Source: a virus | Taxonomy: Duplodnaviria; Heunggongvirae; Uroviricota; Caudoviricetes | Length of the DNA: 31,991 nucleotides | IMG/VR virus record: IMGVR_UViG_2563366883_000019 | Location: 1-31,991 of that record | Strand: one strand, 5' to 3' | Part shown: piece by piece, positions 1 through 31,991 of the stretch | Position numbering within the stretch: the first letter of the stretch is position 1 | Layout of the letters: the number at the start of each line of letters is the position of its first letter | Notes under the pieces: generated by a model | What the model was told of the DNA's origin: nothing | The model's database searches: none | The model's input: only the letters and a program-made list of their open reading frames with translations | Program-made: the position numbers and the translations under genes

Positions 1-9412: not shown

Positions 9413-11118
9413 CAGTGAGCCATCCAGTGTGTGGTTCTGCGTTTATCCGTTTTCTGTTTTACCCTCACCGGCATTCTGGCGCGCATCTCCTGGGCAATCA
9501 TGTAGCTCATAAGCTGATCATCAAAACAGCCTTCCTGTGCATTCATGGAGCCTTTCGCGTCATAAACGTAGGTGTTCATTTCTGATAATGTGCCCGACCA
9601 GCGGATCCCCGACAGGCCGTTATTCAGCAGCGTTTTCATTCCCTCTGTCAGGACCGGTTTACTCTGGCGGGTTGTCAGCCAGCCAAGACGGGGCGTATCG
9701 TCGTCATATGCCTGGTCAAGGTGCTGTTCGTTGTAGATATAACGCGTCGGATAGAGTTCCCTGAGTTTCAGGATAACGGCATGTCCGTGATTGTTACGCT
9801 CCGGCCCCACAAACGCATTGTTGTACATACGGCAGACCTGCGCAATGAGATGAGCGAAAAGCTCCGCATCGAGATGACCAAACCAGTGAGCCACCTGCTC
9901 ACCATTACTGCATCTGATGATATCCAGCGATGAGCGGTCTCCGTGCTCCAGCCCCTCAGCGGTATCCGCTCCGCATACATACTCTTCATCCGGATCCGGC
10001 AGCTCCCAGACCAGCAGATAATTCATCAGCGTCCGGTGCTGTTCGGCTTTATTCCCGTCACGCAGAGACTGTGCTTTGGTCTTCGTTCCTGTAACCGGTT
10101 CAATGTCATAAACAATCAGCGGTGGCGAACAGAATGACTCTGCCTGCAGCGTGCTTTCCGCACTGAACACCCGTCGTCCTGACGTCAGAAACGCCTCCTG
10201 TGGCGTTGAGGGAAATTCCTGCTTCATTTCCTCACGCTGTTCAGTTTCCTTGCAGATGTACCAGTGTTTCTGCTCATCGGTAAGCGTGATGTTCATTGCT
10301 TTTTCAACCGCAGAAAAATACGCTGTTTTTTCCCGTGACAGCTTAAGTCCGCTTTCCGGCACTCTGGCGCTGTATTTGAGATCCTGCCACCAGGCGTAAA
10401 AATGGAATTTATAATCCTGTGGCGTCAGCGCCAGCCCTGATGCAGTGATTTCCTGTGCCCGGTTACTCATCTCGTAAAAATCGCCACCCACACCTTCAGC
10501 AGTGGATTCATCAAAAATAATGCACTCATCAGAGACGGCATTAAGTGTACCGGTTCGCAGTTCTTTCGCCTTAGCCGGATATTTTGCGCAAATTTTGCCG
10601 TGCTCTGAGATATGCAGGCGCTGCACCGTACCTGAACGGAATGAGGTTGCCACCTGGATACTAGAGCCGTGACCAAACAGGATATAGCCACCGCTGGCTC
10701 CGCTACGACGTTCAACGATGGTGAATGAGGCTCTCAGCCAGTCAGGAAGATGATCAAACGGTACAGCAATTTTGGTGCGGAAAATTTCACTGGCAGCCTG
10801 TTTATCCTGAGCGACAATCCCGCATTTGAGATGCGGTATGAATAATGCCTGGTCGAGAAGATAAATATCAATGGCCGTGGAAAACCCCAGCTGGCGTGCT
10901 TTCAGGATAATATTTTTATTGTGCATGCTCCGGAACAACTGGCGCTGCGCCGGTCGCATTCTGAAGGTGACCAGCTCACCTTTTTCGTTCTGTATCTTGT
11001 AGAGATGATTGAGCCGCCACCAGGGATTGCTCAGTTTAGTCATGATGAACAGACGTTGTTCGGTCCCGGTCATTTCTGACGGTTCATCACATCGCGGTTC
11101 ATTCTTCCGGAATGTCAT
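9412..11118 (-). CDS. terL: Terminase large subunit (568 aa, P22/Terminase_6-like)
   Basis: Deviant Walker A motif KARQLGFST, characteristic of P22-type large terminases; GGGGAG lies 5 nt upstream of the ATG; overlaps the terS 3' end by 20 nt. Confidence 0.9.
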   Translation of the reverse strand: MTFRKNEPRCDEPSEMTGTEQRLFIMTKLSNPWWRLNHLYKIQNEKGELVTFRMRPAQRQLFRSMHNKNIILKARQLGFSTAIDIYLLDQALFIPHLKCGIVAQDKQAASEIFRTKIAVPFDHLPDWLRASFTIVERRSGASGGYILFGHGSSIQVATSFRSGTVQRLHISEHGKICAKYPAKAKELRTGTLNAVSDECIIFDESTAEGVGGDFYEMSNRAQEITASGLALTPQDYKFHFYAWWQDLKYSARVPESGLKLSREKTAYFSAVEKAMNITLTDEQKHWYICKETEQREEMKQEFPSTPQEAFLTSGRRVFSAESTLQAESFCSPPLIVYDIEPVTGTKTKAQSLRDGNKAEQHRTLMNYLLVWELPDPDEEYVCGADTAEGLEHGDRSSLDIIRCSNGEQVAHWFGHLDAELFAHLIAQVCRMYNNAFVGPERNNHGHAVILKLRELYPTRYIYNEQHLDQAYDDDTPRLGWLTTRQSKPVLTEGMKTLLNNGLSGIRWSGTLSEMNTYVYDAKGSMNAQEGCFDDQLMSYMIAQEMRARMPVRVKQKTDKRRTTHWMAH

Positions 11119-11950
11119 CCAGTCTCCCCGAATTACTCATTTCATGCAGCGATGACACGATGTCACTGACAGGCGTAACAACGCCCCGACGCTGGCTGGT
11201 CAGAATATCGGTTTCCGCTCTGAGTTTATCTCTGGCAGCGTTGATTCTTTCCCGGTCAGCACGAAGTTTTGGTGCTGTTTCCGCCAGAACGTCCAGCGTC
11301 AGCAATGAGCGTTCAATTGACTCGATACGGGCAATATTCCGGTCAAGGGCCTGTTCTGCTTTGAGTATTTTGTCGTACAGGGCAACACGGGTTTCCACGT
11401 CAGCCGCCTCTTTCAGGTCGGCGAACATTTTTTTCAGTGTTCCTGTTACTGAAAGTGCGCGGGCACGGGTGAACACCAGTTCATCGAACAGCACCATATC
11501 GGACGCATCATCCATGAGGTTATCTGCCTCAAGATACTTCGCATATCCACGGTGTCTCACGGCGTGGGTGTTACGGTCGCTAAACCGGGCAACGGGGTGA
11601 GGATTGCCCGATCTGCTGTTGCGTTTCGTTTCTGCCGAATTTGCGCAGTTTTTTGCGCATTTTTCATCACTGCCATCATCGCCGTAAGACTCGTCATTAC
11701 TGGACTCGTCATCAGCTCCATGCGCATTTTTTTGTGCGCTTTTTTGAGTGTCAATTTGCGCACTTTTTTGCGCATTTTTCTGCGCACTTTCCTCTGTATT
11801 TTTGGGGGAGTTTTTGCGCAGTTTTATGTACCGACGAGCCGTGCCATAGCAGATATTGTTCTGTCGACACCAGTCCTGAAGTTTTATGCCAGTTCTGGCA
11901 TGTTCGCGTCGGAATGCCTGCTCCAGTTTTTTCCAGTCCAGCTTTGCCAT
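11099..11950 (-). CDS. terS: Terminase small subunit with N-terminal HTH (283 aa)
   Basis: Immediately upstream of and overlapping terL; N-terminal DNA-binding-like segment (NICYGTARRYIKLRK); contains an AQK-type low-complexity repeat encoded by the TGCGCA array. Confidence 0.7.
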   Translation of the reverse strand: MAKLDWKKLEQAFRREHARTGIKLQDWCRQNNICYGTARRYIKLRKNSPKNTEESAQKNAQKSAQIDTQKSAQKNAHGADDESSNDESYGDDGSDEKCAKNCANSAETKRNSRSGNPHPVARFSDRNTHAVRHRGYAKYLEADNLMDDASDMVLFDELVFTRARALSVTGTLKKMFADLKEAADVETRVALYDKILKAEQALDRNIARIESIERSLLTLDVLAETAPKLRADRERINAARDKLRAETDILTSQRRGVVTPVSDIVSSLHEMSNSGRLDDIPEE

Positions 11951-12251
11951 GTCACTTTCTGACGTCCTCTGTTAAAAACTGACGCATAATGACCGCTGTG
12001 ATTTTTCAGAATTCACACAGCAGCGTCTTGTTTGATTGATATTTACACAATATGGTTGTTTTATCCGGTTTCTTCCACCACCGCACCGGACAGGCGGCCA
12101 TGCGGGAAAACGCTCACGTTACCTGAAAACGTGGAAAGCCCGGTGTGCATCGTTTTTGATTATCCCCACACACTCGCGCAGGAGGTCCAGTGTCTGGCTG
12201 AGGTCTCTGTTAATGCGGGAATACTGCGACGATACGGCGCATCAGCAAAAC

Positions 12252-12719
12252 TTATTTCAGGCACTGAGTGCGGATATATTCCTGTGCCCCTTCCAGCTGC
12301 TTCTGCATCATCATCAACCGCTCTCTGAGGGTGAAATAATCCCGTTCAGCGGTGTCTGCCAGTCGGGGGCCGGTTGCATTATCCATGCCGGAGGTGCCGG
12401 TGGCTTCACGCACGGTACCGGAGCAGGTGGCGTTGATCCGCAGGCGCTTACGACCAGCAGCAACATCAGCACGCAGAGTTTCATTTTCAGCTCTCGCATC
12501 GGCTAATTCCCTCGAGTATTTTGCATCGAGCGCAGCAACATCGCGCTGGCGCACCTGCATATCAGTAATGGTGGCGTTTGCCAGCTCCAGCTCTCTGGCT
12601 TTTTTATCGCGCTGCGCTTTGTAGGTGATGGCGTTATCGCGGTAATGGTCTGTTGCCAGCCACAGCGCACCACAGCCACCCGCCAGGACAATAATCACCA
12701 CACACAGAACACGGCTCAT
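12252..12719 (-). CDS. Rz: Rz i-spanin (155 aa)
   Basis: Near-identical motifs to lambda Rz ([44 protein letters not shown]); N-terminal TM segment. Confidence 0.95.
12314..12499 (-). CDS. Rz1: Rz1 o-spanin lipoprotein, embedded in the +1 frame of Rz (61 aa)
   Basis: Matches lambda Rz1 ([30 protein letters not shown]); lipobox VSAC; Pro-rich; lies wholly inside Rz in another frame. Confidence 0.9.
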
Positions 12720-12726
12720 CTCTCTT

Positions 12727-12858
12727 TCACCCCACCAGTCCCGATAACGTCAGGACTCGCCAGGCGGTGGAAAAGAAAATGGCAACCAGCATTAGTGAAA
12801 ATGAAATGCCGACAATTACACAGAGGATCTTCGCCAGCGTTATGAGTTTGTCTGACAT
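12727..12858 (-). CDS. Small single-TM membrane peptide (43 aa) between endolysin and Rz
   Basis: ATG at 12858 is preceded by AGGGAGG with 7-nt spacing; the hydrophobic core [19 protein letters not shown] is TM-like; stop lies 7 nt before the Rz ATG. Confidence 0.5.
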
Positions 12859-12872
12859 GCTTAATCCTCCCT

Positions 12873-13019
12873 TCACGATTTCAACGCAATGACCAGTTTT
12901 GCCAGCCCATACAGCATCGGGGACACAGCAACACCGACCGCCACCCACTTAATGGCAAAAGCCAGTGCTCTGCTGATGTCATCAGTTACAGGCGCTTTCA
13001 GTTCAAGGCCATTTTTCAT
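12873..13019 (-). CDS. Small C-terminally membrane-anchored protein (48 aa from the preferred ATG; alternative starts at 13055 and 13088)
   Basis: The ORF track frame is 12873-13088. Preferred ATG at 13019 has GAGG 6 nt upstream; the longest start overlaps a hairpin. C-terminal hydrophobic segment WVAVGVAVSPMLYGLAKLVIAL. Confidence 0.4.
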   Translation of the reverse strand: MKNGLELKAPVTDDISRALAFAIKWVAVGVAVSPMLYGLAKLVIALKS

Positions 13020-13087
13020 AGTCAACCTCAACAGAATTCGTTTATACTTTTCCATGTTCTCCCTTGCCTTATCCAAGGTCAGAAACA

Positions 13088-13122
13088 CAAAACCCCGCTT
13101 GCAGCCAACAAACGGGGTTTTT
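13088..13122. terminator. Hairpin with flanking A/T runs between endolysin and the small membrane ORFs (orientation ambiguous)
   Basis: AACCCCG ... CGGGGTT stem with a 15-nt loop; TTTTT on the plus side and TTTTGTG on the minus side. Confidence 0.3.
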
Positions 13123-13211
13123 ACTTTTATTCACTTAGTTTTTGTCAGTTCGCAGGATTTCGTGTTATCCGTCCGTGTGAGCAAACCGCATTTTTCAGCA
13201 AAATATTCTGC

Positions 13212-13745
13212 TTATCTGTCAATTCCCCAGCACGCCAGCGCGCTCTCCTGGTCACGCCGCGATACCTGCCCGTAACAGTTATTTGAGCGATTCCGACAGT
13301 CCCTGCCGCCGTCATATATCCATCGGCGGATTTCAGCACATGCACCTTTCCGGTCTCCGGCGTTCAGTTTCCGGTAAAACGTTGAGGTGAAGCATTTCGA
13401 AGGCCCGATGTTGTACGGACAGAATGACGCGATGCCCGCTTTCTGCGGTTCAGTCAGTGGCAATTTGATGTTTTTCTCCACCCATGCCAGCGCCTTATCA
13501 CGTTCAATGGCATTAACCTGAGCGCATTTTTCCTTCGACAACTTCATGCCCGGGACGACAGGTTTGCCATCCACCATGATGGCACCACGGCAGATGGTCC
13601 AGATCCCCGCACCATCACGGTATGCCGTGGTGTGGTTACCTTCTTTTTCGTCAAGAAACTGGTCGAGGATTTCAGGCGCAGAAGCACCTGTGGCAATCAG
13701 CGCCAGAACGGCTACCGATAAACCATAGTGGAGTTTCCTGCTCAT
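13212..13745 (-). CDS. R: SAR endolysin (T4-lysozyme-like muramidase with signal-anchor-release N-terminus, 177 aa)
   Basis: N-terminal Gly/Ala-rich weakly hydrophobic segment (GLSVAVLALIATGASAP); lysozyme catalytic region (EKEGNHTTAYRD...GIWT); C-terminus similar to R21 (GACAEIRRWIY...RRDQESALACWG); directly follows the pinholin. Confidence 0.85.
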   Translation of the reverse strand: MSRKLHYGLSVAVLALIATGASAPEILDQFLDEKEGNHTTAYRDGAGIWTICRGAIMVDGKPVVPGMKLSKEKCAQVNAIERDKALAWVEKNIKLPLTEPQKAGIASFCPYNIGPSKCFTSTFYRKLNAGDRKGACAEIRRWIYDGGRDCRNRSNNCYGQVSRRDQESALACWGIDR

Positions 13746-13749
13746 CAGC

Positions 13750-13965
13750 TTACTCTCCCCGCGCAGCTTTGCGCCGGTCTTCTTTAATCTTGAAATACAG
13801 ATTCGTCAGGTATGTCAGGAACCCCAGACACAGGCTCCCCAAAACCCCGATAGCAGCCCACTGTGACGGAGTAACCTGATCCAACCACTGTAGAAACCAG
13901 TAACCCGCACTGCCCGCAGAAGTACCATAGGCTATGCCCGTTGATATTTTTTCCATCTGATACAT
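13750..13965 (-). CDS. S: Class II pinholin with dual-start motif (S21-like, 71/68 aa)
   Basis: Near-identical to phage 21 S ([26 protein letters not shown]...AAIGVLGSL...[21 protein letters not shown]); Met1 and Met4 give antiholin and holin forms. Confidence 0.9.
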
Positions 13966-14041
13966 ATCCCCGCCCCGACAGACCTGTGCTACCGGAAATA
14001 AAAAAGGCCATCAGTGTTTTACTGATGGCCCTGCCCCGCCG

Positions 14042-14332
14042 TTACAGCATTGTGCCCGGTTCGGGTTGTGTGTCTGTCATATCCGTCACCGGTGACTCCG
14101 GCTGAATATCACCATTTTCCGTGGTGACATCTTCCGCCTGTGGTTCCGGAAGCAGTTCCGGGGATGGTTCCGGCTGTGCACCAAGCAATTCATCCAGAAT
14201 TGAATCCACTTCTGCATCAAGACGCTCTTCCAGATTCTGGCGGAGTTTTTGTTTCAGGACGCTTCTGACTTCTTCAGAGCGAATGACTTCCTTCACTGCC
14301 TCAGCAGTGACCAGTTGTTTTATATCTGTCAT
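14042..14332 (-). CDS. Hypothetical acidic protein (about 97 aa from internal ATG)
   Basis: ORF between nanS-p and the lysis genes; the ORF track's longer frame starts at 14506 and overlaps the upstream small ORF; no strong SD. Confidence 0.35.
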   Translation of the reverse strand: MTDIKQLVTAEAVKEVIRSEEVRSVLKQKLRQNLEERLDAEVDSILDELLGAQPEPSPELLPEPQAEDVTTENGDIQPESPVTDMTDTQPEPGTML

Positions 14333-14357
14333 GAGATTTTCTCGTTGAAAGGGGTTA

Positions 14358-14552
14358 TTAAGAAGGTTGTTCCGGAATGAGTGGGGCTTCTGTTTTTGCT
14401 CCGGCTGACTGAGTGGCGCTGATTTTCTCAGCGGCCCTTTTGTCAATCTGTCTGCGCCAGAAGTCGCGTACTGCCCTGTATCCACCTGAAAGAAGATACA
14501 ACACACAGACCACCGTACAGAAGTACAGCATTAACTGGTTGATGAATGTCAT
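14358..14552 (-). CDS. Hypothetical small membrane protein (64 aa)
   Basis: N-terminal TM-like segment LMLYFCTVVCVLYLLSGG; located downstream of nanS-p. Confidence 0.4.
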   Translation of the reverse strand: MTFINQLMLYFCTVVCVLYLLSGGYRAVRDFWRRQIDKRAAEKISATQSAGAKTEAPLIPEQPS

Positions 14553-14650
14553 GGTTTATTACCGTTACTGTTGACAATGAGAACTGTTTTCATTTAGAAA
14601 TGATTGATGTCGAAAGCATCCTTTCGTTAGATTCTCCATTGGGATTACCT

Positions 14651-14687
14651 CCGCCAGTCTCCATTCCTGTTGCTGGCGGTTTTTTTT
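14651..14687 (+). terminator. Plus-strand intrinsic terminator abutting the nanS-p 3' end
   Basis: CCGCCAG-(15 nt loop)-CTGGCGG followed by T8 on the plus strand. Confidence 0.5.
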
Positions 14688-14693
14688 CGTCTG

Positions 14694-16667
14694 TTATGCT
14701 GCTACGGCATTCACACCAACAGTAAGACTTTCAATCAGCACAGGGTAAGTTGCCGCATTTCCGGTAATATCCGTAATTGCCAGCGCGTTGGCCTCAAAGG
14801 CTGCATTCGTCCATCTGGTCAGCGTAAACGGTTTTCCTGCTGCATTATCAAGCACCGGCGTGACGTTCAGCGAGCCACCACCCGGGAAGCGGAAAGTCAG
14901 CGTGTGCCAGTCGTGATCGAACGGACCATAACTACCAAGCCGCTGTGATGTGGTGTTTGCATGATACATCACATTGATGTTTGTTTTATCAGTCTGCAGA
15001 TAGAAGGCCGCAATATAACCCTCCTCTGATTCCGCTCCCGGCCATCCACTACCGCGCCAGTAAATACCCGCAGAATATTGATTTGCAGAAGCATTGAGAG
15101 ATACATCATCGGGGATTTTAAAGCGCAGCGTGATTTCACCGCCGTTATCGAACAGCTCCTTCCCCTTACCGGCATCAATTGCGTGCGATACTTTCCAGGT
15201 CTTTTTCTGTGCAAGACCATTTTCTGGTTTTTCAAGACGAAGGGCTTTTTTACCTGAACCACTGTCACTGACCAGCGTGTTTTTGACATCTGTCAGCGTC
15301 CAGCCCTGCGAAGCCAGAGCGGCATTTTCCGCATTCACATCATAAGCCAGCACTGACTGTATCTTTGTCGGGACAACGGCTTCAGGCTGAGTATCGCCAC
15401 TCTCCTGTGCTGGTTGCGATACGCCTCCGCCTGAAGAAACCGCGGCTTTTGTCACTTTCCCGGAAACAAAATCTGCCACTCTGCCCACATGCAGAAGAAT
15501 GGCTGTTGCCAGACGGTCGGAAATAATTCCGCGACGCGCCCATGAACCAAAGTGGGTTTTACGATCGGATGTTGTCCAGCTCTTCGCATCCGTTCGTCCA
15601 CCGGAACCATAATACCCGATAGCCGGAATATCCGGGTCTTCTGACGGTTCATTGGTCCCGACTTTCTGACCATTGTCATCCATCATAAACGGCACAAAGA
15701 AGATATTTTTACCGGCTTTGGTTTTGTATGCGCCATAGACGGCATCGTATTGCGCTGAATACGTCTCCTTCCAGTAGTACGTCGTGTCACCACAAATCCA
15801 GGGCACCAGAGAAGGAGAAGCACCAGCGCACTGACCGGATACTCCCGCCAGGTCAGAACGGTATTTTTCCACCATGGCATCAAACATGGCGGGCTGACTG
15901 GCGTACGCTCCCTGTTTTAAATCAAACTCGCCCTGCATCCAGACAACACAAAGCAGTATGTTTTTGGGGTTTGCCTTCAGCGCGGCCTGAGTGCGTGTCA
16001 GCAGGTCTTTATACAACGGCTTATCAACGCCCCATCGTTCAGATTTATCCGACGCTCCTGAACTTTCACTGAACGTTCCGTCAGCACCGGCTGTAAACGC
16101 AGAGCCACCACGACAGCACGGCACTAACAAAATACCCGCATTTTCCGGCATAAAGGGCAACAGCTTTTTGGCAATATGCAATCCCTGTCCGACACACCCA
16201 TACTGCTCTGCGCTGGCTTTCGGATGAGAAAAACGGCTCAAATCCTGCACATCATGCAGGCAGTGGTCCGCCGGAATGATGTCGTTATATGCACAGGCCG
16301 CACCACCCGGTGTCACCGTACTGCGACGCGCCAGCTGTTTAATACGCGGGTCCGGACGGTCATATGTCTCCGGCAGCGGCAGGCCTTCACCATACGCCAT
16401 GCCGTTTGACTGTCCGGCCAGCGCAATGACAAAGTAATATTCTGGTTCAACAACAACAGTCCGGGTACCATCTCCCCCCGGTGAAACTACCGGAGAGGTC
16501 ATATCCCCTTCAGCGACTATAGCCTGGATAAATTCAGCACCATAACCCGCGTTTGAGATAATCGGACTACCATAGGGTTGCCAGCCTTCCTTCAGTTTTT
16601 GCGTCAGTTTTCCTGCGAGGTCTGACGGCGATGATGCCCTGACCACGTCATAGTGTTTAAATGCCAT
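14694..16667 (-). CDS. nanS-p: Prophage-encoded sialate O-acetylesterase NanS-p (SGNH/SASA esterase domain plus C-terminal lectin-like region, about 657 aa)
   Basis: ALAGQSNGMAYGEG esterase motif of the NanS/YjhS family; large size and position downstream of the Q/late leader match the nanS-p gene found downstream of stx in EHEC phages. Preferred ATG at 16667 has GGGAGG 4 nt upstream; the ORF track start at 16697 is TTG. Confidence 0.75.
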   Translation of the reverse strand: MAFKHYDVVRASSPSDLAGKLTQKLKEGWQPYGSPIISNAGYGAEFIQAIVAEGDMTSPVVSPGGDGTRTVVVEPEYYFVIALAGQSNGMAYGEGLPLPETYDRPDPRIKQLARRSTVTPGGAACAYNDIIPADHCLHDVQDLSRFSHPKASAEQYGCVGQGLHIAKKLLPFMPENAGILLVPCCRGGSAFTAGADGTFSESSGASDKSERWGVDKPLYKDLLTRTQAALKANPKNILLCVVWMQGEFDLKQGAYASQPAMFDAMVEKYRSDLAGVSGQCAGASPSLVPWICGDTTYYWKETYSAQYDAVYGAYKTKAGKNIFFVPFMMDDNGQKVGTNEPSEDPDIPAIGYYGSGGRTDAKSWTTSDRKTHFGSWARRGIISDRLATAILLHVGRVADFVSGKVTKAAVSSGGGVSQPAQESGDTQPEAVVPTKIQSVLAYDVNAENAALASQGWTLTDVKNTLVSDSGSGKKALRLEKPENGLAQKKTWKVSHAIDAGKGKELFDNGGEITLRFKIPDDVSLNASANQYSAGIYWRGSGWPGAESEEGYIAAFYLQTDKTNINVMYHANTTSQRLGSYGPFDHDWHTLTFRFPGGGSLNVTPVLDNAAGKPFTLTRWTNAAFEANALAITDITGNAATYPVLIESLTVGVNAVAA

Positions 16668-16868
16668 TATTCCTCCCGGCAGGGATAGTGTATGCAATCA
16701 AGATAAGGTGCGGGCTGACGTCAGTCATGGACAAGGGTTCAGAAACAGGAGGATGACTACAGCCCGCAATACGAAAAAGACCATACAGTTGCGCAGAGTG
16801 ATTACTGTCGGGTATTATTCGCCAGCTGAAAATTGATCACTTCACGTTTTGTTGTTTATTCCTTGCCA

Positions 16869-16897
16869 CCCGCGCTTCCCGGCGCGGGCTTTTTTTT
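16869..16897 (+). terminator. Plus-strand intrinsic terminator upstream of nanS-p
   Basis: CCCGCGC-TTCCCG-GCGCGGG followed by T8. Confidence 0.55.
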
Positions 16898-16903
16898 ATC
16901 CAA

Positions 16904-16929
16904 CAAGAAAGCCCCTCCGGAGAGGGGCT
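16904..16929 (-). terminator. Minus-strand hairpin terminator ending repeat copy A
   Basis: GCCCCTC-TCCG-GAGGGGC on the minus strand followed by TTTCTTGTT. Confidence 0.5.
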
Positions 16930-17136
16930 GGAGAGTAGCGCTATGTACCGTTCATGCATGGTGCAGGGTGCCTCCCGGTGAGTTCAGTATCAGCACCTGA
17001 ACCCGCACCAGAAAGGATAAGGGGTGTGACCAAACACCTGTCGCTGATATGCCCCTCCGCACAGGGGGATTCACCATGCCATATTTTTTTAACAAACTTC
17101 CCGCTGGCCAGACAATAATCGCCAGCCTGAATTGTG
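16904..17136 (-). repeat. Copy A of a diverged element of about 230 bp (candidate structured RNA) in the late leader
   Basis: Shares conserved 5' and 3' blocks with copy B; the central block differs; internal helices are retained by compensatory changes. Confidence 0.6.
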
Positions 17137-17387
17137 AGTAACGTGGCATTTTACGGGAAAACTGTTTTCTGCAGTAAAAAGGCCCGCCGGAGCGAGCCTG
17201 GAAGGATAGCGGTCATGTGATGCCGGTTTCCCGGTAACTCAGCATCGGTATCTGAGTCAACGTTTTCTCTACTGGGTCATTTCCGATACGTTCCGCCTTC
17301 CGGCAGACTTTCATCACGTCAGAAAATATAGCACCCTGAGTAACAGGACAGTACTCAGAATTCAGGAAACTGTGACACATCCTGCAC

Positions 17388-17412
17388 AGAAAAGCCCCTC
17401 CGGAGAGGGGCT
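17388..17412 (-). terminator. Minus-strand hairpin terminator ending repeat copy B
   Basis: Identical GCCCCTC/GAGGGGC hairpin followed by TTTTCTG on the minus strand. Confidence 0.5.
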
Positions 17413-17606
17413 GAAGTATAGCCTAATTTCTGTCTGTCGCATGGTGCCAGGTGCCTCCCGGTAAATTCAGCCTGGCTACTGAATTTGCATGTTCGCTGGA
17501 TCATACACTTTGCCAGATGCCCCGCCGCTGAGGGGGATTCACCACGCGATGCAATTTTTAACAAATTCTCCGGCAGCCAGACAATCATCAAGCTGTGGAA
17601 TTGTGA
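17388..17606 (-). repeat. Copy B of the same element
   Basis: Same conserved blocks as copy A; the overlapping ORFs in the two copies are not conserved at protein level. Confidence 0.6.
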
Positions 17607-17926
17607 GGTATTTAAAAATTTCGCAGCCTCTTGCCACCCGCTTTTCACAAAAATCGTATGTAGAAGGCCGCAGCGTAACTATCACTGATGAATTCAGGAC
17701 CCCCAGAGGCTACGGCTCAGTTTGGATTGTGGCGGCCGGAATCGAACCAGCTCCCAGCGGTGCGCTGCCGATTACAATACGCGCGGCGATCCGCTACATG
17801 ACTAGTATTTTCACAGTCGCCTGTCTGCTAGCTCGCCATTGAGCTTCACCACAACGATAAGAGCACTGCGCACACCTTTCACCAATTCCACGAGGTCTGC
17901 GGGTTCAATGCTCTTACCTGTTGTGC

Positions 17927-17958
17927 AAACAAAAAGCCCCGACATTTCTGCCGAGGCC
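17927..17958 (-). terminator. Candidate tR'-like terminator downstream of the putative late promoter
   Basis: Minus-strand hairpin GCCTCGGCA-GAAA-TGTCGGGGC (two G:U pairs) followed by TTTTTGTTTG. Confidence 0.45.
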
Positions 17959-18064
17959 TTTACCTAATCTAGCCAGTATGCCGATCCTAAATATTATCGA
18001 CGACCGAGGTAAATCAGGATTTCTCTTTCGCTTCTCAGTGCGCTTTTGCTCCGAGCATACACAA

Positions 18065-18093
18065 AACATACTACTTTCATTTCTCGAAAGCAA
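18065..18093 (-). promoter_or_regulatory. Candidate late promoter (pR'-like) just downstream of the Q-locus genes
   Basis: Minus-strand TTGCTT, 17-nt spacer, TATGTT, located about 25 nt after the stop of the 204-aa ORF and about 100 nt upstream of a terminator hairpin. Confidence 0.3.
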
Positions 18094-18117
18094 CGCATTT
18101 ACAAAAAATATTTTGCA

Positions 18118-18732
18118 TCATCCAGCAATCACTAGAAGTTCTTTCTCCAATTCTCGCTTCATTGCATAAAACATTTCTGAATCAAGGACCCTCTCGCACC
18201 ACACGACCCGCCTCCGGCAATACTGAATATCAACTCCTGTTATCTGAGAAATCATCCTGGCGATATCTTGCGTGCTGTCGCGATTGCAATATCGCCTAAT
18301 AGCTACATCACGGACAGGGCTTTCACGATGAAAGGTCTCAACCATCACACGTTCAACGAAAGCAGCATCATCGGATTCTTTGGCGAGAGCAATGATATTA
18401 CCTGCCGATGACTGAGGGATGACCAGTTCTCGGGCTTTCTGATGGAGTTCATCTCCACGTAGTCCGTCTTCTTCATACAGACGCATGACAACAGACTCAA
18501 TCTGCTTAGCTTTGTCATCGCTCCACTGACTGCGAATCATCAGTCGCCCAATAACGTTAATTGCACCACAAGGAGAATCATCACCAGCGTTAACATTTCC
18601 CCATACCTGTAGCATGTAGTGAACCCATGCTTTCTGACGAGAGTTAATGATTTTCTTCGGATGCCTCCATATGCGGCGGAAATGAGCATCATTAATAAAG
18701 TTAACCATGCCGAATACTGGGGTTAGCCGCAT
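18118..18732 (-). CDS. Putative late antiterminator Q-like protein (about 204 aa)
   Basis: Position after ninH and immediately upstream of a promoter-like element plus terminator; ATG overlaps the stop of the upstream 80-aa ORF (TGATG). Assignment is positional; no motif recognised confidently. Confidence 0.4.
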   Translation of the reverse strand: MRLTPVFGMVNFINDAHFRRIWRHPKKIINSRQKAWVHYMLQVWGNVNAGDDSPCGAINVIGRLMIRSQWSDDKAKQIESVVMRLYEEDGLRGDELHQKARELVIPQSSAGNIIALAKESDDAAFVERVMVETFHRESPVRDVAIRRYCNRDSTQDIARMISQITGVDIQYCRRRVVWCERVLDSEMFYAMKRELEKELLVIAG

Positions 18733-18974
18733 CACAGCCCCCATCCTTTACAATGACACCACACTTCAAACATTCGTTTCACAACTTCACGGCAGTAGAA
18801 ACCGTCAGCATCACGTGTCAGGTCATAGCGATCTCCGTGCTTCAGTCTCATATAGCATTCGAATAATCTGTTCATATACTCTTCGCCATGAACTCCGCTA
18901 TTACGCTGCTCATGCGCTTTTCCAGACGACCTGAATAAAGCCATGCGTTCAGGCACCTGCTGAATATCACGCAT
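18732..18974 (-). CDS. Hypothetical protein at the Q locus (80 aa from internal ATG), Cys/His-containing
   Basis: Begins MRDIQQVPER and starts 8 nt before the ninH stop; the ORF track frame extends to 19079, overlapping ninH. Translationally coupled to the 204-aa ORF. Confidence 0.4.
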   Translation of the reverse strand: MRDIQQVPERMALFRSSGKAHEQRNSGVHGEEYMNRLFECYMRLKHGDRYDLTRDADGFYCREVVKRMFEVWCHCKGWGL

Positions 18975-19167
18975 CAGTAGCTTTCCCCTTATCCCATCCA
19001 CGATGAACCATAAGGACACCGTTGACGACGGCGTGCCGTTTGCCTTCTTTATCACCGACATATTTTCTGACCGTAGCACGATTACAGTTCAGTTTTCGTG
19101 AAACTTCAGTCATATTGCCTCGTGCCTGGATAAGCAATTCCGGTATTGTTTGAATTGTGGCGTTCAT
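18967..19167 (-). CDS. ninH: NinH (66 aa)
   Basis: Matches lambda NinH motifs (TIPELLIQARGNMTEVSRKLNCNRATVRKYV, HAVVNGVLMVHRGW). Confidence 0.85.
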   Translation of the reverse strand: MNATIQTIPELLIQARGNMTEVSRKLNCNRATVRKYVGDKEGKRHAVVNGVLMVHRGWDKGKATDA

Positions 19168-19526
19168 ATGTTCTCCAGTTCGGTGATTTTTATCCCCACT
19201 CTACCGCCAAGCACTTTCACGCCGCGAATTACGCGAATGTCATCGAATTGCACGTCGTCTTCCGCAAATCCGGCGTGGATAAGAGAGTCGAGTAAACCTT
19301 TCAGGATGTTATCGAGGTCGCGACGGCGGGAATCTGGTGGTTCAGCAATAATTGTGATGCGAAGTCGTGATTTAGTGAAAATGTCTAATCTGAGTTGCCG
19401 GATGATTTGCTGTACGTCTTTTCGGTATTTCTGGCCTTTATCGCTGATGTAGTACTGGCTTCCCCGTCTTCGCCAGTAGGTATTCACCGTCGGCGGCCAG
19501 GGAAGCACAAACTCATATTCATTCAT
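19164..19526 (-). CDS. rusA: Holliday junction resolvase RusA (120 aa)
   Basis: RusA signature LPWPP..N.YWR...ISDKGQKYR and catalytic region DSRRRDLDNILKGLLDSL. Confidence 0.9.
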   Translation of the reverse strand: MNEYEFVLPWPPTVNTYWRRRGSQYYISDKGQKYRKDVQQIIRQLRLDIFTKSRLRITIIAEPPDSRRRDLDNILKGLLDSLIHAGFAEDDVQFDDIRVIRGVKVLGGRVGIKITELENI

Positions 19527-19816
19527 GACTTAATCTTCCCCTCCTTCAGCAATATCGCCAGCGTCCTGATCACGCCTTCCAGGTGGTAAAGTCTGGCGTC
19601 GTTGTTGTCGAGAATGCGAGTACGGCGATCGATTTCATTATGGCAGTCACTACAGGCCCATGCAGCCAACAGATCATCTGGCTTTGTTCCCGTTCCGCAA
19701 ATTCCAGCCATTCGGTAATGCGCCAGAACTGTAGTTTCAGGGTTGCCATTGCATACGCCATAAATCCGTACCTGGCATTCTCTGCCGCGCGCTTCTTTGC
19801 GTAGGTTTGTCATCAT
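19523..19816 (-). CDS. ybcO: YbcO-like DUF1364 putative nuclease (about 97 aa)
   Basis: RKEARGRECQVRIYGVCNGNPETTVLAHY...CSDCHNEID matches DLP12 YbcO; preferred ATG at 19816 has GAGGA about 6 nt upstream (the ORF track frame starts at 19852). Confidence 0.8.
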   Translation of the reverse strand: MMTNLRKEARGRECQVRIYGVCNGNPETTVLAHYRMAGICGTGTKPDDLLAAWACSDCHNEIDRRTRILDNNDARLYHLEGVIRTLAILLKEGKIKS

Positions 19817-19836
19817 CTTATTCCTCATGCAGTAGG

Positions 19837-20028
19837 CTATCCGGAGTGACAATTAAATCTTGCTCGACGCCTTAGCCACCGGATATCCCACAGGTGAGCC
19901 GTATAGTTGAAGGTTTTAACATCAGATTCTTTGGGGACTGGCCTGGGTTTATTTCGGGAGCGTTTGGTTGGAAGGTAATTGCAGTTTTCACAGACGATAT
20001 CGGTGATGCTTCGTCGCTGTCGTCTCAT
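19837..20028 (-). CDS. ninE: NinE-like protein (63 aa)
   Basis: [27 protein letters not shown]...[15 protein letters not shown] resembles lambdoid NinE; position between ninB and ybcO matches the DLP12 nin order. Confidence 0.65.
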
Positions 20029-20435
20029 TCGTACCTCCTGTCGGTAAATCTGACACCCTGATCCACGGCCCAGGATGTTGTGTACTCAATCAGGCTTGCC
20101 ATACGCTTCACGCTCATTTGCGCACTGCTTTCGCGGATATTGACGTATTCACCTTCAAGACCTGGCAAAACATCAGCTTCCTGTTTTGTCGCCACGGCAT
20201 GACCGCTGATTAACAAAACTTTCCACTGTTCTGGTTTTAGCCACCTGCCGCACCACTTAACCTGGCGGGATATATCAGCGACCATCGCGTGAAATTTTGC
20301 ATTTTGAGCGAGATTACGCTTGTAATCGGTGATACGGATCGTAACGGGTTTGTCTTTATCGAGAGTTGTTGCAAGGATTGCGTTAATGGCGAATTGTTGC
20401 TGCTGCTTACTTCGGAGGAAGATAGTCTGGTTCAT
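20025..20435 (-). CDS. ninB: NinB recombination protein (136 aa)
   Basis: NinB-like motifs (QQQFAINAI...[25 protein letters not shown]); first gene of the nin block. Confidence 0.85.
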
Positions 20436-20462
20436 TATTCCCTCTCACTGGATTTTCCCAAC

Positions 20463-20482
20463 AAAAAAGGAGCCGAAGCTCC
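20463..20482 (-). terminator. Candidate terminator after the ORF6N gene
   Basis: GGAGC-TTCG-GCTCC hairpin followed by TTTTTTGTT on the minus strand (A-run on the other side, so possibly bidirectional). Confidence 0.45.
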
Positions 20483-20489
20483 TTTAGTT

Positions 20490-21158
20490 TCAGAATTCAA
20501 ATTGTCTTGCCCGCAGACTTTTCAGCATTGGCATGGCCCGCTGGATAACGGAACTTGACATGTCGAGACGTGTTACCTCCCTTAGTAGCGCGTCTCTGTT
20601 CTTCGTCACCATGTAGATGGTCTCAAACGCAATGTCATACAGCTTGTTCGTGTATGAGGAGTTCAGCTCTTTCATAATGGGATACAGGTGTTTGCTGAGG
20701 TCCTGGGCTTTTTCCATCCAGAGCTGCATGTAGCAAAGGAGGATGATTTCTTCGGCTGTGAATTGTGGCTGAATCTGCGGCTGCTGTTCGGTTGGTGCTG
20801 TTTTTCCCTGGCTGAAATAGCAGTCTTCCAGTTTTTCGAACACTTCCCACGCCCGATCGGTTTCGAGCATTTTTGCATGACGGGCTGCGCCGCGTTCTGT
20901 CCAGAGGATGAGGGAGCGAACGTTACGGGCAATTTTCACAGAAGGTCTTAAAGACATGCTGTGCTTAAATTCGCGCAACTTCTCATTCTCAAGTAAAAAG
21001 TAGTGCTTACCGATAACAAATCGTCCAGAATTCCGATTGAAATTTTTTCGGATGTAATCTGGTTCTGTGCCATATAAGCTGGCAAGAAGCTCTGTAGTCA
21101 CCACAGGTATATTACTAAATGAAATTATGGAGAGGGACTCCACGGAGATGGTTTTCAT
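20490..21158 (-). CDS. ORF6N / KilA-N-like DNA-binding protein (putative antirepressor-type regulator, 222 aa)
   Basis: N-terminal region (TTELLASLYGTEPDYIRKNFNRNSGRFVIGKHYFL...RSLILWTERGAARHAKMLETDRAWEVFEKLEDCYF) resembles ORF6N/Ant N-terminal domains; followed by a hairpin with a T-run. Confidence 0.65.
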   Translation of the reverse strand: MKTISVESLSIISFSNIPVVTTELLASLYGTEPDYIRKNFNRNSGRFVIGKHYFLLENEKLREFKHSMSLRPSVKIARNVRSLILWTERGAARHAKMLETDRAWEVFEKLEDCYFSQGKTAPTEQQPQIQPQFTAEEIILLCYMQLWMEKAQDLSKHLYPIMKELNSSYTNKLYDIAFETIYMVTKNRDALLREVTRLDMSSSVIQRAMPMLKSLRARQFEF

Positions 21159-21390
21159 GCTTTGTGTCCTACTTGATATTTTGATTTACCCCTTTTGAGA
21201 GGGTGACCGGGCGCTCAAAACCGCAAGTAGTCGGCGGGCATATTCCCATTGCTGGTATTGTATTAGCCGCACGCCCGGTCATAAACCAAGAAGACTGGAC
21301 ACAAAAAAACCGCATGTCTGTCGGGCGCGGTAACCGCTACTTGCTAAGGTGTTTTGAGCACCTGACGCAGAGTATCCGACAGAATGTGTG

Positions 21391-21426
21391 GTGTGTCAAC
21401 ATTTCCTTGTGTAGATGTTGACACCC
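21391..21426. promoter_or_regulatory. Perfect 10-bp inverted repeat (GTGTCAACAT-N12-ATGTTGACAC) carrying TTGACA hexamers in the divergent intergenic region
   Basis: Read directly from the sequence; lies 77 bp upstream of the DUF805 gene start and 230 bp upstream of the ORF6N gene start. Confidence 0.45.
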
Positions 21427-21502
21427 TATTAGGTAAAACATTAACGTTGTTTTAAATTGTTAATAATTATCAATTTAATATTAATGTTTGGAGTATAAAA
21501 GC

Positions 21503-21877
21503 ATGAGAAAATCCCCTTTGGCATGGTATACGGATGTTCTTTTTAATAACTACTTCAATTATTCAGGGCGAGCCAGTCGAAGAGAGTTCTGGTGGTATTA
21601 TCTGTTTAATTTAATATTCTTGGGAGTTCTTTTTTTTATCGGATATACATTAGATAATACTGGCATTAGTTATGGGTTTTATATACCTTGCGTTTACGTA
21701 TTAGCTACGATTATTCCATCCATTACATTGAAAGTCCGCAGACTCCATGATATTGGGTTAAGTGCTTGGTACTTGTTTATCTGGTGCATTCCGTATATTG
21801 GTGGCTTTATATTGTTCGTTATGTACTGTATCCCGTCAGAAAAAGGGGATAATAAATACGGTGCATATAGTATTTAA
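21503..21877 (+). CDS. DUF805-family inner-membrane protein (YhaH/YhaI-like, about 124 aa)
   Basis: RREFWWYY and RRLHDIGLSAW motifs with multiple TM segments; preferred ATG at 21503 has GGAG 9 nt upstream (the ORF track frame starts at 21488); low-GC region. Confidence 0.75.
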   Translation: MRKSPLAWYTDVLFNNYFNYSGRASRREFWWYYLFNLIFLGVLFFIGYTLDNTGISYGFYIPCVYVLATIIPSITLKVRRLHDIGLSAWYLFIWCIPYIGGFILFVMYCIPSEKGDNKYGAYSI

Positions 21878-21896
21878 TCCCCGCCAGATAGTCGCA

Positions 21897-22583
21897 TCAA
21901 AAAGTACTGGTTATCTTATCTATTAGATCAAATGTCTTCTCATCAATGTACCAGTACTTTTTATCATCATTTGGGTATTCAACGAAAACCGTCCATAAAA
22001 CCTCTTCCTTTTTAATGAAAGATAAAAGAAAAGTCTCTATATCCTTTGAATTGTCTTTGGGAATAACTGTAATAAATGAAGTCCATTTTTCCAACTTTTT
22101 ACTTTTTATCTGTTTGGCCTCCTTAGGTAGAAAAATTTTAGCATTTGATTCACGTTCCAGTCGGTCTAATAATTGTTTGGCATATATATCAACAGGAACA
22201 CTTATGTCACTTGCTTTATGACGTAATTCAATAGTTGGTGTATACTCGTTCGAAAAATAGAAAACACCATCACTGGGTGATGTTATCAGAGTCTTTTCTA
22301 AATATGTGTATTTGTATGTTATTGGATTAAACCAATAACAGTACCATTCTGGCTTTAATTGCCCGCTATAAGATGTGTTATTATTGTGAACCTTACACAC
22401 AGGATAAATGTTTTCTATATCAGTCCACTTACTTTTATCCTCTTTTTTTTGTGTGTCTATGACGTTTGAGGAGTGTTTTTGGTTGAACACTTGAATATTT
22501 AAAAAAACTAAAAGTATGTTTCCGATAATAGATGCAATAAGCATTTTCTTCAGTTTTGAGTTATCCATATGCATCCCCTTCAT
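21897..22583 (-). CDS. Low-GC hypothetical protein with N-terminal signal anchor (about 228 aa)
   Basis: Preferred ATG at 22583 overlaps the upstream gene's stop (ATGA); the ORF track frame starts at 22592 on TTG. N-terminal TM LIASIIGNILLVFL; Lys/Asn/Tyr-rich composition; no recognised domain. Confidence 0.6.
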   Translation of the reverse strand: MKGMHMDNSKLKKMLIASIIGNILLVFLNIQVFNQKHSSNVIDTQKKEDKSKWTDIENIYPVCKVHNNNTSYSGQLKPEWYCYWFNPITYKYTYLEKTLITSPSDGVFYFSNEYTPTIELRHKASDISVPVDIYAKQLLDRLERESNAKIFLPKEAKQIKSKKLEKWTSFITVIPKDNSKDIETFLLSFIKKEEVLWTVFVEYPNDDKKYWYIDEKTFDLIDKITSTF

Positions 22584-23056
22584 TGTGGACAATTACTCTT
22601 TGTCATAATTATAACTAAGTCATTATATTTCGTGTTTATTATGTTATAATGATATTTGAATATATAATTATACTCCTGCATCATTTTACACTCGCCAGAA
22701 TTTAATTTTTTTTGTATTTCTAGGCTCATTAAGTTTTTAATCTCTTCACCATCAAAAAATGGCGACATATCTTCATTAATCCCATAAATATTATAGTAAT
22801 GATTAAGTGTATTTCCTTCTACGGTTGCAGCAATCCATGTAGTATAATCATCTACTTTAATAGGGAATTTTTTCTTGGATAGTTCATTTTTTAAGTATGA
22901 GGCAATTTTATCTGCATCTTCTTTGTTCGATAAAATATCATCAATTTTATTATCACCGAACTCAGTTGCAATTATCTTTACAAAGATCAGCAGAATAATA
23001 AACATTAATGCTGTTCCTGTTTTTTTTATTGCTCCTAATATTTTGTTTCCTGTCAT
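22580..23056 (-). CDS. Low-GC hypothetical protein with N-terminal signal anchor (158 aa)
   Basis: N-terminal TM ALMFIILLIFVKIIA; translationally coupled to the downstream 228-aa ORF; a TTGACA -35-like hexamer lies upstream; no recognised domain. Confidence 0.6.
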   Translation of the reverse strand: MTGNKILGAIKKTGTALMFIILLIFVKIIATEFGDNKIDDILSNKEDADKIASYLKNELSKKKFPIKVDDYTTWIAATVEGNTLNHYYNIYGINEDMSPFFDGEEIKNLMSLEIQKKLNSGECKMMQEYNYIFKYHYNIINTKYNDLVIIMTKSNCPQ

Positions 23057-23233
23057 CTTGCAAATCTAACATAAAATTTAATGAGTCTTATTAATAAATT
23101 TAATTTCTTATGAGTTGTCAACCTTCCATCAAGCAAACCGTGATCTAACAGCATGACTGTCTGCTTGATATGTGTTGTCGTCAACACAGTACAGTCCTTG
23201 AATACATATAACAAATTTGTTATGTTGATACCT

Positions 23234-23563
23234 ATGAACTACACTATCGAATACTACAGTGAAGAGGTCCGGCTGGAAGTCGATCAGCTTCCATTGAGTA
23301 TGCGTGTCCGATACAAACATCTCATTGAACGTATGAAGGTATACGGCAGCAATCTCGGAGAACCTCATACCAGCGCCTTTGGTGATGGGCTTTTCGAACT
23401 CAGAATTAAAGGCAACGATGGGATTGCACGTGTTTTTTACTGCACTCTGACAGGGAAACGCATCATTATGCTGCATAGCTTCATTAAGAAAACGCAGAAA
23501 ACACCGCCAGCCGAACGCAAAAAAGCTGAAGCCAGAATGAAGGAGGTTAAGCATGACTGGTAA
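23234..23563 (+). CDS. Type II toxin, RelE/ParE superfamily, phage Gp49-like (HigB-type arrangement, 109 aa)
   Basis: Gp49-like motifs (GDGLFELRIKGNDGIARVFY...IIMLHSFIKKTQKTPPAE); 11-nt overlap with the downstream HTH gene; the ORF track frame starts further upstream at 23153. Confidence 0.8.
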   Translation: MNYTIEYYSEEVRLEVDQLPLSMRVRYKHLIERMKVYGSNLGEPHTSAFGDGLFELRIKGNDGIARVFYCTLTGKRIIMLHSFIKKTQKTPPAERKKAEARMKEVKHDW

Positions 23564-23861
23564 ACGCATTACACCTACCATGACACACGACGAAATGGCA
23601 GCCAAATGGATGGAGGATCCGGCTTTCAAAGCAGAATACGACGCCATCGCCGACGAGTTCGCACTGCTTGATGAAATGCTGGCAGCACGAAAAGAAGCTG
23701 GCTTAACCCAGGCTGAAGTTGCCGAACGTATGGGAACAAAAGCGACTGCGATCACCAGAATGGAAAGCAATCTTGCATCAGGTACAAGCGGCCCATCATT
23801 TGCCACACTGAAAAAATTCGCCCGTGCTACAGGGAAAAAACTCCAGATCCGCTTCGTTTAA
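23553..23861 (+). CDS. XRE-family HTH antitoxin (HigA-like, 102 aa)
   Basis: AGGAGG lies 6 nt upstream of the ATG; HTH motif LTQAEVAERMGTKATAITRME; toxin-first gene order. Confidence 0.8.
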   Translation: MTGKRITPTMTHDEMAAKWMEDPAFKAEYDAIADEFALLDEMLAARKEAGLTQAEVAERMGTKATAITRMESNLASGTSGPSFATLKKFARATGKKLQIRFV

Positions 23862-23915
23862 CTCCCCACTACCGCGCCGTCATTCTGGCGGCGCTTTACC
23901 CCAGAGAAATATCAA

Positions 23916-24161
23916 TCACCGGATTACCACATCCCACTCCGGCTCCTGCCATCTCAAATCCGGTGAATCATTTCTCTCAGGAATAACCATTACGTCCTTT
24001 TCCCTTCGCTCCCTTTCTATCGCCATCACAGCCAATGCTGCAACCATGATGTATTTTTGTTCGTCGGTTCCTGTTTCATAACGACGCATGAGGGTAAACT
24101 CGGGGCGATCAGTAACCTCAATGATTTCGTTAATTTCTTTAATTTCGCGAGGAATATCCAT
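23916..24161 (-). CDS. Hypothetical small acidic protein (81 aa); coding status uncertain
   Basis: ATG at 24161 with AGGAG 9 nt upstream; its start codon overlaps the start codon of the divergent plus-strand gene at the CATG palindrome 24159-24162. The ORF track frame extends to 24185. Confidence 0.35.
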   Translation of the reverse strand: MDIPREIKEINEIIEVTDRPEFTLMRRYETGTDEQKYIMVAALAVMAIERERREKDVMVIPERNDSPDLRWQEPEWDVVIR

Positions 24162-24834
24162 GGGTTTAGTCTCCTTTGATATCACATGCCCGCACTGTTT
24201 AAAAGAGCGAGCTGTTATTGAGGCATTTGCCGAAAAACAAATTGAAAAAACACCTTTTTTTAACGTCGCTTTTGTATGCAGAAGTTGTCATCGAGGAGGT
24301 GTTGCTATTGTTGAAATCCCATCAGACCACTATCACGGTCCCATGGCGGAAAGCCAGAAAAAAGACCTCGATATTCTGATTTCAGGAAATAGCCAGTACC
24401 GTTTCCGCAAGATCTATCCTGTGGTCAAAAAAATTACCGCACCAGAATATACACCCCCGGTTGCAGACCGTACTTTTGTTGAGGCAAAAGAGGATTTACA
24501 GAGGAGGCGGTACGACACAGTGGTTATTCTTTGTCGCAGAGTCCTCGATATCTCCACGAAAAAACTGCTCGGCGATGAAGCAGGAAAAGAATCGCTGTCG
24601 CAACGTATTCAGATGATTTACAAAAAAGGCCTGATCACTGAACAGATGAAGGAATGGGCTCATATTGTACGAATTGATGCCAATAAAGCAGTTCATACAG
24701 ATGAAGTTTTCACACCAATTGAGGCAAGCCAGATCCTGAGTTTTACCGAAATGTTTTTAGTCTACGCCTTCACTCTGCCTGCAATGGTGGAAGCCAGACG
24801 TGAACAAAAAAGATCAGATTCAGCCTCTATATGA
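24160..24834 (+). CDS. Zinc-ribbon protein with helical C-terminal domain (possibly DUF4145/HEPN-like, about 224 aa)
   Basis: ATG at 24160 with GAGG 7 nt upstream; CPHC...CRSC zinc-ribbon pair at the N-terminus; C-terminal region contains an R-x7-H segment (RIDANKAVH). Domain assignment is from memory and unverified. The ORF track frame starts at 24088. Confidence 0.6.
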   Translation: MGLVSFDITCPHCLKERAVIEAFAEKQIEKTPFFNVAFVCRSCHRGGVAIVEIPSDHYHGPMAESQKKDLDILISGNSQYRFRKIYPVVKKITAPEYTPPVADRTFVEAKEDLQRRRYDTVVILCRRVLDISTKKLLGDEAGKESLSQRIQMIYKKGLITEQMKEWAHIVRIDANKAVHTDEVFTPIEASQILSFTEMFLVYAFTLPAMVEARREQKRSDSASI

Positions 24835-24866
24835 ATCACTTTTCTGAACACGTAAGCCCCCGTCAT

Positions 24867-25298
24867 TCACGACGGGGAGAACATCAATCCCTCTGCACTC
24901 CCTCGCCAGAATGCCAGCACACGCTGCATCGTTTCGCTGTTACGGCACTCGCGACAAATTGTGTTGTAGCGTCTGTCGTAGCGCCGTATTTCCCCATCTG
25001 GTAATGCCCGGATAAGGTCTGGATCAACGACAACCGGTTTCTTCGACTTTGCCCTTGAGAGTTTTTTGCGGGCATTTTGCCAGTCCTTACGAGCCTGTTC
25101 AGACGGGAATACTCCGTAACCGGAATTGTAAACATCACCACTGGCGGCCAGCTCCATGCATAAACGACCGACAGACGCATGACTGACACCAATTTCATCC
25201 GATAACTGCCGAATCGTGCCTCGTCCGTTAAGGCGTACGAATTCCACGATCAGCCCCTTAATTTTTTCCCGCTCTTCTGGTGTAAATGCTCTTGTCAT
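24867..25298 (-). CDS. Winged-helix/HTH DNA-binding protein of unknown role (143 aa)
   Basis: ATG at 25298 with GGAGGT 5 nt upstream; HTH-like segment TIRQLSDEIGVSHASVGRLCMEL; IS1 lies 36 bp upstream of the start. Confidence 0.6.
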   Translation of the reverse strand: MTRAFTPEEREKIKGLIVEFVRLNGRGTIRQLSDEIGVSHASVGRLCMELAASGDVYNSGYGVFPSEQARKDWQNARKKLSRAKSKKPVVVDPDLIRALPDGEIRRYDRRYNTICRECRNSETMQRVLAFWRGSAEGLMFSPS

Positions 25299-25389
25299 AA
25301 GCACCTCCGGAGATCACTTTGTTGTCGGTGAATGGGTGATGCTGCCAACTTACTGATTTAGTGTATGATGGTGTTTTTGAGGTGCTCCA

Positions 25390-25665
25390 GTGGCTTCTGT
25401 TTCTATCAGCTGTCCCTCCTGTTCAGCTACTGACGGGGTGGTGCGTAACGGCAAAAGCACCGCCGGACATCAGCGCTATCTCTGCTCTCACTGCCGTAAA
25501 ACATGGCAACTGCAGTTCACTTACACCGCTTCTCAACCCGGTACGCACCAGAAAATCATTGATATGGCCATGAATGGCGTTGGATGCCGGGCAACTGCCC
25601 GCATTATGGGCGTTGGCCTCAACACGATTTTACGTCACTTAAAAAACTCAGGCCGCAGTCGGTAA
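25390..25665 (+). CDS. insA: IS1 InsA (91 aa, GTG start)
   Basis: Identical in recognisable motifs to IS1 InsA ([43 protein letters not shown]...). Confidence 0.95.
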
Positions 25666-26087
25666 CCTCGCGCATACAGCCGGGCAGTGACGTCATCGTC
25701 TGCGCGGAAATGGACGAACAGTGGGGCTATGTCGGGGCTAAATCGCGCCAGCGCTGGCTGTTTTACGCGTATGACAGTCTCCGGAAGACGGTTGTTGCGC
25801 ACGTATTCGGTGAACGCACTATGGCGACGCTGGGGCGTCTTATGAGCCTGCTGTCACCCTTTGACGTGGTGATATGGATGACGGATGGCTGGCCGCTGTA
25901 TGAATCCCGCCTGAAGGGAAAGCTGCACGTAATCAGCAAGCGATATACGCAGCGAATTGAGCGGCATAACCTGAATCTGAGGCAGCACCTGGCACGGCTG
26001 GGACGGAAGTCGCTGTCGTTCTCAAAATCGGTGGAGCTGCATGACAAAGTCATCGGGCATTATCTGAACATAAAACACTATCAATAA
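25584..26087 (+). CDS. insB: IS1 InsB frame (expressed as InsAB' transposase by -1 frameshift)
   Basis: InsB motifs ([21 protein letters not shown]...[13 protein letters not shown]); TTAAAAAACTC slippery site at about 25640. Confidence 0.95.
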
Positions 26088-26328
26088 GTTGGAGTCATTA
26101 CCAGGACAGTCGTTTTGTTTTATGTGGGTTAAATGGCAAAACACCAAGCCCATATATTCATGCTGCACGTGAAGTCGTCAGAAGCAACATTGGAGTACAA
26201 CAAATCCATACACTGGCGCAGGCTCTTGAGTTTGCAAGAGAAAATTCCGAGTGCGACTGCCCTGAATGCCAGCACGAAAAGGGAAAAACAACTCACAAAA
26301 CAGCAAACCAGGCAACCTTCCACTGAAA

Positions 26329-26358
26329 TAAAAATCCGGCAGCGCAGGCTACCGGATT
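26329..26358 (-). terminator. Hairpin with T-run on the minus strand, upstream of the 690-aa gene
   Basis: AATCCGG-(12 nt loop)-CCGGATT followed by TTTTATTT on the minus strand. Confidence 0.3.
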
Positions 26359-26433
26359 TCTCCCTGCGTCACCGTATTCGGAGAAATCAGACAAAGGGCC
26401 GCTAATTCTAATCCAGCCAGAGGTTTAAATACA

Positions 26434-28506
26434 ATGAGCGCTGATAAACAGACTTTTGCACTACACTGCGAAGCAAAAAACGATAAAGTCAGAAAACGCC
26501 TTGGCATCAAAGGCGGTTTTTTCTGGACCGAGGCCAGAAAACTTTCTGTCGCAGTTTCCCGCTGCATTGCAGCCATGGACGATGCAGGCTACGACGAGGA
26601 TGATTTCAAAAAACCCGTTCGCGTAAATTTCCCCGTCGTGAATGACCTTCCACCGGAAGGCGTGTTTGATACTGAATTCTGCAACCGCTATGAAAAAGGC
26701 GGTAACGATGGCATCACCATGATGGCTATCCCCTTCGATGACAACATCAACGGTGAAGATGCCACAACTGCTGGCGATGACAACGATAACCTGGACGGAA
26801 CTATTCCGGATGATGTGGAGAAAAGCGAATCCCCGGACAGCGACGATGACTGTTCTGAGTGTGAAATTCCCGTCGCCACTCTGAGCCTTACTCATCGCTT
26901 CCTTCACCTCTTCTTATTCAGCAAAGATGAAGATGGAAAATACCGGCATCATGCCACACCAGAACAACGCAATAACGTGATCCGTATGGAGATGGACACA
27001 GAGGACAGTTACCTTCAGAGCCTGCTTACTGCTGTGCGCGCCGCGCATCATGAACTGGATAAACTGACGAACTATCACCTTAGTCGCCTGGCTGAATCTG
27101 TAGGGAAAGCATTCCCCCACTCTGCAAATCATCGCATCAGCCCGGCTGAATTCGACAAGTTCATTTCCACCTGGATGAAAACTGACTACCTTGATCAGGG
27201 CCTGCTGACAAAAGAATGGCAGAACGGAAATTATGTTTCAGGCATTACCCGTACGCCTTCCGGTGCTAACGCTGGCGGCGGAAATATTACCGATCGTGGT
27301 GAAGGATTCAAACATGATAAGACATCACTCGCACGAGATGTAGCCACCGGCGTTCTGGCCCGTTCAATGGATGTGGATATTTATAACCTGCACCCAGCAC
27401 ACGCAAAACGCGTTGAAGAAATCGTGTCAGAGAATAAGCCGCCCTTTTCTGTTTTTCGCGACAAATTTATCGCCATGCCCGGTGGGCTGGATTATTCCCG
27501 CGCCATTGTGGTGGCTTCCGTGAAAGAAGCACCAATCGGCATTGAGGCCATCCCGGCACGCGTGACTGAATATCTCAACAAAGTGTTGACCGAAACCGAT
27601 CACGCTAACCCGGATCCGGAAATCGTGGAAATTGCCTGCGGTCGCTCATCAGCACCGATGCCGCAGCGCGGAACAGCAGAAGGAAAACATGGCGATGAAG
27701 AAAAGCAACAAGCATCGGACACAATGGCTAATGAACAGGCAGCGCCTGAATCAGTGGAAGAAATTCCAGTTAAACATAATGAGGACACGCAATCACTGGA
27801 AAATGTCTCATCTGTAGAAACGAAATACCAGGAACTGAGGGAGGAACTCAATAAAGCCAGGGAAAACATCCCCCCAAAAAATCCAGTCGATGCCGACAAA
27901 TTACTGGCTGCCTCGCGTGGAGAATTCGTTGAAGGCATCAGTAACCCTGCTGATCCGAAGTGGGTGAAGGGGATCCAGACTCGCGACACTGAGGACCAGA
28001 ATCAGTCCAAAGTGGAACAAATTGCCCCAGAAGCGGGACAAAACAGCCCGGATACGCAACAAAACGGGTCAGAAGAGCAACAGCCAGGGCCAGTAGCGCA
28101 ACCGGAGCTGGAAAAAAACTGCCGCGTCTGTGGTCAGACTGGCGGGGGTAACTGCCCTGACTGTAGTGCGGTAATGGGCGATAGCACTTACACAGAAACT
28201 TTTGGAGAAAATGACGCCGCTGATGGAGAAGACTCAGCACAAACTGAGGAGAAGATCATTCAGGAAAACTCTGTTGATGCCGCTCAGGAGGGCGAAACCG
28301 TTGTTCAGAACGAGCCAGGCAGTGATACGTCCGGCGATGACGCCAATTCTGAGCCAGTAACTCTCGACTGGAAAAGACAGCTCGTGATTGCCGCCGTCTA
28401 TGGTTTGTGCGCCAACCCCGCATGTATAGCCACAGCGCCAGCAATCCCTGATATCGCCATCATGATTGCCAACAGGCTTGAAAATTTCGGAGGTGATAAA
28501 TCATGA
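26434..28506 (+). CDS. Large acidic hypothetical protein with two Cys clusters (690 aa), first gene of the gam-bet-exo operon
   Basis: Stop overlaps the gam ATG (ATGA). Long Asp/Glu-rich stretches; CSECE and [15 protein letters not shown] clusters; C-terminal hydrophobic segment. No recognised domain. Confidence 0.7.
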
Positions 28507-28799
28507 ATGCCTGGCTTATCCCCGATCGCATTGAAGAGCAGTCATGGGCACGACACTACCAGCAAATTGCCCGTGAAGAAACTGAAGCTGAGCTGGCAGA
28601 CGACCTGGAAAAAGGTCTGCCCCAACACCTGTTTGAATCGCTATGCATCGATAATCTGCAACGTCACGGGGCCAGCAAAAAAGCTATTTCCCGTGCATTT
28701 GATGACGATGTCGATTTTCAGGAACGCATGGCAGAACACATCCGCTACATGGCTGAAACCATCGCCCGTCACCAAATTAATATTGATTCAGAGGTATAA
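28503..28799 (+). CDS. gam: Gam, RecBCD inhibitor (short form, 98 aa)
   Basis: Near-identical to lambda Gam ([47 protein letters not shown]). Confidence 0.95.
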
Positions 28800-28804
28800 A
28801 ACGG

Positions 28805-29590
28805 ATGAGTACAGCACTCGCAACGCTGGCAGGGAAGCTGGCTGAACGTGTCGGCATGGATTCTGTCGACCCACAGGAACTAATCACCACTCTTCGCCAG
28901 ACGGCATTTAAAGGTGATGCCAGCGATGCGCAATTTATCGCATTGTTGATCGTCGCCAACCAGTACGGCCTTAATCCCTGGACGAAAGAAATTTACGCCT
29001 TCCCTGACAAGCAGAACGGCATCGTTCCGGTGGTTGGCGTTGATGGCTGGTCCCGCATTATCAATGAAAACCAGCAGTTTGATGGCATGGACTTTGAGCA
29101 GGACAATGAGTCCTGTACATGCCGGATTTACCGCAAAGATCGCAATCACCCGATCTGCGTTACCGAGTGGATGGATGAATGTCGCCGCGCACCATTCAAA
29201 ACCCGCGAAGGCAGAGAAATCACCGGACCGTGGCAGTCGCATCCCAAACGGATGTTACGGCACAAAGCCATGATTCAGTGTGCTCGCCTGGCCTTCGGAT
29301 TTGCTGGCATCTATGACAAGGATGAAGCCGAGCGTATTGTCGAAAATACTGCATATACTACAGAACGTCAGCCGGAACGCGACATCACCCCGGTTAACGA
29401 AGAAACCATGTCGGAAATTAACGCCCTTCTTACTTCCATGGAAAAAACGTGGGATGACGACCTGTTGCCGCTCTGTTCCCAGATTTTTCGCCGCAACATT
29501 TACACATCTTCAGAACTAACACAGGCTGAAGCTGTGAAGGTTCTTGGATTCCTGAAACAGAAAGTCACAGAGCAGAAGGTAGCAGCATGA
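28805..29590 (+). CDS. bet: Bet / Red-beta single-strand annealing recombinase (261 aa)
   Basis: Near-identical to lambda Bet from the N-terminus ([66 protein letters not shown]). Confidence 0.97.
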
Positions 29591-30267
29591 CACCGGACAT
29601 TATCCTGCAACGTACAGGGATCGACGTGAGAGCTGTCGAACAGGGGGATGATGCGTGGCACAAATTACGGCTCGGCGTCATCACCGCTTCAGAAGTTCAC
29701 AACGTGATAGCAAAACCCCGCTCAGGAAAGAAATGGCCTGACATGAAAATGTCCTACTTCCACACTCTGCTGGCTGAGGTCTGCACGGGTGTGGCCCCGG
29801 AAGTTAACACCAAAGCCCTGGCATGGGGAAAACAGTACGAGAACGACGCCAGAGCTCTGTTTGAGTTTACTTCCGGCGTGAATGTTACTGAATCCCCGAT
29901 CATCTATCGTGACGAAAGTATGCGTACAGCCTGCTCTCCCGATGGTTTATGCAGTGACGGTAAAGGCCTTGAGCTGAAATGTCCGTTTACCTCCCGGGAT
30001 TTCATGAAATTCCGGCTCGGTGGTTTCGAGGCAATAAAATCAGCTTACATGGCCCAGGTGCAATTCAGCATGTGGGCGACGCGAAAAGATGCCTGGTACT
30101 TTGCCAACTATGACCCACGTATGAAGCGTGAAGGCCTGCATTATGTCGTGGTCGAGCGGGATGAAAAATACATGGCTGGTTTTGACGAAATGGTGCCAGA
30201 GTTCATCGAAAAAATGGACGAGGCACTGGCTGAAATTGGTTTTGTATTTGGGGAGCAATGGCGATAG
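29587..30267 (+). CDS. exo: Lambda-type 5'-3' exonuclease Exo (226 aa)
   Basis: Near-identical to lambda Exo ([65 protein letters not shown]); ATG overlaps the bet stop (ATGA). Confidence 0.97.
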
Positions 30268-30305
30268 CCGTAGCAACGAGGTGCAAATGATATGACAGTT
30301 AAGGA

Positions 30306-30566
30306 ATGCTACCTGTGTTCGTTCTGATCCAGCGCGGGCAGTCCTTCGTCGACGCCAACAACTATCCGGTTGAAGTCTGCAAAATCACTCTGACGCAGGT
30401 AATCTTCCGCAGGCTGGATGGGAGAACCAGAGCCGCTTCAATTAGCGCATTTAATGCAGAATTTGAGCGAATCGATCACAACGAACTACACATGATTAAA
30501 GCAGAAATTGAGAAGGAAAAGCATATTGCCAGCCTTCGAAAAATGCGCCGCATATCAATCAACTGA
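30306..30566 (+). CDS. Hypothetical small protein between exo and xis (86 aa); start uncertain
   Basis: ORF followed by a clean hairpin plus T5 terminator; SD spacing at the annotated ATG is too short, so the real start may differ. Confidence 0.35.
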   Translation: MLPVFVLIQRGQSFVDANNYPVEVCKITLTQVIFRRLDGRTRAASISAFNAEFERIDHNELHMIKAEIEKEKHIASLRKMRRISIN

Positions 30567-30569
30567 CAA

Positions 30570-30588
30570 CCGCCTTCGGGCGGTTTTT
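30570..30588 (+). terminator. Intrinsic terminator between the exo-distal small ORF and xis
   Basis: CCGCC-TTCG-GGCGG followed by TTTTT on the plus strand. Confidence 0.55.
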
Positions 30589-30600
30589 AATGGCGAAAAT

Positions 30601-30972
30601 ATGGATTCACACAGTATCACCCTCAAAGAGGCCTGTAAGTTTCTCAAGATATCAAGGCCAACAGCTGTTAACTGGATACGAACGGGCCGACTACAGGCAA
30701 CCCGAAAAAATTCTTCCGGTAAAAGATCACCTTATCTCACAACCCGGCAAGCCTGCATTGCAGCACTTCATTCACCGCTGCATACTGTCCAGGTGAGCGC
30801 GGGTGATGGCATAACAGAGGAAAGAAAATGTCACTCTTCCGCAGAGGTGAAATATGGTACGCCTCGTACTCGCTCCCGGGCGGGAAGCGAATTAAGGAGT
30901 CTCTTGGCACAAAGGACAAGCGGCAAGCTCAGGAGTTGCACGACAAGCGAAAAGCAGAACTCTGGCGAGTAG
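30601..30972 (+). CDS. xis: Excisionase-like HTH protein (AlpA/Xis family); 3' end uncertain
   Basis: HTH resembling excisionases ([28 protein letters not shown]); located directly upstream of int; the frame as read overlaps int by 145 nt. The ORF track frame starts at 30508. Confidence 0.5.
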
Positions 30973-31991
30973 ACAGACTGGGGGATATGCCAGATGTCAC
31001 TTTCGAAGAAGCCTGCCTGAGATGGCTTGAGGAAAAAGCCGACAAGAAATCCATCGATTCCGATAAATCCAGAATCGCATTCTGGATTGAGCATTTCGAG
31101 GGAATAAGGATTAAGGATATATCGGAGGCAATGATCTACTCAGTTATCAGCAAAGCGTATAACCGAAAAACAAAGGAGAGATGGAAGTTGCAGGTGGAGG
31201 CTGCATTAAGAAAAGGGAAAGAACCACCAGCCTATATACCTAAATCGGTGAGCACGCAAACAAAAGCAACACACCTGGCAATGATCAAGGCTATTCTGCG
31301 CGCCGCAGAGCGAGACTGGAAATGGCTTGAAAAAGCACCTGTAATCAAAATACCTGCCGTAAAAAACAAACGCGTGAGATGGCTGGAAAAAGAAGAAGCC
31401 AGGAGACTCATTGATGCATGTTCTGATCCCCTGAAATCTGTAGTTAAATTTGCACTGGCAACTGGCCTGAGGAGATCAAACATTATTAATCTGGAGTGGC
31501 AACAAATCGATATGCAGCGACGTGTTGCCTGGGTAAACCCTGAAGACAGTAAGTCAAACCGCGCTATTGGGGTCGCACTGAATGACACTGCCTGCAAGGT
31601 GTTGCGTGATCAAATAGGCAAACATCACCGCTGGGTGTTTGTTTATACCACTGCTGCCAGAAGGCCTGACGGGACAATGACACCAAGCATCAGAAAGATG
31701 CGCCTGGACTATAACACATCGTGGTTAACAGCATGTCGTCGGGCAGGAATTGAAAATTTCCGTTTTCATGACCTCCGCCATACCTGGGCCAGTTGGTTAA
31801 TTCAGTCAGGTGTACCACTGTCAGTACTTCAGGAAATGGGCGGCTGGGAGTCTATCGAAATGGTGCGTAGGTACGCACACCTTGCACCTAATCATTTGAC
31901 AGAGCACGCGAGGAAAATTGACGACATATTGGGTGACGATGTCCCAAATTTGTCCCACCCTGAGGTTTTTGAGGATGCAAAGAAAGCATAA
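30828..31991 (+). CDS. int: Tyrosine integrase, DLP12 IntD-like (387 aa)
   Basis: [35 protein letters not shown]-terminus and catalytic-region motifs ([67 protein letters not shown]); GAGGAA SD; TAA stop at the window end. Confidence 0.95.

Follow-up and report, generated by a model that had tools for sequence, protein, structure and literature searches.

A TGCGCA hexamer array inside the small-terminase gene of a 933W-like prophage as a candidate headful pac site

Introduction

How ring-shaped small terminases recognize pac is still debated and, to our knowledge, phage P1 has provided one clear pac site built as an array of hexamers, rather isolated until now. The small-terminase gene (terS) in a 31,991-bp stretch of DNA covering part of a 933W-like prophage (the whole stretch is called the window below) contains a tight cluster of the hexamer TGCGCA, and the question is whether these hexamers matter as DNA, as the peptide that they encode, or not at all. 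An earlier note, made from the letters alone, had proposed a terminase-recognition array forming a pac site inside terS. We find that proposal supported by conservation of the hexamer independent of reading frame, by its co-variation with the TerS helix-turn-helix and by a layout like that of P1, and we put at roughly 0.8 the probability that the TGCGCA hexamers are cognate TerS-binding sites that together form a headful pac site.

A dense cluster of one hexamer within terS

Exact copies of TGCGCA start at 11642, 11654, 11721, 11757, 11769, 11781 and 11815 (Table 1); the whole window holds 16, of which these seven sit in the terS array. Dinucleotide shuffles predict 13.56 copies per window, or 0.076 per 179 bp, and the Poisson probability of seven or more in 179 bp is 2.7e-12. 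A scan of all hexamers found no 180-bp cluster in the window denser than this one, and terS outside the array (gene nt 131–309) contains no TGCGCA. The earlier note had counted eight copies in about 180 bp. The cluster is real, but the copy at 11735 reads TGCGCt on the plus strand and AGCGCA on the coding strand, leaving seven exact copies and one with a single mismatch in the span 11642–11820.

Two further details needed adjusting. Runs of four to seven T had been described after each copy; plus-strand T-runs do lie behind every copy, but they range from T3 to T7, some after one intervening base. A spacing of about 12 bp, or one helical turn, holds for several steps (12, 12 and 12 bp, with TRF reporting period-12 repeats at 11640–11664 and 11755–11790), but the remaining spacings in the window are 14, 22, 34 and 67 bp, and neighbouring copies generally lie 9–14 bp or 18–24 bp apart, so they are not strictly one turn from each other. 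The AQK-type low-complexity segment ascribed to the array is genuinely present in the translated ORF (...SAQKNAQKSAQIDTQKSAQKNAH...KCAKNCAN). The stretch AAAGCGCA, which includes the variant copy, presumably resembles an Ada box, a reading that we do not favour given the co-variation of motif and helix-turn-helix described below.

Table 1. Positions of the array elements, TerS domains and terminase genes in the window
Feature	Position	Strand	Description
terS, small terminase subunit, 283 aa	11099..11950	-	ORF; phrog_370 'terminase small subunit', E 7e-118, full length
Predicted N-terminal three-helix helix-turn-helix, aa 6-41	11828..11935	-	AlphaFold2 model
Predicted disordered TerS linker, aa 46-124	11579..11815	-	AlphaFold2 pLDDT <50
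Predicted TerS C-terminal long-helix domain, aa 125-271	11138..11578	-	AlphaFold2 model
Upstream hexamer block	11721..11820	.	Gene nt 131-230; five exact copies and one variant
Upstream-block exact copies	11815-11820, 11781-11786, 11769-11774, 11757-11762, 11721-11726		TGCGCA
Upstream-block variant copy	11735-11740		AGCGCA, read AGC-GCA
Inter-block spacer	11660..11720	.	61 bp, gene nt 231-291; encodes acidic stretch GADDESSNDESYGDDGSDEK
Downstream hexamer block	11642..11659	.	TGCGCA at 11654-11659 and 11642-11647, 12 bp apart
terL, large terminase subunit, 568 aa	9412..11118	-	phrog_2 and other terminase families

The array falls in a predicted disordered linker of TerS

The terS gene lies behind those for holin, lysozyme and Rz/Rz1 and shares 20 nt with terL. 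Phage PhiR12_3 (PV340552) carries a terS 100% identical to that of the window; literature searches on this phage found nothing relevant. The AlphaFold2 model places the three helices of the helix-turn-helix at aa 6–20, 24–30 and 35–41 (pLDDT about 87–90), the last of which (YGTARRY) is the putative recognition helix, and predicts four C-terminal helices at aa 125–138, 145–181, 185–253 and 260–271 (pLDDT up to 95). This C-terminal domain, presumed to serve oligomerization and interaction with TerL, is nearly identical across TerS proteins that differ in their N-terminal modules. Between the two domains, the linker region hosts the whole array bar its first copy, the one at 11815–11820, which straddles the upstream edge; the linker peptide is poorly conserved except for the residues encoded by hexamers. 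TerS thus has, in the model, the architecture expected of a small terminase, with an N-terminal helix-turn-helix, a long helical hairpin and its gene immediately before terL. No solved relative of TerS was found by PDB profile search (E ≤ 10) or by fold search, in which the model matched generic long-helix hairpins only, none at E ≤ 0.001; Pfam gave no hits for the window's terminase and NCBIfam nothing useful.

TerL is presumed to be the nuclease and motor recruited by TerS. The terminase had been called P22-type and headful, and the first of these labels does not hold: the PDB sequence matches of TerL are only T4 and RB49 gp17 (E 3.7e-8 to 0.015, the best being about 4e-8), the DNA-binding end of TerS resembles P1 PacA, and no P22 or Sf6 chain in the PDB was recovered for TerL (E ≤ 1) or for the TerS profile (E ≤ 10). 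The second label is likely to stand. TerL groups with headful-type large terminases through its gp17 matches and is 96% identical to the TerL of 933W, a phage that performs generalized transduction and has been inferred to be terminally redundant (PMC3752737), and headful packaging by this phage is therefore plausible. For PhiR5_2, the depositor labelled TerL 'T4-like headful'.

The hexamer is conserved as DNA

TGCGCA is read in all three frames in the window. The upstream block uses xTG-CGC-A (L-R-K) and xxT-GCG-CAx (A-Q or A-H), and the downstream pair is read TGC-GCA (Cys-Ala), with C102 and A103 invariant in an eight-sequence alignment. Across 14 terS genes of the same specificity class (class A, defined below), these frames account for 45, 16 and 16 copies. 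Synonymous choice is fixed accordingly in the linker, where 43 of 49 A-Q or A-H dipeptides are encoded as nnT-GCG-CAn and codon usage predicts about 5%, compared with none of the 11 such dipeptides elsewhere in terS. The residue preceding the linker alanine varies (N, S, D, T or A), yet the last base of its codon is T.

Distant homologues, retrieved through a large protein search and then by looking up their contigs, retain the motif: terS genes from Citrobacter, Serratia, Dickeya and Yersinia at 43–65% protein identity carry four to seven copies of TGCGCA in the same place. A scan of species-representative genomes, which used narrow peptide patterns, gave two Citrobacter loci only. In Serratia and Dickeya the copies form a single contiguous block, so the two-block layout of the window is not universal. 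Because the hexamer is kept in three frames, in distant homologues and by fixed synonymous coding at 43 of 49 positions, selection on the array is, as judged from these comparisons, acting at the DNA level.

Two other DNA-based signals were set aside. Curvature caused by A-tracts is a poor candidate for the conserved signal, as A/T runs are missing from the arrays of Serratia and Dickeya, which retain TGCGCA. Programmed frameshifting, or slippage during transcription, at the A-runs seems an unlikely explanation as well: the runs resembling A AAA AAG lie off the canonical frame and are absent from the other classes.

The array changes together with the TerS helix-turn-helix

The earlier note had suggested comparing related terS genes for the array, and this comparison proved informative. 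Taking as the motif of each class its most frequent hexamer in an unbiased search, we found that every helix of the form [ST]ARR[YH]IK goes with TGCGCA (class A). The NTARTRIK helix of Stx phages, including 933W, and the NTARTQIK helix of a Salmonella lineage go with GATCA, and the SAKRYIT helix of Pectobacterium goes with TTCGCA, one Pectobacterium example having a decayed array. A different N-terminal domain accompanies GGTACG or GGTGCG, with the same base differing in all five copies, and another accompanies TCCGTC/GACGGA. Class-A arrays contain at most one GATCA. Beside every TerS class stands a TerL of one family, at 66–99% identity.

With TGCGCA, GATCA, TTCGCA, GGTACG, GGTGCG and TCCGTC counted as separate cassettes, at least six apparent specificity classes of array co-vary with the TerS helix-turn-helix. 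From the pattern of sequences, the unit exchanged is a helix-turn-helix plus its array, with TerL held constant. Related terS genes without the TGCGCA array had been named as what would speak against a pac function, and the Stx phages are literally such a case; yet they pair another array with another recognition helix, which turns the objection into support. Stx-phage terS also retains one or two TGCGCA copies, in the downstream block, without the class-A helix, from which it follows that some TGCGCA copies can be relics.

A broader proposal is that this terminase family is a natural set of interchangeable cassettes, each comprising a helix-turn-helix and the array encoded in the linker, serving one conserved TerL. 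We hold it tentatively, at slightly worse than even odds. If it is true, TerS would read pac base-specifically from outside the oligomer, one hexamer per helix-turn-helix, and a simple recognition code would tie helix residues to the hexamer; a candidate rule is that an Asn before T-A-R pairs with GATC, as in P1, the Stx phages and the Salmonella lineage. Cassette swaps would then make packaging mutually orthogonal among related prophages, which would guard Stx-type prophages in one host against cross-packaging and against being hijacked by satellites.

Functions other than packaging account less well for the array

Co-variation marks the TerS helix-turn-helix as the probable reader and is silent on what binding achieves, so the hexamers might instead bind TerS, or another protein, for regulation, either as terminase autoregulation or as a roadblock in the late operon. 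There is a precedent in SPP1, whose pac region overlaps promoters and has been suggested to take part in gene regulation (PMC4737164), and the array itself contains one promoter-like match, on the minus strand at 11754–11726. A single match is within chance, however (0.6 expected), and the array lies 130–310 nt into the reading frame of a late gene, in an operon whose transcription begins far upstream. Moreover, pac recognition is the defining task of TerS, and the sole experimentally characterized array of such build, that of P1, is the pac site itself. We regard regulation in place of packaging initiation as unlikely.

Slippage of a 12-bp unit could also have produced a low-complexity repeat that matters as peptide, a flexible Lys/Gln-rich linker in which the DNA motif has no function. 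The period-12 tandem units reported by TRF, variation in copy number by 12-bp steps among close relatives (4, 5 or more GATCAT; 3 versus 5 GATCA), the missing AQK units in GER2 and the predicted disorder of the array-encoded segment are all compatible with it. It does not explain why one hexamer is kept in three frames encoding unrelated peptides, why 43 of 49 synonymous positions are fixed against the approximately 5% expected, why the hexamer persists at 43% protein identity with diverged flanks, or why the motif switches along with the helix-turn-helix. Frame independence largely refutes the peptide-repeat reading on sequence grounds, and we consider it very improbable.

Less probable still are stacked intrinsic terminators acting on antisense (plus-strand) transcription, in which paired hexamers would form G+C-rich stems of 6–7 bp followed by U-runs. 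A consensus scan finds six terminator-like plus-strand sites in 11642–11810 where 0.9 are expected, and plus-strand RNA folds better than shuffled sequence (z −2.4 and −3.8), but palindromes set 12 bp apart among coding-strand A-runs give both effects automatically, the stems are short, and no downstream antisense promoter is known. Arrays are also kept where such structures cannot form, namely in the non-palindromic classes (TTCGCA, GGTACG and TCCGTC) and in Serratia and Dickeya, whose TGCGCA copies lack T-runs. Just as remote is the idea that mosaic recombination, by which terS N-terminal cassettes are exchanged at a module boundary, left the repeats as a neutral by-product or is facilitated by them: the boundary between class-A and Stx-type N-terminal modules does adjoin the conserved downstream TGCGCA pair, and PhiR5_2 shows a further mosaic junction, but a junction needs one shared stretch, not four to seven phased copies kept over deep divergence, and the motif differs between the would-be recombining partners.

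A model for initiation of packaging

In the favoured reading, the array would be the recognition part of a headful pac site lying inside the gene of its own reader. Several helix-turn-helix domains of a TerS oligomer would each bind one TGCGCA hexamer, and spacings of 9–14 bp, or double that, would put the hexamers on roughly one face of the helix. Specificity would come from many weak contacts at one site, unique in the genome. Bound TerS would place the nuclease of the T4-gp17-like TerL for the first cut, which by analogy with P1 probably falls in the spacer between the block of five or six copies and the block of two, and headful packaging would run onward from that end, in a direction we can only infer. 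A disordered linker would tolerate the peptide imposed by the DNA motif and so allow the array to live within the gene. Wrapping of DNA around TerS at the array is not assured, as the SF6/SPP1 and HK97 precedents differ.

Literature searches found no described pac site for 933W or other Stx phages. On the reading proposed here, a P1-like build would extend to the terminase family that 933W-like Shiga-toxin phages share with their relatives, and would exist there in several natural forms. Since the protein helix and every copy of the DNA word change together, the family offers a ready series for working out recognition rules. The array predicts where packaging starts, and hence the starting point of generalized or lateral transduction, in Stx-type prophages, as well as which co-resident prophages can cross-package. 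It also suggests a split in control between Dam-dependent (GATCA) and Dam-independent (TGCGCA) packaging, and could equip phage-based DNA delivery with compact, orthogonal pac cassettes.

Comparison with known packaging systems

The pac site of P22 is a single short asymmetric sequence with no hexamer array. P22 and Sf6 are headful phages of enterobacteria with pac within the small-terminase gene (gene 3 and gene 1, respectively; PMC10996546 for P22), an arrangement like that proposed here. The PDB profile search from the window's TerS gave no match to P22 gp3 or Sf6 gp1. In lambda, cosB contains, besides IHF, three 16-bp R-elements next to the cut, which the winged helix-turn-helix of gpNu1 reads with the DNA bent between them. 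Lambda packages by cos, with nicking and termination that are precise, and its repeats lie outside the terminase gene, unlike the array described here. What the two would have in common is repeated short elements read by an N-terminal helix-turn-helix of the small subunit (PMC4737164 for cos phages).

In HK97, sequence-specific recognition by TerS licenses cleavage by TerL (PMC11331095), and TerS uses a single site, with DNA passing through the central tunnel and with N- and C-terminal arms in place of a helix-turn-helix array (PMC11331095); the multi-copy phased array of the window would better suit reading from outside the ring. In the Bacillus phages SPP1 and SF6, the pac region includes sets of direct repeats (pacL and pacR), to which the G1P TerS ring binds, and overlaps the start of terS; many weak cooperative contacts have been proposed as the mechanism, and flexible tethers join N-terminal helix-turn-helix domains to the ring (PMC4737164). 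The SF6/SPP1 DNA-binding domain, however, has little sequence specificity, and recognition has been ascribed to intrinsically bent DNA (PMC4737164), whereas the window's family keeps a sharply defined hexamer that changes in step with the recognition helix, evidence in favour of base-specific reading. A PDB profile search detected no sequence similarity between SPP1/SF6 TerS and that of the window.

The closest counterpart is P1, whose pac comprises seven TGATCA/G hexamers in two blocks, HEX4 and HEX3, with cleavage between them, mapped at pacA nt 276–285 (PMC10028697). The P1 site occupies 161 bp within pacA, its hexamers span pacA nt 194–380, and HEX4 and HEX3 flank an IHF site as well as the cleavage site. 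There are differences. The P1 hexamers contain GATC, and Dam methylation controls cleavage there; TGCGCA in the window lacks GATC, giving no Dam site and presumably no control by methylation. A PHROG search of 20 of the larger ORFs of the window, which is part of a prophage, found no methyltransferase that could act on GCGC. The spacer is 61 bp in the window compared with about 90 bp in P1, and a consensus scan for the IHF motif WATCAANNNNTTR with at most one mismatch found none in gene nt 100–340, P1's own annotated site also being imperfect. The T4-gp17-like TerL is unlike PacB, and BLASTP between the two gave no significant alignment.

Several features are alike. Both systems have their hexamers clustered in the small-terminase gene, just after the segment for the helix-turn-helix and in mixed frames; both have two blocks and a spacer (4+3 copies in P1, 5–6+2 in the window); and both use a palindromic hexamer of the form TG-NN-CA. 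The helix-turn-helix regions are weakly and reciprocally similar and have a TARRY motif in common. A weak hhalign match joins TerS aa 6–48 to P1 PacA aa 3–45 (E 2.3e-4, probability 44%), TerS matches phrog_1711 (E 1.6e-4) and PacA matches phrog_370 (E 1.9e-4), and PacA aa 7–45 gives sub-threshold Pfam helix-turn-helix hits; the similarity is limited to roughly the N-terminal 100 residues, the remainder being unrelated. Among the window's relatives, the terS genes of the Stx phages and of the Salmonella lineage use the core of the P1 hexamer itself, GATCA.

The TGCGCA array in the small terminase gene

The small terminase gene terS contains a dense array of the hexamer TGCGCA, with seven of the 16 exact copies in the window falling within 11642-11820 and the remaining nine isolated. 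Dinucleotide-preserving shuffles gave an expectation of 13.56 copies per window, or 0.076 per 179 bp (Poisson P = 2.7e-12 for at least seven copies in 179 bp), and in a scan of all hexamers across the window no other 180-bp cluster was as dense. TRF detected period-12 arrays at 11640-11664 and 11755-11790. The T-runs and roughly 12-bp spacings described in the earlier note are present, but of the eight copies it claimed, that at 11735 has one mismatch (TGCGCt on the plus strand, AGCGCA on the coding strand). The next-densest clusters, GGGCCA and CGGACC at around 1550-1800, are produced by collagen-like repeats in the tail-fibre gene (599-2716). Mechanical open reading frames of 76-136 amino acids overlap the array in other frames (11552-11982, plus; 11557-11787, minus; for example, MRRKMRKKVRK...); these reflect repeat composition and nothing suggests that they are genes.

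Coordinates of the terminase genes and of the hexamers within terS
Feature	Position	Strand	Description
terS	11099-11950	minus	283 aa; full-length match to phrog_370 'terminase small subunit', E 7e-118
Large terminase gene	9412-11118		568 aa; 20-nt overlap with terS
Exact TGCGCA copies	11642, 11654, 11721, 11757, 11769, 11781, 11815		exact match
Upstream hexamer block	11721-11820		5-6 copies
Spacer between blocks	11660-11720		61 bp
Downstream hexamer block	11642-11659		2 copies
TGCGCA, L-R-K frame	gene nt 131	coding	xTG-CGC-A = L-R-K
TGCGCA, A-Q/A-H frame	gene nt 165, 177, 189, 225	coding	xxT-GCG-CAx = A-Q or A-H
TGCGCA, C-A frame	gene nt 292, 304	coding	TGC-GCA = C-A

A regulatory binding site rather than pac, the site where headful packaging starts, is a possible but unlikely reading of such an array: the hexamers lie deep within a late-operon gene and the sole promoter-like match is within chance expectation. 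The array could also be read as antisense terminators: neighbouring palindromic hexamers pair into six terminator-like hairpins with T-runs on the plus strand of 11642-11810 (0.9 expected), the plus strand of the array folds stably, and such hairpins could stop antisense transcription. However, they are an automatic outcome of motif geometry, do not occur where the class motif is non-palindromic or the array lacks T-runs, and are probably a by-product.

Prophage setting of the terminase genes

Portal and major head genes come after the large terminase gene, and upstream of terS lie Rz/Rz1, lysozyme, holin and the Q antiterminator. The terS DNA is 100% identical to that of phage PhiR12_3, and its C-terminal two thirds are around 91% identical to short-tailed Stx phages of Sepvirinae. 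The 'P22-type' label that the earlier note gave the terminase did not hold: among solved structures the large subunit, TerL, matched only T4/RB49 gp17 (E 3.7e-8) and nothing of P22/Sf6 type, and neither subunit had a Pfam match. Headful packaging is a reasonable premise for this phage because of the gp17 match and the 96% identity of TerL to that of 933W, for which generalized transduction is described and terminal redundancy inferred (PMC3752737).

The prophage is 933W-like, with its Q antiterminator gene at 18118-18744. Between this gene and the lysis genes (covering 14694-16700 and 18100-18744), no tRNA or stx genes were detected and only a 667-aa phrog_143 protein was found (14694-16697); in 933W the equivalent place, between stx and the lysis genes, is occupied by an ORF with a SASA-family carbohydrate esterase annotation. 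In the early region, a gene for a DNA-binding protein and the exonuclease/Bet recombination genes flank a 167-aa ORF (25584-26087) that matches transposase family phrog_720 (E 4e-79), possibly the remnant of an insertion sequence. An HNH endonuclease gene (19523-19852) lies directly upstream of a RusA-like resolvase gene (19164-19526), with a 4-nt overlap.

Selection acts on the hexamer as DNA

An AlphaFold2 monomer model of the small subunit, TerS, built from 46 homologues (overall pTM low, 0.35), has an N-terminal three-helix domain (helices 6-20, 24-30 and 35-41; pLDDT around 87-90) and long C-terminal helices (residues 125-271), with residues 46-124 (pLDDT below 50) presumably forming a disordered linker. 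This low-confidence region hosts every array copy except the first, which straddles the linker start (gene nt 131-136), and its peptide is poorly conserved apart from hexamer-dictated residues such as the invariant C102-A103, encoded by TGC-GCA. PDB sequence and Foldseek searches gave no informative relative.

TGCGCA occurs in all three reading frames of the window terS, and the counts per frame are 45, 16 and 16 over 14 distinct class-A genes, in which TerS has an [ST]ARR[YH]IK helix. All copies in these genes fall within the first 340 nt, the other approximately 500 nt having 0-1, and neighbours are spaced by 9-14 or 18-24 bp. Homologues of 43-65% protein identity (Citrobacter, Serratia, Dickeya, Yersinia and further contigs) keep four to seven copies at the same place, with diverged flanks. 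In 13 class-A genes, 43 of 49 A-Q or A-H dipeptides in the linker are encoded as nnT-GCG-CAn, compared with 0 of 11 elsewhere in terS and around 5% expected when the GCG share of Ala codons (23.6%) is multiplied by the T share of third positions (22.5%) in the remaining parts of the genes; the codon before the linker Ala ends in T, though its residue differs (N, S, D, T or A). These patterns show that selection targets the nucleotide sequence of the motif rather than the encoded peptide. Slippage clearly alters copy number, but frame independence and synonymous constraint contradict a pure peptide repeat or slippage product.

Some relatives (IMG/VR contigs L072, L073, L074 and L075, and locus L087:301-1170) have a terS truncated at 390-444 nt or, in one Pectobacterium case, an array in which most copies are mutated; such prophages may be decaying.

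The array co-varies with the N-terminal domain of TerS

Related terS genes without the array, which the earlier note had named as counter-evidence, do exist in part: Stx phages lack most of it, but carry four or five GATCAT units with 12-bp spacing exactly at the TGCGCA block position, together with a different N-terminal domain (GITLLDWCRKKKINYNTARTRIKMGK versus GIKLQDWCRQNNICYGTARRYIKLRK in the window). The split is complete among the IMG/VR loci, with 4-5 GATCA and 1-2 TGCGCA in class-B (Stx-phage type) genes versus 4-7 TGCGCA and 0-1 GATCA in class A.

N-terminal domains of TerS and the accompanying arrays
Domain	Source	Array
[ST]ARR[YH]IK	window, Citrobacter, Serratia, Dickeya, Yersinia	TGCGCA, 4-7 copies
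NTARTRIK	Stx phages including 933W	GATCAT, 4-5 copies
NTARTQIK, otherwise class-A-like	a Salmonella lineage	[TC]GATCA, 3 or 5 copies
SSAKRYITIK	Pectobacterium	TTCGCA, two frames
Unrelated, MNQSEEESLKRDYCAGV...	Logan SRA contig	GGTACG x3 + reverse complement x2
Unrelated, MNQSEEESLKRDYCAGV...	Salmonella enterica	GGTGCG x2 + reverse complement x3
Unrelated, MDMEALKSDYCAGV...	Salmonella	TCCGTC forward, then GACGGA

An unbiased tally of the commonest hexamer in each gene, low-complexity ones aside, recovered the class motifs. The GGTACG and GGTGCG genes show the same one-base difference in every copy, with protein changes alongside. TerL beside all TerS classes belongs to the same family (66-99% identity), and the exchanged unit is a cassette of the DNA-binding domain and its array. 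Such co-variation would be expected if the TerS helix-turn-helix bound the array as its cognate site, and is otherwise hard to explain; at least five motif switches were seen, among phylogenetically non-independent lineages, and a candidate Asn-GATC rule draws on three lineages only. A recombination-junction sequence does not explain the phased multi-copy conservation.

The Stx-phage units (L003:1501-2307; L091:4776-5582, the 933W terS; around 40 other loci) number four to five, are Dam sites at exact 12-bp spacing and encode IDHE, IDHK or TDHE; TerS variants with 1, 2, 5 and 7 D-H units also occur (P0103, P0067, P0093 and P0041). This array suggests Dam-controlled packaging by analogy with P1, and 933W-like phages presumably encode their own Dam methylase. 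Loci with unrelated domains (L083:1501-2316, L088:301-1098, L084:1501-2334 and L089:301-1134) have non-palindromic motifs in a forward block, then a reverse-complement block (GGTACG/GTACC, GGTGCG/CGCACC, TCCGTC/GACGGA), an arrangement that may reflect a complex of two-fold symmetry at the pac site. PhiR5_2 terS (L002:1501-2307) joins a Stx-type N-terminal cassette to a window-type middle segment, NSRSGNPHPVARFSD, where TL-2011c has IRGSRLLPPSNAFSQ, a difference that places a second mosaic junction near gene nt 330-375.

A model for packaging initiation

DNA-level selection, helix-turn-helix co-variation and a parallel in P1 favour the pac site proposed in the earlier note, and we put the probability that the array is its cognate TerS recognition array at roughly 80%. 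Several tethered helix-turn-helix domains of TerS oligomers would bind, one per hexamer, to copies phased about once per helical turn, with multiplicity providing a unique address because the other nine copies in the window are isolated. Array-bound TerS would bring in gp17-like TerL to make the initiating cut, tentatively placed in the spacer by analogy with P1, after which headful packaging would proceed. A site in the linker-coding region would lessen conflict between protein and DNA constraints. Comparative sequence analysis underlies every functional statement here, and from it we infer TerS binding and its geometry, where the cut falls and which way packaging runs.

Comparison with P1 pac

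The P1 pac site spans 161 bp with HEX4, an IHF site, a cleavage site and HEX3 (PMC10028697), in agreement with the annotated P1 genome, in which the small terminase gene pacA has TGATCA/G hexamers at nt 194, 201, 213 and 228 and at 324, 336 and 347, plus one at 375, with mapped cleavages between both blocks (nt 276-285). These hexamers come directly after the PacA N-terminal helix-turn-helix, in mixed frames (M-I-I, I-D-H, N-D-Q, G-D-H, N-D-R, D-D-H and V-I-T). In hhalign, residues 6-48 of the TerS profile pair with residues 3-45 of PacA (E 2.3e-4, probability 44%), window TerS matches the PacA family phrog_1711 (E 1.6e-4) and PacA matches phrog_370 (E 1.9e-4), suggesting a weak, yet reciprocal and colinear, homology.

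The window array is bipartite like that of P1. Unlike in P1, TGCGCA contains no GATC and is therefore presumably free of Dam control, TerL is unrelated to the P1 large subunit PacB, and some terS homologues have a single contiguous block; the window spacer contains no IHF consensus. The literature searched, which may miss work in subscription journals, describes neither a pac site of 933W-like phages nor helix-turn-helix/array cassettes in this TerS family. A hexamer-array pac site inside a small-terminase gene is already known from P1; the array here would be a variant whose hexamer differs and is non-methylatable and whose terminase partner differs too, in a family that shows natural specificity switches.

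Follow-up and report, generated by a model that had tools for sequence, protein, structure and literature searches.

Two conserved small membrane-protein genes lie between the endolysin and spanin genes of 933W-type phage lysis cassettes

Results

Two small open reading frames separate R from Rz

The DNA analysed here, a 31,991-nucleotide viral sequence that we refer to throughout as the window, carries on its minus strand a lysis cassette in the order S21-type holin, SAR-type lysozyme R, terminator-like hairpin, ORF-A, ORF-B and Rz/Rz1. The studied region is 100% identical to Escherichia phage PhiR12_3 of strain ECOR13 (PV340552), and near-identical prophages are present in many human E. coli isolates. 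The holin is a 71-aa class II protein of the pinholin family (13750..13965, minus strand; PF04971, E 5e-35; phrog_20 and phrog_9876, 'holin'). It is followed by a 177-aa lysozyme R of the 933W type (13212..13745, minus strand; PF00959, E 8e-25), which has a weakly hydrophobic SAR-like segment at its N-terminus and shares 90% identity with R of a 933W-type Stx1 phage; R of 933W has been employed as a SAR endolysin (PMC9239132). At the other end of the cassette lie Rz, a 155-aa i-spanin (12252..12719, minus strand; PF03245, E 7e-50; phrog_13), and, embedded in it, the o-spanin lipoprotein Rz1 (12314..12499, minus strand; PF06085, E 3e-21; phrog_3198). R and Rz are 492 bp apart, and it was in this gap that a preliminary description of the sequence had placed two small membrane-protein genes, in the late orientation and after a hairpin, an arrangement that both the anatomy of the locus and its conservation confirm.

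ORF-B, the gene nearer to Rz (12727..12858, minus strand; phrog_4906; PGAP WP_001280930), encodes 43 aa with a single TM helix. Its best 19-residue Kyte-Doolittle window scores 2.87 (residues 11-29), AlphaFold2 predicts one helix over residues 2-38 (pLDDT 89.6), and a Shine-Dalgarno sequence read from the DNA, AGGGAGG (12866..12872, minus strand), stands 7 nt upstream of the start; sequence, hydropathy and structure prediction thus agree with the initial account of a 43-aa single-TM peptide behind a strong ribosome-binding site. This Shine-Dalgarno sequence begins right after the ORF-A stop codon, a context repeated in 135 fetched loci. The peptide has three basic residues and one acidic residue, about 10 residues remain past its helix, and it has no lipobox. 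ORF-A (12873..13055, minus strand; phrog_1115; PGAP WP_021566721) encodes 60 aa from an ATG, with a basic N-terminal segment and a C-terminal TM helix. AlphaFold2 predicts a short N-terminal helix followed by a long one over residues 21-59, and the hydropathy peak (1.88, residues 38-56) falls within the latter, in keeping with the suggestion that the second protein is anchored by its C-terminus; 2-8 residues lie beyond the helix, and a lipobox is again absent. The region originally delimited (12727-13088) has the correct extent, but position 13088 is the GTG at which the maximal ORF-A frame opens, lacking a Shine-Dalgarno sequence, and the gene itself is the 60-aa form that PGAP also takes. 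A possible second start at Met13 (ATG 13017..13019, preceded by GAGG at 13026..13029) would give a 48-aa product; its context is conserved among ORF-A loci, and the N-terminal extension upstream of it is kept in distant homologues. The distribution of basic residues suggests an N-in topology for both proteins, which would leave 2-10 residues beyond the membrane.

Neither protein matches a family of known function. ORF-B matches phrog_4906 over residues 1-43 (E 2.5e-27) and ORF-A matches phrog_1115 over residues 1-60 (E 1.4e-42), with phrog_4493 and phrog_3246 as further ORF-A families, and PHROGs assigns a function to none of these; PGAP labels both products as hypothetical proteins. Searches of Pfam at E up to 1 and of NCBIfam, including its type I toxin models, produced no meaningful match to either ORF, and PDB sequence searches gave no significant match. 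An exhaustive HMM search with ORF-A over 1.84 billion representative proteins returned only 19 matching clusters, indicating a small family without annotated relatives that could lend it a function. Two possible origins within the cassette were considered and set aside: a 7-residue local match between ORF-A and the second TM domain of the window's holin (shuffle p 0.046) and a local alignment of ORF-B with the TM domain of Rz (shuffle p 0.036), neither of which is significant after 11 comparisons.

ORF-A and ORF-B are conserved genes

For allele and pN/pS analysis we fetched 230 related loci from IMG/VR. Length was invariant, with all 22 nucleotide alleles of ORF-B at 132 nt and all 24 alleles of ORF-A at 183 nt. 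Pooled Nei-Gojobori pN/pS was 0.18 for ORF-A and 0.38 for ORF-B, in each case the lowest among the six frames, compared to 0.13 for S, 0.11 for R and 0.47 for Rz at the same loci. Synonymous diversity in ORF-B (0.27) equals that of S and R, indicating that conservation of its amino acids is not mere conservation of the underlying DNA. Across Escherichia, Citrobacter and Cronobacter, ORF-B homologues keep a length of 43-44 residues and their TM character. The possibility that related prophages lack these ORFs, which would have undermined the preliminary description, is excluded by this wide conservation.

Published ribosome profiling bears on translation. Hücker et al. 2017 list XECs191 among the novel translated small genes of O157:H7 Sakai (PMC5597208), and we found that XECs191 is a 49-aa homologue of ORF-B. 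In LB it showed an RNA RPKM of 30.0, a footprint RPKM of 12.6 and a coverage of 0.55, with lower values in BHI, and the prediction was of an inner-membrane location and a single TM helix (PMC5597208). This is a weak signal, obtained from cultures that had not been induced, and mapping to multiple copies may have influenced it. Expression data thus lend the initial account weak support on translation, for the Sakai homologue of ORF-B.

These data can be set against the possibility that the ORFs are non-functional, that is, chance open frames in conserved linker DNA where modules recombine. Such a reading has in its favour that hydrophobic ORFs also have open antisense frames, that the lysis region of lambdoid phages is a pronounced mosaic, and that several database entries are frameshift fusions or truncations. 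However, amino-acid change in ORF-B is suppressed despite ordinary synonymous diversity, length variants are lacking in both ORFs, the Shine-Dalgarno sequences are strong and conserved, both ORFs are kept in other genera and beside a different cassette, and the Sakai footprints support translation of the ORF-B homologue. Chance frames are already disfavoured on this evidence, to the point that we give them scarcely any credence, and we conclude that ORF-A and ORF-B are true genes, conserved and in the late orientation, whose products are small membrane proteins.

A terminator-like hairpin and a near-invariant leader precede ORF-A

A hairpin scan identified an intrinsic-terminator-like element with a 14-bp stem at the 5' edge of the ORF-A module (13089..13121, minus strand). 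An A-rich stretch precedes its stem and a T-rich one follows, which could allow the element to act in both directions, and the whole lies within a predicted fold of -47.8 kcal/mol (z -3.6). The hairpin is kept in four lineages, namely the window, Citrobacter, Cronobacter and a Salmonella-like locus (L167); the outer stem is kept across them, the inner stems differ, and one pair covaries (UG, GC, UA, AU). Between hairpin and ORF-A lies a 33-nt leader (13056..13088, minus strand; defined from sequence and fold prediction), in which a predicted small second hairpin, CCUUG..CAAGG (13062..13078), overlaps the ORF-A Shine-Dalgarno sequence AAGGGAG (13059..13065). The leader is near-invariant among lineages, including Cronobacter, where ORF-A itself is deleted; its stem shows no variation, so covariation is uninformative there. 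The late strand showed no sigma-70-like promoter site from 12200 to 14100, which together with the conserved upstream terminator points to antitermination-dependent late expression along with S, R and Rz. The sole Rfam match within 11900..14600 was a sub-threshold rimP-leader (E 0.11), which we dismissed since the underlying element is the terminator.

The bidirectional hairpin invites comparison with type I toxin loci. ORF-A might encode a membrane-damaging peptide controlled by an antisense RNA of about 75 nt that covers its start, is initiated from a plus-strand promoter in the 5' end of ORF-A and stops at the hairpin. A plus-strand promoter-like site is present (TAGTCA, 18 nt, TATACT at 13019..13048), the same hexamers occur in Citrobacter, and a plus-strand T-run follows the hairpin in every aligned lineage; synonymous diversity of ORF-A is lower in codons 1-12 (pS 0.09 versus 0.14-0.18), and the peptides of this locus are small and hydrophobic. 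However, the promoter matches at 9 of 12 positions, 1.5 such sites being expected by chance in the region, and conservation of the hexamers is confounded by the coding sequence and by the internal Shine-Dalgarno sequence of Met13. The sense mRNA has no promoter of its own, the Rfam match is terminator-like and sub-threshold, and the type I toxin models match neither ORF. The sRNA literature that we examined (AgvB, AsxR) places no known sRNA at this locus. We consider a toxin of this kind very unlikely.

Small TM genes are a routine feature of 933W-type cassettes

The preliminary description took S-R-Rz without intervening genes as the norm for such cassettes. This is true of the DLP12/phage-21 type, whose genes meet in 4-nt overlaps: in DLP12 of K-12, essD, rrrD and rzpD overlap by 1 and 4 nt and leave no gap. 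It does not extend to cassettes of the 933W type (with a 177-aa R), where the gap is normally filled. ORF-B is present in 1711 of 5426 complete E. coli genomes (32%, at a coverage of at least 80%) with up to 11 copies per genome, and ORF-A in 1044 of the 5426 (19%), frequencies that lead us to reject the view of the two ORFs as an unusual insertion. ORF-B also occurs in 276 phage records, including 933W, VT2-Sakai, Min27 and phi24B, and ORF-A in 14; 933W and VT2-Sakai carry ant in place of ORF-A. Among fetched loci with both R and Rz, some of whose contigs were fetched twice, 162 have the order R-A-B-Rz, 45 have R-ant-B-Rz, and the others hold different small-TM combinations. In these loci the comparison of R-Rz gaps that had been proposed as a check shows small TM ORFs to be routine in 933W-type cassettes.

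The boundaries of homology define what moves. In ant-type Stx phages the hairpin is missing, and homology to the window stops exactly at the hairpin start and resumes at the ORF-B start, indicating that hairpin, leader and ORF-A form one exchangeable unit and that ORF-B stays with Rz. Content of the slot varies further, through replacement of ORF-A by ant, insertion of a DNA methyltransferase, and the presence of one to four small ORFs. Alternative prophage chains read C31-B-A'-D28-Rz and A-D28-Rz, in which A' is the 38-aa TM core of ORF-A, D28 (28 aa) is paralogous to this core (shuffle p <0.0005) and C31 (31 aa) is similar to the C-terminal half of ORF-A (p 0.0035). Judged by these similarities, A, A', D28 and C31 are a small family that occurs in variable tandem arrays and occasionally in tail-gene slots. 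Two hints of partnership were examined and discarded. Fusions of B to A', a potential 'Rosetta stone' link, switch frame from the 3' part of ORF-B into the upstream extension of A' and are probably frameshifts or sequencing errors; co-variation of ORF-B alleles with S, R or Rz tracks physical distance only.

The module accompanies unrelated holins and endolysins in other genera

A profile search extended ORF-B to Citrobacter portucalensis and Cronobacter, where the surrounding cassette is unrelated and comprises Phage_holin_8, Phage_holin_3_7 and a GH108/PG_binding_3 endolysin whose N-terminus is devoid of a hydrophobic segment. In both genera the GH108 endolysin is directly followed by the hairpin and leader known from the window; ORF-A comes next in Citrobacter only, having been deleted in Cronobacter with retention of the leader. 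After ORF-B comes the gene of a 60-aa lipoprotein (phrog_7528), with 4 nt between the ORF-B stop and the lipoprotein ATG. In the Salmonella-like L167 locus, a different SAR-type lysozyme is followed by ORF-A and then by Rz, and a distant ORF-A homologue follows the endolysin of a P2-like myophage. Association with a non-SAR GH108 endolysin and unrelated holins makes a pinholin- or SAR-specific role unlikely, and by its genomic associations the hairpin-A-B module is specific to neither.

ORF-B is tightly joined to the gene that follows it

ORF-B invariably adjoins the next gene, being joined to Rz by either a 7-nt spacer or a GTGA stop/start overlap. The window has the spacer, with 7 nt separating the ORF-B stop from the Rz ATG. 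The overlap belongs to the commonest allele class, whose longest Rz ORF opens at a GTG that shares bases with the ORF-B stop. This spacing is preserved beside Rz alleles of only 56-62% identity. The ant gene of Stx phages has a stop codon that overlaps the start of a long form of ORF-B, and where a methyltransferase is inserted between ORF-B and Rz, it starts at the usual position of Rz and its stop overlaps the Rz start. Junctions this tight suggest translational coupling into the spanin gene, and from the spacing we infer that ORF-B is translated in a coupled chain ending in Rz.

Coupling could itself be the principal role of ORF-B. According to this explanation, the gene is chiefly a cis-acting device that feeds ribosomes to a poorly initiated Rz start, the original coupling to R having been lost when the slot opened, and the peptide is of little importance. 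Gap-free cassettes do have a 4-nt R/Rz overlap whose place ORF-B fills in gapped ones, with a Shine-Dalgarno sequence much stronger than that of Rz; the inserted methyltransferase likewise reaches the Rz start, and in Citrobacter and Cronobacter ORF-B adjoins the small lipoprotein gene in the same manner. Yet the peptide is constrained to a similar degree from end to end (pN/pS 0.32-0.41), and its length and TM character persist across three genera, a conserved hydrophobic helix being needless for a pure coupler. The explanation is also silent on ORF-A. We regard it as improbable as the main account of ORF-B; it is compatible with either modulation of lysis or carriage of unrelated cargo.

Homologues in tail-gene slots raise the possibility of envelope-acting cargo

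Some relatives of ORF-A lie outside lysis cassettes. In a siphophage, an A-like ORF accompanies a C31-like one in the interval that separates the tail assembly chaperone gene from the tape-measure gene. A further A-like gene comes after tail-fibre genes, and at one locus (L243) the adjacent small TM ORF matches phrog_35629, which PHROGs places in the category 'moron'. In HK97, the slot between chaperone and tape-measure genes holds the exclusion moron gp15. Such placements are what would be expected if the peptides were morons, accessory envelope cargo unrelated to lysis that might block entry of superinfecting DNA, protect the cell or counter host defence. Variation of slot content is likewise typical of moron slots, the slot between R and Rz also hosts ant or a DNA methyltransferase, the arrays are mosaics of A, A', B, C31 and D28, and XECs191 was detected in uninduced Sakai cultures.

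Classic morons have their own promoter and a downstream terminator. The present locus, by contrast, has a conserved terminator upstream and no promoter-like site on the late strand, so that expression in the lysogen would be unexpected, and the uninduced signal could stem from spontaneously induced cells. PADLOC models matched none of ORF-A, ORF-B, C31 and D28 at E up to 1, and the tight start/stop junctions with Rz favour integration into the lysis operon. Envelope-acting cargo is nonetheless the main rival to lysis modulation, one that we hold to be rather unlikely but take seriously.

Discussion

A tentative role in the membrane steps of lysis

Of the functions considered, the one that we favour, with less than even confidence, is that ORF-A and ORF-B are accessory micro-proteins of the inner membrane, made late, which adjust the membrane steps of lysis. 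Both would be single-pass proteins of the inner membrane with almost no periplasmic part, expressed as late genes of the lysis operon. They make up a portable module of terminator-like hairpin, leader, ORF-A and ORF-B, which has an endolysin gene directly upstream and a gene for outer-membrane disruption directly downstream. Transcription would probably be carried out only by antiterminated late RNA polymerase, jointly with S, R and Rz, and coupled translation of ORF-B and Rz would produce ORF-B together with the i-spanin, at one time and at one membrane site. The peptides might then tune the time of holin triggering, membrane energisation or the readiness of the spanin, whatever the type of holin or endolysin. 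The initial proposal of a lysis-related role fits the cassette context in this general form. Canonical 21/DLP12 cassettes work without ORF-A or ORF-B, so any such role is accessory at most.

A bolder version, which we think unlikely, would make A, A', D28, C31 and B an unrecognised class of single-helix, spanin-coupled lysis micro-proteins of the inner membrane that set the timing of lysis or license the final disruption of the envelope irrespective of holin and endolysin. ORF-A would perhaps be made as two isoforms, from Met1 and Met13, through a stem-loop that would sequester its Shine-Dalgarno sequence, in the manner of holin/antiholin pairs.

Some of this is already known, in that the ORFs are in databases as hypothetical proteins and one is reported as a translated small ORF. 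A full-text literature search for the ORF peptide strings found nothing in main texts, and a survey of Stx-phage lysis cassettes leaves the small ORFs unmentioned (PMC8136144). Within the literature searched, the ability of the module to move between unrelated lysis cassettes appears to be undescribed, as do the coupled chain that ends in a spanin gene and the arrays of paralogous small TM ORFs.

Pathogenic E. coli release Shiga toxin and phage under the control of the 933W-type lysis cassette, which is also present in a large proportion of commensal strains. If the micro-proteins affect the timing or completeness of lysis, burst size and toxin release would have determinants that have so far been overlooked, and the holin-endolysin-spanin model would gain a component that is independent of holin type. 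If they have no role in lysis, the locus would instead illustrate carriage of small-peptide cargo inside an essential operon by means of translational coupling.

Comparison with known lysis and membrane proteins

Established lysis families do not accommodate either protein. Neither ORF matches the pinholin family (PF04971), which has two TM domains where each ORF has one hydrophobic segment, nor the spanin families PF03245 and PF06085, and intact Rz and Rz1 genes lie downstream. The enterobacterial type I toxins Hok, TisB, Ibs and Ldr and the small membrane regulators MgrB and AcrZ resemble the ORFs in size and in having a single hydrophobic helix; however, NCBIfam and Pfam searches gave no match to the ORFs, which have no promoter of their own and for which an antisense RNA is only weakly predicted.

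Several small phage proteins act at the membrane during lysis. The 'disruptin' gp28 of phiKT is described as a cationic antimicrobial peptide that replaces spanins (bioRxiv 10.1101/515445). It shares with ORF-A and ORF-B its small size, its place among lysis genes and a membrane site of action, but the two ORFs encode hydrophobic TM helices and not cationic amphipathic peptides, and they coexist with an intact Rz/Rz1 pair, so the disruptin-like role once suggested for them is unlikely. Releasin, gp25 of phage Mu (DUF2730), is a small single-pass membrane protein encoded near endolysin and spanin genes and acts with a SAR endolysin (PMC9239132). At 99 aa, with N-out/C-in topology and an acidic cytoplasmic domain of 73 aa, it probably has the opposite topology to that of the two ORFs; neither matches DUF2730 (Pfam, E up to 1), and ORF-A has a C-terminal TM helix and a basic N-terminus. 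Occurrence of the module beside a non-SAR GH108 endolysin also argues against a releasin-like role, or that of a pinholin-specific antiholin, both of which are disfavoured. Holin-like small TM proteins in the lysis cassettes of actinobacteriophages, such as LysF1a and LysF1b, which probably lie downstream of the lysins, are reported to regulate lysis jointly (PMC13056207; PMC9671378). They differ in host envelope and in number of TM domains, have no sequence relationship to the present ORFs and are themselves holins, whereas the cassette studied here has a holin of its own.

Timing regulators from Gram-negative phages offer closer parallels in arrangement. In phage P2 the gene of a membrane protein described as an antiholin, LysA, separates that of endolysin K from those of the spanins LysB/LysC (PMC3091744). 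Four TM domains are predicted in LysA (PMC3091744), compared to one helix each in ORF-A and ORF-B (60 and 43 aa), and no sequence relationship between them was found. The likeness lies in the place that the gene takes in a Gram-negative cassette, flanked by endolysin and i-/o-spanin genes, and in its being accessory and not essential.

In a second parallel the likeness lies in the start sites. The dual-start antiholins S107 of lambda and S21-71 of phage 21 are holin isoforms that differ from the holin by 2-3 residues. ORF-A, by contrast, is a separate gene whose two starts are 12 residues apart. S107 and S21-71 are nevertheless small regulators that act on lysis timing from the inner membrane and are produced from the lysis operon, and in this they resemble what we propose for ORF-A, which likewise has two plausible starts, a longer form with extra basic residues and a predicted stem-loop over the first Shine-Dalgarno sequence.

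Start region of ORF-A

ORF-A, the 60-residue open reading frame with a C-terminal transmembrane helix, has two plausible starts, Met1 and Met13, on the minus strand (13017..13088). The Shine-Dalgarno (SD) sequence of Met1, AAGGGAG, stands at a distance of only about 3 nt and lies partly within a predicted stem, CCUUG..CAAGG; a conserved GAGG precedes Met13 by 6 nt. The 12-residue N-terminal extension that separates the two starts is basic and is kept in distant homologues. The arrangement is reminiscent of the dual-start motifs of holin genes.

The 5' end of ORF-A also contains a promoter-like site on the plus strand (TAGTCA, 18 nt, TATACT; region 13019..13145), which points toward the bidirectional terminator-like hairpin between R and ORF-A. 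Both hexamers are also found in the Citrobacter locus (L248). An antisense RNA of about 75 nt could arise from this site and would cover the ORF-A start region. ORF-A codons 1-12 show lowered synonymous diversity.

Gene content between ORF-A and Rz

The transmembrane core of ORF-A (A', 38 residues) has relatives in D28, a 28-residue paralogue, and C31, a 31-residue ORF. In other prophages (L005, 612..1175; L006, 1569..2015; L131; L147), three or four small transmembrane ORFs drawn from C31, ORF-B, A' and D28 are chained 5' of Rz. An A-like ORF is likewise paired with a C31-like ORF in L238, where the two lie between the genes for the tail assembly chaperone and the tape measure. In L167, where the SAR-type lysozyme is a different one, a 32-residue hydrophobic ORF (3214..3312; MAAMICFVAAFMLACDGRSGWGWFLLVGLIVM) overlaps the 3' end of the lysozyme gene and precedes the module formed by the hairpin, leader and ORF-A.

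Other genes abut ORF-B. A 60-residue phrog_7528 lipoprotein with an LVGC or PVGC lipobox (3640..3822 in both L248 and L246) starts 4 nt after ORF-B, and Rz/Rz1 were not recognised in the cassettes carrying it; this lipoprotein may be an outer-membrane lysis component that has so far escaped recognition. In L017-L020, a 311-residue ORF (about 3640..4575), DNA methyltransferase-like as judged by eye from its sequence, is inserted exactly at the junction of ORF-B and Rz: it starts where Rz normally would, and its stop and the start of Rz overlap.

Several deposited database proteins (P0205, P0207, P0209-P0212, P0235 and P0154) are chimeras, probably representing frameshifts, assembly errors or recombinants. 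Some join the ORF-B N-terminus to the A' C-terminus via a frame switch, others join a holin N-terminus to the ORF-A C-terminus, and others read through from ORF-A into ORF-B.

Genes flanking the lysis cassette

Just 5' of holin gene S lies a second terminator-like hairpin (14004..14032, minus strand), a 12-bp stem with TTTTTATTT after it. A 283-residue minus-strand ORF (11099..11950) lies upstream of the large terminase gene; its annotation goes no further than 'hypothetical protein' and the note 'DNA packaging', and it contains a low-complexity repeat, SAQKNAQKSAQIDTQKSAQKNA, and a serine-rich acidic stretch. The Cronobacter prophage (L245-L247, 741..1859) has matches to heat-labile enterotoxin A (PF01375) and LT-IIB (PF06453) directly 5' of its holin genes, which is where Stx phages carry stx.

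Follow-up and report, generated by a model that had tools for sequence, protein, structure and literature searches.

STnc100 is a known, expressed and Hfq-associated family of prophage sRNAs, whose members include EcOnc27 of E. coli O157 Sakai and sRNA103 of EDL933. EcOnc27 is bound by Hfq, is convergent with AsxR and lies 3' of stx2B (PMC4104026). In the same study, Tree et al. (2014) described sRNA genes at the 'moron' site downstream of PR', stx-negative prophages included (PMC4104026). Eleven STnc100 copies are transcribed in EDL933, one of which was Northern-positive (PMC5331693). PasD1 and PasD2 of EPEC, which are reported to be structural homologues of STnc100 (bioRxiv 10.64898/2026.05.13.724894), were validated by Northern blotting and are stabilised by Hfq; in Hfq-dependent chimeras, a motif in their 3' linker connects them to many mRNAs (PMC8550237). 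Evidence for discrete, Hfq-associated RNAs comes from these relatives, i.e. from RNA-seq and Northern blots in EDL933 (PMC5331693), RIL-seq and Northern blots in EPEC (PMC8550237) and Hfq-CRAC in Sakai (PMC4104026), and members of the family are abundant in uninduced lysogens (PMC5331693, PMC8550237). In the literature on the family we found no established function for STnc100 proper.

We compared these systems with a locus in a window of 31,991 nucleotides (the whole stretch of phage DNA that was analysed), which is 99.7% identical to Escherichia phage PhiR5_2. On the late (minus) strand, the order is a Q-like gene, the pR'/tR' region, a tRNA-like RNA and three STnc100 units (B, C and A). Past unit A come a single short sRNA gene in convergent orientation (plus strand) and nanS-p. 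The first-pass annotation of this interval had described the two copies A and B, but had overlooked the third copy, the plus-strand sRNA, tR' and the tRNA-like RNA. The features are as follows:

14694..16667, minus strand: nanS-p type sialate O-acetylesterase gene, first protein gene downstream (Pfam DUF1737, SASA, DUF6645)
16789..16897, plus strand: candidate convergent short sRNA gene in the AsxR/AgvB position (terminator prediction and match to an EPEC candidate); -35 TTGCGC 16789-16794, -10 TATTAT 16813-16818, terminator 16869-16888 plus T8
16904..17138, minus strand: STnc100 unit A (Rfam RF02076, 129.9 bits); by motif position and homology, CTCACAATTC block 17129-17138, -35 TTGTCT 17110-17115 and -10 TAAAAA 17086-17091; predicted RNA from about 17079 to 16904, 176 nt; terminator hairpin 16910-16929
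17173-17348, minus strand: STnc100-like unit C, diverged paralogue between A and B (Rfam RF02076, 30.0 bits); extended -10 TGcTATATT 17325-17333; predicted RNA from about 17319 to 17175, 145 nt; terminator hairpin 17180-17199
17386..17607, minus strand: STnc100 unit B (Rfam RF02076, 138.7 bits; the fold gives P1-P4); by motif position and homology, CTCACAATTC block 17598-17607, -35 TTGTCT 17579-17584 and -10 TAAAAA 17555-17560; predicted RNA from about 17547 to 17386, 162 nt; terminator hairpin 17393-17412
17727..17853, minus strand: tRNA-like structured RNA (Rfam tRNA, 27.5 bits; covariation)
17931..17956, minus strand: tR'-type intrinsic terminator, CCUCGGCA-GAAA-UGUCGGGG followed by CUUUUUG (sequence reading; aligns with the annotated Tr' of HK75)
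17957..18117, minus strand: putative pR' late promoter region, placed here because it separates the Q stop codon from the tR'-type hairpin
18118..18744, minus strand: Q-like late antiterminator gene, 208 aa (PHROG 753 'anti-termination protein Q-like', E 3.5e-68)

The Q-like gene had no match in Pfam; in PhiR5_2 it lies downstream of ninH and rusA. In HK75, pR' and Tr' are annotated at the place equivalent to the putative promoter region and hairpin of the window. At the other end of the interval, a strong Shine-Dalgarno sequence precedes the nanS-p ATG at 16667. Copies A and B lie in the late region of a prophage, between Q and the esterase. In Stx2a phages the gene order is tRNAs, stx2A, stx2B, STnc100 and nanS-p, which bears out the earlier proposal that the interval corresponds to the site of the tRNA genes and stxAB in 933W-type phages. 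The same proposal held that the copies stand there instead of toxin genes. This part was mistaken, because the same sRNA gene sits directly 3' of stx2B in Stx2 phages, and unit A occupies the place of this STnc100/EcOnc27 gene of Stx2a phages. The locus studied here merely lacks stx and has three copies of the sRNA module. Other arrays are flanked by Ile/Arg tRNA genes on one side and a SASA esterase on the other.

The GenBank and RefSeq records leave the interval empty or fill it with 'hypothetical protein'. None of its ORFs matched Pfam, in line with the initial impression that it holds no credible ORF. The sole interval ORF with a PHROG match (phrog_23557) is a 55-aa ORF at 17213-17380, over copy C. 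We rejected this ORF as the cause of the conservation of copy C, because its ATG is replaced by ATA in the other allele and the substitutions number 8/10/9 across the three codon positions. A BLAST search with the E2348/69 region found no PasA/PasC-type sRNA between nanS-p and the holin.

A covariance-model search (Rfam/Infernal) identified copies A and B, which had been presented as an unknown element, as Rfam STnc100 (EcOnc27/sRNA103) and as relatives of PasD. Both matched RF02076 on the minus strand over model positions 1-206, copy B with 138.7 bits and copy A with 129.9 bits, far above the curated gathering score of 47 bits. The E values of these matches were about 1e-28 to 1e-31, so that the likeness is far beyond chance. 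Both copies were found at the positions originally given, with all common blocks present in each (GCCCCTCCGGAGAGGGGC hairpin, CATGGTGC.AGGTGCCTCCCGGT, GGGGGATTCACCA, CCAGACAAT.ATC and AATTGTGAG), and they are 65% identical to each other. Each ends in the same terminator on the minus strand, an 8-bp hairpin of G+C with a T-run after it. The searches matched no IS or REP family. As members of this family of small regulatory RNAs of prophages, copies A and B are unexceptional. The original observation is confirmed but not new, because the STnc100/EcOnc27 family had been catalogued before, also beside Shiga toxin genes.

The RNA structure was studied in 46 homologues less than 62% identical, using a MAFFT alignment of the core only that was made without structure (A3), because a MAFFT alignment of 144 full-length elements (A2, 528 columns) had too many gaps for a structural analysis. 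In these 46 homologues, 95.8% of the pair cells were paired, compared to 41-46% with the partners slid. Furthermore, 147 cells had double changes, compared to 19-43 in the slid controls, and none of 500 shuffles reached the observed value. Two-sided changes occurred at 11 of the 26 pairs. RNAalifold recovered P1, P2, the closing helix of the variable centre, P3 and P4 from the same set, and an anchored test showed that pairs of the P1 extension covary as well (UA 187 / CG 26 / AU 6; GC 131 / AU 74). The homologues were fetched by a pattern that fixes GGTGAATCCCC and CCGGGAGGCACC, so that the invariance of P2 and P4 in the homologue set is partly by construction. The copies have the consensus structure of STnc100, i.e. 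an outer helix around several hairpins and then a terminator hairpin. The helices are kept by two-sided changes across diverse homologues, which agrees with the first reading of the copies as a selected RNA structure rather than a decaying duplicate.

Two differences between A and B had originally been put forward as compensatory, and one of them stood. The change from GAGTTCAG/CTGAACCC in A to AAATTCAG/CTGAATTT in B comprises two double changes from G-C to A-U and one change from G.U to A-U, and this helix covaries at all 7 of its 7 pairs across the family. CCCCT versus CCCCG, in contrast, is a one-sided change, with U opposite A, U or C family-wide.

Folding of both strands gave a mixed result. 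Copies B and C reproduced the P1-P4 structure, while the single-sequence fold of copy A reproduced P1, P2, P3 and the terminator but not P4. The folding z-scores were modest (-1.35, -2.55 and -2.94) and did not discriminate between the strands; the opposite strand of copy A folded better (-3.36), and hence thermodynamics alone cannot fix the strand. The strand was assigned from covariation, terminator orientation and the strand of the Rfam match. The RF02076 matches and terminator hairpins of A and B on the minus strand agree with the early assignment of the copies to the late strand, and of their ends to intrinsic terminators.

Copy C scored 30.0 bits (E 2.9e-4 in a 1.6-kb scan), which is under the RF02076 gathering score of 47. 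It is a diverged relative, and not an STnc100 member by the Rfam threshold. It retains P1 (GAUG/CAUC), the P2 hairpin, P3 and a CCGG-GAAA-CCGG P4, and was found in 673 E. coli genomes. Between arrays, copy C is 84% identical, compared to 62-68% for the A and B copies. Hence, it is the best-conserved member of the array, though the most diverged of the copies.

Promoter-like sequences precede the core throughout the family. In 68% of 134 non-redundant members, a hexamer resembling a -10 element has its first base 13-17 nt ahead of GGUG, compared to a background of 1-5% per position, and there is a -35 peak at -37 to -40. This signal was seen only with hexamers scored by position. Per-column information without gaps revealed next to nothing in the region upstream of the core, and a simple promoter scan did not report the weak -10 hexamers of A and B (TAAAAA). 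The promoters and RNA ends of A, B and C were placed by homology and motif position only. By its RIL-seq coordinates (741157-741328), PasD2 has its 5' end at the first base of P1 and its 3' end within the U-tract, and TTGACT-18-TAAAAA lies upstream. The promoter-like matches on the plus strand (TTAACA-16-GACAAT) are reverse complements of the minus-strand promoter blocks. A conserved TGTGA box is centred approximately 61.5 nt (A) to 62.5 nt (B) upstream of the inferred starts; by its spacing alone, one might guess at a resemblance to a class I CRP half-site.

The STnc100 family occurs in 57% of the complete E. coli genomes and the three-copy array in 12%. Two to three tandem STnc100-type copies also occur in other genera, and the family extends to Pantoea, Erwinia and Rahnella.

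We interpret the interval, with a probability of about 0.8, as the 'moron'/stx slot of an stx-negative lambdoid phage, occupied by three autonomous, trans-acting sRNA genes of the STnc100 family. Family membership, the covariation-supported structure, the promoter-like hexamers at fixed distance, synteny and distribution were established in our analysis; we infer that A, B and C are most likely expressed and Hfq-dependent, with targets of their own. Each unit would have a sigma-70-type promoter and give an RNA of about 145-176 nt that starts at helix P1. In this RNA, helices P1, P3 and P4, the P2 hairpin and a hypervariable central hairpin, which a covarying helix closes, form a multi-helix junction. 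A single-stranded, pyrimidine-rich 3' linker comes next, and the RNA ends in a U-tailed Rho-independent terminator. The homology with PasD1/2 and EcOnc27 makes it most likely that the RNAs work in trans: together with Hfq, they would pair with mRNAs of the host and the prophage, using the 3' linker, the variable hairpin or both, and the three paralogues would then have different sets of targets. During lytic growth, Q-modified polymerase would read through the terminators of the units.

In seed-pairing sRNAs, it is normally the seed that is most conserved. A junction core as conserved as this one is not typical of such an sRNA, which speaks against the trans-acting view. We tentatively consider, as a rather unlikely extension, that the multi-helix junction is a functional module, serving a phage or host factor or acting in cis on the late transcript, while the central hairpin and 3' linker are exchangeable specificity cassettes. 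If so, the fixed B-C-A array would be a diversified battery rather than a set of redundant copies.

The first-pass annotation had suggested late-leader RNAs made from the late promoter. Transcription from pR' would then stop at each hairpin and produce short leader RNAs, in a terminator/attenuator cascade before nanS-p and the lysis genes that is overridden by Q. We regard this as improbable, although pR' and the first late gene are indeed separated by three intrinsic terminators on the late strand. The leader reading also fits the placement of the family: where neighbours are recognisable, Q lies upstream and holin, lysozyme and nanS lie downstream, on the strand of the sRNA, in 183 of 183 viral and 43 of 44 genomic placements. 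This strict co-orientation with the late operon is also compatible with a cis role. However, a tR'-type terminator is already present upstream of the array, and across genera the distance between the promoter-like hexamers and the core is constant. The mapped 5' end of PasD2 coincides with the first base of the outer helix P1, and family members are abundant without prophage induction. Moreover, a terminator cascade needs no covarying five-helix junction ahead of each hairpin. A, B and C are probably autonomous sRNA genes rather than late-leader RNAs.

It is somewhat more doubtful still that the conserved junction core is what functions, by binding a phage or host protein or by mimicking another RNA, with seed pairing secondary or absent. 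The core blocks are written in upper case (highly conserved) in Rfam's own RF02076 consensus. Positions outside the search pattern, CU..GCGG.GGGG and CGGCACC, are near-invariant as well (CGGCACC in 196 of 228), while the central hairpin and 3' linker are hypervariable across homologues, and the family's reach to Pantoea, Erwinia and Rahnella points the same way. Yet the Hfq-dependent mRNA chimeras of PasD1/2 use the 3'-linker motif, and no partner of the core is known. PasD and copy C alter the sequences of P2 and P4 but keep the hairpins, which implies that the exact core sequence is not indispensable. Finally, it is hardly credible that the copies are repeated DNA without a function, left by a duplication in decay or by a piece of a REP or IS element. 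This would suit tandem copies that are only 65% identical in an interval annotated with nothing or 'hypothetical protein', but it is refuted by two-sided changes that keep the helices across genera. The conservation of the most diverged copy, C, between arrays and the Rfam match to an sRNA family, with no IS or REP family matched, also speak against it.

The terminator of the candidate plus-strand sRNA (16869-16888) faces the terminator of copy A (16910-16929), and its body matches the EPEC RIL-seq sRNA candidate E2348C_1409.E2348C_1408.IGR. The element at 16789-16897 had no Rfam match at E up to 10, RF02702 and RF02703 (AsxR/AgvB) included, models in which the conserved part is the 3' end of about 42 nt. 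Like AsxR and AgvB, it is a short gene convergent with an STnc100-type gene at the moron site downstream of PR'. Another array (L234) carries AsxR (63 bits) at the equivalent position, and shares both this position and the TTGCGC -35 with the plus-strand element. In contrast to AsxR/AgvB, its body and terminator stem differ, and its counterpart is the EPEC candidate.

The tRNA-like RNA has acceptor, D, variable-arm and T helices and a canonical UUCGAUU T-loop. The 5-bp stem with a 7-nt anticodon loop is absent; in its place, a structured insertion of about 48 nt lies between the strands of a GCAG/CUGC stem. Its 27.5 bits are under the cut-off of 29 of the Rfam tRNA model, and ARAGORN reported no tRNA in the whole window, nor with the intron option on 17600-18000. 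The cloverleaf is supported by 25 distinct homologues, with 97.9% of the cells paired, compared to 26-50% when slid, and with two-sided changes at 16 pairs. These changes occurred in the acceptor and T stems, in both parts of the extended anticodon-side stem and at one pair of the variable-arm helix, while the D stem varied on one side only. The arms of the cloverleaf are maintained by selection. The RNA lies just after tR' in the phage of the window, in many P22-like Salmonella phages and in HK75; we found nothing relevant on it in the literature. A derivation from the Ile/Arg/Arg tRNAs of 933W-type phages was rejected, as there is no sequence similarity. Its position just after tR' resembles that of the late-leader tRNAs of 933W-type phages (Ile/Arg/Arg) and phage L (Asn/Leu). 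It differs from these lambdoid and P22-like tRNAs in the insertion of about 48 nt for the anticodon loop, the score under the cut-off and the absence of an ARAGORN call.

How sRNA genes are arranged at the stx/moron site has been in print since 2014. The finding is already known, and an Infernal/Rfam pass labels A and B at once. Its practical value lies in annotation, as GenBank and RefSeq leave the interval empty or with 'hypothetical proteins'. Three points may be useful to researchers of prophage sRNAs: STnc100-type genes often form a fixed three-gene tandem array, the middle gene (C) escapes the Rfam threshold yet is the most conserved, and an unannotated, covarying tRNA-like RNA follows tR'.

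Copies A and B resemble STnc100/EcOnc27/sRNA103 in matching the model end to end. With the STnc100 copy 3' of stx2B in a Stx2a phage they share the helices, the AGCCCCUCUCCGGAGGGGCU terminator, the upstream promoter blocks and the position before nanS-p. Unlike in Stx2 phages, there is no stx here and there are three tandem genes (B, C and A), which differ in their central hairpins and 3' linkers, and of which C is under the gathering score. PasD1 and PasD2 of EPEC E2348/69 (Pearl Mizrahi 2021) have the same architecture, with P1 at the 5' end, a junction, a 3' linker and a terminator. PasD2 also has Q upstream and a sialate esterase directly downstream, and PasD, like copy C, falls under the RF02076 cut-off (38-41 bits). 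However, A, B and C have only 39-42% global identity to PasD, with BLAST matching core blocks only, and the UGUGAG seed of PasD (TGTGAG) is absent from all three; on this comparison we rejected the identification of copy C as PasD. Moreover, multiple Pas copies of one genome are reported to lie far apart and not in tandem (Zhu, Shabalina and Storz 2026 preprint), whereas the copies in the window are arranged in tandem.

The two elements that the first-pass annotation had noticed between the Q-like gene and nanS-p belong to the STnc100 family of small RNAs. A scan of the window at Rfam gathering thresholds matched both to RF02076 (STnc100) at full length on the minus strand, copy B with 138.7 bits and copy A with 129.9 bits (gathering cut-off 47 bits). 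Both copies were confirmed at their reported places with all of the listed blocks, and on the minus strand they end alike, in the terminator hairpin AGCCCCUC-UCCG-GAGGGGCU and a U-run. A permissive Rfam scan of the interval gave two further matches, a third copy (C) and a tRNA-like RNA, both below the cut-off. The interval and its neighbours are as follows.

16700-18117: the interval under study, between the Q-like gene and nanS-p
18118-18744, minus strand: Q-like antiterminator gene (PHROG 753 'anti-termination protein Q-like', E 3.5e-68)
17931-17956: tR'-type terminator upstream of the array, at the position of the annotated Tr' of HK75
17727-17853, minus strand: tRNA-like RNA just downstream of tR' (Rfam tRNA 27.5 bits, cut-off 29)
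17384-17577, minus strand: RF02076 match of copy B
17173-17348, minus strand: copy C, diverged and STnc100-like, between A and B (RF02076 30 bits, below cut-off)
16899-17108, minus strand: RF02076 match of copy A
16789-16897, plus strand: candidate short convergent sRNA gene (TTGCGC-18-TATTAT promoter-like site, strong terminator)
14694-16667, minus strand: nanS-p type sialate esterase gene (Pfam DUF1737, SASA, DUF6645)

The protein at the Q position matched no Pfam family, antiterminator-Q families included, and may represent a Q type outside Pfam's coverage. A P21-type holin and a lysozyme follow the esterase gene. The whole interval recurs at 99.7% identity in Escherichia phage PhiR5_2 and in prophages of 17 of the 5426 complete E. 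coli genomes; in these records it is blank or labelled 'hypothetical protein'. Elsewhere in the window, Rfam sRNA-Xcc1 (RF02221) gave a full-length match of 79.6 bits (cut-off 53) at 21197-21280 on the minus strand, immediately upstream of a 222-aa ORF; the note on this ORF in PhiR5_2 reads antirepressor protein.

Compensatory differences between A and B had been read as the signature of a selected RNA structure. Homologues were collected by the pattern GGTGAATCCCC-N60-90-CCGGGAGGCACC, which hit over 120 IMG/VR contigs as well as 109 stretches from species-representative genomes throughout the Enterobacterales, in genera including Kosakonia, Klebsiella, Pantoea, Erwinia, Rahnella, Salmonella and Citrobacter. 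From these, 46 sequences that were mutually less than 62% identical were aligned with MAFFT without structural input. RNAalifold folded them into a five-helix junction with P1 as the outer helix, P2 as a hairpin, a short helix that closes the hypervariable centre, and helices P3 and P4. Two-sided changes occurred in 11 of the 26 pairs, and 95.8% of the pair cells were paired, compared to 41-46% when the 3' partners were slid by 1-3 columns. Double-change cells numbered 147, against 19-43 in the slid controls, and none of 500 shuffles reached the observed values. An alignment-free check anchored on invariant blocks showed that the extension of P1 covaries as well: the pair beside the conserved GGUG/CACC blocks was UA in 187 cases, CG in 26 and AU in 6, while the next pair was GC in 131 and AU in 74. 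Part of the invariance of P2 and P4 among these homologues comes from the search itself, whose pattern prescribes some of their bases. Both hairpins are nevertheless real, since they persist with other sequences in the related EPEC sRNA PasD (CCUC-CUUG-GAGG) and in copy C (CUGCC-GGAA-GGCGG and CCGG-GAAA-CCGG). Hence, with covariation in 46 diverse homologues exceeding the slid and shuffled controls, selection on RNA structure was correctly recognised. Of the two examples given by the first-pass annotation, one, GGGUUCAG/CUGAACUC in A versus AAAUUCAG/CUGAAUUU in B, corresponds to P3, where 7 of 7 pairs covary; the other, CCCCT versus CCCCG, is one-sided and falls at a position without a supported pair.

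The copies had also been interpreted as late-leader RNAs, but they are probably autonomous genes, as indicated by hexamers at fixed distance, the start of PasD2 at P1 and a terminator ahead of the array. By its RIL-seq coordinates (NC_011601 741157-741328), PasD2 begins with the G of GCAUGGUG, which is the first base of P1, and stops within the U-tract of the terminator; immediately upstream of this start is TTGACT-18 nt-TAAAAA. Among 134 non-redundant members, 68% had a -10-like hexamer starting 13-17 nt before GGUG (background 1-5% per position), with a weaker -35 peak at -37 to -40. The promoter-like hexamers of A, B and C are in line with this family-wide pattern, and motif position predicts their starts.

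Copy A: TTGTCT 17110-17115, 18 nt, TAAAAA 17086-17091; putative start near 17079
Copy B: TTGTCT 17579-17584, 18 nt, TAAAAA 17555-17560; putative start near 17547
Copy C: extended -10 TGcTATATT 17325-17333; putative start near 17319
Conserved upstream box AATTGTGAG (TCACA on the sRNA strand): 17129-17138 (A) and 17598-17607 (B)

Because the three copies fit the family pattern, likely roles can be assigned to the flanking blocks. The CCAGACAAT block likely holds the -35 hexamer. TCACA stands at a constant offset upstream in 34 of 59 E. coli-type STnc100 promoters, and the centre of the AATTGTGAG box lies about 61.5 (A) to 62.5 nt (B) before the putative starts; from spacing alone, our guess would be a resemblance to a class I CRP half-site. 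Furthermore, the tR'-type terminator precedes the array, so unmodified pR' transcripts should stop short of it.

Folding of the three predicted RNAs recovered the family helices, apart from P4 in A, and left a pyrimidine-rich 3' linker before the terminator unpaired (CUCUCC in A, CUAUACUUC in B, AUCCUUCC in C). Since the seed of PasD lies in the same region, this linker may mediate Hfq-dependent base-pairing, possibly to Shine-Dalgarno-like purine runs. None of the copies is PasD itself: global identity was 39-42%, and the UGUGAG seed of PasD was absent from A, B and C.

Copy C is missed by Rfam-based annotation because its score falls under the cut-off. The order A, C, B was repeated in three other E. 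coli arrays, where C again scored about 30 bits. Compared with arrays whose A and B are only 62-68% identical to those of the window, C was 84% identical, so that by sequence no member of the array is better conserved; a double change from U-A to C-G is among the differences in its P2 hairpin. With all of the helices present, a terminator of its own and the best match to a promoter, C is no decayed remnant. Copy C occurred, in essentially two alleles, in 673 complete E. coli genomes, equal to the number with 80% or more of the three-copy array; E. albertii and five phage records also have it. The conservation of C is not accounted for by an overlapping 55-aa ORF (phrog_23557): ATA replaces the ATG in the other allele, whose substitutions are spread 8/10/9 over the codon positions.

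The terminator of the plus-strand candidate, CCCGCGCUUCCCGGCGCGGG plus U8, faces that of copy A. Sequence makes the element the counterpart of E2348C_1409.E2348C_1408.IGR, an sRNA candidate from EPEC RIL-seq that its body matches, and it lies at the position of the anti-sRNAs AsxR and AgvB. In the permissive interval scan it matched neither the AsxR nor the AgvB Rfam model, whereas AsxR scored 63 bits at the corresponding position in another array (L234).

In 25 distinct homologues, the tRNA-like RNA forms a cloverleaf whose acceptor stem has 7(+2) bp; a D arm and a canonical T arm are present, the variable arm is a class-II-like hairpin, and about 48 nt of inserted structured sequence stand in for the anticodon loop. 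In this set 97.9% of the cells were paired, compared to 26-50% when slid, and 16 pairs had two-sided changes. ARAGORN called no tRNA gene in the window, this element included. The RNA was present in 175 E. coli genomes and in 92 phage records, most of which are P22-like Salmonella phages (83 are Salmonella phages, and HK75 and phages of Pantoea are also among the 92); these records carry no RNA annotation for it, and a literature search on it found nothing. It has no sequence relation to the Ile and Arg tRNAs.

STnc100 is a multi-copy prophage sRNA family discovered in Salmonella (PMC9029176). EDL933 transcribes eleven copies, one of them Northern-positive (PMC5331693). Stx2 phages have one copy 75 nt 3' of stx2B (PMC12370729), which overlaps EcOnc27, an Hfq-bound sRNA of Sakai known as sRNA103 in EDL933 (PMC12711010). 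Tree et al. (2014) described 'moron' insertions tolerated downstream of the Q-antiterminated PR' with convergent sRNA genes there, namely EcOnc02 (AsxR) and EcOnc27 3' of stx2B in Sp5, and the same organisation in seven further lambdoid prophages (PMC4104026). The first-pass annotation had the location right in calling this an stx-equivalent slot, but the sRNA gene is no replacement for stx, as the Stx2a phage has both. Its late-strand order is three tRNAs, stx2A, stx2B, STnc100 and nanS-p, with the STnc100 promoter blocks starting a few tens of bases past the stx2B stop codon; stx-negative arrays read tRNA(Ile, Arg, Arg), B, C, A, esterase. Copy A sits in the place of EcOnc27.

Of the 5426 complete E. 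coli genomes, 3081 contained STnc100-type sequence, with a maximum of 13 places in one genome, and 673 contained the three-copy array of about 700 bp. Where neighbouring genes of the window had recognisable homologues in the fetched loci, Q lay upstream and holin, lysozyme and nanS downstream, all on the sRNA strand, with one exception in 227 placements. Element, family and location are all covered by the STnc100, EcOnc27 and PasD literature; A and B are textbook members of a curated family, in an arrangement that has been published. What remains of note is that the three-gene array is fixed, that its middle member is the best conserved although it scores below threshold, and that the tRNA-like RNA is unannotated.

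Structural homology of EPEC PasD1 and PasD2 to STnc100, and their position beside Q and a sialate esterase, are reported in a 2026 preprint of the Storz laboratory (bioRxiv 10.64898/2026.05.13.724894); both sRNAs are Northern-validated and Hfq-stabilised, with many mRNA partners by RIL-seq (PMC8550237). The multiple copies of Pas sRNAs are reported to lie far apart and not in tandem (bioRxiv 10.64898/2026.05.13.724894). In contrast, Superficieibacter electus, Pantoea sp. plasmid pAPP145_2 and Erwinia sp. carry 2-3 STnc100-type copies in tandem within 500-720 bp, and since these genera are distant, tandem arrays recur across the family.

Follow-up and report, generated by a model that had tools for sequence, protein, structure and literature searches.

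A tRNA-shaped RNA gene with an additional arm in the late-operon leader of a prophage, and its relatives in unrelated phages

The locus and the extent of the element

The stretch of DNA analysed here (31,991 nucleotides, called the window throughout) carries a Q-like antiterminator gene, a terminator, a tRNA-like element and an esterase gene in this order. The Q-like gene (Table 1) places the tRNA-like element in the late-operon leader, and the terminator hairpin gave terminator-type partial matches in the Rfam scan. In phage 933W the corresponding order is Q, pR', terminators, three tRNAs, stx and esterase, and the slot of the element, after Q, pR' and tR', is equivalent to that of ileZ-argN-argO, as the initial annotation had proposed for this location. 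On the 3' side of the element two STnc100 copies are followed by the sialate-esterase ORF. An identity with the Pas or STnc100 sRNAs was discarded, as the STnc100 copies lie off the element; Pas was compared by its described loci.

The initial annotation had noticed a T-stem and loop and had read it as the remnant of a tRNA gene with neither a pairable acceptor stem nor a 3' CCA. The arm itself (GCTGG-TTCGATT-CCGGC on the minus strand, 17751-17735) is present as described, and its relation to tRNA is borne out by the Rfam model RF00005, positions 1-71 of which align end to end to 17727-17853 on the minus strand with 27.5 bits in a permissive scan of 17550-18150 (E = 0.0014 for the 601-nt scan; gathering score 29), leaving about 57 extra nucleotides in the anticodon region. 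However, an acceptor stem can be paired: 17847-17853 and 17728-17734 form a perfect 7-bp helix, which had been missed because the interval considered initially, 17712-17800, left out the 5' half of the element. As to the CCA, none stands directly after the discriminator, but one follows a single base further on (A-U-CCA).

ARAGORN at default settings found neither a tRNA nor a tmRNA in the whole window, in line with the initial view that no ordinary functional tRNA lies here. An intact tRNA call, which would have spoken against a remnant, was encountered in part: among the matches listed, the homologous 127 nt with the same ends are annotated as tRNA-Arg by PGAP in one E. coli genome of RefSeq, but most genomes leave the element unannotated. 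The element matched no other Rfam family at E up to 10. By comparison, the family covariance model R1 scores the window copy with 129.6 bits (E = 1e-27) over 17726-17855. Evidently, the T arm noticed initially makes up the last third, on the 3' side, of a tRNA-shaped RNA gene that is complete with 127 bases and has an extra arm. The latter accounts for 57 nt and separates the D arm from the anticodon-like arm.

Table 1 Features of the window copy and its surroundings (positions in the window)
Feature	Position	Strand	Basis or remark
Q-like antiterminator gene	18118-18744	-	phrog_753, E = 3.5e-68
tR'-like intrinsic terminator hairpin and U tract	17927-17962	-	directly upstream of the 5' module
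Conserved 5' module, GCACAACAGGUAAGAGCAUU (17907-17926) with UGCUCUUAUC (17856-17865)	17856-17926	-	predicted helix
Complete tRNA-like RNA, acceptor position 1 to discriminator, 127 nt	17727-17853	-	RF00005, R1, PGAP homologue
8th and 9th acceptor pairs, added by U17854 and G17855	17854, 17855	-	family alignment
Acceptor stem, 5' strand UGUGGUG	17847-17853	-	pairs with 17728-17734; helix covaries
A8 and A9	17845-17846	-	precede the D arm
D arm GCUC-AAUGGC-GAGC	17831-17844	-	RF00005 alignment; stem almost invariant in the family
Inserted extra arm	17774-17828	-	covarying helices
Extra-arm basal helix, GCAG with UUGU	17825-17828 with 17774-17777	-	covaries
Extra-arm internal loop, ACA / GCGCGUA	17778-17784 (GCGCGUA)	-	
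Extra-arm inner hairpin	17785-17821	-	8 of 9 stem pairs change on both sides in the family
Apical loop, 20 nt	17794-17813	-	
Self-complementary hexamer ACUAGU in the apical loop	17801-17806	-	A2 columns 52-57
Anticodon-like arm AUCGG-CAGCGCA-CCGCU, 5 bp/7 nt	17756-17772	-	stem covaries in the family
T arm GCUGG-UUCGAUU-CCGGC	17735-17751	-	3 of 5 pairs change on both sides in the family
Acceptor stem, 3' strand CGCCACA	17728-17734	-	followed by A17727, U17726 and CCA (17723-17725)
STnc100 copy	17384-17577		
STnc100 copy	16899-17108		

Distribution, structure and genomic settings of the family

BLAST and pattern scans, the latter covering metagenomes, viral contigs and species-representative genomes, yielded 186 copies of the element (69 distinct sequences) from lambdoid, P22-like, Skate-like and Pantoea phages. 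As the collection patterns fixed either the D arm or the GCGCGUA...AUCGG block, the conservation of these parts is inflated and partly a sampling effect. In BLAST against phage genomes the identity was about 91% for the Skatevirus phages of Salmonella (Skate, seszw, Akira and others) and 92% for lambdoid phages including HK75; Pantoea phage PdC23, Salmonella phage ST1UNAM and the P22-like BIS08P22 were more distant (71-76%). In phages otherwise unrelated to the window the match is limited to query positions 5-134, so that it begins and ends almost exactly with the acceptor stem. The element was found in 163 of 5426 complete E. coli genomes (about 3%), on the chromosome every time, and in 92-107 phage records; Klebsiella, Enterobacter and Superficieibacter are among its further genomic hosts, and its genomic settings comprise at least four that are unrelated to each other. 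Four copies, representing three distinct sequences, are short forms of 110 nt. Apart from the PGAP call, the element carries no annotation or is covered by hypothetical proteins and, in two phage records, by a "polyubiquitin-A". Its retention in the genome-reduced seszw phages is uninformative, the corresponding study describing the deletion of annotated genes, with no mention of intergenic or non-coding DNA.

A structure of six helices was tested on the alignment A2 of the 69 sequences, comprising the terminal 7 bp (with an 8th and a 9th pair), the D stem, a basal helix of 3-4 bp and an inner hairpin of 6-9 bp in the insert, a 5-bp arm with a 7-nt loop at the anticodon position and the T stem. 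Standard pairs occupy 92.9% of the cells, compared with 30-47% after sliding the 3' partners by 1-3 columns, changes on both sides occur in 23 of the 36 pairs, and none of 500 column shuffles reached the observed values. Furthermore, RNAalifold, which was not given the tested structure, yielded the same six helices. The acceptor stem varies between UGUGGUG/CACCACA, UGAGGUG/CACCUCA and UGUGACG/CGUCACA, and its 8th pair is UA in 34, GC in 19 and AU in 9 sequences. Likewise, the basal helix of the insert occurs as GCAG/CUGC, GGG/CCC, GUGU/ACAC, GAG/CUC and GUG/CAC, the anticodon-like stem as AUCGG/CCGAU, ACCGG/CCGGU, AUUGG/CCAAU, AUCAG/CUGAU and AUAGG/CCUAU, and the T stem has eight or more variants. 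Almost no variation, and hence no covariation evidence, comes from the D stem (GCUC/GAGC), the anticodon-like loop or the GCGCGUA junction; the sole change in the D stem is one-sided, from C-G to U-G at one pair in 7 sequences. The GCGC of the junction and the GCGC of the loop may form a pseudoknot, but both blocks are invariant and the loop variants CAUCGCA carry no compensating change. The minimum free energy fold of the single window sequence was not better than that of shuffles (z = -1.4), and consequently the case rests on the comparative data and not on folding energy. A covariance model built from A2 scores family members with 110-152 bits and true tRNAs with 13-28 bits. We are highly confident that this represents a real, structured and selected RNA family.

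The window copy carries the blocks GAAGCUCAAYGGCGAGCUAG, GCGCGUA and NAKCGCA and the six ordered helices of the R1 family except for C17757. No other base separates it from phage PhiR5_2, E. coli G1/2 and 13 viral or metagenome contigs: C stands for A at 17757 (minus strand), and a U-A pair of the anticodon-like stem, kept in 68 of the 69 distinct sequences, becomes U-C. The score of 129.6 bits is the lowest among the long forms. The copy may thus be slightly impaired or under relaxed selection on the prophage, or 17757 may contain a sequencing error.

At the tip of the extra arm, columns 52-57 of A2 hold a self-complementary hexamer in all 66 distinct long forms, in the types ACUAGU, UCUAGA, UCGCGA, GCUAGC, ACCGGU, UCCGGA and UCUGGA. 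Its outer pair is A-U in 33, U-A in 29 and G-C in 4 sequences and its centre pair U-A in 50, G-C in 12, C-G in 2 and U-G in 2, and the hexamer cells are paired to 100%, compared with 22-41% in slid controls keeping at least two pairs. Because adjacent bases cannot pair within one strand, this pattern speaks for a symmetric duplex of two molecules. UCUGGA (28 copies) is symmetric solely via G-U pairs, i.e. as RNA, which favours RNA over DNA as the selected form. By its length alone the palindrome does not differ significantly from shuffled loops (mean 6.3 nt versus 5.5 nt), so that only the position-specific covariation carries weight, and with the palindrome missing in the short forms dimerisation cannot be universal. 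For the long forms the covariation points to a putative loop-loop dimerisation.

The genomic settings fall largely into two classes. About 130 copies including that of the window belong to class 1, with a terminal helix of 9 bp. In their 5' module GCACAACAGGUAAGAGCAUU pairs with AGUGCUCUU(U/A)YC around a variable insert of 43-60 nt; the 12-pair helix was predicted in 8 unrelated contexts, both strands being conserved in sequence. The conserved leader UGCUCUU(U/A) resembles the rrn or lambda boxA, but it forms the 3' side of a conserved helix of 10-12 bp whose other side is GGUAAGAGCA, and it is missing from the N-leader class; a boxA reading was therefore rejected. Copies of class 1 in E. coli lambdoid prophages come after tR', the late-operon terminator, and the homologous block of phage HK75 begins where the annotated Tr' terminator ends. 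An Enterobacter prophage has the element flanked by two terminators, with the holin and endolysin genes further downstream. Its place in Skatevirus and relatives is antisense, with the tail-completion gene on one side and the major-tail gene on the other; here a sigma70-like promoter (TTGACA-17-TAGATT) on the strand of the element precedes it by 165 nt, and a terminator but no ORF follows it. The short forms end in a U/C-GAAGA-G hairpin reminiscent of lambda's boxB; since they occur among the tail genes of Skate-like phages, with no N gene close by, a reading as N-binding site was rejected.

In class 2 (about 40 copies) a boxB-type hairpin precedes the element, and the ribosome-binding site of an N-like gene follows it. 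Leader and trailer form 7-15 further base pairs, and the Shine-Dalgarno sequence of the N-like gene follows 14-21 nt downstream of the element (38 nt in one subgroup). At three of these loci (L008, L074 and L220) the flanks are phage lambda's own N-leader flanks: the layout in lambda is ...GCCCUGAAGAAGGGCAGCAUUCAAAGCAGAAGGCUUUGGGGUGUGUG-[92 nt]-CACACACCACCAAAGCUAACUGACAGGAGAAUCCAGAUG, and the element replaces the 92 nt. We assume that the RNase III cuts in lambda fall in this N-leader stem. There is no support for reading the lambda interior as a decayed or inverted element, as its score is just 5.8 bits in antisense and 1.6 bits in sense orientation. According to a passage in PMC5371410, which cites Steege et al. 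1987, the lambda N leader is a target of RNase III.

True tRNA genes accompany the element at several loci, on the same strand in each case. At L146 a tRNA-Arg(UCU) begins 5 nt past the element and is followed by a tRNA(CAU), a tRNA-Thr lies upstream at L137, and in three Skate-like contigs a tRNA(CAU) is found about 100 nt downstream. HNH or homing endonuclease genes are close to the element in some loci. In many subfamilies a CCA is present 1-3 nt past the acceptor stem, and its register is not constant.

Decoding features and the possible role of the RNA

The canonical traits of a tRNA present in the element comprise the 7-bp acceptor stem, the 5-bp T stem, a T loop of the form UUCRANY and G18-G19 in the D loop. 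Within the family the T loop (UUCGAYU) and the D-loop GG are invariant, and acceptor and T stems covary. Once the 57-nt insert was deleted in silico, default ARAGORN called a tRNA-Arg(gcg), so that the outer frame represents a full cloverleaf; as a canonical tRNA the complete element fails detection (0 genes by ARAGORN, and 27.5 bits with RF00005 against the gathering score of 29). U8, A21, U33 and purine 37 are all absent from the 69 distinct sequences. Little or no variation is seen in A8, A9 and the D loop AAYGGC, and the near-invariant anticodon-like loop N-A-(G/U)-C-G-C-A (C-A-G-C-G-C-A in the window copy) places A at 33 and C at 37. Since U8, A21, U33 and purine 37 are missing, we consider it quite probable that this RNA does not decode.

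The anticodon-like arm resembles the arm of E. coli tRNA-Arg(ACG), which we take to be CUCGG-CUACGAA-CCGAG, and this likeness suggests that the element derives from a tRNA-Arg. An insertion by a tRNA intron, either of group I or of the archaeal bulge-helix-bulge type, was considered and rejected: the insert has 40-57 nt and lies between positions 26 and 27, compared with a group I core of 200 nt or more in or beside the anticodon loop, it matches no Rfam intron family, and its removal leaves a product still without U33 and R37.

That the element is a genuine, chargeable tRNA in an expanded form, be it an Arg(GCG) with an extra arm or a class-II-like molecule, which supplements translation like ileZ/argN/argO, appears improbable to us. 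The PGAP annotation as tRNA-Arg and the Arg(gcg) call after insert removal agree with such a role, as do the location in tRNA clusters and in the tRNA locus of Stx phages, the CCA 1-3 nt beyond the acceptor stem in many subfamilies and the resemblance to the tRNA-Arg(ACG) arm. Nevertheless, no reading yields a loop with U33 and purine 37, not even the class-II reading, in which AUCGG-CAGCGCA-CCGAU forms the variable arm and the insert a long anticodon arm; the tip of this long arm is a 20-nt loop in the long forms, i.e. in most members, and U/C-GAAGA-G in the short forms. U8, A21 and the standard Levitt pair are missing family-wide, and C20 takes the place of A20, the base that ArgRS needs according to the established identity rule. 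Moreover, the register of the CCA varies, and ARAGORN in its relaxed and intron modes gives no consistent anticodon, its calls changing from Thr (window) to Ala (E. coli type) and Arg (L008). An RF00005 score just under the gathering score, the null result of ARAGORN and one stem-breaking change in the window copy are likewise what a degraded tRNA pseudogene or a tRNA-derived recombination scar (an attP-like fragment) would produce, as had been suggested initially. We regard this origin as very improbable: acceptor stem, D arm and T arm are all whole, the helices including the inserted arm show compensatory changes, and the same unit of 110-127 nt recurs in unrelated phages with its similarity stopping almost exactly at the acceptor-stem ends. 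The comparison with ileZ, argN and argO proposed in the initial annotation gave just 15-24 bits with the family model, compared with 110-152 bits for family members, so that decay from these genes was rejected as well.

An unlikely alternative is a cis-acting module for processing or translation control, in which the tRNA fold and the flanking stems would recruit RNase P or RNase III to the leader, the cut would separate nutL or tR' from the first gene and the released RNA would be without function. Such a module would explain why lambdoid copies always lie in a leader, either from a boxB-like hairpin to the N ribosome-binding site or from tR' to the lysis genes, and that the element replaces the interior of lambda's N-leader hairpin in lambda relatives. 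But a processing signal does not need invariant loops, a covarying fifth arm and a covarying palindrome, lambda copes with an unrelated interior (1.6 bits on the sense strand), and the Skatevirus copy is a separate unit antisense to the tail genes without any downstream ORF. A DNA-level element, whose palindrome and GC-rich blocks would be protein-binding or recombination sites with incidental helices, has hardly any probability in our estimation. It would account for hexamers that are classic 6-bp DNA palindromes (ACTAGT, TCTAGA, TCGCGA) and for the HNH or homing endonuclease genes close by in some loci; against this, the helices tolerate G-U pairs, UCUGGA is symmetric only as RNA, the orientation always follows local transcription or the element's own promoter, and T loop and D loop bear the signatures of tRNA tertiary structure.

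We give about an even chance to the reading that 17727-17853 (minus strand) is a nearly intact copy of an apparently undescribed, tRNA-derived phage RNA family, whose product is excised and acts as a stable mimic in trans. Judging from its position, the RNA would be transcribed in this prophage within the Q-dependent late transcript just past tR', and in general it would be made only in lytic growth, the promoter being pL (early), pR' (late) or one of its own. Host enzymes would excise it, potentially RNase P together with 3' trimming in the present case and RNase III at loci whose flanks fold into a long stem, and it would accumulate as a stable RNA; in view of the context, we hold an excised and stable RNA to be probable. 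Two copies may then pair via the hexamer at the extra-arm tip, as suggested by its covariation. In a more speculative step, the RNA would act in trans as a tRNA mimic engaging a host tRNA-binding factor during lytic growth, one possibility being a decoy for an enzyme or a defence nuclease directed against tRNA, possibly tRNA-Arg. Such a decoy is the most appealing idea on the function, and the role as trans-acting mimic or decoy is put forward tentatively.

The elbow and the acceptor are kept while the anticodon loop is disabled, and D stem and loops are invariant, which together suggests recognition by a tRNA-handling protein. Furthermore, an RNA acting in trans is favoured over a cis signal because every setting would allow host enzymes to excise it and one lacks a downstream gene. 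Counted against it were the lambdoid copies, whose constant location in an operon leader also fits a purely cis role, and the window copy with its stem-breaking substitution and the lowest score of the long forms.

A more elaborate version, which we find doubtful, holds that a scaffold derived from tRNA-Arg, with disabled anticodon loop and dimerising fifth arm, has settled at sites of guaranteed excision and would occupy or disarm a tRNA-recognising host factor in trans during lytic growth. The sites in question would be the tip of the RNase III hairpin in the N leader, tRNA clusters or a position behind the element's own promoter, and the homodimers would be sequence-specific with several specificity types. 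Host factors of this kind might be a modifying toxin or a defence nuclease that targets tRNA. PMC10264068 documents tRNAs encoded by phages that evade cleavage by anticodon nucleases.

Comparison with known systems

Rfam 15 holds no family for the element, and limited text searches of the literature found no description of it, a prior description being possible. Lambdoid and P22-like phages are among the best-studied genomes, yet the element has been left unannotated or annotated as bogus proteins in them; ORF calls across it should stop. With canonical tRNA (RF00005) it has in common the 7-bp acceptor, the D arm with GG, the 5-bp T stem with the UUCGAYU loop and a 5-bp/7-nt arm at the anticodon position, but it has five arms and 110-127 nt in place of four arms and about 73-93 nt, and it lacks U8, A21, U33 and purine 37.

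The N-leader hairpin of lambda is related by its frame: its base sequences ...GGCUUUGGGG... and ...CCACCAAAGCUAACUGACAGGAG-AUG also flank the element in lambda relatives, whereas lambda's 92-nt interior is unrelated to it. The window copy differs in lying in a late leader, not in an N leader, and in having no long stem. The element at the stem tip suggests that lambda's hairpin can be a launch pad for cargo RNAs.

tRNA mimicry for a non-decoding job is known from tmRNA. A tmRNA identity was rejected, with none found by ARAGORN, no tag reading frame and a length of 127 nt that is too short. P4 CI and P1/P7 C4 are small phage RNAs cut from operon leaders by tRNA-processing enzymes. The Rfam C4 model gave no match to the element at E up to 10, and C4 and CI RNAs have no D-loop/T-loop elbow, unlike the element. 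YrlA is a non-decoding tRNA mimic with D-loop/T-loop elbow contacts, and the conservation of its D- and T-stem sequences was taken to suggest a protein partner (bioRxiv 10.1101/312249). However, YrlA is circularly permuted, with a loop-closed acceptor stem, 5' and 3' ends that form a Ro-binding stem and a linkage to rsr, whereas the element ends at its acceptor stem and has the normal order of tRNA arms. An identity with YrlA or Y RNAs was thus rejected on topology and for want of an Rfam YrlA match at E up to 10; moreover, we know of no Rsr in E. coli hosts.

Conceptually, the element comes closest to the stable species 1 and 2 RNAs of phage T4 (rnaC and rnaD) of 139 and 119 nt, which belong to the T4 tRNA cluster and adjoin tRNA-Arg. 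The last 95 nt of rnaC are tRNA-like, with an acceptor-like stem and a T arm; rnaC and rnaD are unrelated to the element in sequence, with 13 bits in the family model like any tRNA, and rnaC has no comparable fifth arm or palindrome. To our knowledge, the function of the T4 RNAs is still unknown. The covarying kissing-loop hexamer of the present element makes dimerisation directly testable. If the element is a stable tRNA mimic, it would be a tractable relative of the T4 RNAs, and it would add a representative from bacterial viruses to the non-decoding mimics tmRNA, YrlA and the tRNA-like structures of plant viruses.

Conserved flanks and neighboring small RNAs

Directly 5′ of the tRNA-like element lies a paired leader segment, the 5′ module (window 17856-17926, minus strand), in which the 20-mer GCACAACAGGUAAGAGCAUU and the leader AGUGCUCUU(U/A)YC, both conserved, form a helix around a variable insert of 43-60 nt; the leader immediately adjoins the element on its 5′ side. 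The module is also present in L001, L003, L004, L217, L022 and L030, and the sequence of its helix is kept on both strands among unrelated phages. In L022 the insert contains a T-arm-like hairpin (CAGAG-UUCGAUU-CUCUG). On the 3′ side, a block of approximately 105 nt (window 17622-17726, minus strand) is ~90% conserved across lambdoid phages of E. coli, HK75 and PDP110 among them, and this conservation does not extend to the remaining carriers; the block includes a weak terminator-like hairpin (see table).

The prophage sRNA STnc100, for which a 2026 preprint describes kinship to PasD, is present as a tandem pair between the element and a sialate-esterase ORF. A further match, to sRNA-Xcc1, adjoins an ORF6N/P22_AR antirepressor-like ORF (window 20490-21158, minus strand).

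Features associated with the element and its comparison loci
Feature	Location	Strand	Remark
Terminator-like hairpin	window 17623-17637	-	weak
STnc100, copy one	window 17384-17577	-	138.7 bits
STnc100, copy two	window 16899-17108	-	129.9 bits
Sialate-esterase ORF	window 14694-16697	-	
sRNA-Xcc1 (RF02221)	window 21197-21280	-	full-length, 79.6 bits (gathering score 53)
HNH/AP2/homing endonuclease gene	L130 435-920		near element
HNH/AP2/homing endonuclease gene	L006 2090-2590		near element
HNH/AP2/homing endonuclease gene	L004 from 2953 on		near element
T4 rnaC acceptor stem	in L238 1909-2003	-	ACGGAAC/GUUUCGU
T4 rnaC T arm	in L238 1909-2003	-	CCGGG-UUCGAAU-CCCGG

Annotation and spread between genomes

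In the phage records ON470589, ON470594, PV340546 and MH321493 protein-coding genes are annotated over the RNA element, their products being "polyubiquitin-A" and hypothetical proteins. In view of indels of 1-17 nt and RNA-type covariation, these ORFs are likely false.

In several unrelated phages, HNH, AP2 or homing endonuclease genes lie no more than 1-2 kb from the element, and segB is likewise placed within the T4 tRNA cluster; such genes may bear on the movement of the element among genomes. In L128, a metagenome-assembled genome labelled Cellvibrionaceae, the element and its flanks show no difference from the type seen in E. coli lambdoid phages, and the contig is probably a contaminant or mis-binned.

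Comparison with phages T4 and lambda

The 3′ 95 nt of T4 rnaC (species 1 RNA) adopt a tRNA-like fold, and in T4 tRNA-Arg is directly followed by rnaD and rnaC. In lambda (L239, 35390-35500 region) the basal stem of the N-leader hairpin has the same sequence as the flanks of the element in the lambda relatives L008, L074 and L220; where these carry the element, lambda has an unrelated 92-nt interior, whose antisense strand scores only 5.8 bits with the family model.

Follow-up and report, generated by a model that had tools for sequence, protein, structure and literature searches.

Among the lambdoid phages, the textbook switch to late gene expression is the pR'-qut-tR' region. In lambda, this region lies directly past the Q gene, is read in the same direction, and produces a short terminated leader RNA, the 6S RNA, which is 194 nt long. 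The -10 element of lambda pR' is followed 5-6 nt further on, at about +1, by a -10-like pause element (TAAATT-tgactc-AACGAT), and RNA polymerase pauses at +16/+17. Three families of Q are recognised, PF06530, PF03589, and PF06323 (PMC9388147). The Q of lambda is a PF03589 protein with a zinc ribbon, and phage 21 and 933W encode Q proteins of the PF06530 type. In both lambda and phage 21, the Q-binding element (QBE) is located between the -35 and -10 elements, and in phage 21, it is a direct repeat of TGAGCA at -21/-13 (PMC6606751). The Q21 protein forms a ring at the RNA exit channel and blocks terminator hairpins (PMC6606751, 10.1101/651190). StxS is the short RNA that Stx phages make from pR' to tR', and transcripts of this kind can serve as regulatory sRNAs (PMC7547250).

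The locus described here is part of a window of 31,991 nt, which is the whole stretch of phage DNA that was analysed and to which all coordinates refer. Its minus-strand segment 18117-17927 is very probably the late regulatory cassette pR'-qut-tR' of a lambdoid prophage, judging from the sequence of the window and of its relatives. The switch is, in kind, the textbook one. The new part is modest: a Q protein from an unannotated branch of the Q21 superfamily, to which DUF1133 proteins apparently also belong, with a recognisable, conserved qut signature. What the analysis established by computation is which sequence elements are present, how far they are conserved and linked to the Q gene, how Q is predicted to fold, and in what order the genes lie.

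A sequence-only reading had proposed that a promoter and a hairpin with a T-run, about 100 nt apart, lie just 3' of the Q locus. The elements are where it placed them: TTGCTT-17-TATGTT is found on the minus strand at 18093-18065 and the hairpin with its T-run at 17960-17927, the measured gap between the -10 hexamer and the hairpin is 106 nt, and the -35 hexamer begins 24 nt past the stop codon of the Q-like ORF. Its interpretation as pR'-qut-tR' also agrees with the presence upstream of a PHROG 753 Q-like gene with a Q21-like predicted fold, with a conserved promoter, and with a terminator in 53/53 related loci. As for the qut architecture, the promoter and terminator had been seen, but the key component of qut, the pause element TATGCT at 18059-18054, had been overlooked.

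The gene upstream of the cassette (18118..18732, minus strand) encodes 204 aa followed by a TGA stop codon. It matches PHROG 753, 'anti-termination protein Q-like', with an E-value of 3.5e-68, and has a Q21-like predicted fold; a 208-aa ORF from 18744 has four extra N-terminal codons that are not present in homologs. The family is small, comprising 44 representatives (50% identity) in a set of 1.84 billion proteins, and its members are named 'hypothetical protein' in public sources. The type of Q had been assumed. The product is Q-like by PHROG and by fold, but is a member of none of the three Pfam Q families. Searches of Pfam (even at E <= 10) and NCBIfam gave no match, and neither did the models PF03589 (Q-lambda) and PF06323 (Q82). 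The Q of 933W, used as a positive control, scored 170 bits on PF06530; in contrast to PF06530 Q proteins, the window Q lacks a match to this model and is ~45-50 aa longer. A sequence search of the PDB returned spurious ERp29 matches only.

The relationship to Q21 emerges from structure and from intermediates. An AF2 model of the window Q, made from 34 homologs, is of medium confidence (mean pLDDT 74.6). When it was compared with the PDB by Foldseek, the top 11 matches were all chains of phage 21 Q (entries 6P1A, 6P1B, 6P1C, 6P18, 6P19, 6JNY, and 6JNX), with a prob of 0.98-1.0, TM-scores of 0.57-0.67 normalised to Q21, and E-values of ~0.02. Below these, prob was 0.2 or less apart from one further Q21 chain, and no chain of lambda Q was among the 50 PDB fold matches listed. 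A viral structure library gave only weak matches resembling sigma region 4, which are compatible with the Q21 fold and uninformative. At the sequence level, a profile of the family finds two distant proteins, P0135 and P0139, both of which score above or near threshold on PF06530 and DUF1133; for P0139, the E-value to the family profile is 1.8e-13, the PF06530 score is 36 bits (gathering score 26), and a DUF1133 match is also found. The family profile, when aligned by hhalign, gave no significant match to the single sequence of 933W Q, a non-significant E of 0.11 over 23 columns with lambda Q, and a weak E of 0.009 with a DUF1133 protein; the window Q itself did not reach significance against the DUF1133 model. 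Because direct profile comparison is not significant, the assignment as Q rests on fold, transitive matches, and position. By its modelled fold and by these intermediates, the window Q is best regarded as a divergent relative of Q21.

Linkage between the gene and the cassette was examined in both directions. Homologs with 41-86% identity from 49 bacterial loci (Enterobacter, Citrobacter, Serratia, Pantoea, Erwinia, Photorhabdus, Xenorhabdus, Proteus, and Providencia) were combined with three phages and the window into a set of 53 loci, anchored on the second of two -10-like hexamers. The same order is found past the Q stop codon in 53/53 loci: a -35/-10 promoter, a gap of 4-6 nt, TAnGCT, a conserved block from +6 to +28, and a terminator. 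The distance from the stop codon to the promoter hexamers is 36-85 nt, with one case overlapping the ORF end. In the reverse direction, IMG/VR was searched for the motif TATGCTCGG-N3-7-AAAGCGNAC, which gave 119 sites, 103 of them with at least 760 nt of upstream DNA. Directly upstream of 101 of the 103 is a Q-type gene, so the motif is tied to such genes. At 94 sites, this is a homolog of the window Q immediately upstream on the same strand, ending mostly 52-83 nt away, and at seven, it is a 192-aa Q of DUF1133/PF06530 type. The remaining two sites are apparent chance matches inside unrelated ORFs.

The 192-aa protein matches DUF1133 over its full length (E 3e-88) and scores 40.7 bits on PF06530 against a threshold of 26. 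These matches and the position of its gene suggest that DUF1133 (PF06576), a domain of 'unknown function', may be a family of Q antiterminators; a literature search for DUF1133 found no papers. The DUF1133-type cassettes of uncultivated phage contigs resemble that of the window in that the Q gene precedes the same TATGCT-CGGG..AAAGCGAACTGAGC motif and a terminator, but differ in that the promoter overlaps the ORF end. One such protein is encoded at about 7700-8400 of contig L077, and others are found in L100, L116, L134, L142, L154, and L158.

The conservation that accompanies Q is confined to one end of the cassette. The similarity to Salmonella phages detected by blastn covers only 18101-18026, ~-43 to +33 of the predicted start. 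Beyond it lies a variable leader body (17961..18025, minus strand), which is deleted or replaced in relatives: the middle ~60 nt of the window leader are absent from Salmonella phages 29485 and UPF_BP1, and in L009, L010, and L011 (about 2170-2400), lambda 6S RNA sequence takes over as the leader body after a shared stretch of promoter, pause element, and first ~28 transcribed bases. These swaps and deletions limit the part inherited with Q to about -45 to +33, the expected location of a qut site, and indicate that the leader body and terminator are interchangeable. The fusion to the lambda 6S body also occurs in L016 and L025, forming a mosaic joint inside the leader. Short leaders (L004 1205-1225, L005 1565-1585, L007, L008, and L077) contain an A-rich unstructured stretch, CAAACAAACAA or AACAGAACAAAAC, which lies between a 5' inverted repeat and the terminator and resembles Hfq-binding ARN motifs.

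The leader ends in an intrinsic terminator, tR' (17927..17960, minus strand), made up of a hairpin at 17960-17933 and a T-tract, TTTTTGTTT, that ends at 17927. Its core stem, GGCCTCGGCA / TGTCGGGGCT(T) with a GAAA loop, occupies 17958-17935 and is extended by A-U pairs to 17960-17933; the dG of the hairpin is -17.5 kcal/mol. A hairpin and T-tract with a dG of -15 or lower arose in 9/200 dinucleotide shuffles and is thus moderately unusual. All 53 loci yielded intrinsic terminator matches, of which 51 are convincing. In these 51, the T-tract lies 55-226 nt past the pause element; over the whole set of 53, the median is 87 nt.

Directly past tR', the window carries a boundary sequence, (T)TTTGTTTGCACAACAGGTAAGAGCATTGA..., at 17880..17935 on the minus strand, which is common to many lambdoid phages. 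Its 56 nt (17935-17880) show 98% identity both to the 'bsq4 boundary sequence' of CUS-3 and to what comes after Tr' in the HK75 annotation, and an identical string is also found 3' of tR' in lambda (TGCACAACAGGTAAGAGCATTGA). Since the sequence after the T-run is shared, the window terminator is positionally homologous to tR' of lambda and of HK75, a phage with a Q of the HK75/HK022 type. In E. coli genomes, the boundary sequence is found in 312/5426, and the Q-specific part in only 31. Those 312 genomes carry different Q types. E. coli G1/2 and PhiR5_2 are 100% identical to the window at the cassette. The boundary sequence (window 17880-17935; L002 1501-1556; L057 about 975-1010), common to lambda, HK75, HK629, and CUS-3, has the appearance of a joint at which Q/qut modules and late regions recombine.

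The RNA that would be made from this cassette invites another explanation, namely that the locus is primarily a free-standing sRNA gene, with a ~130-nt product acting in trans like StxS, and with antitermination secondary or absent. Such an RNA, constitutive and ending at tR' like StxS and lambda 6S RNA, is predicted here, and the short pR'-tR' transcripts described above can indeed be regulatory. The whole leader folds more stably than shuffled sequences (z -2.9), tR' being the 3' hairpin of that fold, and covariation offers weak evidence of a 5' stem-loop. In the short versions, an A-rich single-stranded stretch precedes a U-tailed terminator, a combination that, speculatively, recalls Hfq-binding sRNAs such as StxS. 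Nevertheless, conservation is limited to approximately the first 30 nt of the RNA, and the body is swapped or deleted, unlike that of a conserved sRNA bearing a seed. Rfam searches at gathering and permissive thresholds identified no family over the leader, which has no sequence or Rfam similarity to StxS or 6S RNA, and a trans-acting role for the window RNA is speculative. Strict linkage to the Q gene is also what a qut site predicts. A primary role as an sRNA gene is therefore improbable, although sRNA and antitermination roles are not mutually exclusive.

On the minus strand, the predicted pR' comprises the -35 hexamer TTGCTT (18088..18093), a 17-nt spacer, tcgagaaatgaaagtag (18071..18087), and the -10 hexamer TATGTT (18065..18070). 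Upstream of the -35 hexamer is an A/T-rich block, tgcaaaatattttttgtaaatgcg (18094..18117, minus strand), a candidate UP element, and among the relatives, those of the enterobacterial class share its pattern aatATTTTnTAAAT. The spacer contains (C/T)GAGAAATGAAAGTAG. The block GAGAAATGAAAGTAG (18085-18071) has no clear repeat within it but sits where a QBE is expected, and at the same position, GAAAT and (G/A)AAGT are conserved in class A relatives, making it a candidate Q-binding element. The direct repeat of TGAGCA that characterises phage 21 was sought in the 17-nt spacer and was not found.

Taken alone, the promoter is unremarkable. A tool's scan for promoters and terminators listed neither pR' nor the tR' hairpin, after which a separate set of relaxed promoter rules and a separate search for hairpins with T-tracts were applied. 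The relaxed scan found five comparable promoter-like sites on 251 nt of the minus strand, against ~3 in shuffles, and so the promoter alone is not above chance. The promoter prediction in the sequence-only reading thus stands as regards the presence of the hexamers, but their match to the consensus, at 7/12 positions, is at chance level by itself. What raises the promoter and the hairpin above chance is that the whole arrangement is conserved behind every homolog of the upstream gene, and the motif-to-gene test agrees. The hexamers originally chosen are those conserved in position over 53 loci, and a search of 17900-18118 for a better match yielded no better conserved promoter.

Two other candidates for pR' were considered and rejected. 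TTTACC-18-TAGGAT (18013-17984, minus strand) is within the segment that is absent from relatives, and TAGCCA-16-TATTAT (17970-17997, plus strand) is directed away from the late genes. The latter is the best consensus match (9/12) in the region 17880-18130. Situated in the variable part of the leader, it is antisense to the leader and points towards Q; sites of this kind are no more numerous than expected by chance.

Across the 53 loci, the -10 hexamer is TATATT in 21, CATATT in nine, TACATT in five, CACATT in four, and TATGTT, as in the window, in three, with other variants making up the rest. Two classes of upstream elements accompany it. In the first, to which the window belongs, TTGnnn precedes the -10 by 16-17 nt; in the second (Pantoea/Erwinia/Rosenbergiella), AAGACA is combined with a TGn extended -10. 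The hexamers and their spacing of 16-18 nt keep their position, in two compensating architectures. Having two promoter designs around the same -10 position argues that the upstream hexamer serves as the true -10, and that TAnGCT is something else.

TATGCT (18054..18059, minus strand), separated from the -10 TATGTT by five bases (ttgtg), is predicted to be a sigma70-dependent pause element (SDPE). The two hexamers are separated by 5 nt in most loci (30), by 6 nt in 19, and by 4 nt in four. TAnGCT is present in 53/53 loci, where A2 and T6 are invariant and T1, G4, and C5 are found in 47, 52, and 51, respectively; CGG follows directly in 41/53, and after it comes a conserved AAAGCG. A2 and T6 are the two bases of a -10 element that are read by sigma region 2, and therefore their invariance is the pattern expected of a sigma-dependent pause element. 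The same invariance could also be taken to mean that TATGCT (18059-18054) is itself the real -10, with a start ~11 nt further downstream and no sigma-dependent pause element. Of the two hexamers it shows the higher conservation, A2 and T6 being present in 53/53, and it equals TATGTT in its match to TATAAT (4/6). However, in neither promoter class is there a -35-like hexamer or a TGn at the right distance from TATGCT, whereas for the upstream hexamer, nearly every locus supplies such an element, and lambda pR' has precisely this layout of two -10-like hexamers separated by 5-6 nt. It is thus very unlikely that TATGCT is the promoter's own -10. Taken as a pause element, it would contain the transcription start, which is predicted at A18058 or thereabouts.

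The layout is that of lambda, but the sequences of the promoter and pause element cannot be aligned with those of lambda, and the TTGACT -35-like element beside the lambda pause element has no counterpart in the window cassette. A similar arrangement is seen in HK75 (L002 1448-1466), where the annotated -10 of pR', CATAAT, is followed after 7 nt by TAAGCT, and the annotated Tr' starts inside TAAGCT. This hexamer is a -10-like variant that is found in several relatives of the window cassette.

The initial transcribed region, CGGAGCAAAAGCGCACTGAGAAGC (18026..18053, minus strand), is conserved in Salmonella and Cronobacter phages up to 18026, where blastn conservation ends. In relatives, AAAGCG and GAGC are nearly invariant within it. 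By analogy with lambda, the pause would be at C18042/G18041, ~+17/+18, within the conserved AAAGC|G and ten bases past a G. The window also has a small inverted repeat, CTCGG at 18055-18051 with CTGAG at 18038-18034, which in relatives takes the form GCTCGG/CTGAGC and is formed by G4/C5 of the pause element and the nearly invariant GAGC at ~+24 to +27. Double changes that keep the pairing are GATC/GATC in L043 and L053 and GCTT/AAGC in L040. In all, there are five double-change cells, a number reached by 0/500 shuffles; as variation is low, this covariation is weak evidence.

The near-invariance of G4 and C5 is not accounted for by sigma recognition. One possibility is that the repeat folds as a stem-loop at the 5' end of the short RNA. 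Alternatively, it could be a DNA site, for its arms resemble the QBE hexamer of phage 21, TGAGCA, though they are downstream of the pause element. A tentative extension of this, which is possible but doubtful on present evidence, is that the window Q and the DUF1133 proteins form an experimentally unstudied branch of the Q21 superfamily with a qut design of its own. This design would combine a lambda-like pause element at +1 with the repeat GCTCGG/CTGAGC, acting either as a second DNA contact for Q or as a 5' RNA stem-loop that enables an Hfq-type sRNA like StxS.

Another possibility is that the hairpin merely terminates the early operon through Q, and that the hexamers upstream of it are chance matches. 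The terminator does lie ~160 nt past the Q stop codon, and in the window sequence alone, the promoter match is at chance level. Since the second -10-like element recurs in 53/53 loci along with the hexamers and the distance between them, and the stretch from there to the terminator is not conserved, this can hardly be the case. That the region codes for protein is next to impossible: a 59-aa ORF is present (17914-18093, minus strand, TTG start), but it was rejected as coding because it has no PHROG or NCBIfam match and relatives have 60-nt deletions and replacements inside it, with the conserved block stopping mid-ORF.

With pR'-qut-tR' as the preferred reading, transcription start, pausing, Q binding, and read-through are inferred to proceed as follows. 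The sigma70 promoter TTGCTT-17-TATGTT would fire constitutively, ~35 nt past the end of the Q gene, with transcription starting at ~18058 within the second -10-like hexamer, TATGCT. Sigma region 2 would then re-bind TATGCT on the non-template strand, causing a promoter-proximal pause near +17 at AAAGC/G. Without Q, polymerase would escape and terminate at 17960-17927, giving an RNA of ~130 nt, the shorter counterpart of lambda 6S RNA. As Q accumulates, it might bind DNA in or next to the promoter spacer and load onto the paused complex, making it resistant to terminators; by analogy with Q21, a ring of Q at the RNA exit channel would block terminator hairpins. Polymerase modified in this way could pass tR' and at least three more terminators in the STnc100 region before it reaches nanS-p and the lysis and head genes.

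The transcription unit predicted to be served by Q-modified polymerase (7268..17577, minus strand) was annotated using Rfam, a terminator scan, Pfam, and PHROGs, and all of its features are co-directional with Q. Nearest to the cassette are two STnc100 repeats, members of an Rfam sRNA family, at 17384-17577 and 16899-17108 (138.7 and 129.9 bits). Each copy ends in an intrinsic terminator (17412-17393 and 16929-16910), a third terminator is found at 17199-17180, and all of these come after tR' and before the nanS-p-like gene. A series of terminators in front of late genes is a problem that a processive antiterminator solves. Further along the minus strand are the nanS-p-like esterase (14694-16697; DUF1737, SASA, and DUF6645 domains), the holin (13750-13965), the endolysin (13212-13745), the Rz spanin (12252-12719), the terminase (9412-11950), and the portal (7268-9412).

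Compared with the known systems, the window cassette pairs a Q that is unrelated to that of lambda and has a Q21-like predicted fold with a lambda-like placement of the pause element. The comparison with phages 21 and 933W that had been suggested holds for the logic of promoter, -10-like element, and terminator (PMC6606751), but there is no sequence similarity; in 933W, the annotated qut is 13 nt past the -10, with the terminator ~30 nt beyond. A fold relative of Q21 with such a pause-element placement could be a useful comparison system and introduces no new principle. The practical value of the cassette lies in annotation. It marks the predicted start of late transcription and its normal stop, and so tells annotators which genes are likely to be Q-dependent (nanS-p, lysis, and morphogenesis). 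It also provides a usable late-promoter signature, consisting of a -10, 4-6 nt, TAnGCT-CGG, AAAGCG, and a terminator, behind a type of Q that is annotated as 'hypothetical protein'.

Two further RNA-like features were observed in the window. The minus strand at 17727-17862 is tRNA-like, with acceptor arms TGTGGTG/CGCCACA and a T-arm GCTGG-TTCGATT-CCGGC. The Rfam tRNA model scored it once at 27.5 bits (threshold 29), a narrower search gave nothing, and ARAGORN predicted no gene. Its location is that of ileZ-argN-argO in phage 933W, which raises the possibility of a tRNA gene that has decayed or been interrupted. Within the prophage's early region, the minus strand at 21197-21280 matches the Rfam family sRNA-Xcc1 with 79.6 bits (threshold 53).

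Follow-up and report, generated by a model that had tools for sequence, protein, structure and literature searches.

A predicted divergent Q21-superfamily antiterminator and the remnant of a displaced Q gene at the late-gene switch of a lambdoid phage

Genes and features at the end of the nin region

The window (the whole stretch of DNA analysed, 31,991 nucleotides) carries after ninH, on the minus strand, the two ORFs of 80 and 204 aa reported in the first-pass annotation, here called ORF1 and ORF2, and their TGATG junction was confirmed: the ORF1 stop TGA (18734-18732) and the ORF2 ATG (18732-18730) have one base in common. The ninH stop is in turn overlapped by the ORF1 ATG (ATGCGTGA), and the same ninH/Q overlap is found in Shigella phage POCJ13. 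The features of the locus are the following.

18967..19167, minus strand: ninH (Pfam PF06322, E 3.2e-29)
18732..18974, minus strand: ORF1, 80 aa (MRDIQQVPER...), a chimera of an old-Q stub and a small Cys/His gene
18876..18974, minus strand: within ORF1, 99-nt remnant of a PF06530 Q gene (Q21/933W/HK75 type) that was displaced; part of the remnant is read in a frame other than the original one
18732..18875, minus strand: within ORF1, small protein of 47 aa, MNRLFECYMRLKHGDRYDLTRDADGFYCREVVKRMFEVWCHCKGWGL, with a conserved C-x11-CHC motif (phrog_3871, E 1.8e-26)
18118..18732, minus strand: ORF2, 204 aa, starting MRLTPVFG, a predicted divergent late-gene antiterminator of the Q21 superfamily
18065..18093, minus strand: predicted PR'-like late promoter, with -35 TTGCTT (18093-18088), a 17-nt spacer containing GAGAAATGAAAGT, and -10 TATGTT (18070-18065), placed by alignment to homologous loci
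18051..18059, minus strand: TATGCTCGG, -10-like, predicted sigma-dependent pause element, at about -1 to +8
17926..17961, minus strand: tR'-like intrinsic terminator, AAAGGCCUCGGCAGAAAUGUCGGGGCUUUUUGUUUG (RNAfold, -19 kcal/mol for the hairpin segment)
16899..17577, minus strand: three tandem STnc100-type sRNA units (Rfam RF02076; 138.7, 129.9 and, for a degenerate unit, 30 bits)
17412-17393, 17199-17180 and 16929-16910, minus strand: terminators, one for each STnc100-type unit
14694-16697, minus strand: protein of 667 aa with DUF1737, SASA (sialate O-acetylesterase) and DUF6645 domains, matching phrog_143 over its full length

Upstream of ORF1, on the same strand, lie ninB, ybcO, rusA and ninH; the last three were identified by Pfam, and ninB was taken from the PhiR5_2 annotation. 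ORF2 is followed by about 1.4 kb devoid of credible protein genes, then by the 667-aa protein, which resembles the NanS-p esterase of Stx phages, and then by lysis and packaging genes. As its relatives do in their genomes, ORF2 closes the nin region of the window and lies directly 5' of PR' and of the late operon, which is the location of Q21-type genes. Starting from an in-frame ATG further upstream (18744), ORF2 would have 208 aa; its homologues start at the position of MRL. The esterase gene is the first late ORF, and stx genes are absent between it and Q.

Escherichia phage PhiR5_2 (PV340546.1), deposited as a complete phage genome with MG1655 as host, is 99.9% identical to the window. Both ORFs are "hypothetical" there, and the same label is given to both by PGAP in the E. 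coli genomes listed. At least 80% of the locus is present in only 33 of the 5426 complete E. coli genomes of RefSeq. Judging from sequence conservation, ORF1 and ORF2 are not chance ORFs, because 214 homologues of equal length were found for ORF2 and 67 for the core of ORF1. A HigB/HigA toxin-antitoxin pair is annotated in the early region of PhiR5_2 (L001 10582-11110, about 21581-22109 of the window), on the strand opposite to the nin genes.

Family, predicted fold and downstream DNA of ORF2

Neither protein is matched by any Pfam or NCBIfam model at E<=0.1, and this is why the first-pass annotation could place neither ORF. Comparison with the known Q families by HMM, which it had proposed, gave a divided result. 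In Pfam, PF06530 and the Q82 family PF06323 were unmatched, and ORF2 could be ascribed to the lambda Q family PF03589 neither by HMM nor by fold; in PHROG, profile 753 ("anti-termination protein Q-like") was matched over its full length (E 3.3e-68, positions 1-186 of 189).

A search of 5.8 billion proteins identified 214 homologues of ORF2. Among the 120 listed, lengths range between 191 and 208 aa, nearly all being about 204, if one leaves aside a single protein of 231 aa and a few incomplete entries; hosts are E. coli, Salmonella, Klebsiella, Enterobacter, Cronobacter, Serratia, Yersinia and their relatives. The homologues align to ORF2 from residue 1 and share many invariant positions, and ORF2 is full length, with every family-invariant residue aligned. 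An exhaustive search of 1.84 billion cluster representatives with the ORF2-family profile produced only 41 matches, and the family is therefore narrow. In the phage collection it is found in 29 of 50,697 records, including Sb49 of ST64B (26% identity), ZF40, ENT47670 and several Yersinia phages. No characterisation of the family, nor any experiment on one of its members, was found in the literature on DUF1133 and PhiR5_2.

The relationship with the Q21 family was analyzed at the sequence level by several profile comparisons. The best Q21 match of the ORF2-family profile among PDB sequences is not significant (E 0.7), and was outscored by a match to ERp29, discarded as spurious. Alignment of the family by hhalign to the PF06530 alignment, which is of low diversity (at least 76% identity), is not significant either (E 0.65). 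Weak PF06530 matches are shown by 5 of 37 ORF2 homologues (best E 0.032), and ORF2 itself does not reach the PF06530 gathering score. DUF1133 (PF06576) does not match ORF2; it matches one of the 37 aligned members, with an E-value of 1.6e-4. Three distant members recovered with the ORF2-family profile score above the DUF1133 gathering threshold, namely P0311 (26.2 bits), P0322 (33 bits) and P0324 (30.8 bits). P0324 passes that of PF06530 (Phage_antitermQ) too, with 36.2 bits, and the Q protein of HK75 matches both PF06530 and DUF1133. By this transitive link ORF2 is a member of the Q21/DUF1133 superfamily, outside PF06530 as now modelled. Both P0322 (379 aa) and P0324 (366 aa) have an N-terminal HNH_3 endonuclease domain fused to the C-terminal DUF1133/PF06530 Q-like domain.

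The AlphaFold model of ORF2 is all-helical (pLDDT 76.6, pTM 0.65) and contains two low-confidence loops. When the model was compared with the PDB by using Foldseek, the best ten matches were all Q21 chains, with target-normalised TM-scores between 0.50 and 0.68 and E-values of only 0.05-0.6. The predicted fold is Q21-like, i.e. helical and sigma-R4-like. A library of viral folds returned only weak sigma-like matches.

In order to evaluate the region downstream, the DNA 3' of the stop codon was compared among 51 genome loci (encoding ORF2 relatives of 37-86% identity), the window, its near-duplicate PhiR5_2 and Salmonella phage UPF_BP1. A common block, found in almost all loci, is composed of an A/T-rich palindrome, a -35 element (TTGnnn), a spacer of 16-17 nt, a -10 element (TATATT/TATGTT), TATGCTCGG, beginning 5-6 nt past the -10, and a AGCAAAAGCGAAAGAGC-like sequence. 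A motif, GAAAT-GAAAG, is conserved within the spacer, and reads AAAGAC-AAAGGG in the Pantoea/Erwinia branch. The window promoter agrees with the consensus at only 7 of 12 positions; the aligned sites of homologous loci are promoters scoring 8 to 10.5 out of 12, such as TTGACC-17-TATGTT, or TTGAAT-17-TATATT with an extended -10. Of 53 loci, 34 have the pattern TA[TAC][GA]CT[CT]GG at a distance of 47-80 nt past the stop, as compared with 0.3 expected from shuffles, and near-variants are present in all but about 3; the pause-like element is thus kept although the proteins of the ORF2 family are only 37-85% identical. Of the 53 sequences scored, 50 have a strong intrinsic terminator no more than 400 nt past the stop, in most cases beginning 60-260 nt after it. 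In the window the leader RNA up to the tR'-like terminator would be about 130 nt long.

A generic scan had missed both the minus-strand promoter, with its 7 matches out of 12, and tR'; the two were found via folding and alignment of homologous loci. In the case of tR', flanking A/T pairs probably extended the stem into the T-run. A promoter, a promoter-proximal -10-like pause element and a terminator, all 3' of the Q gene, make up the layout of a Q cassette, recognised here by sequence and its conservation. The block is accordingly laid out as a predicted Q loading site, where pausing would occur, and it appears to be specific to the ORF2 family, since it differs from the promoter/pause sequence of the HK75 PR'. 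The GAAAT/GAAAG repeat in the -35/-10 spacer is a candidate DNA site for ORF2.

The segment which follows the pause-like element (18036-18050, minus strand) has AGCAAAAGCGAAAGAGC as consensus; the window has AGCAAAAGCGCACTGAGAAGCGAAAGAG, which looks like an internal duplication. This segment is conserved in L002 (UPF_BP1) and in loci L014-L063, whose proteins are only 37-85% identical. No consensus structure was produced by RNAalifold for the leader RNA past the pause element, and a hand-drawn helix of 4 bp (GCUC/GAGC) was rejected, being paired in only 66% of the cells, with few compensatory changes.

The STnc100-type units, confirmed as direct repeats, separate tR' from the first late gene, and the presence of their three terminators past tR' would fit a requirement for processive antitermination. 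In Stx-type phages, STnc100/PasD sRNAs have been linked with the Q and esterase genes, and copies of the related PasA and PasD sRNAs are reported to be widely spaced in genomes and not to be tandem duplicates (2026 preprint, 10.64898/2026.05.13.724894). A tRNA-like 3' half (GGTTCGATTCC...; 17685-17757, minus strand) has a weak match to the tmRNA clan (E 0.35). ARAGORN found no tRNA genes in the window; the element is probably a decayed tRNA gene, because related phages, e.g. mEp506, carry tRNA-Thr and tRNA-Asn at this place.

On its own, ORF2 is a complete Q-like protein: its predicted fold is that of Q21, it matches PHROG 753 over the full length, and its gene is followed by a cognate promoter/pause/terminator block. 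That it might instead act as a sigma-like or activator-type late transcription factor is given little probability.

ORF1 and its relation to ORF2

ORF1 contains cysteines and histidines, as previously noticed (Cys40, Cys61, Cys73, Cys75 and several His). It is covered entirely by phrog_17609 (80/80 residues, 1.6e-60), the match to phrog_3871 being limited to residues 34-77. The first-pass annotation had regarded the locus as ordinary if one ORF corresponded to a complete Q family and the other to a known nin gene; ORF2 matches a Q-like PHROG over its full length, and no known nin gene (NinH, NinZ etc.) matches ORF1 in Pfam or NCBIfam. The 80-aa form is found in near-identical sequences only, while the 67 homologues of the core, mostly 44-49 aa long, match residues 34-80 only. 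Structure prediction, also suggested at first pass, agrees with this: in the AF2 model of ORF1, residues 1-29 have a pLDDT below 50, and residues 30-80 (about 80) form a helix-hairpin-helix.

The remaining N-terminal part derives from a different gene. Nucleotides 1-27 of ORF1 match the start of the POCJ13 Q gene (MRDIRQVLERWGAW), and positions 18883-18947 are 95% identical to codons ~24-45 of HK75 Q, both Q proteins belonging to PF06530. The stub is 8 nt short in comparison with either of them, and is therefore read in a shifted frame, which by chance is in phase with the 47-aa gene. The earlier doubt about the sequence MRDIQQVPER was justified for an unexpected reason, codons 1-33 being the frameshifted stub of another, displaced PF06530 Q gene. 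The likeness of codons 12-33 to the leader of the 47-aa gene in L066 and L014, obtained by MAFFT, gave way as an explanation to the 95% identity with HK75 Q. TTATTCAGG is common to the ORF1 stub and to the L066 and L014 leaders, a weak hint that these may also hold a decayed stub. Similarly, CTTATTCAGGC, matching the WVYSG-coding part of HK75-type Q, is found in the leaders of L066 (2346-2500) and L014 (about 2700-2857) and, in L002, 5' of the Q-like gene; such leaders may, tentatively, represent an older and more decayed Q stub travelling with the module.

Both junctions could be mapped. BLASTN likeness to the donor-type module (L014, L066) spans 18026-18875 and begins exactly at the ATG of Met34; likeness to HK75 resumes at 17935, inside the tR' T-run, and this T-run and the DNA beyond it are common to the HK75 tR'. 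The stub and these boundaries therefore indicate that an ancestral ninH-Q(PF06530)-PR' module was replaced by the 47-aa gene and ORF2 with its own promoter/pause site. ORF1 has two candidate start codons: Met1, coupled to ninH, and Met34, with no more than a weak Shine-Dalgarno sequence, AAGAG, because the donor leader was lost together with its ribosome-binding site, GAGGAAAT.

The neighbourhood of ORF2 homologues was surveyed in order to evaluate whether ORF1 is a partner of ORF2. The 47-aa gene is found 5' of the Q-like gene in 3 of 51 loci and is absent in the other 48. In E. coli and Salmonella prophages its homologues P0164 (for which the collection has entries in about 13,000 index blocks), P0145 and P0183 are located directly 5' of xis-int, in the early-left operon, and more distant homologues (about 70% identical) lie between DUF4222 and xis-int, far from any Q. 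The ORF of 243 nt found at the position of ORF1 in UPF_BP1 is not homologous to it. In most of the 51 loci (L014-L064) the Q-like gene starts before the upstream gene has ended, with an overlap of 1, 4 or 11 nt, and the upstream neighbours vary, comprising YlcG-like peptides, NinH, RusA, NinG-like proteins and others. The overlapping gene of the Pantoea/Erwinia branch encodes a peptide of 41-49 aa (...YLREKWLRLRI...YRIIRNTAK...) which resembles YlcG. As the overlap occurs with any upstream gene, it is generic to the ORF2 family and does not mark a two-protein unit.

A two-component antiterminator, with the 47-aa Cys/His protein as dedicated cofactor or modulator, would agree with the 1-nt overlap between the 47-aa gene and a Q-like gene in some P22-like contigs (after a 154-nt gap from ninZ) and in Intestinirhabdus, and with a Cys/His content suggestive of metal binding; the scarcity of the 47-aa gene in ORF2-family loci, the generic nature of the overlap, and the xis-int location of its distant homologues make this improbable. 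ORF1 is not a dedicated accessory of ORF2, since only those 3 of 51 loci carry it. Of the readings considered at first pass, that of a Q plus something else is closest to the evidence.

Very improbable is a decayed locus, in which ORF2 would be inactive and the prophage defective, devoid of a working late switch. The adjoining scar of the old Q and the 7/12 promoter would fit it, but ORF2 retains its full length and all family-invariant residues, and the window is nearly identical to a phage genome deposited as complete.

The split or frameshifted antiterminator also envisaged at first pass is contradicted, and its probability is negligible: one indel would indeed fuse the two frames, which abut with their 1-nt overlap, and ORF1 has a Q-like start (MRDIQQV), but no fusion of about 285 aa is found among the 120 of 214 homologues listed, which align from the first residue of ORF2, the genes 5' of most of them are unrelated, the core of ORF1 exists as a gene in its own right, frequently at xis-int, and the Q-like start comes from another Q gene, of HK75/POCJ13 type.

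Proposed role and comparison with known Q systems

The locus is most likely a case of ordinary lambdoid mosaicism and not a split Q. Quite probably, ORF2 is a phage late-gene antiterminator, a divergent member of the Q21 superfamily, and ORF1 the scar of a Q-module replacement, in which the remnant of the older Q is joined to an unrelated, mobile small gene. By analogy with Q21, ORF2 would be produced from the distal end of the delayed-early nin operon, would bind DNA at the promoter directly 3' of its own gene, and would load onto RNA polymerase held by sigma-70 at TATGCTCGG (18059-18051). The modified polymerase would then pass tR' and the three STnc100 terminators, reaching the esterase, lysis and virion genes. 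ORF1 would take no part in this machinery. In the proposed history, a ninH-Q(PF06530) phage would have exchanged its Q module for a cassette containing the 47-aa gene, ORF2 and the cognate promoter/pause site, with a left junction some 100 nt into the old Q gene and a right one in the tR' T-run; the start codon of that gene, which has kept its coupling to ninH, would open a frame in phase with the 47-aa gene, giving rise to the 80-aa ORF.

Among the closest known systems is the Q21/Q933W/QuuD family of lambdoid antiterminators (PF06530; structures 6P18, 6P19, 6JNX and 6JNY), to which ORF2 has no direct HMM match; PF06530 proteins are 123-172 aa long, and ORF2, with 204 aa, is 40-80 aa longer. 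As for DUF1133, to which Pfam assigns no function and which also matches part of HK75 Q, ST64B Sb49 is about 26% identical to ORF2 over 90% of its length, and one UniRef entry among the ORF2 homologues listed is named "DUF1133 family protein". With Q82 (PF06323) ORF2 shares the genomic role, but it is not matched by the HMM of that family.

With lambda Q (PF03589) and its qut site, the ORF2 cassette has a functional analogy. In lambda, a -10-like pause element and GGG stand at the transcript start (AACGAT-GGG), which TATGCT-CGG of the window, at about -1 to +8, resembles; the lambda QBE occupies the same position, between -35 and -10, as the conserved spacer sequence of the ORF2 block. It is rather improbable that ORF2 and the DUF1133-like proteins represent a functionally distinct fourth class of Q, in which a Q21-like core, larger by about 40-80 residues, would be combined with a loading-site geometry like that of lambda, i.e. 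a pause element at the transcription start and a binding site in the -35/-10 spacer. In such a case the conserved AGCAAAAGCGAAAGAGC could hint at an additional requirement, such as a nascent-RNA or DNA element, of a kind not seen with Q21 or lambda Q.

Three Pfam families of Q proteins are counted in the literature (PMC9388147), and the ORF2 family, together with its ST64B-type DUF1133 relatives, falls outside these models. As they miss it and the label given is "hypothetical", standard annotation overlooks the late switch of these prophages. The TATGCTCGG block is a candidate loading site for a protein of Q21 fold and other specificity, and may be useful for comparing how Q proteins load. The old-Q stub provides a clear case of a Q gene and its loading site exchanged as a unit, with both junctions mapped; the general picture of Q antitermination and of lambdoid mosaicism stays as before.

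Follow-up and report, generated by a model that had tools for sequence, protein, structure and literature searches.

A conserved palindrome between divergent genes of a Shiga-toxin-type prophage: a candidate promoter core and operator beside an sRNA-Xcc1 antirepressor module

Small RNAs and dyad-symmetric operators both feature in the control of phage antirepressor genes. In the immI region of phage P22 (Pant/Pmnt, with the operators Omnt and Oarc), the promoter of the antirepressor operon is overlapped by a dyad-symmetric site, divergent transcription leaves the same short region, and a small RNA acts as a further control on antirepressor expression, and in each of these respects the locus described here is similar. 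In P22 the operators measure 17–21 bp, and the ribbon-helix-helix proteins that bind them, Mnt and Arc, are locally encoded; here the half-sites have a spacing of 22 bp and the locus lacks any Mnt- or Arc-like gene. A further difference concerns the small RNA, which is c4-like (co-directional and upstream) rather than sar-like (antisense and overlapping) as in P22. The immI region of P1/P7 (c4 RNA-icd-ant, with the a1b1 and a2b2 targets) and the CA RNA anti-immunity region of N15 share with this locus a structured small RNA located upstream of the antirepressor gene on the same transcript. As for P1/P7 c4, the loop of the RNA is complementary to an upstream target and to a target at the ribosome-binding site, and the specificities are numerous. 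Unlike in P1/P7, the RNA here belongs to Rfam family RF02221 (sRNA-Xcc1) rather than C4 (RF01695), and there is no icd-like open reading frame; the operator at the P1 promoter, Op51, is bound by C1 and is asymmetric, in contrast to the 10-N12-10 palindrome. Published accounts treat sRNA-Xcc1 as a small RNA that acts in trans and is linked to virulence. In the tetramer operators of NikR (GTATGA-N16-TCATAC) and FitAB (8-N14-8), short inverted half-sites likewise sit on the same helix face, their centres about 22 bp apart. These operators have no sequence similarity to the palindrome studied here, near which there is no gene for a ribbon-helix-helix or NikR/FitA-like protein.

The stretch of DNA analysed (31,991 nucleotides, hereafter the window) is a lambdoid, Shiga-toxin-type prophage, of which positions 18941–25320 share 96% identity with Shigella phage 75/02 Stx. 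About 7 kb that in phage 75/02 Stx encodes kil, a cI-like repressor, cro, cII and replication genes is replaced here by an IS1 element (25321–26104), and the window prophage is thus defective and without a repressor of its own. Early-right genes are on the minus strand, beginning with an ORF6N/P22_AR_C antirepressor gene (21158–20490) and continuing with ninB, rusA, ninH and a Q-like gene. Rightward of the palindrome come a DUF805 gene (plus strand), two low-GC genes without known function (minus strand), a Gp49/XRE toxin-antitoxin pair, and DUF4145 and DUF977 genes. The palindrome itself, located in the intergenic region of divergent genes and covering −35 hexamers of both strands, consists of the following parts.

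21393–21402, unstranded: left arm, GTGTCAACAT, located by sequence reading, repeat finder and pattern search; the same in every related locus found.
21403–21414, unstranded: spacer of 12 nt, TTCCTTGTGTAG; length kept, sequence not.
21415–21424, unstranded: right arm, ATGTTGACAC; 10/10 the same in L266–L273 and 9/10 in L072 (loci of the second cargo family, below).

Direct reading, the repeat finder and the pattern search agreed in placing GTGTCAACAT-N12-ATGTTGACAC at 21393–21424. The perfect palindrome described by the initial annotation is thus real, although it had been drawn 2 nt too wide on each side, at 21391–21426. The arms are complementary at 10/10 positions, with no further symmetry outside them. 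TTGACA, said to be contained in each arm, is present as one hexamer per strand (minus strand, 21399–21394; plus strand, 21418–21423), with 18 bp between the two. The symmetry of the arms comprises four positions beyond these hexamers, namely 21393/21424 and 21400–21402/21415–21417. Centre to centre, the half-sites are 22 bp apart, or about two helical turns. The site lies at the edge of the low-GC island, with GC content falling from 0.46 (21000–21399) to 0.33 (21400–21799), the island being that of DUF805.

Inverted repeats of this size are not rare. Perfect 10-nt inverted repeats with spacers of 3–20 nt are expected 0.58 times per window-sized sequence, while the window has three; when the window was simulated with a first-order Markov model, 37% of the simulations contained at least one. 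The exact palindrome pattern occurred 0 times in 100 shuffles, a test that we judged too narrow, and a scan for it across 596 Gb of species-representative genomes recovered 14 matches in unrelated taxa, which is uninformative given a chance estimate of the same order (about 5). A search for the same palindrome elsewhere in the genome, as had been suggested, covered the window and approximately 24 kb of phage 75/02 Stx and recovered no further copy of the half-site pair. For single half-sites in the window, the sole copy with one mismatch near the island was at 23222–23231, and it is not kept in KY176, a related locus. By itself the palindrome is not statistically significant; as a repeat within chance expectation, its significance must come from position and comparative conservation. 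We give roughly even chances to a reading in which two sigma-70 promoters stand back to back and share the palindrome as their core, which would double as the operator of a symmetric binder.

Regarding position, the left arm falls within a predicted leftward promoter, composed of two hexamers.

21394–21399, minus strand: −35 hexamer TTGACA of the predicted leftward promoter, from the promoter scan.
21371–21376, minus strand: −10 hexamer GATACT of the same promoter, from the promoter scan; predicted start at about 21363/21362.

The promoter scan scored TTGACA-17-GATACT as matching the consensus at 10/12 positions, with the −10 having A as its second and T as its sixth base, and it was the sole promoter call in 20900–22000, where shuffled sequences averaged 3.4 calls. 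Comparison with the wider sRNA-Xcc1 family (70 distinct upstream regions against shuffled controls, taking a score of at least 9.5 as near-consensus) detected such a promoter in 43% of the upstream regions and in 1% of the controls, and for 49 of these 70 regions the −10 ended 22–29 nt before the leader loop target. The homologous position in phage Nil2 is annotated as "promoter sequence by homology", and the Nil2 promoter likewise has TTGACA, though the surrounding sequence is non-homologous. We therefore have good confidence that a predicted sigma-70 promoter for an sRNA/antirepressor transcript takes its −35 from the left arm, and the presence of a strong predicted promoter exactly at the palindrome is explained by the downstream sRNA/antirepressor module, whose parts are as follows.

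21337–21362, minus strand: 5' leader, with hairpin GGUGCUCAAAACACC followed by CAAGUAG, the upstream sRNA target site 1; from the repeat finder, covarying with the sRNA loop.
21303–21331, minus strand: terminator-like hairpin (ACCGC...GCGGU and a run of seven U) in the interval between leader and sRNA; kept across the family members listed.
21197–21280, minus strand: sRNA-Xcc1 RNA (RF02221); full-length Rfam match of 79.6 bits against a gathering score of 53, with loop/target covariation.
21169–21184, minus strand: target site 2, UCAAAAUAUCAAGUAG, overlapping the first two bases of the Shine-Dalgarno AGGA (21170–21167); from the repeat finder.
20490–21158, minus strand: antirepressor gene with ORF6N and P22_AR_C domains, start codon at 21158; Pfam PF10543 (1.7e-18) and PF10548 (2.2e-07), and PHROG 377, "anti-repressor Ant" (5e-80).

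The leader, the terminator-like hairpin and the sRNA-Xcc1 RNA between the palindrome and the ORF6N gene had been overlooked in the initial annotation; the leader separating the leftward promoter from that gene is about 200 nt long. The hairpin at 21303–21331 was missed by the terminator scan on account of its loop of 13 nt. At a permissive E-value, RF02221 (which belongs to no clan) was the only Rfam family to match 21197–21280, and C4 (RF01695, clan CL00128) did not. Genuine C4, isrK and c4-a1b1 Rfam matches precede antA in Nil2 and P13374, immediately upstream of the sRNA-Xcc1 module.

The second loop and 3' tail of the sRNA, CUACUUGCGGUUUUGA (21230–21215), are complementary to both flanking target sites. 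Three specificities were found beside the same palindrome, that is, CUACUUG/CAAGUAG in the window, CUUGCUG/CAGCAAG in KY176 and CUAUCGC/GCGAUAG in L022–L026, and in each of these three loci with diverged sRNA modules the loop and both targets have changed together. We extended the comparison to 53 distinct loop variants, taken from one conserved-sequence scan of viral contigs and from loci already fetched, and used a k-mer complementarity test in place of a duplex-energy test of sRNA and target, which was confounded by stem sequences. A complement to the loop of at least 7 nt was present within the own locus upstream for 41/53 and downstream for 37/53 variants, compared with 8.8% (upstream) and 3.6% (downstream) across different loci. 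The gene downstream of sRNA-Xcc1 was of antirepressor type (ORF6N, AntA, KilA-N or Ant) in each of about a dozen loci inspected. In this locus, and in dozens of viral contigs and phages, sRNA-Xcc1 thus behaves, judging by these sequence complementarities, as a c4-like antisense RNA within its own locus, and control of the antirepressor is probably layered and largely RNA-based. An association of sRNA-Xcc1 with ORF6N has been mentioned in passing for APSE phages (10.1101/2020.03.17.996009). In EDL933, an EHEC lysogen, RNA-seq counted 40,293 reads for an abundant homologous RNA whose coverage by ribosomes was very low (PMC5331693).

The right arm faces the first of the cargo genes, and the elements on this side are less well defined.

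21418–21423, plus strand: −35 hexamer TTGACA of a possible rightward (cargo, DUF805) promoter, from sequence reading.
21442–21447, plus strand: weak candidate −10, TAACGT, at 18-nt spacing with 3/6 matches; picked by eye, absent from the promoter-scan calls and the least certain part.
21503–21877, plus strand: DUF805 membrane-protein gene, first cargo gene on the right-arm side; Pfam PF05656 (1.5e-30), PHROG category "moron", membrane protein.

Two −10 candidates are available rightward in the window, TTAACG at 17 bp (2/6) and TAACGT at 18 bp (3/6), and both fall short of a threshold of at least 4/6 matches at 16–18 bp. With so poor a −10, the DUF805-side promoter is the weakest link. The proposal that the palindrome controls DUF805 or ORF6N accordingly holds in part: the leftward −10 is credible, but that on the DUF805 side is poor, and ORF6N is not directly downstream. 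In a second cargo family (described below), the right arm is followed by a better candidate, TTGACA-17-TATAGC (4/6, without T at position 6), and then by a short 5'UTR and an AAGGA ribosome-binding site.

The predicted starts also bear on whether the palindrome acts as a nucleic-acid hairpin, be it a terminator or insulator, an RNase III site, or a stabiliser of read-through transcripts entering the sRNA module. Folded in isolation as RNA it performs well (−16.3 and −18.5 kcal/mol for the two strands, z of about −4.5 to −5), and Pasteurellaceae-type members of the family embed the −35 of the sRNA promoter in a G+C-rich terminator hairpin. Here, however, neither strand has a U-run, the terminator scan was negative, only 4/10 stem pairs are G-C, the 12-nt loop is long, and contexts of the L266 type have no co-oriented upstream gene from which to read through. 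Since both arms are upstream of both predicted starts, they would be in neither local transcript, which favours a role at the DNA level and makes one at the RNA level unlikely; we consider a hairpin function very improbable.

Comparative evidence came from related loci in E. coli and in viral contigs. The adjacent part of the sRNA module (21330–21375) is present in 150 of 5,426 complete E. coli genomes, while the palindrome is present in eight of these genomes, always with DUF805. Absence from homologous islands had been named as an outcome that would speak against a regulatory site; the palindrome is instead present in every DUF805 island found, in three flanking contexts (the window type, KY176 and L022–L026). 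Across these contexts the block 21370–21920, comprising promoter, palindrome and DUF805, is about 99% identical, and the palindrome is invariant while the sRNA/antirepressor modules differ. Between the window and L022, there are 3 changes in the 133-nt intergenic part and about 26 in the 375-nt DUF805 gene. DUF805 homologues outside E. coli (Salmonella, 48% identity) have an unrelated upstream region without the palindrome.

Further support came from a second cargo family, in which the arms and their spacing are kept beside a different cargo gene and around an unrelated spacer. This family comprises eight E. coli draft assemblies (L266–L273) and the viral contig L072, has the same ORF6N/sRNA module, and encodes a small signal-peptide protein in place of DUF805. 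The 32 nt from the −10 hexamer through the left arm are the same as in the DUF805 type (0–1 change). The spacer is TATATGATACTG in L266–L273, agreeing with the window at 4/12 positions (8/12 changed), and TATTTGATACTG in L072, but is still 12 nt long. The right arm follows, as ATGTTGACAC again in L266–L273 and as ATGTTGACAT (9/10) in L072, and the sequence outside it is unrelated to that of the DUF805 type. With both −35 hexamers taken as given, symmetry at four further positions would arise by chance with a probability of about 1/256, a figure that leaves the shared spacing out of account. An isolated 10-nt identity at an identical distance is not explained by one recombination breakpoint or by neutral drift. 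We take this pattern of constant arms and free spacer, drawn from two spacer families, as evidence that arms and spacing are under selection, for which the usual cause would be a symmetric DNA-binding protein. Because the arms never vary, they provide no covariation evidence. No new spacer variant was found in viral contigs, metagenome contigs or complete E. coli genomes, and a plasmid collection gave no match to the island. A scan of viral contigs with 9-nt arms returned more than 119 matches, mostly from unrelated families (giant-virus repeats and ATGTTGACA arrays), among which L072 was the sole relevant match and a further contig, L222, an instructive analogue.

The sharp boundary between the cargo families could also be read as a recombination site or cargo-exchange junction, with inverted arms around a crossover spacer as in lox or res. 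The two families diverge exactly at the boundary of left arm and spacer, with both arms kept in both, and the arms open with TGTC, a feature of resolvase half-sites. Nonetheless, no recombinase gene is beside the cassette in any context, no copy of a half-site is at the other breakpoint, both halves of the spacer differ, unlike in a central crossover, and DUF805 cassettes break 3' of the −10 (at about 21369/70), outside the palindrome. We regard a recombination site as highly unlikely.

A possible but less favoured explanation is that the locus consists of two back-to-back promoters with RNA polymerase as sole binder, the four extra symmetric bases and the fixed spacing having arisen from recombination of cassettes that carry promoters or from template-switch "quasi-palindrome correction", by which one arm is copied onto the other. 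Both strands carry consensus −35 hexamers, the repeat alone is within chance expectation, no cognate regulator was found in the five contexts of the palindrome, and no second site in the window or the 24 kb of phage 75/02 Stx. TGTCAACAT/ATGTTGACA inverted pairs are moreover common in viral contigs, as the scan above indicated, and the analogue L222 suggests that such a layout arises naturally. There, in a cI-like/cro-like interval, TGTCAACAT-N12-ATGTTGACA has arms identical to those of the palindrome here, an identity that results from a search for exactly this pattern, and these arms provide the −35 of good, clearly divergent promoters (TTGACA-16-TACAAT leftward and TTGACA-17-TATATT rightward). 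L222 differs from the window in that phage and genes are unrelated and in that other repeats, TGTCCACAA/TTGTGGACA, look like its operators. Against RNA polymerase as sole binder stand the 10-nt island of identity amid unrelated spacer and flank, at exact 12-bp spacing, and the adjacent 17-nt promoter spacer, which is unchanged. Also against it, ATG is not favoured in the bases flanking TTGACA in other promoters of the sRNA-Xcc1 family.

If a protein does bind the palindrome, the nearest candidates are encoded next to it: the ORF6N antirepressor, with its KilA-N-like N-terminal domain, or the XRE-family HTH protein on the cargo side (23553–23861), the latter of which would resemble the divergent Mnt repressor/Pant arrangement of P22 immI. 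ORF6N is a predicted DNA-binding domain (Pfam). L072 has the window-type HTH gene directly 3' of its cargo gene, probably transcribed from the right-arm promoter, a different HTH_3 gene fills the same place in L266, and the arms contain AACA...TGTT, oriented like the half-sites of the antitoxin operator. Binding by ORF6N, which the initial annotation had proposed, is nevertheless unlikely, as KY176 and L022–L026 pair the identical palindrome with AntA-type antirepressors lacking an ORF6N domain. The XRE protein was dropped as the leading candidate, as it is the antitoxin of a widespread Gp49/XRE pair with a conserved operator of its own, the 16-bp ATAACA-N4-TGTTAT directly upstream of the Gp49 toxin gene (23208–23223 in the window, and also in Serratia, Photorhabdus and other E. 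coli loci). With this operator the palindrome shares only AACA/TGTT, and its geometry is another (12-bp spacing), so that it does not qualify as a Gp49/XRE operator. The XRE antitoxin is also missing from L022–L026, and the HTH protein that replaces it in L266 is unrelated. An operator for either locally encoded protein is thus improbable.

Looking more widely, we found no gene common to all five palindrome contexts. The cI-cro operators of phage 75/02 Stx were considered as a match and rejected, being AGTTAA-type repeats unrelated to the palindrome. To our knowledge, none of the LexA, CRP, FNR, Tus/Ter, matS, attC and pho-box consensus sequences fits the palindrome when compared by eye. Any protein that binds here would thus be a product of the host or of another part of the prophage.

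Taken with the geometry, these comparisons leave the double role of the palindrome, as promoter core and as operator, as the reading that we favour. Its 10/10 arms lie over both −35 hexamers, a dyad symmetry overlapping a core promoter element, as is characteristic of operators. Of the operator layout proposed by the initial annotation, the overlap with −35 hexamers on both strands stands, while no repressor was found and the operator role is inferred from the conserved dyad symmetry. Promoter activity at the window copy, like protein binding, is predicted from sequence. In outline, the left-arm −35 and the GATACT 17 bp away would start a transcript near 21363, which would run in order through the leader with target 1, the terminator-like hairpin, sRNA-Xcc1, target 2 at the ribosome-binding site and the ORF6N/P22_AR_C gene, making the leftward unit a putative immunity module of the P1-c4 or N15-CA kind. 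The right arm would serve as the mirror-image −35 for the cargo gene, DUF805 here and the small secreted protein in the sister family, with a predicted plus-strand start at about 21450 in the window. A symmetric dimer or tetramer seated on both arms would then cover both −35 elements and repress both promoters together.

In kind, the palindrome is nothing unusual, and its interest is modest. If it is an operator, it would be the on/off point for the antirepressor module of a Shiga-toxin-type prophage, with bearing on induction and prophage cross-talk, and for the adjoining cargo gene. A broader reading, which we consider doubtful, is that it represents a portable symmetric promoter-operator unit for swapping prophage cargo ("morons"), through which one regulator, of host or prophage, ties the cargo to the antirepressor/sRNA module. 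Were this so, the same arms with replaced spacer and cargo would be the footprint of exchange, and one protein would set both the output of lysogenic-conversion genes and the anti-immunity state of the prophage. The more useful and more interesting by-product of the analysis is the c4-like behaviour of the sRNA-Xcc1 family, for which the covariation of loop and targets would offer a concrete mechanism with many specificities.

The RNA family sRNA-Xcc1 (RF02221) has been regarded in the literature as a trans-acting, virulence-linked sRNA. Judged from its sequence and that of its surroundings, sRNA-Xcc1 appears to behave as a P1-c4-like antisense RNA that acts on the locus encoding it. Its second hairpin carries a loop to which two sites are complementary, the first within the 5' leader and the second where the downstream antirepressor gene has its ribosome-binding site, a pattern found in the window and in the comparison loci L019, L022, and L033-L146.

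Window 21169-21362, minus strand: sRNA-Xcc1 loop and target region, from loop-target complementarity

These targets co-vary with the loop, of which 53 variants were compared. Upstream within the same locus, 41/53 variants had a stretch of 7 nt or more complementary to the loop, versus 8.8% between loci; downstream within the locus the figure was 37/53, versus 3.6% between loci.

In phages Nil2 (L001) and P13374 (L003), antA is preceded by a set comprising isrK, C4, and c4-a1b1, and antB by sRNA-Xcc1, an arrangement that would make a pair of RNA-controlled antirepressor modules in tandem. The Nil2 record differs, with antA and antB annotated as parts of a single ant gene that a "putative bacterial retrotransposon" interrupts.

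Nil2 4066-4264: antA/antB RNA-module region
P13374 4957-5144: antA/antB RNA-module region

A G+C-rich terminator hairpin overlaps the sRNA promoter in many loci of sRNA-Xcc1: its loop contains the -35 hexamer, and its T-run serves as the promoter spacer. Such terminator-embedded promoters, for example AAGCCCC-TTGACACCCAA-GGGGCTTTTTT-TATGAT, occur in L034, L121, L126, L140, and other loci, which are Pasteurellaceae-type members of the family, and here hairpin and promoter together are predicted to be a compact terminator-promoter unit.

Three further repeats lie on the DUF805 side of the studied palindrome.

Window 21452-21478: AT-rich near-palindrome, TTAAATTGTTAAT A ATTATCAATTTAA, 12/13 complementary, from a repeat finder
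Window 21901-21913 and 21949-21961: 13-nt inverted repeat, AAAAAGTACTGGT / ACCAGTACTTTTT, from inspection of the sequence by eye only
Window 23208-23223: perfect 16-bp palindrome, ATAACAAATTTGTTAT, immediately 5' of the gene for the Gp49-family toxin

The near-palindrome is situated between the right arm of the studied palindrome and the start codon of DUF805. It is unlikely to be a conserved site; related loci carry G or T at 21456 and C at 21470, each change altering a single arm. The 13-nt inverted repeat, just 3' of the DUF805 stop codon and within the 3' end of a convergent 231-aa gene, may be a bidirectional terminator. As ATAACA-N4-TGTTAT is kept in the Gp49/XRE toxin-antitoxin loci of Serratia, Photorhabdus, and other E. 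coli (L274-L279), the 16-bp palindrome is probably the operator of the antitoxin in this pair. Arm-like repeats elsewhere, namely tandem arrays of ATGTTGACA(C) in some phage contigs (L168, L199, L252, and L259) and, separately, TGTCAACAT-N14-ATGTTGACA repeats in contigs of giant-virus MAGs (L164, L170-L173, and others), are unrelated to the window.

Two tandem, full-length matches to STnc100, scoring 129.9 and 138.7 bits, are found at coordinates below the Q-like gene, and an IS1 element lies further right.

Window 16899-17108, minus strand: first STnc100 sRNA
Window 17384-17577, minus strand: second STnc100 sRNA
Window 25321-26104: IS1 element

IS1 directly connects the gene for DUF977 with the recE (exonuclease VIII) region, standing in place of approximately 7 kb that in Shigella phage 75/02 Stx carries kil, a cI-like repressor gene, cro, cII, replication genes, and a DUF1627 gene. 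Given this loss, the window's prophage is defective in both immunity and replication.

Follow-up and report, generated by a model that had tools for sequence, protein, structure and literature searches.

T4 Imm and Sp are small superinfection-exclusion proteins. One is an integral protein of the inner membrane, and the other is exposed to the periplasm and carries an N-terminal hydrophobic segment. Both are encoded by AT-rich early genes of a lytic phage and act at the envelope against incoming phages. P22 SieA, HK97 gp15 and the Sie2009/Ltp-type proteins of Gram-positive temperate phages are prophage accessory membrane proteins that block DNA entry and are encoded in moron or lysogeny-module positions.

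The three-gene cassette described here, which comprises a DUF805 gene and two genes termed A and B, was found in a 31,991-nt stretch of phage DNA (the window). It may be likened to T4 Imm and Sp in its predicted envelope topology and its AT-rich genes, but no sequence or profile similarity to them was found, and its proteins are larger, contain cysteines and have a DUF805 partner. A positional likeness to the SieA, gp15 and Sie2009/Ltp group is seen in Lactobacillus phage LBR48, whose DUF805 gene sits between integrase and repressor. However, the members of this group lack homology to the cassette and are single-gene systems, whereas the cassette forms a conserved triad, two genes of which run in the direction of the early operon. 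Searches of Pfam, PHROGs and NCBIfam likewise detected no similarity to T4 Imm/Sp, P22 SieA/SieB, HK97 gp15 or Cor/Llp, and the only matches returned for genes A and B were the two PHROGs of these proteins themselves.

The DUF805 family, including the chromosomal proteins YhaH and YhaI of E. coli, is without known biochemical function. An in-frame deletion in chromosomal yhaH was reported to render E. coli TK001 resistant to the myophages PhiWec188 and PhiWec190, and complementation to bring back the sensitivity (PMC12548472). Apart from this report little literature on DUF805 was found.

The GC content drops to 0.27-0.34 across positions 21400-23200 (approximately), while the flanks range from 0.44 to 0.51. 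With a mean of 0.314 compared to 0.502 for the whole window this island represents the lowest-GC 1.8-kb stretch of the window (next lowest outside the island: 0.468), which confirms the sharp compositional drop noted in the preliminary description. The cassette in Salmonella is similarly low in GC (0.33 compared to 0.48 for its locus). As proposed earlier, the island contains a DUF805 gene on the plus strand and two ORFs on the minus strand converging on it, and all three genes are intact. The features of the island are as follows:

21400..23200, no strand: low-GC island, GC 0.31 compared to 0.50 for the window
21503..21877, plus strand: predicted DUF805 inner-membrane protein of 124 aa with three hydrophobic segments (PF05656, phrog_12855, hydropathy)
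21840..21882, minus strand: hairpin (13-bp stem, 2-nt bulge) with a downstream UUUUU (-15.7 kcal/mol, z -1.4 compared to shuffles)
21897..22568, minus strand: gene B, 223 aa, TM anchor at about residues 9-28 and a predicted periplasmic domain of about 190 aa
22575..22580, minus strand: AAGGGG, resembling a Shine-Dalgarno site, 6 nt before the conserved gene B ATG, read from the sequence
22580..23056, minus strand: gene A, 158 aa, N-terminal hydrophobic segment at about residues 14-31 and a domain of about 125 aa
23057..23221, no strand: intergenic region separating gene A from the divergent gene of a Gp49/RelE-like toxin, containing TTGACA

The assignment of the plus-strand gene to DUF805 was verified by a match to the PF05656 HMM which covers the full domain (profile positions 1-111 of 111) and clearly exceeds the family threshold (E 1.7e-30; 106.1 bits; gathering score 25.7). 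Its product also matches phrog_12855, annotated as 'membrane protein, moron', and shows three hydropathy peaks. The start codon is more likely the ATG at 21503, which is preceded by GGAG 9 nt upstream and is also called in RefSeq, than the alternative TTG at 21488. According to the alignment the prophage protein is a paralogue of E. coli K-12 YhaH/YhaI with 33-36% identity, being full-length, having the same three hydrophobic segments and retaining the motifs GRxxRxE and RRLHD. In contrast to the chromosomal yhaH-yhaI locus, the prophage gene is low in GC, rare and always paired with gene A. The DUF805 proteins of the E. coli and Salmonella cassettes are 45% identical to each other.

The products of genes A and B each possess one N-terminal hydrophobic segment followed by a remainder rich in Lys, Asn, Tyr and Ile, in agreement with the topology and composition first suggested for them. 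Based on this single segment and on two invariant cysteines in each protein, both probably face the periplasm. The cysteines of A (C123 and C156) lie in its domain, which furthermore contains the motif FP[IL][KV]VD[DE]YTT. Its N-terminal region, read by eye, consists of a putative n-region MTGNKILGAIKK, an h-region of about 14 aa and the sequence KIIA|TEF (KAVS|SDF in Salmonella). The hydrophobic segment may serve as a signal peptide or as a signal anchor. In gene B the TM anchor carries the conserved residues S13, N17 and Q26, and the invariant cysteines C58 and C77 are located in the domain.

A Cor/Llp-type lipoprotein was rejected for both, as no lipobox ([LVI][ASTVI][GAS]C) is present and the E. 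coli cysteines (123/156 in A, 58/77 in B) are found neither in nor just after the hydrophobic segment; the additional C16 of the Salmonella A protein lies outside any lipobox context. The idea that genes A and B are paralogues of each other was rejected (hhalign probability 0.6%). A two-component spanin of the Rz/Rz1 type was dismissed due to the lack of a lipoprotein partner and the strand-rich model of B, and a lysis cassette due to the distance of about 8-10 kb to the lysis genes.

The preliminary description gave the pair as 158 aa and about 228 aa, joined by an ATGA overlap. The size of A was confirmed. For B the 228 aa correspond to an alternative in-frame ATG at 22583, whereas the start common to all homologues is the ATG at 22568 (MDNSK...), 11 nt after the stop codon of gene A, which results in 223 aa and is favoured by the conserved N-terminus and by the Shine-Dalgarno site. 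The ATGA itself (ATG 22583, TGA 22582-22580) does exist and is present in both E. coli alleles, the second of which has AAGGA before the gene B start. However, it is absent from Salmonella, where A and B do not overlap and a G-rich Shine-Dalgarno site lies within a spacer of 34 nt. A and B are tightly linked, with a gap of 11 nt, but a coupling via ATGA is no more than possible.

The earlier statement that A and B contain no recognisable motif was upheld by the database searches, as neither protein of the window matched any functional family in Pfam, NCBIfam, PADLOC or PHROGs; A matched only phrog_19308 and B only its own phrog_21161 among the PHROGs, both with no function assigned. When the diverged E. 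coli and Salmonella homologues were included, Pfam and PHROGs again returned no functional family. The defence scan proposed for the pair was negative, since none of the three proteins had a hit in PADLOC-DB v2 at E <= 0.1 and the weak hits were limited to neighbouring toxin-antitoxin (TA) and DUF4145 genes. The structural and remote-homology check which had also been suggested was carried out, but AlphaFold2 models of A (pLDDT 44) and B (pLDDT 49, strand-rich) were poor and PDB profile searches with both proteins gave no match. The C-terminal domain of B was set beside the NTF2-like/cystatin-like alpha+beta roll of bitopic inner-membrane proteins such as VirB8/TraE, VtrC and the IMS domain of Tim21.

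Homologues were detected only in lambdoid prophages of E. coli, Shigella and Salmonella. A word-indexed search of 5.8 billion proteins with B, A and an A profile retrieved only two to three clusters each, all from E. coli. An exhaustive HMMER run with the B profile over 1.84 billion representatives contributed a single further family member, from Salmonella. Scans of the GTDB species genomes and JGI metagenomes with the A and B profiles, a pattern and tblastn found none, and a scan of IMG/VR revealed only one contig of the E. coli type and one of the Salmonella type.

Among 5,426 complete E. coli genomes all three genes occur in exactly the same eight (0.15%). The gene order, with A and, where present, B converging on DUF805, is retained in six different genome contexts:

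PR nin region, E. coli: the window, L001 and L021
PL side near int: L002 and L005-L012
left of cI, adjoining a restriction-modification (RM) system: L003
left of cI, adjoining HicAB: L025
nin region, Salmonella, two contexts: L013; L014/L017

In all six contexts A and B point in the direction of the phage early operon (PL or PR), and DUF805 is antisense to it, as are the neighbouring TA or RM genes. The slot upstream of A is occupied by one of four TA families (Gp49/HTH, ParE, PIN/Phd or HicAB) or by an RM system. Five different TA/RM modules beside the same gene are typical of the defence or moron hot spots of prophages. The foreign composition and the position in a prophage accessory slot postulated in the preliminary description are supported: the homologues are confined to mobile elements, are always accompanied by variable addiction or defence cargo, co-occur with each other and show no homology to housekeeping or structural proteins. 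The view of A and B as the coupled unit has to be widened, however. Although their homologues co-occur, the conserved unit is the triad, as A always converges on DUF805, while one locus lacks B by an exact absence and A there is still adjacent to and convergent with DUF805.

The ORFs of the cassette are intact in the copies compared, apart from a frameshift in an A8 run of gene A in four of the eight complete genomes. This frameshift, seen for instance in strains EC2 and SW0716, may be a sequencing error, a genuine inactivation or phase variation. Values of dN/dS range from 0.2 to 0.6 across the three genes (0.22-0.41 for A, 0.20-0.36 for B). Between E. coli and Salmonella A and B are colinear, with identities ranging from 30 to 32% over the two proteins and both cysteines invariant in each. 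Judging by its alleles, recombination has shuffled the interior of the cassette without breaking it apart. The two E. coli alleles are only 43-72% identical at the DNA level in the ectodomain of B, compared to 92-100% in DUF805, A and the TM segment of B; copies in Salmonella are 71% identical in A and 100% in B and DUF805.

The TTGACA-containing upstream region that had been ascribed to the pair was found, as the hexamer is located at 23121-23116 on the minus strand, about 60-66 nt upstream of A, and is conserved in the other alleles of both E. coli and Salmonella. Across the contexts the homology of the cassette starts about 35 nt ahead of this hexamer in E. coli, and in Salmonella it starts precisely at the hexamer. 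Its role as a promoter is less convincing, since no acceptable -10 hexamer was identified 16-18 nt downstream, the promoter scan made no call there and the region as a whole contained fewer promoter-like sites than shuffled sequence. At the opposite end, the hairpin at 21840..21882 sits just past the stop codon of gene B, in the terminal 3' part of the DUF805 ORF. This hairpin is possibly an intrinsic terminator of the A-B transcript, for which the evidence is weak, as z is only -1.4. The terminator scan made no call at this position.

We tentatively propose that the cassette represents an envelope-level superinfection-exclusion module, a reading to which we assign a probability of roughly 35% and which is derived from location, topology and context. 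It would be a mobile accessory element of lambdoid prophages, low in GC, encoding three cell-envelope proteins that act together. DUF805, with its three TM segments, would be transcribed from its own promoter against the early operon and would therefore probably be made in the lysogen. Gene A would encode a small periplasmic protein, exported or anchored, with one disulfide, and gene B an inner-membrane protein of bitopic topology, likewise with one disulfide in its alpha+beta domain on the periplasmic side. Together they would prevent incoming phages from getting their genomes into the cell, acting at the inner membrane or in the periplasm in the manner of T4 Imm/Sp, P22 SieA or HK97 gp15. 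They might, for example, occupy or poison a host factor of the DUF805 type needed by such phages.

This proposal is consistent with genuine, intact genes conserved between E. coli and Salmonella, with hydropathy profiles appropriate for envelope proteins (one segment each in A and B, three in DUF805), with the order preserved in six contexts, with the identical set of carrier genomes, with internal recombination that left the cassette whole and with the five TA/RM modules beside A. Furthermore, phage-borne DUF805 genes elsewhere occupy sites of lysogen-expressed genes, namely in LBR48 and in Lactococcus phage PLg-TB25, where DUF805 is the lone antisense gene amid early genes, and a chromosomal DUF805 protein, YhaH, was reported to be necessary for infection by PhiWec188 and PhiWec190 (PMC12548472). 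On the other hand, homology to known exclusion or defence proteins is lacking, the structure models are too poor to back any mechanism, and the co-occurrence of adjacent genes may simply reflect linkage. The dispensability of B in one locus and the frameshifted A in half of the eight carrier genomes indicate that selection on the cassette, or at least on some of it, is not strong everywhere. The rarity of the cassette and the unconvincing A-B promoter also speak against the proposal, and the co-orientation of A and B with the early operon may indicate an early function in the lytic cycle rather than, or besides, that of a lysogen-expressed moron.

Following this last point, A and B may be delayed-early proteins produced by PL or PR read-through after induction which remodel or protect the envelope, for instance by preventing re-adsorption to a cell that is already infected, or its superinfection, or by tuning the timing of lysis, while DUF805 would merely be an unrelated moron neighbour. 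The orientation of A and B in all six contexts, opposite to DUF805 and the TA/RM neighbours, would fit this scenario, as would the lack of a convincing promoter of their own, the locus without B and the recombination breakpoints between the genes. Yet it appears somewhat unlikely, given that A and DUF805 are adjacent and convergent everywhere, even without B and across the 30-45% identity separating E. coli from Salmonella, and that both genera keep the TTGACA upstream of A at or near which the homology of the cassette begins. Alternatively, the cassette may alter the envelope physiology of the lysogen in terms of stress tolerance, transport or colonisation, as a lysogenic-conversion or host-fitness module comparable to other morons of Stx and lambdoid phages, for example Bor or Lom, instead of acting against phages. 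Its predicted membrane and periplasmic proteins, its occurrence as a foreign island in accessory slots of prophages in enteric pathogens, including the Stx1 phages 75/02 Stx and POCJ13, and the membership of DUF805 in a widespread chromosomal family, which need not be phage-related, are compatible with such a role. However, its rare and patchy distribution, its fast-evolving proteins with the diverged B ectodomain (E. coli) and A allele (Salmonella) swapped in, and its consistent TA or RM neighbours fit conflict genes better than physiology genes, so that this possibility seems unlikely.

A membrane-acting abortive-infection or addiction system, in which an effector, either DUF805 or B, would damage the membrane and would be restrained by the other components until released upon infection or loss of the element, would also be in line with the constant TA or RM neighbours and the small size of the membrane proteins, and the convergent layout could permit antisense control of DUF805 by read-through from the early operon. 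We regard it as very improbable, since no likeness to known membrane toxins of Abi or TA systems was detected, PADLOC included, and K-12 carries its DUF805 paralogues as ordinary genes of the chromosome. Moreover, natural variants without B or with a frameshifted A keep DUF805 intact, which argues against either protein as an essential antidote. Taking into account the extremely few homologues, the frameshifted copies of A and the lack of any domain, A and B might even be considered decaying remnants, or ORFs that arose by chance, within AT-rich DNA. This is extremely unlikely, however: the intact ORFs, colinear at about 30% identity in Salmonella, the conserved cysteines, TM features and Shine-Dalgarno-preceded starts and the dN/dS values of 0.2-0.4 indicate that they are genuine, conserved genes.

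A particular form of the proposed exclusion would be paralogue mimicry, in which the prophage DUF805 together with A and B replaces or poisons a host YhaH/YhaI complex used for genome entry across the inner membrane. Such a mechanism seems distinctly improbable. If true, it would provide a first function for the widespread DUF805 family, as a cofactor of phage DNA entry, as well as a new mechanism of exclusion, and the exchanges of the B ectodomain (E. coli) and of the A allele (Salmonella) would be traces of an arms race against tail or ejection proteins of the phages that try to enter.

If the more general exclusion function holds true, a three-protein system in which a DUF805 paralogue is combined with two orphan proteins of the periplasm would join the short list of prophage entry blockers and offer a testable handle on DUF805, a large family of bacterial membrane proteins without known function. 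If the cassette is instead an ordinary moron without phenotype, little is lost, as it is rare. A literature search yielded nothing about these ORFs of phages 75/02 Stx and POCJ13. The presence of the cassette on Stx1-converting phages of Shigella and E. coli means that it could affect which phages superinfect toxigenic lysogens.

The sRNA-Xcc1 motif was also considered as a part of the island and was set aside, as it represents the leader of antirepressor genes and is present in places that lack the cassette, too.

The GC content of the window falls from 0.44-0.51 to 0.27-0.34 across approximately 21400-23200 (400-nt windows), and the resulting island, with a mean of 0.314 versus 0.502 for the whole window, is its lowest-GC 1.8-kb stretch, the next lowest outside it having a GC content of 0.468. 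The sharp drop in composition reported in the preliminary description was thereby confirmed. The Salmonella version of the cassette is similarly low in GC (0.33 versus 0.48 for its locus). Three ORFs were detected in the island:

21503-21877, plus strand: DUF805 gene (124 aa), start ATG 21503 with GGAG 9 nt upstream, full-length PF05656 match (E 1.7e-30)
21897-22568, minus strand: gene B (223 aa), conserved start ATG 22568 with AAGGGG 6 nt upstream; 21897-22592 in its longest form
22580-23056, minus strand: gene A (158 aa)

The corresponding RefSeq products in near-identical E. coli genomes comprise 124 (DUF805), 223 (B) and 158 aa (A). A and B had been described as a pair joined by an ATGA overlap. 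The overlap is present in the window (ATG 22583, TGA 22582-22580), but its ATG is a less parsimonious start for B than ATG 22568, judging from the AAGGGG site and from the N-terminus common to all B homologues, which begins there (MDNSK/MNNSK/MNEQR). The Salmonella genes lack the overlap and are separated by a 34-nt spacer holding a G-rich Shine-Dalgarno site. Coupling via the ATGA is nevertheless possible since a second E. coli allele retains it in frame.

The order A-(B)-><-DUF805, in which A and B converge on the DUF805 gene, recurs in six distinct prophage contexts:

Context 1 (window, 75/02 Stx, UCPROB-002): PR operon, between the replication genes and ORF6N/NinB; Gp49/RelE-like toxin and HTH antitoxin upstream of A
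Context 2 (L002, L005-L012): PL side near the integrase; toxin-antitoxin family as in context 1 (Gp49/RelE-like and HTH)
Context 3 (L003): left of cI, adjoining an Eco57I/BsuBI-type restriction-modification system; A directly convergent with DUF805, B exactly absent
Context 4 (L025, L026): left of cI, adjoining HicA/HicB
Context 5 (Salmonella L013, L015): nin region, adjoining a ParE-type toxin-antitoxin pair
Context 6 (Salmonella L014, L017): nin region, adjoining PIN/Phd

In L003 about 66 nt with a GC-rich hairpin stand in place of window 21883-22578. A and B were thus not borne out as a pair: the unit is a triad, with B as its optional member. The 72-nt gap between A and DUF805 in this prophage (L003 8478-8549) holds a CCCCGC...GCGGGG hairpin and, after it on the DUF805 strand, a T-run, which together look like a putative DUF805 terminator absent from the B-containing versions.

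The slot upstream of A (window 23153-23861, plus strand; equivalents in L003, L013, L014 and L025) is filled differently from context to context (Gp49/RelE-like toxin and HTH in the window, ParE and antitoxin, PIN and Phd, HicA and HicB, or the Eco57I/BsuBI-type system), in the manner of a hot spot for variable defence or addiction modules. The window toxin has a further match, at its C-terminus, to the PADLOC NsnC model (E 3.5e-10). A DUF4145 protein is encoded at 24088-24834 on the plus strand (PF13643, E 4.9e-9; phrog_1305; weak PADLOC PD-T7-4 match, E 0.0026), its gene overlapping head-to-head with a small ORF of unknown function (23916-24185, minus strand; phrog_8371); it may be a further accessory or defence gene of the same islet. 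In the cI-proximal contexts A is preceded by roughly 0.5-0.9 kb of conserved DNA devoid of long ORFs (L025 2080-3012, L003 ~7350-7950), of which approximately 500 nt are 90-99% identical, and unannotated, in 186 phage records, mostly of Stx-converting phages; it may be a leader, a nut region or an RNA.

Comparison of alleles shows that recombination exchanges parts of the cassette, which is internally mosaic, yet A stays beside DUF805. In DNA the window matches the L002 allele at 98-100% identity over DUF805, 92-100% over A and about 92% over the B transmembrane segment, versus 43-72% over the B ectodomain. Two Salmonella prophages share 100% identical B and DUF805, with A at 71% identity and the adjoining toxin-antitoxin genes swapped. 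Upstream of B, Salmonella has a true A homologue (30-32% identity, FP[IL][KV]VD[DE]YTT motif, terminal Cys kept), and the Salmonella DUF805 protein shares 45% identity with the window copy. An A8 run in gene A (window 22706-22713) carries a 1-nt deletion (A7) in EC2 and three SW0716 clones (SW071611/19/3), half of the eight complete E. coli genomes with the cassette; the frameshift leaves a 117-aa product lacking both Cys and could reflect homopolymer sequencing error, decay or slippage-based switching.

The cassette is rare. DUF805, A and B each occur in the same 8 of 5,426 complete E. coli genomes, chromosomally and in single copy, and two Stx1-converting Shigella phages, 75/02 Stx and POCJ13, carry an island 99.5% identical to that of the window; the DUF805 gene is unannotated in these phages. 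A word-indexed search of 5.8 billion proteins retrieved three B clusters and two A clusters, E. coli throughout, to which exhaustive HMMER against 1.84 billion representatives added solely a Salmonella enterica B homologue (P0007, ~32% identity). IMG/VR yielded a single contig each of the E. coli and the Salmonella type, and no match was found in GTDB species genomes or JGI metagenomes. We consider it established that the three genes form a genuine, conserved, horizontally mobile cassette confined to enterobacterial lambdoid prophages.

According to hydropathy the cassette encodes one polytopic protein (DUF805, three hydrophobic segments) and two single-pass or exported proteins, with a single hydrophobic segment at residues ~14-31 of A, behind a Lys-rich N-terminus, and at residues ~9-28 of B. 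Together with GC content and prophage accessory location, this upholds the earlier view of membrane-targeted accessory proteins of foreign composition. Lys, Asn, Tyr and Ile abound in the rest of A and of B, in keeping with the AT-richness of their genes. Outside the hydrophobic segment each protein has exactly two Cys (C123 and C156 in A, C58 and C77 in B), invariant from E. coli to Salmonella, an indication of possible periplasmic disulfides. Conserved polar residues in the B transmembrane segment (S13, N17, Q26) hint at helix-helix contacts in the membrane, and, judged by eye, A may carry a cleavable signal peptide (KIIA|TEF in E. coli, KAVS|SDF in Salmonella).

A TTGACA hexamer upstream of the genes, part of the preliminary description, is indeed present 60 nt upstream of the A start (23121-23116) and conserved in other E. 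coli alleles and, at 66 nt, in Salmonella. It remains a putative promoter element: no acceptable -10 lies 16-18 nt downstream in the window, and a promoter scan gave fewer promoter-like sites than in shuffled sequence. Homology between contexts begins at the hexamer in Salmonella and ~35 nt upstream of it in E. coli. A hairpin with U-run of ordinary stability (z -1.4) follows the B stop within the DUF805 3' end.

The window DUF805 protein shares 33-36% identity with YhaH and YhaI of K-12. In a 2025 study, an in-frame yhaH deletion (P66-A82) protected E. coli TK001 from two myophages, PhiWec188 and PhiWec190, and complementation restored sensitivity (PMC12548472); phage infection can thus depend on an inner-membrane protein of the DUF805 family as host factor. 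The deletion spans the RRLHD motif. Phage-borne DUF805 genes are rare (18 phage records), and annotated ones occupy positions typical of lysogen-expressed genes, such as between integrase and repressor/ImmA in Lactobacillus phage LBR48 or as the lone antisense gene among early genes in Lactococcus phage PLg-TB25. Based on this placement, the YhaH report, the topology, the defence/addiction neighbourhood, and the rarity and mosaic diversification, our best-supported guess, at a probability of roughly 35%, is that the cassette excludes superinfecting phages at the inner membrane or in the periplasm, where it might interfere with a DUF805-dependent entry step.

In every context A-B run in the direction of the phage early operon (PL or PR), and DUF805 and the toxin-antitoxin or restriction-modification neighbours are antisense to it. 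That A-B are lytic-cycle early envelope proteins without any tie to DUF805 seems rather unlikely, A being retained beside DUF805 in every context. A lysogenic-conversion or fitness module is a weaker candidate still, and a membrane Abi or addiction system appears improbable. A and B matched nothing in Pfam, NCBIfam, PADLOC or PDB sequences, profiles and Salmonella members included, and only PHROGs 19308 and 21161, both of unknown function; they were rejected as paralogues of each other. Their AlphaFold2 models are poor (pLDDT 49 for B, 44 for A), and neither the model of A nor a BFVD search gave a lead. Nei-Gojobori dN/dS values of 0.22-0.41 (A), 0.20-0.36 (B) and 0.2-0.8 (DUF805, the top value being that of two almost identical copies separated by very few substitutions) point to selection that is purifying but relaxed, and it is scarcely credible that A and B are non-genes. 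Prophage-encoded envelope accessory proteins are a well-known kind; for two orphan families with a DUF805 paralogue in a fixed convergent layout, no description was found in the literature searched. Rare as it is, the cassette opens a direct way to look for a DUF805 function by experiment.

In every context the far side of DUF805 is occupied by an antirepressor-type gene (ORF6N, AntA or pRha). Directly upstream of the ORF6N gene, window 21197-21280 (minus strand) matches Rfam sRNA-Xcc1 (RF02221) at full length (79.6 bits). The motif also lies at L003 9141-9224, L005 116-204 and 9341-9429, and L019 4898-4981; the Salmonella loci gave no match. Since other lambdoid and Stx prophages have it ahead of AntA/AntB-type antirepressor genes, whether or not the cassette is present, it looks like a conserved leader of these genes.

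To the right of a DUF977-like gene, ORFs at 25390-26087 (plus strand) read as IS1 InsA/InsB. Beyond them the gene order departs from the replication-gene order of the near-identical UCPROB-002 prophage, so that IS1 seems to have interrupted or rearranged the window prophage. Two full-length Rfam STnc100 sRNA matches (16899-17108 and 17384-17577, minus strand; 130 and 139 bits) lie between the late-gene regulator region and an esterase gene, the site at which Stx phages carry stx; the gap contains no minus-strand ORF of at least 100 aa, and single STnc100 copies occupy the equivalent place in the Salmonella loci.

Follow-up and report, generated by a model that had tools for sequence, protein, structure and literature searches.

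The two-gene cassette at positions 23234 to 23861 of the analysed DNA is best read as a functional type II toxin-antitoxin (TA) operon in the HigBA arrangement, toxin first, whose toxin belongs to the Gp49 family; a probability of about 0.8 is assigned to this reading. The window, meaning the whole analysed stretch of 31,991 nucleotides, represents a decayed lambda-like Escherichia coli prophage, and the cassette lies in its accessory region.

Gene layout and annotation

The cassette consists of the following two genes:

23234 to 23563, plus strand: toxin gene, ATG start, 109 aa; Gp49-family, HigB-type, RelE/ParE superfamily
23553 to 23861, plus strand: antitoxin gene, ATG start, 102 aa; XRE/HTH_3

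An earlier sequence-only reading of this DNA had placed a Gp49/RelE-like toxin and an XRE antitoxin here, and two plus-strand open reading frames (ORFs) are found at exactly those positions. The toxin-then-antitoxin order and the 11-nt overlap (23553-23563 is shared) agree with the HigBA-type arrangement that it described. An HMM scan, also suggested there, places both proteins above the family cut-offs: the toxin reaches 89.3 bits against Pfam Gp49 (PF05973; cut-off 23.9, E=1.8e-25, profile positions 3-90 of 90) and the antitoxin 43.2 bits against HTH_3 (cut-off 23, E=4e-11). Because of these E-values and the recurrence of the two genes together at 79 of the 80 loci compared in other species, the pair stands far above chance. 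The same two coding sequences are present in the RefSeq annotation of E. coli EC2, as WP_001624509.1 ('type II toxin-antitoxin system RelE/ParE family toxin') and WP_001624508.1 ('helix-turn-helix domain-containing protein'). The cassette is an ordinary two-gene TA pair with the same annotation already in RefSeq, and an uncharacterised new member of a well-known kind.

The toxin start at ATG 23234 is supported by the N-terminus MNYTI, which is conserved in homologues of 109-111 aa. A longer toxin of 136 aa from ATG 23153 was rejected; the homologues begin at MNYTI, and the predicted promoter falls within the extension. An antisense ORF at 23129-23806 (225 aa), spanning both genes, was considered as an overlapping gene and judged to be a shadow ORF, because 80% of synonymous-codon permutations of both sense genes keep open an antisense frame of 200 aa or more and the frame is broken in 63 of 78 relatives. 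A search of positions 22500-24900 against Rfam returned no RNA family.

Fold and catalytic pocket of the toxin

Absence of a RelE-fold prediction had been named beforehand as a result that would speak against the toxin assignment. The fold was looked for with AF2 and Foldseek and is present. The confident toxin model (pLDDT 91.5, pTM 0.85) contains a strand at residues 4-7, helices at 10-17 and 21-37, four strands across 46-85 and a helix at 92-108, that is, the RelE/BECR fold with N-terminal helices, a 4-stranded antiparallel sheet and a long C-terminal helix. A long alpha-3 helix is a trait of Gp49-like toxins (PMC9098466). The best Foldseek matches are Streptococcus pneumoniae HigB 6AF4/6AF3 (6AF4, E=2e-7, TM 0.75), followed by Mycobacterium tuberculosis HigB1 7AWK/7NBU (TM 0.73-0.75) and the RelE structures 1WMI, 2KHE and 3BPQ. 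A sequence search of the PDB likewise points to HigB of S. pneumoniae (6AF3) and to HigB1 of M. tuberculosis; although among the nearest characterised relatives, these two are distant, with identities of about 20-25%.

In NCBIfam, only sub-threshold matches were obtained for toxin and antitoxin alike. The toxin scores 21.3 bits against TIGR02683 (the upstrm_HI1419 RelE/ParE equivalog), below the cut-off of 62.85, and by this score it is a relative of the equivalog and not a member. Gp49-family toxins are listed as ribosome-dependent mRNases with the gene order toxin-antitoxin (PMC11980606). Vibrio cholerae HigB2 was considered as a further Gp49 protein and set aside, since the same source places it in PF06296; its structure 5JAA matches the toxin model in Foldseek with only E=3.9e-3 and TM 0.53.

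That the toxin is a ParE-like gyrase poison and not an mRNase is a most improbable reading. RefSeq does use the generic name 'RelE/ParE family toxin', and ParE2 and ParE1 are among the low-ranking Foldseek matches; however, there is no Pfam ParE (PF05016) match, and the ParE structures fit far more poorly (7R5A, E=0.028, TM 0.45; 8C24, E=0.19; TM range 0.36-0.45) than those of HigB and RelE (E 2e-7 to 1e-3, TM 0.52-0.77, query-normalised). Moreover, the toxin has the catalytic Arg, Lys and Glu residues of the RelE type.

The catalytic pocket was compared by profile alignment of the toxin to M. tuberculosis HigB1 (Rv1955, of the TAC system), for which the pocket residues have been set as K58, E66, R68, N73, R77, F93, K95, Q98 and K99 (PMC9098466). 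Seven of the nine are identical, E55, R57, R66, F83, K85, Q88 and K89 of the toxin corresponding to E66, R68, R77, F93, K95, Q98 and K99 of HigB1, and all seven are invariant or at least 90% conserved among 30 homologues. The other two are changed, K58 to S47 and N73 to D62. On this alignment, the core Arg/Lys/Glu set of the pocket is present and the two substrate-contact residues are missing. Basic residues of the C-terminal helix (R101, K103, K106) are retained as well; the corresponding basic helix of HigB1 contacts the P-site tRNA (PMC9098466).

HigB1 therefore shares with the toxin its Pfam family, its fold, most of its catalytic pocket and the basic C-terminal helix, and by analogy it is probably the best template for toxin action, namely mRNA cleavage in the A site of the ribosome. 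It differs in sequence (about 24% identity, with K58 and N73 not retained here) and in context, as one of three genes, the others encoding a SecB-like chaperone and an antitoxin with a ChAD tail. These TAC/HigBAC features, a third chaperone gene and a ChAD extension, are absent from the locus.

Pairing, conservation and selection

An antitoxin homologue lies directly 3' of the toxin homologue in the 79 paired loci, each from a different species, and the 80th locus ends at a contig edge. The overlaps between the two genes in relatives measure 11-14 nt, and the paired loci span Gamma- and Betaproteobacteria, Nitrospirota and Desulfobacterota. The dN/dS ratio is 0.036 for the toxin, measured against an 89%-identical copy, and 0.053 for the antitoxin; both genes are under strong purifying selection.

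These results bear on the possibility that the toxin is a catalytically dead relic, like HigB2 and HigB3 of M. tuberculosis, and that the helix-turn-helix (HTH) protein is only a transcription factor, for example for neighbouring prophage genes. The two altered pocket residues point in this direction, since the Gp49 paralogues HigB2 and HigB3, which are devoid of several pocket residues including K58 and N73, are non-toxic (PMC9098466). The copy in phage PhiR5_2, moreover, has a replaced toxin 5' end and a truncated annotation; some phages thus tolerate loss of the toxin. However, the seven retained residues, K85 among them, are invariant or nearly so in the 30 homologues, and alanine substitution of the equivalent K95 abolishes HigB1 toxicity (PMC9098466). 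The C-terminal helix is basic, whereas that of HigB2 and HigB3 is acidic; the toxin dN/dS is as low as that of the antitoxin; and the strict pairing, with its translational overlap, is what an active toxin would be expected to impose. The relic explanation is accordingly regarded as improbable.

Antitoxin

The assignment of the second gene to the XRE antitoxins is confirmed by an all-helical AF2 model (pLDDT 87) and by Foldseek matches to XRE, HipB and C-protein folds, among them 6AF3 HigA and M. tuberculosis HigA2. Like most of its homologues, the protein stops 4 residues past the HTH domain. Its best sequence match in the PDB is HigA (6AF3_B) of the S. pneumoniae HigBA complex, and toxin and antitoxin appear, from their sequence matches, to be homologous to the two chains of this one crystallised complex.

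S. pneumoniae HigBA (6AF3/6AF4) is the best match in sequence and structure for both proteins together (toxin E=8.7e-6, profile 4.8e-9; antitoxin E=6e-4; toxin Foldseek TM 0.73-0.77). The two systems have in common the toxin-first order, a long C-terminal helix in a toxin of the Gp49 type, and an antitoxin that consists of an N-terminal extension and an XRE HTH. They differ in that identity over the structural alignment is only about 20%, the toxin chain of S. pneumoniae (141-aa construct) extends further at its N-terminal end, and its genes lie on a Gram-positive chromosome whereas those described here form a prophage cassette.

Promoter, operator and terminator

The following elements were located around and within the cassette:

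23171 to 23188, plus strand: inverted repeat TGTGTTG-N4-CAACACA just 5' of the -35 hexamer; 7-nt arms, 100% complementary
23198 to 23203, plus strand: putative -35 hexamer TTGAAT, 17 nt 5' of the -10-like hexamer
23208 to 23223, plus strand: perfect 16-bp palindrome ATAACAAATTTGTTAT, putative antitoxin operator; covers the promoter spacer and the first -10 bases
23221 to 23226, plus strand: putative -10 hexamer TATGTT, ending 7 nt before the ATG
23540 to 23546, plus strand: Shine-Dalgarno sequence AAGGAGG of the antitoxin, within the toxin 3' end, 6 nt before ATG 23553
23874 to 23894, plus strand: GC-rich hairpin GCGCCGTCA-TTC-TGGCGGCGC with TTT after it, in the gap that separates the antitoxin gene from the convergent ORF 23916-24185 (minus strand)

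A generic scan for promoters and terminators gave nothing usable at the TA module, and the promoter proposal is therefore based on comparative conservation. The hexamers of the window are weak, matching 8 of 12 positions, and the -35 element was omitted from the scan because this falls under the threshold of 9/12. Of the 80 other-species loci, 64 have the palindrome core AACA-N4-TGTT in the 60 nt that precede the toxin start (chance expectation, 0.05 loci), 59 of these at -23 or -24, and the flanking sequence is unrelated between loci. Most relatives have a TAnnnT hexamer whose first base is the final T of the palindrome and whose end is 6-7 nt short of the start codon. At the -35 spacing, TTG is the majority reading in the 64 motif-anchored relatives. 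The conserved palindrome over the -10 element is, at the level of sequence comparison, a strong phylogenetic footprint of a candidate autorepression operator, and we infer that the antitoxin binds it. The inverted repeat further upstream is confined to the nearest relatives (EC2, POCJ13 and, in part, PhiR5_2) and not family-wide; it may lie outside the TA module.

The end of the putative -10 hexamer is so close to the ATG that the toxin mRNA is predicted to be leaderless or nearly so. A Shine-Dalgarno-like core before the toxin start was found in 0 of the 80 loci, and this uniform absence, together with the palindrome over the -10 element, leads to the proposal of an autorepressed operon with a toxin mRNA that is probably leaderless. 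Before the antitoxin start, such a core is present in 56 of 61 scorable relatives, with gene overlaps of 14 or 11 nt.

The downstream hairpin folds at -17.6 kcal/mol (z = -3.76), a value equalled by none of 200 shuffles, and is a probable terminator with a weak tail; the terminator scan omitted it because its T-run is just 3 nt. With its own promoter-like element and this hairpin, the cassette is consistent with the independent transcription unit that had been proposed.

Prophage setting

The nin genes (NinB, NinE, RusA, NinH) and the lysis, terminase, portal and capsid genes all lie on the minus strand, and the cassette sits between the replication genes and ninB. The opposite orientation to the late and nin genes and the location in the prophage accessory region, both part of the sequence-only reading, therefore stand. 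The next gene 3' of the antitoxin lies on the other strand and matches no family.

The same cassette is carried by the Stx phages POCJ13 and 75/02 (DNA 99% identical, toxin 100%) and by E. coli EC2-type prophages. In all of these it has the same position, between DUF977/DUF4145 and ORF6N-ninB genes, and RefSeq labels the copies as RelE/ParE toxin and transcriptional regulator. The phages POCJ13 and 75/02 have intact replication and immunity regions, whereas in the prophage of the window that 4.5-kb region is replaced by IS1. A copy of 88.7% identity is present in a different prophage type. Together with the 99% copies in POCJ13 and 75/02, it suggests that the cassette moves as a unit, which was counted for the operon reading. 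In the literature on POCJ13, on TA systems of Stx phages and on leaderless HigB, no description of the cassette or its function was found, nor was experimental work on it or a close homologue.

The setting also raises the question of whether the primary role might be anti-phage defence, by abortive infection or superinfection exclusion in the lysogen. The molecular parts would be the same and only the selected function would differ: an incoming phage would stop host transcription or trigger loss of the antitoxin, and the freed mRNase would halt translation before the invader finishes. The location in the accessory hot spot, with the replication genes on one side and ninB on the other, fits such a role, as do the opposite strand and the putative promoter, with which expression in a lysogen is possible. 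The adjoining genes are other candidate defence or moron genes, encoding a DUF4145 protein with a weak PD-T7-4 match and an ORF6N protein matching PDC-S05. In O157:H7 Stx2a phages, the corresponding site is occupied by other TA-like genes, suggesting the turnover typical of defence loci. HigB-type toxins are also known to defend in other architectures, PD-lambda-2 and HigBAC (with lambda gpV as trigger). However, these known HigB-based systems require a third component as sensor, either a SecB-like chaperone or an Xre-peptidase, and the locus has none; no PADLOC-DB v2 model fits the pair as a system. In that database, the sole match of the toxin is a partial one (E=2.4e-10) that covers the C-terminal 50 positions of NsnC, and the antitoxin has generic HTH matches (capH, HTH_VI, RmrA). 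The cassette is, moreover, rare, being present at 80% coverage or more in 19 of 5426 complete E. coli genomes. Defence as the primary role is thus considered unlikely.

Proposed mechanism and role

In the preferred reading, a HigBA-type TA operon, transcription would start from a sigma-70-type promoter of its own (-35 at 23198-203, -10 at 23221-226), apart from the early and late transcripts of the phage. Translation of the toxin, from a leaderless or near-leaderless 5' end, would be poor, and that of the antitoxin strong, by its internal Shine-Dalgarno sequence and by coupling over the 11-nt overlap, so that the antidote would be in excess in spite of its second position. The N-terminal helices of the antitoxin would bind and neutralise the toxin, and its C-terminal HTH dimer would bind the TAACA-N4-TGTTA palindrome over the -10 element and repress the operon. 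Once the antitoxin supply ended, through loss of the DNA or a block of host expression, the toxin would be freed, enter the ribosomal A site and cut mRNA in the manner of M. tuberculosis HigB1, and translation would halt. The main effect would be addiction, by which the cassette guards itself, the surrounding accessory region and the prophage against loss.

Judged by analogy with known systems, addiction is the most likely biological effect, with protection against other phages as a possible addition; the stabilisation of the element or abortive infection suggested by the sequence-only reading are reasonable roles on the same grounds. HigBA2 of an Acinetobacter baumannii plasmid, which likewise has a Gp49-domain toxin first and an XRE antitoxin, may serve as the best functional precedent for the proposed regulation and addiction. 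Its toxin is toxic and an RNase, both genes are on one mRNA, the antitoxin and, more strongly, the complex repress the operon, and the module stabilises an unstable plasmid, although deletion of higBA2 did not destabilise the native plasmid (PMC5906591). It belongs to a different subclade and is plasmid-borne, not prophage-borne. Toxins 62% identical to that of the window are encoded on Acinetobacter plasmids; their equation with the characterised HigBA-Ab was rejected, since the 357-bp, HigBA-Ab-sized gene in CP010369, presumed to encode the A. baumannii-type toxin, has only 25% identity over 51 aa (antitoxins, 29% over 77 aa).

Another precedent for stabilisation is paaR2-paaA2-parE2 of the cryptic prophage CP-933P, which is addictive and has been proposed to limit rearrangements of the prophage region (PMC8630535). 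It is, like the present pair, a type II TA system within a lambdoid cryptic E. coli prophage, but its toxin is of the unrelated ParE class, the gene order is reversed, there are three components, and the site is the immunity region.

A broader joint reading is offered tentatively and is itself rather doubtful. In its first part, a sensor-less HigBA cassette would act in abortive infection or superinfection exclusion by the lysogen. It would belong to a set of TA or defence cassettes that replace one another at the hot spot separating ninB from the replication genes in Stx-type lambdoid phages. In its second part, the toxin to antitoxin ratio in this subfamily would be set by the leaderless toxin mRNA, the -10 element fused to the operator and the strong internal Shine-Dalgarno sequence of the antitoxin. 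No description of this leaderless-toxin, operator-fused architecture as a ratio control was found in the literature.

The fixed fusion of operator and -10 element, the lack of a toxin Shine-Dalgarno sequence in every locus and the strong one of the antitoxin provide a testable hypothesis for an old question, namely how antitoxin excess is obtained in toxin-first TA operons. Apart from this hypothesis, the impact of the analysis is modest, and the rest is routine annotation of a kind that RefSeq already makes. A decayed prophage has nevertheless retained an apparently intact addiction or defence cassette. Because the same cassette is common, at 99%, to Shiga-toxin-converting phages of Shigella, it could aid prophage retention or phage-phage exclusion in pathogenic E. 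coli and Shigella.

A Gp49/HigB-type gene pair

Two plus-strand ORFs were found exactly at 23234-23861, where the sequence-only reading had placed a HigBA-type module of a Gp49/RelE toxin and an XRE antitoxin, and they reproduce the toxin-then-antitoxin order with an 11-nt overlap. The elements of the pair are as follows:

23234-23563, plus strand: toxin ORF, 109 aa, starting MNYTIEYYSEE (ATG at 23234)
23540-23546, plus strand: antitoxin Shine-Dalgarno sequence AAGGAGG, 6 nt upstream of the second ATG
23553-23861, plus strand: antitoxin ORF, 102 aa

The window sequence contains no Shine-Dalgarno element upstream of the toxin ATG. GC content of the module is 48-51%. In EC2, an E. coli strain with a near-identical prophage, the stretch carrying both coding sequences is 99.9% identical to the window, and RefSeq annotates them as WP_001624509.1 (type II toxin-antitoxin system RelE/ParE family toxin) and WP_001624508.1 (helix-turn-helix domain-containing protein).

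The HMM scan proposed with the earlier reading placed both proteins over the Pfam cut-offs: the toxin matches Gp49 (PF05973; 89.3 bits, cut-off 23.9) and the antitoxin HTH_3 (43.2 bits, cut-off 23). NCBIfam gave sub-threshold matches only, TIGR02683 for the toxin (21 bits vs a cut-off of 62.85) and, for the antitoxin, assorted models of HTH antitoxins and repressors. Among PDB sequences, the top match of each protein is one chain of the same complex, the S. pneumoniae HigBA crystal structure 6AF3/6AF4 (toxin, E=8.7e-6 with a single sequence and 4.8e-9 with a 30-sequence profile; antitoxin, E=6e-4); the toxin profile also recovered M. tuberculosis HigB1.

The expected RelE fold was predicted with confidence, the top structural matches being HigB, HigB1 and RelE. 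The toxin AlphaFold2 model (pLDDT 91.5, pTM 0.85) is made up of two helices at the N-terminus, an antiparallel sheet of four strands and a long helix at the C-terminus. In the Foldseek ranking 6AF4/6AF3 come first (E ~2e-7, TM 0.73-0.77), followed by HigB1 (7NBU/7AWK) and then archaeal and bacterial RelE, while V. cholerae HigB2 and ParE structures score far lower. The antitoxin model (pLDDT 87) is all-helical, with H12-20, a long H23-49 and then an XRE-type HTH, and resembles XRE, HipB and C-protein folds as well as 6AF3 HigA and Mtb HigA2. The earlier reading is thus upheld: by homology, the pair belongs to the type II toxin-antitoxin family of Gp49/HigB type, lies in the accessory region of a prophage, and is already annotated and ordinary in kind.

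An antisense ORF of 225 aa (23129-23806, minus strand) covers both genes. It was rejected as a shadow of the sense genes, since permuting the synonymous codons of the two genes leaves an antisense frame of at least 200 aa open in 80% of cases, and 63 of 78 relatives have the frame interrupted. The GenBank and RefSeq records of the Shigella phage POCJ13 annotate a short stretch of this ORF as a hypothetical protein. No RNA family was found by Rfam in 22500-24900.

Catalytic pocket and selection

The toxin-HigB1 profile alignment was compared with the catalytic pocket that PMC9098466 established by experiment.

Pocket residues of M. tuberculosis HigB1 and the aligned residues of the toxin
E66: E55
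R68: R57
R77: R66
F93: F83
K95: K85
Q98: Q88
K99: K89
K58: S47, not kept
N73: D62, not kept

Each of the seven kept residues is invariant or at least 90% conserved among 30 toxin homologues. The toxin has a basic C-terminal helix, in which R101, K103 and K106 align with HigB1 R111, K113 and K116; this helix touches the P-site tRNA in HigB1 and is acidic in non-toxic Mtb paralogues (PMC9098466). Relative to an 88.7%-identical copy in another prophage, dN/dS is 0.036 (toxin) and 0.053 (antitoxin), so selection maintains both genes. This comparison argues for a live toxin, without proving it. By homology, the toxin would most likely cleave mRNA in the ribosomal A site, like HigB1, and the antitoxin would most likely neutralise it through its N-terminal helices and repress the operon through its HTH.

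Conservation of the pair and its putative promoter

A scan of one genome per species yielded 80 loci with toxins 59-89% identical, from Gamma- and Betaproteobacteria, Nitrospirota and Desulfobacterota. In 79 of them an antitoxin homologue (43-90% identity) begins inside the last few codons of the toxin; at the sole exception the contig ends 65 nt past the toxin. Of the 61 loci that could be scored, 56 have an SD-like core ahead of an antitoxin start, and the genes overlap by 14 or 11 nt; no such core precedes the toxin start in any of the 80.

Only one block is shared among the 110-nt regions that precede the toxin at these loci; the rest is unrelated. In 64 of 80 loci, against 0.05 predicted from the background rate of the same loci, the core AACA-N4-TGTT lies within 60 nt of the toxin start; 59 have it at -23 or -24. 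Its right half-site continues into a hexamer of the form TAnnnT, such as TATTAT or TATCAT, whose end lies 6-7 nt upstream of the toxin start codon, and comparison of the relatives places a TTG 17 nt upstream of this hexamer. The corresponding elements in the window, with two further repeats, are as follows:

23171-23188: perfect inverted repeat TGTGTTG-N4-CAACACA, just upstream of the putative -35
23198-23203, plus strand: putative -35, TTGAAT
23208-23223, plus strand: palindrome ATAACAAATTTGTTAT, putative antitoxin operator
23221-23226, plus strand: putative -10, TATGTT
23874-23894: 9-bp GC-rich hairpin followed by TTT, 3' of the antitoxin, between convergent genes (-17.6 kcal/mol, z = -3.8)

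Most simply, the -35, palindrome and -10 are read as a sigma-70 promoter with its -10 fused to the antitoxin operator, which would give a leaderless or nearly leaderless toxin mRNA; this arrangement is probably family-wide, and would be the sole mildly new element of the module. Weak toxin translation together with strong, SD-driven and coupled antitoxin translation could then provide antitoxin excess even though the toxin gene comes first. The paper on A. baumannii HigBA (PMC5906591), which looked for an internal antitoxin promoter and found none, names the setting of the toxin/antitoxin ratio in reverse operons as an open question. The inverted repeat at 23171-23188 is kept only in the closest relatives (EC2, POCJ13 and, partly, Escherichia phage PhiR5_2), and could be a second operator or part of the divergent promoter of the neighbouring AT-rich genes.

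Prophage setting and probable role

The window is a lambdoid prophage. At its right end, the plus strand carries the integrase gene and those for recombination (RecE, Gam, Bet and Exo). On the minus strand lie the nin, Q-region, lysis and morphogenesis genes, so that the module is indeed opposite to the nin and late genes. It is placed in a mosaic accessory segment between DUF977 and an ORF6N/antirepressor-like gene with ninB; a DUF805 gene is also a neighbour. The surrounding features are as follows:

20025-21158, minus strand: ORF6N/antirepressor-like gene plus ninB
21897-23056, minus strand: AT-rich gene pair, 231 and 158 aa, 27-33% GC
23916-24185, minus strand: small ORF directly downstream of the module, family not assigned
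24160-24834, plus strand: DUF4145 protein gene
24867-25304, minus strand: DUF977 gene
25335-26102: IS1, 768 bp, with InsA/InsB ORFs (NCBIfam IS1 transposase)

The AT-rich pair, without Pfam or PADLOC matches, probably encodes membrane proteins, judging by eye from its hydrophobic N-termini. Its GC content contrasts sharply with that of the module (~50%) and of the phage backbone, and the pair, whose transcription diverges from that of the module, resembles a moron acquired separately. The small ORF and the DUF4145 gene are divergent with overlapping 5' ends and accompany the module in POCJ13, EC2 and PhiR5_2; the DUF4145 protein weakly matches PADLOC PD-T7-4 (E=0.002), and the two could form a further accessory or defence cassette. 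The ORF6N plus P22_AR_C protein beside ninB (20490-21158, minus strand) matches the PADLOC candidate model PDC-S05 (E=2.8e-6). IS1 stands in place of ~4.5 kb that in EC2, whose prophage is otherwise 99% identical, carries DUF1627, DnaC-like, O-like, cII and kil genes. Loss of this replication and immunity region to IS1 implies that the prophage of the window is defective.

The selected effect of the module is most likely addiction, by which the cassette and the surrounding prophage region would be stabilised, as judged from the precedents of A. baumannii HigBA2 on an unstable plasmid (PMC5906591) and paaA2-parE2 of the cryptic prophage CP-933P (PMC8630535). The location and the existence of HigB-containing defence systems, namely PD-lambda-2 and HigBAC, make a role in anti-phage defence plausible. 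Those systems, however, include a third component, a sensor, that the module lacks, and no defence system was recognised at the pair by PADLOC. As the primary role, defence is rated rather unlikely.

Distribution and mobility

In E. coli the cassette is found on the chromosome and is rare. Of 5426 complete genomes, 19 carry it with at least 80% coverage; any match occurs in 73, many with just a 69-nt remnant. The Stx-converting Shigella phages POCJ13 and 75/02 have it at the same map position (99% DNA and 100% toxin identity), and an 88.7% copy sits beside ash and ymfL-type genes in a prophage with an unrelated backbone; the cassette therefore moves as a unit. PhiR5_2 has an 87% copy in which the toxin 5' end is mosaic (toxin gene at ~5890-6190 of the phage). 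DNA similarity to the window begins only at module nt 142, ATA stands at the canonical toxin start, a truncated 'HigB' of 76 aa is annotated and the antitoxin is intact, which may represent toxin decay with the antitoxin kept.

At the equivalent site of O157:H7 Stx2a prophages, nothing but the final 69 nt of the antitoxin gene is kept, at ~95% identity and unannotated (3501-3569 of the E. coli O157:H7 6535WT record; also in the Stx2a phage records H21-H35). The remnant is flanked by a ParD-family antitoxin gene and a hypothetical gene and, on the other side, by a HigA-family antitoxin gene; these antitoxin genes are treated as 'orphan antitoxins' in PMC12502783. It looks like a scar of cassette replacement, and its position amid other antitoxin genes makes the site resemble a hot spot of cassette exchange.

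On plasmids, more distant Gp49 relatives abound (3679 records at E <=1e-10, mostly Klebsiella). They are also found in N15/phiKO2-type linear plasmid-prophages, from which the Gp49 family was named. The nearest plasmid-borne toxin relative (62% identity, with an HTH partner) is on the Acinetobacter nosocomialis plasmid p6411-89.111kb (21686-22289). There it adjoins a BRO-family gene, with a complete BREX-1 system (26713-42151) ~5 kb away, and the plasmid additionally has two copies of a different Gp49-type HigBA.
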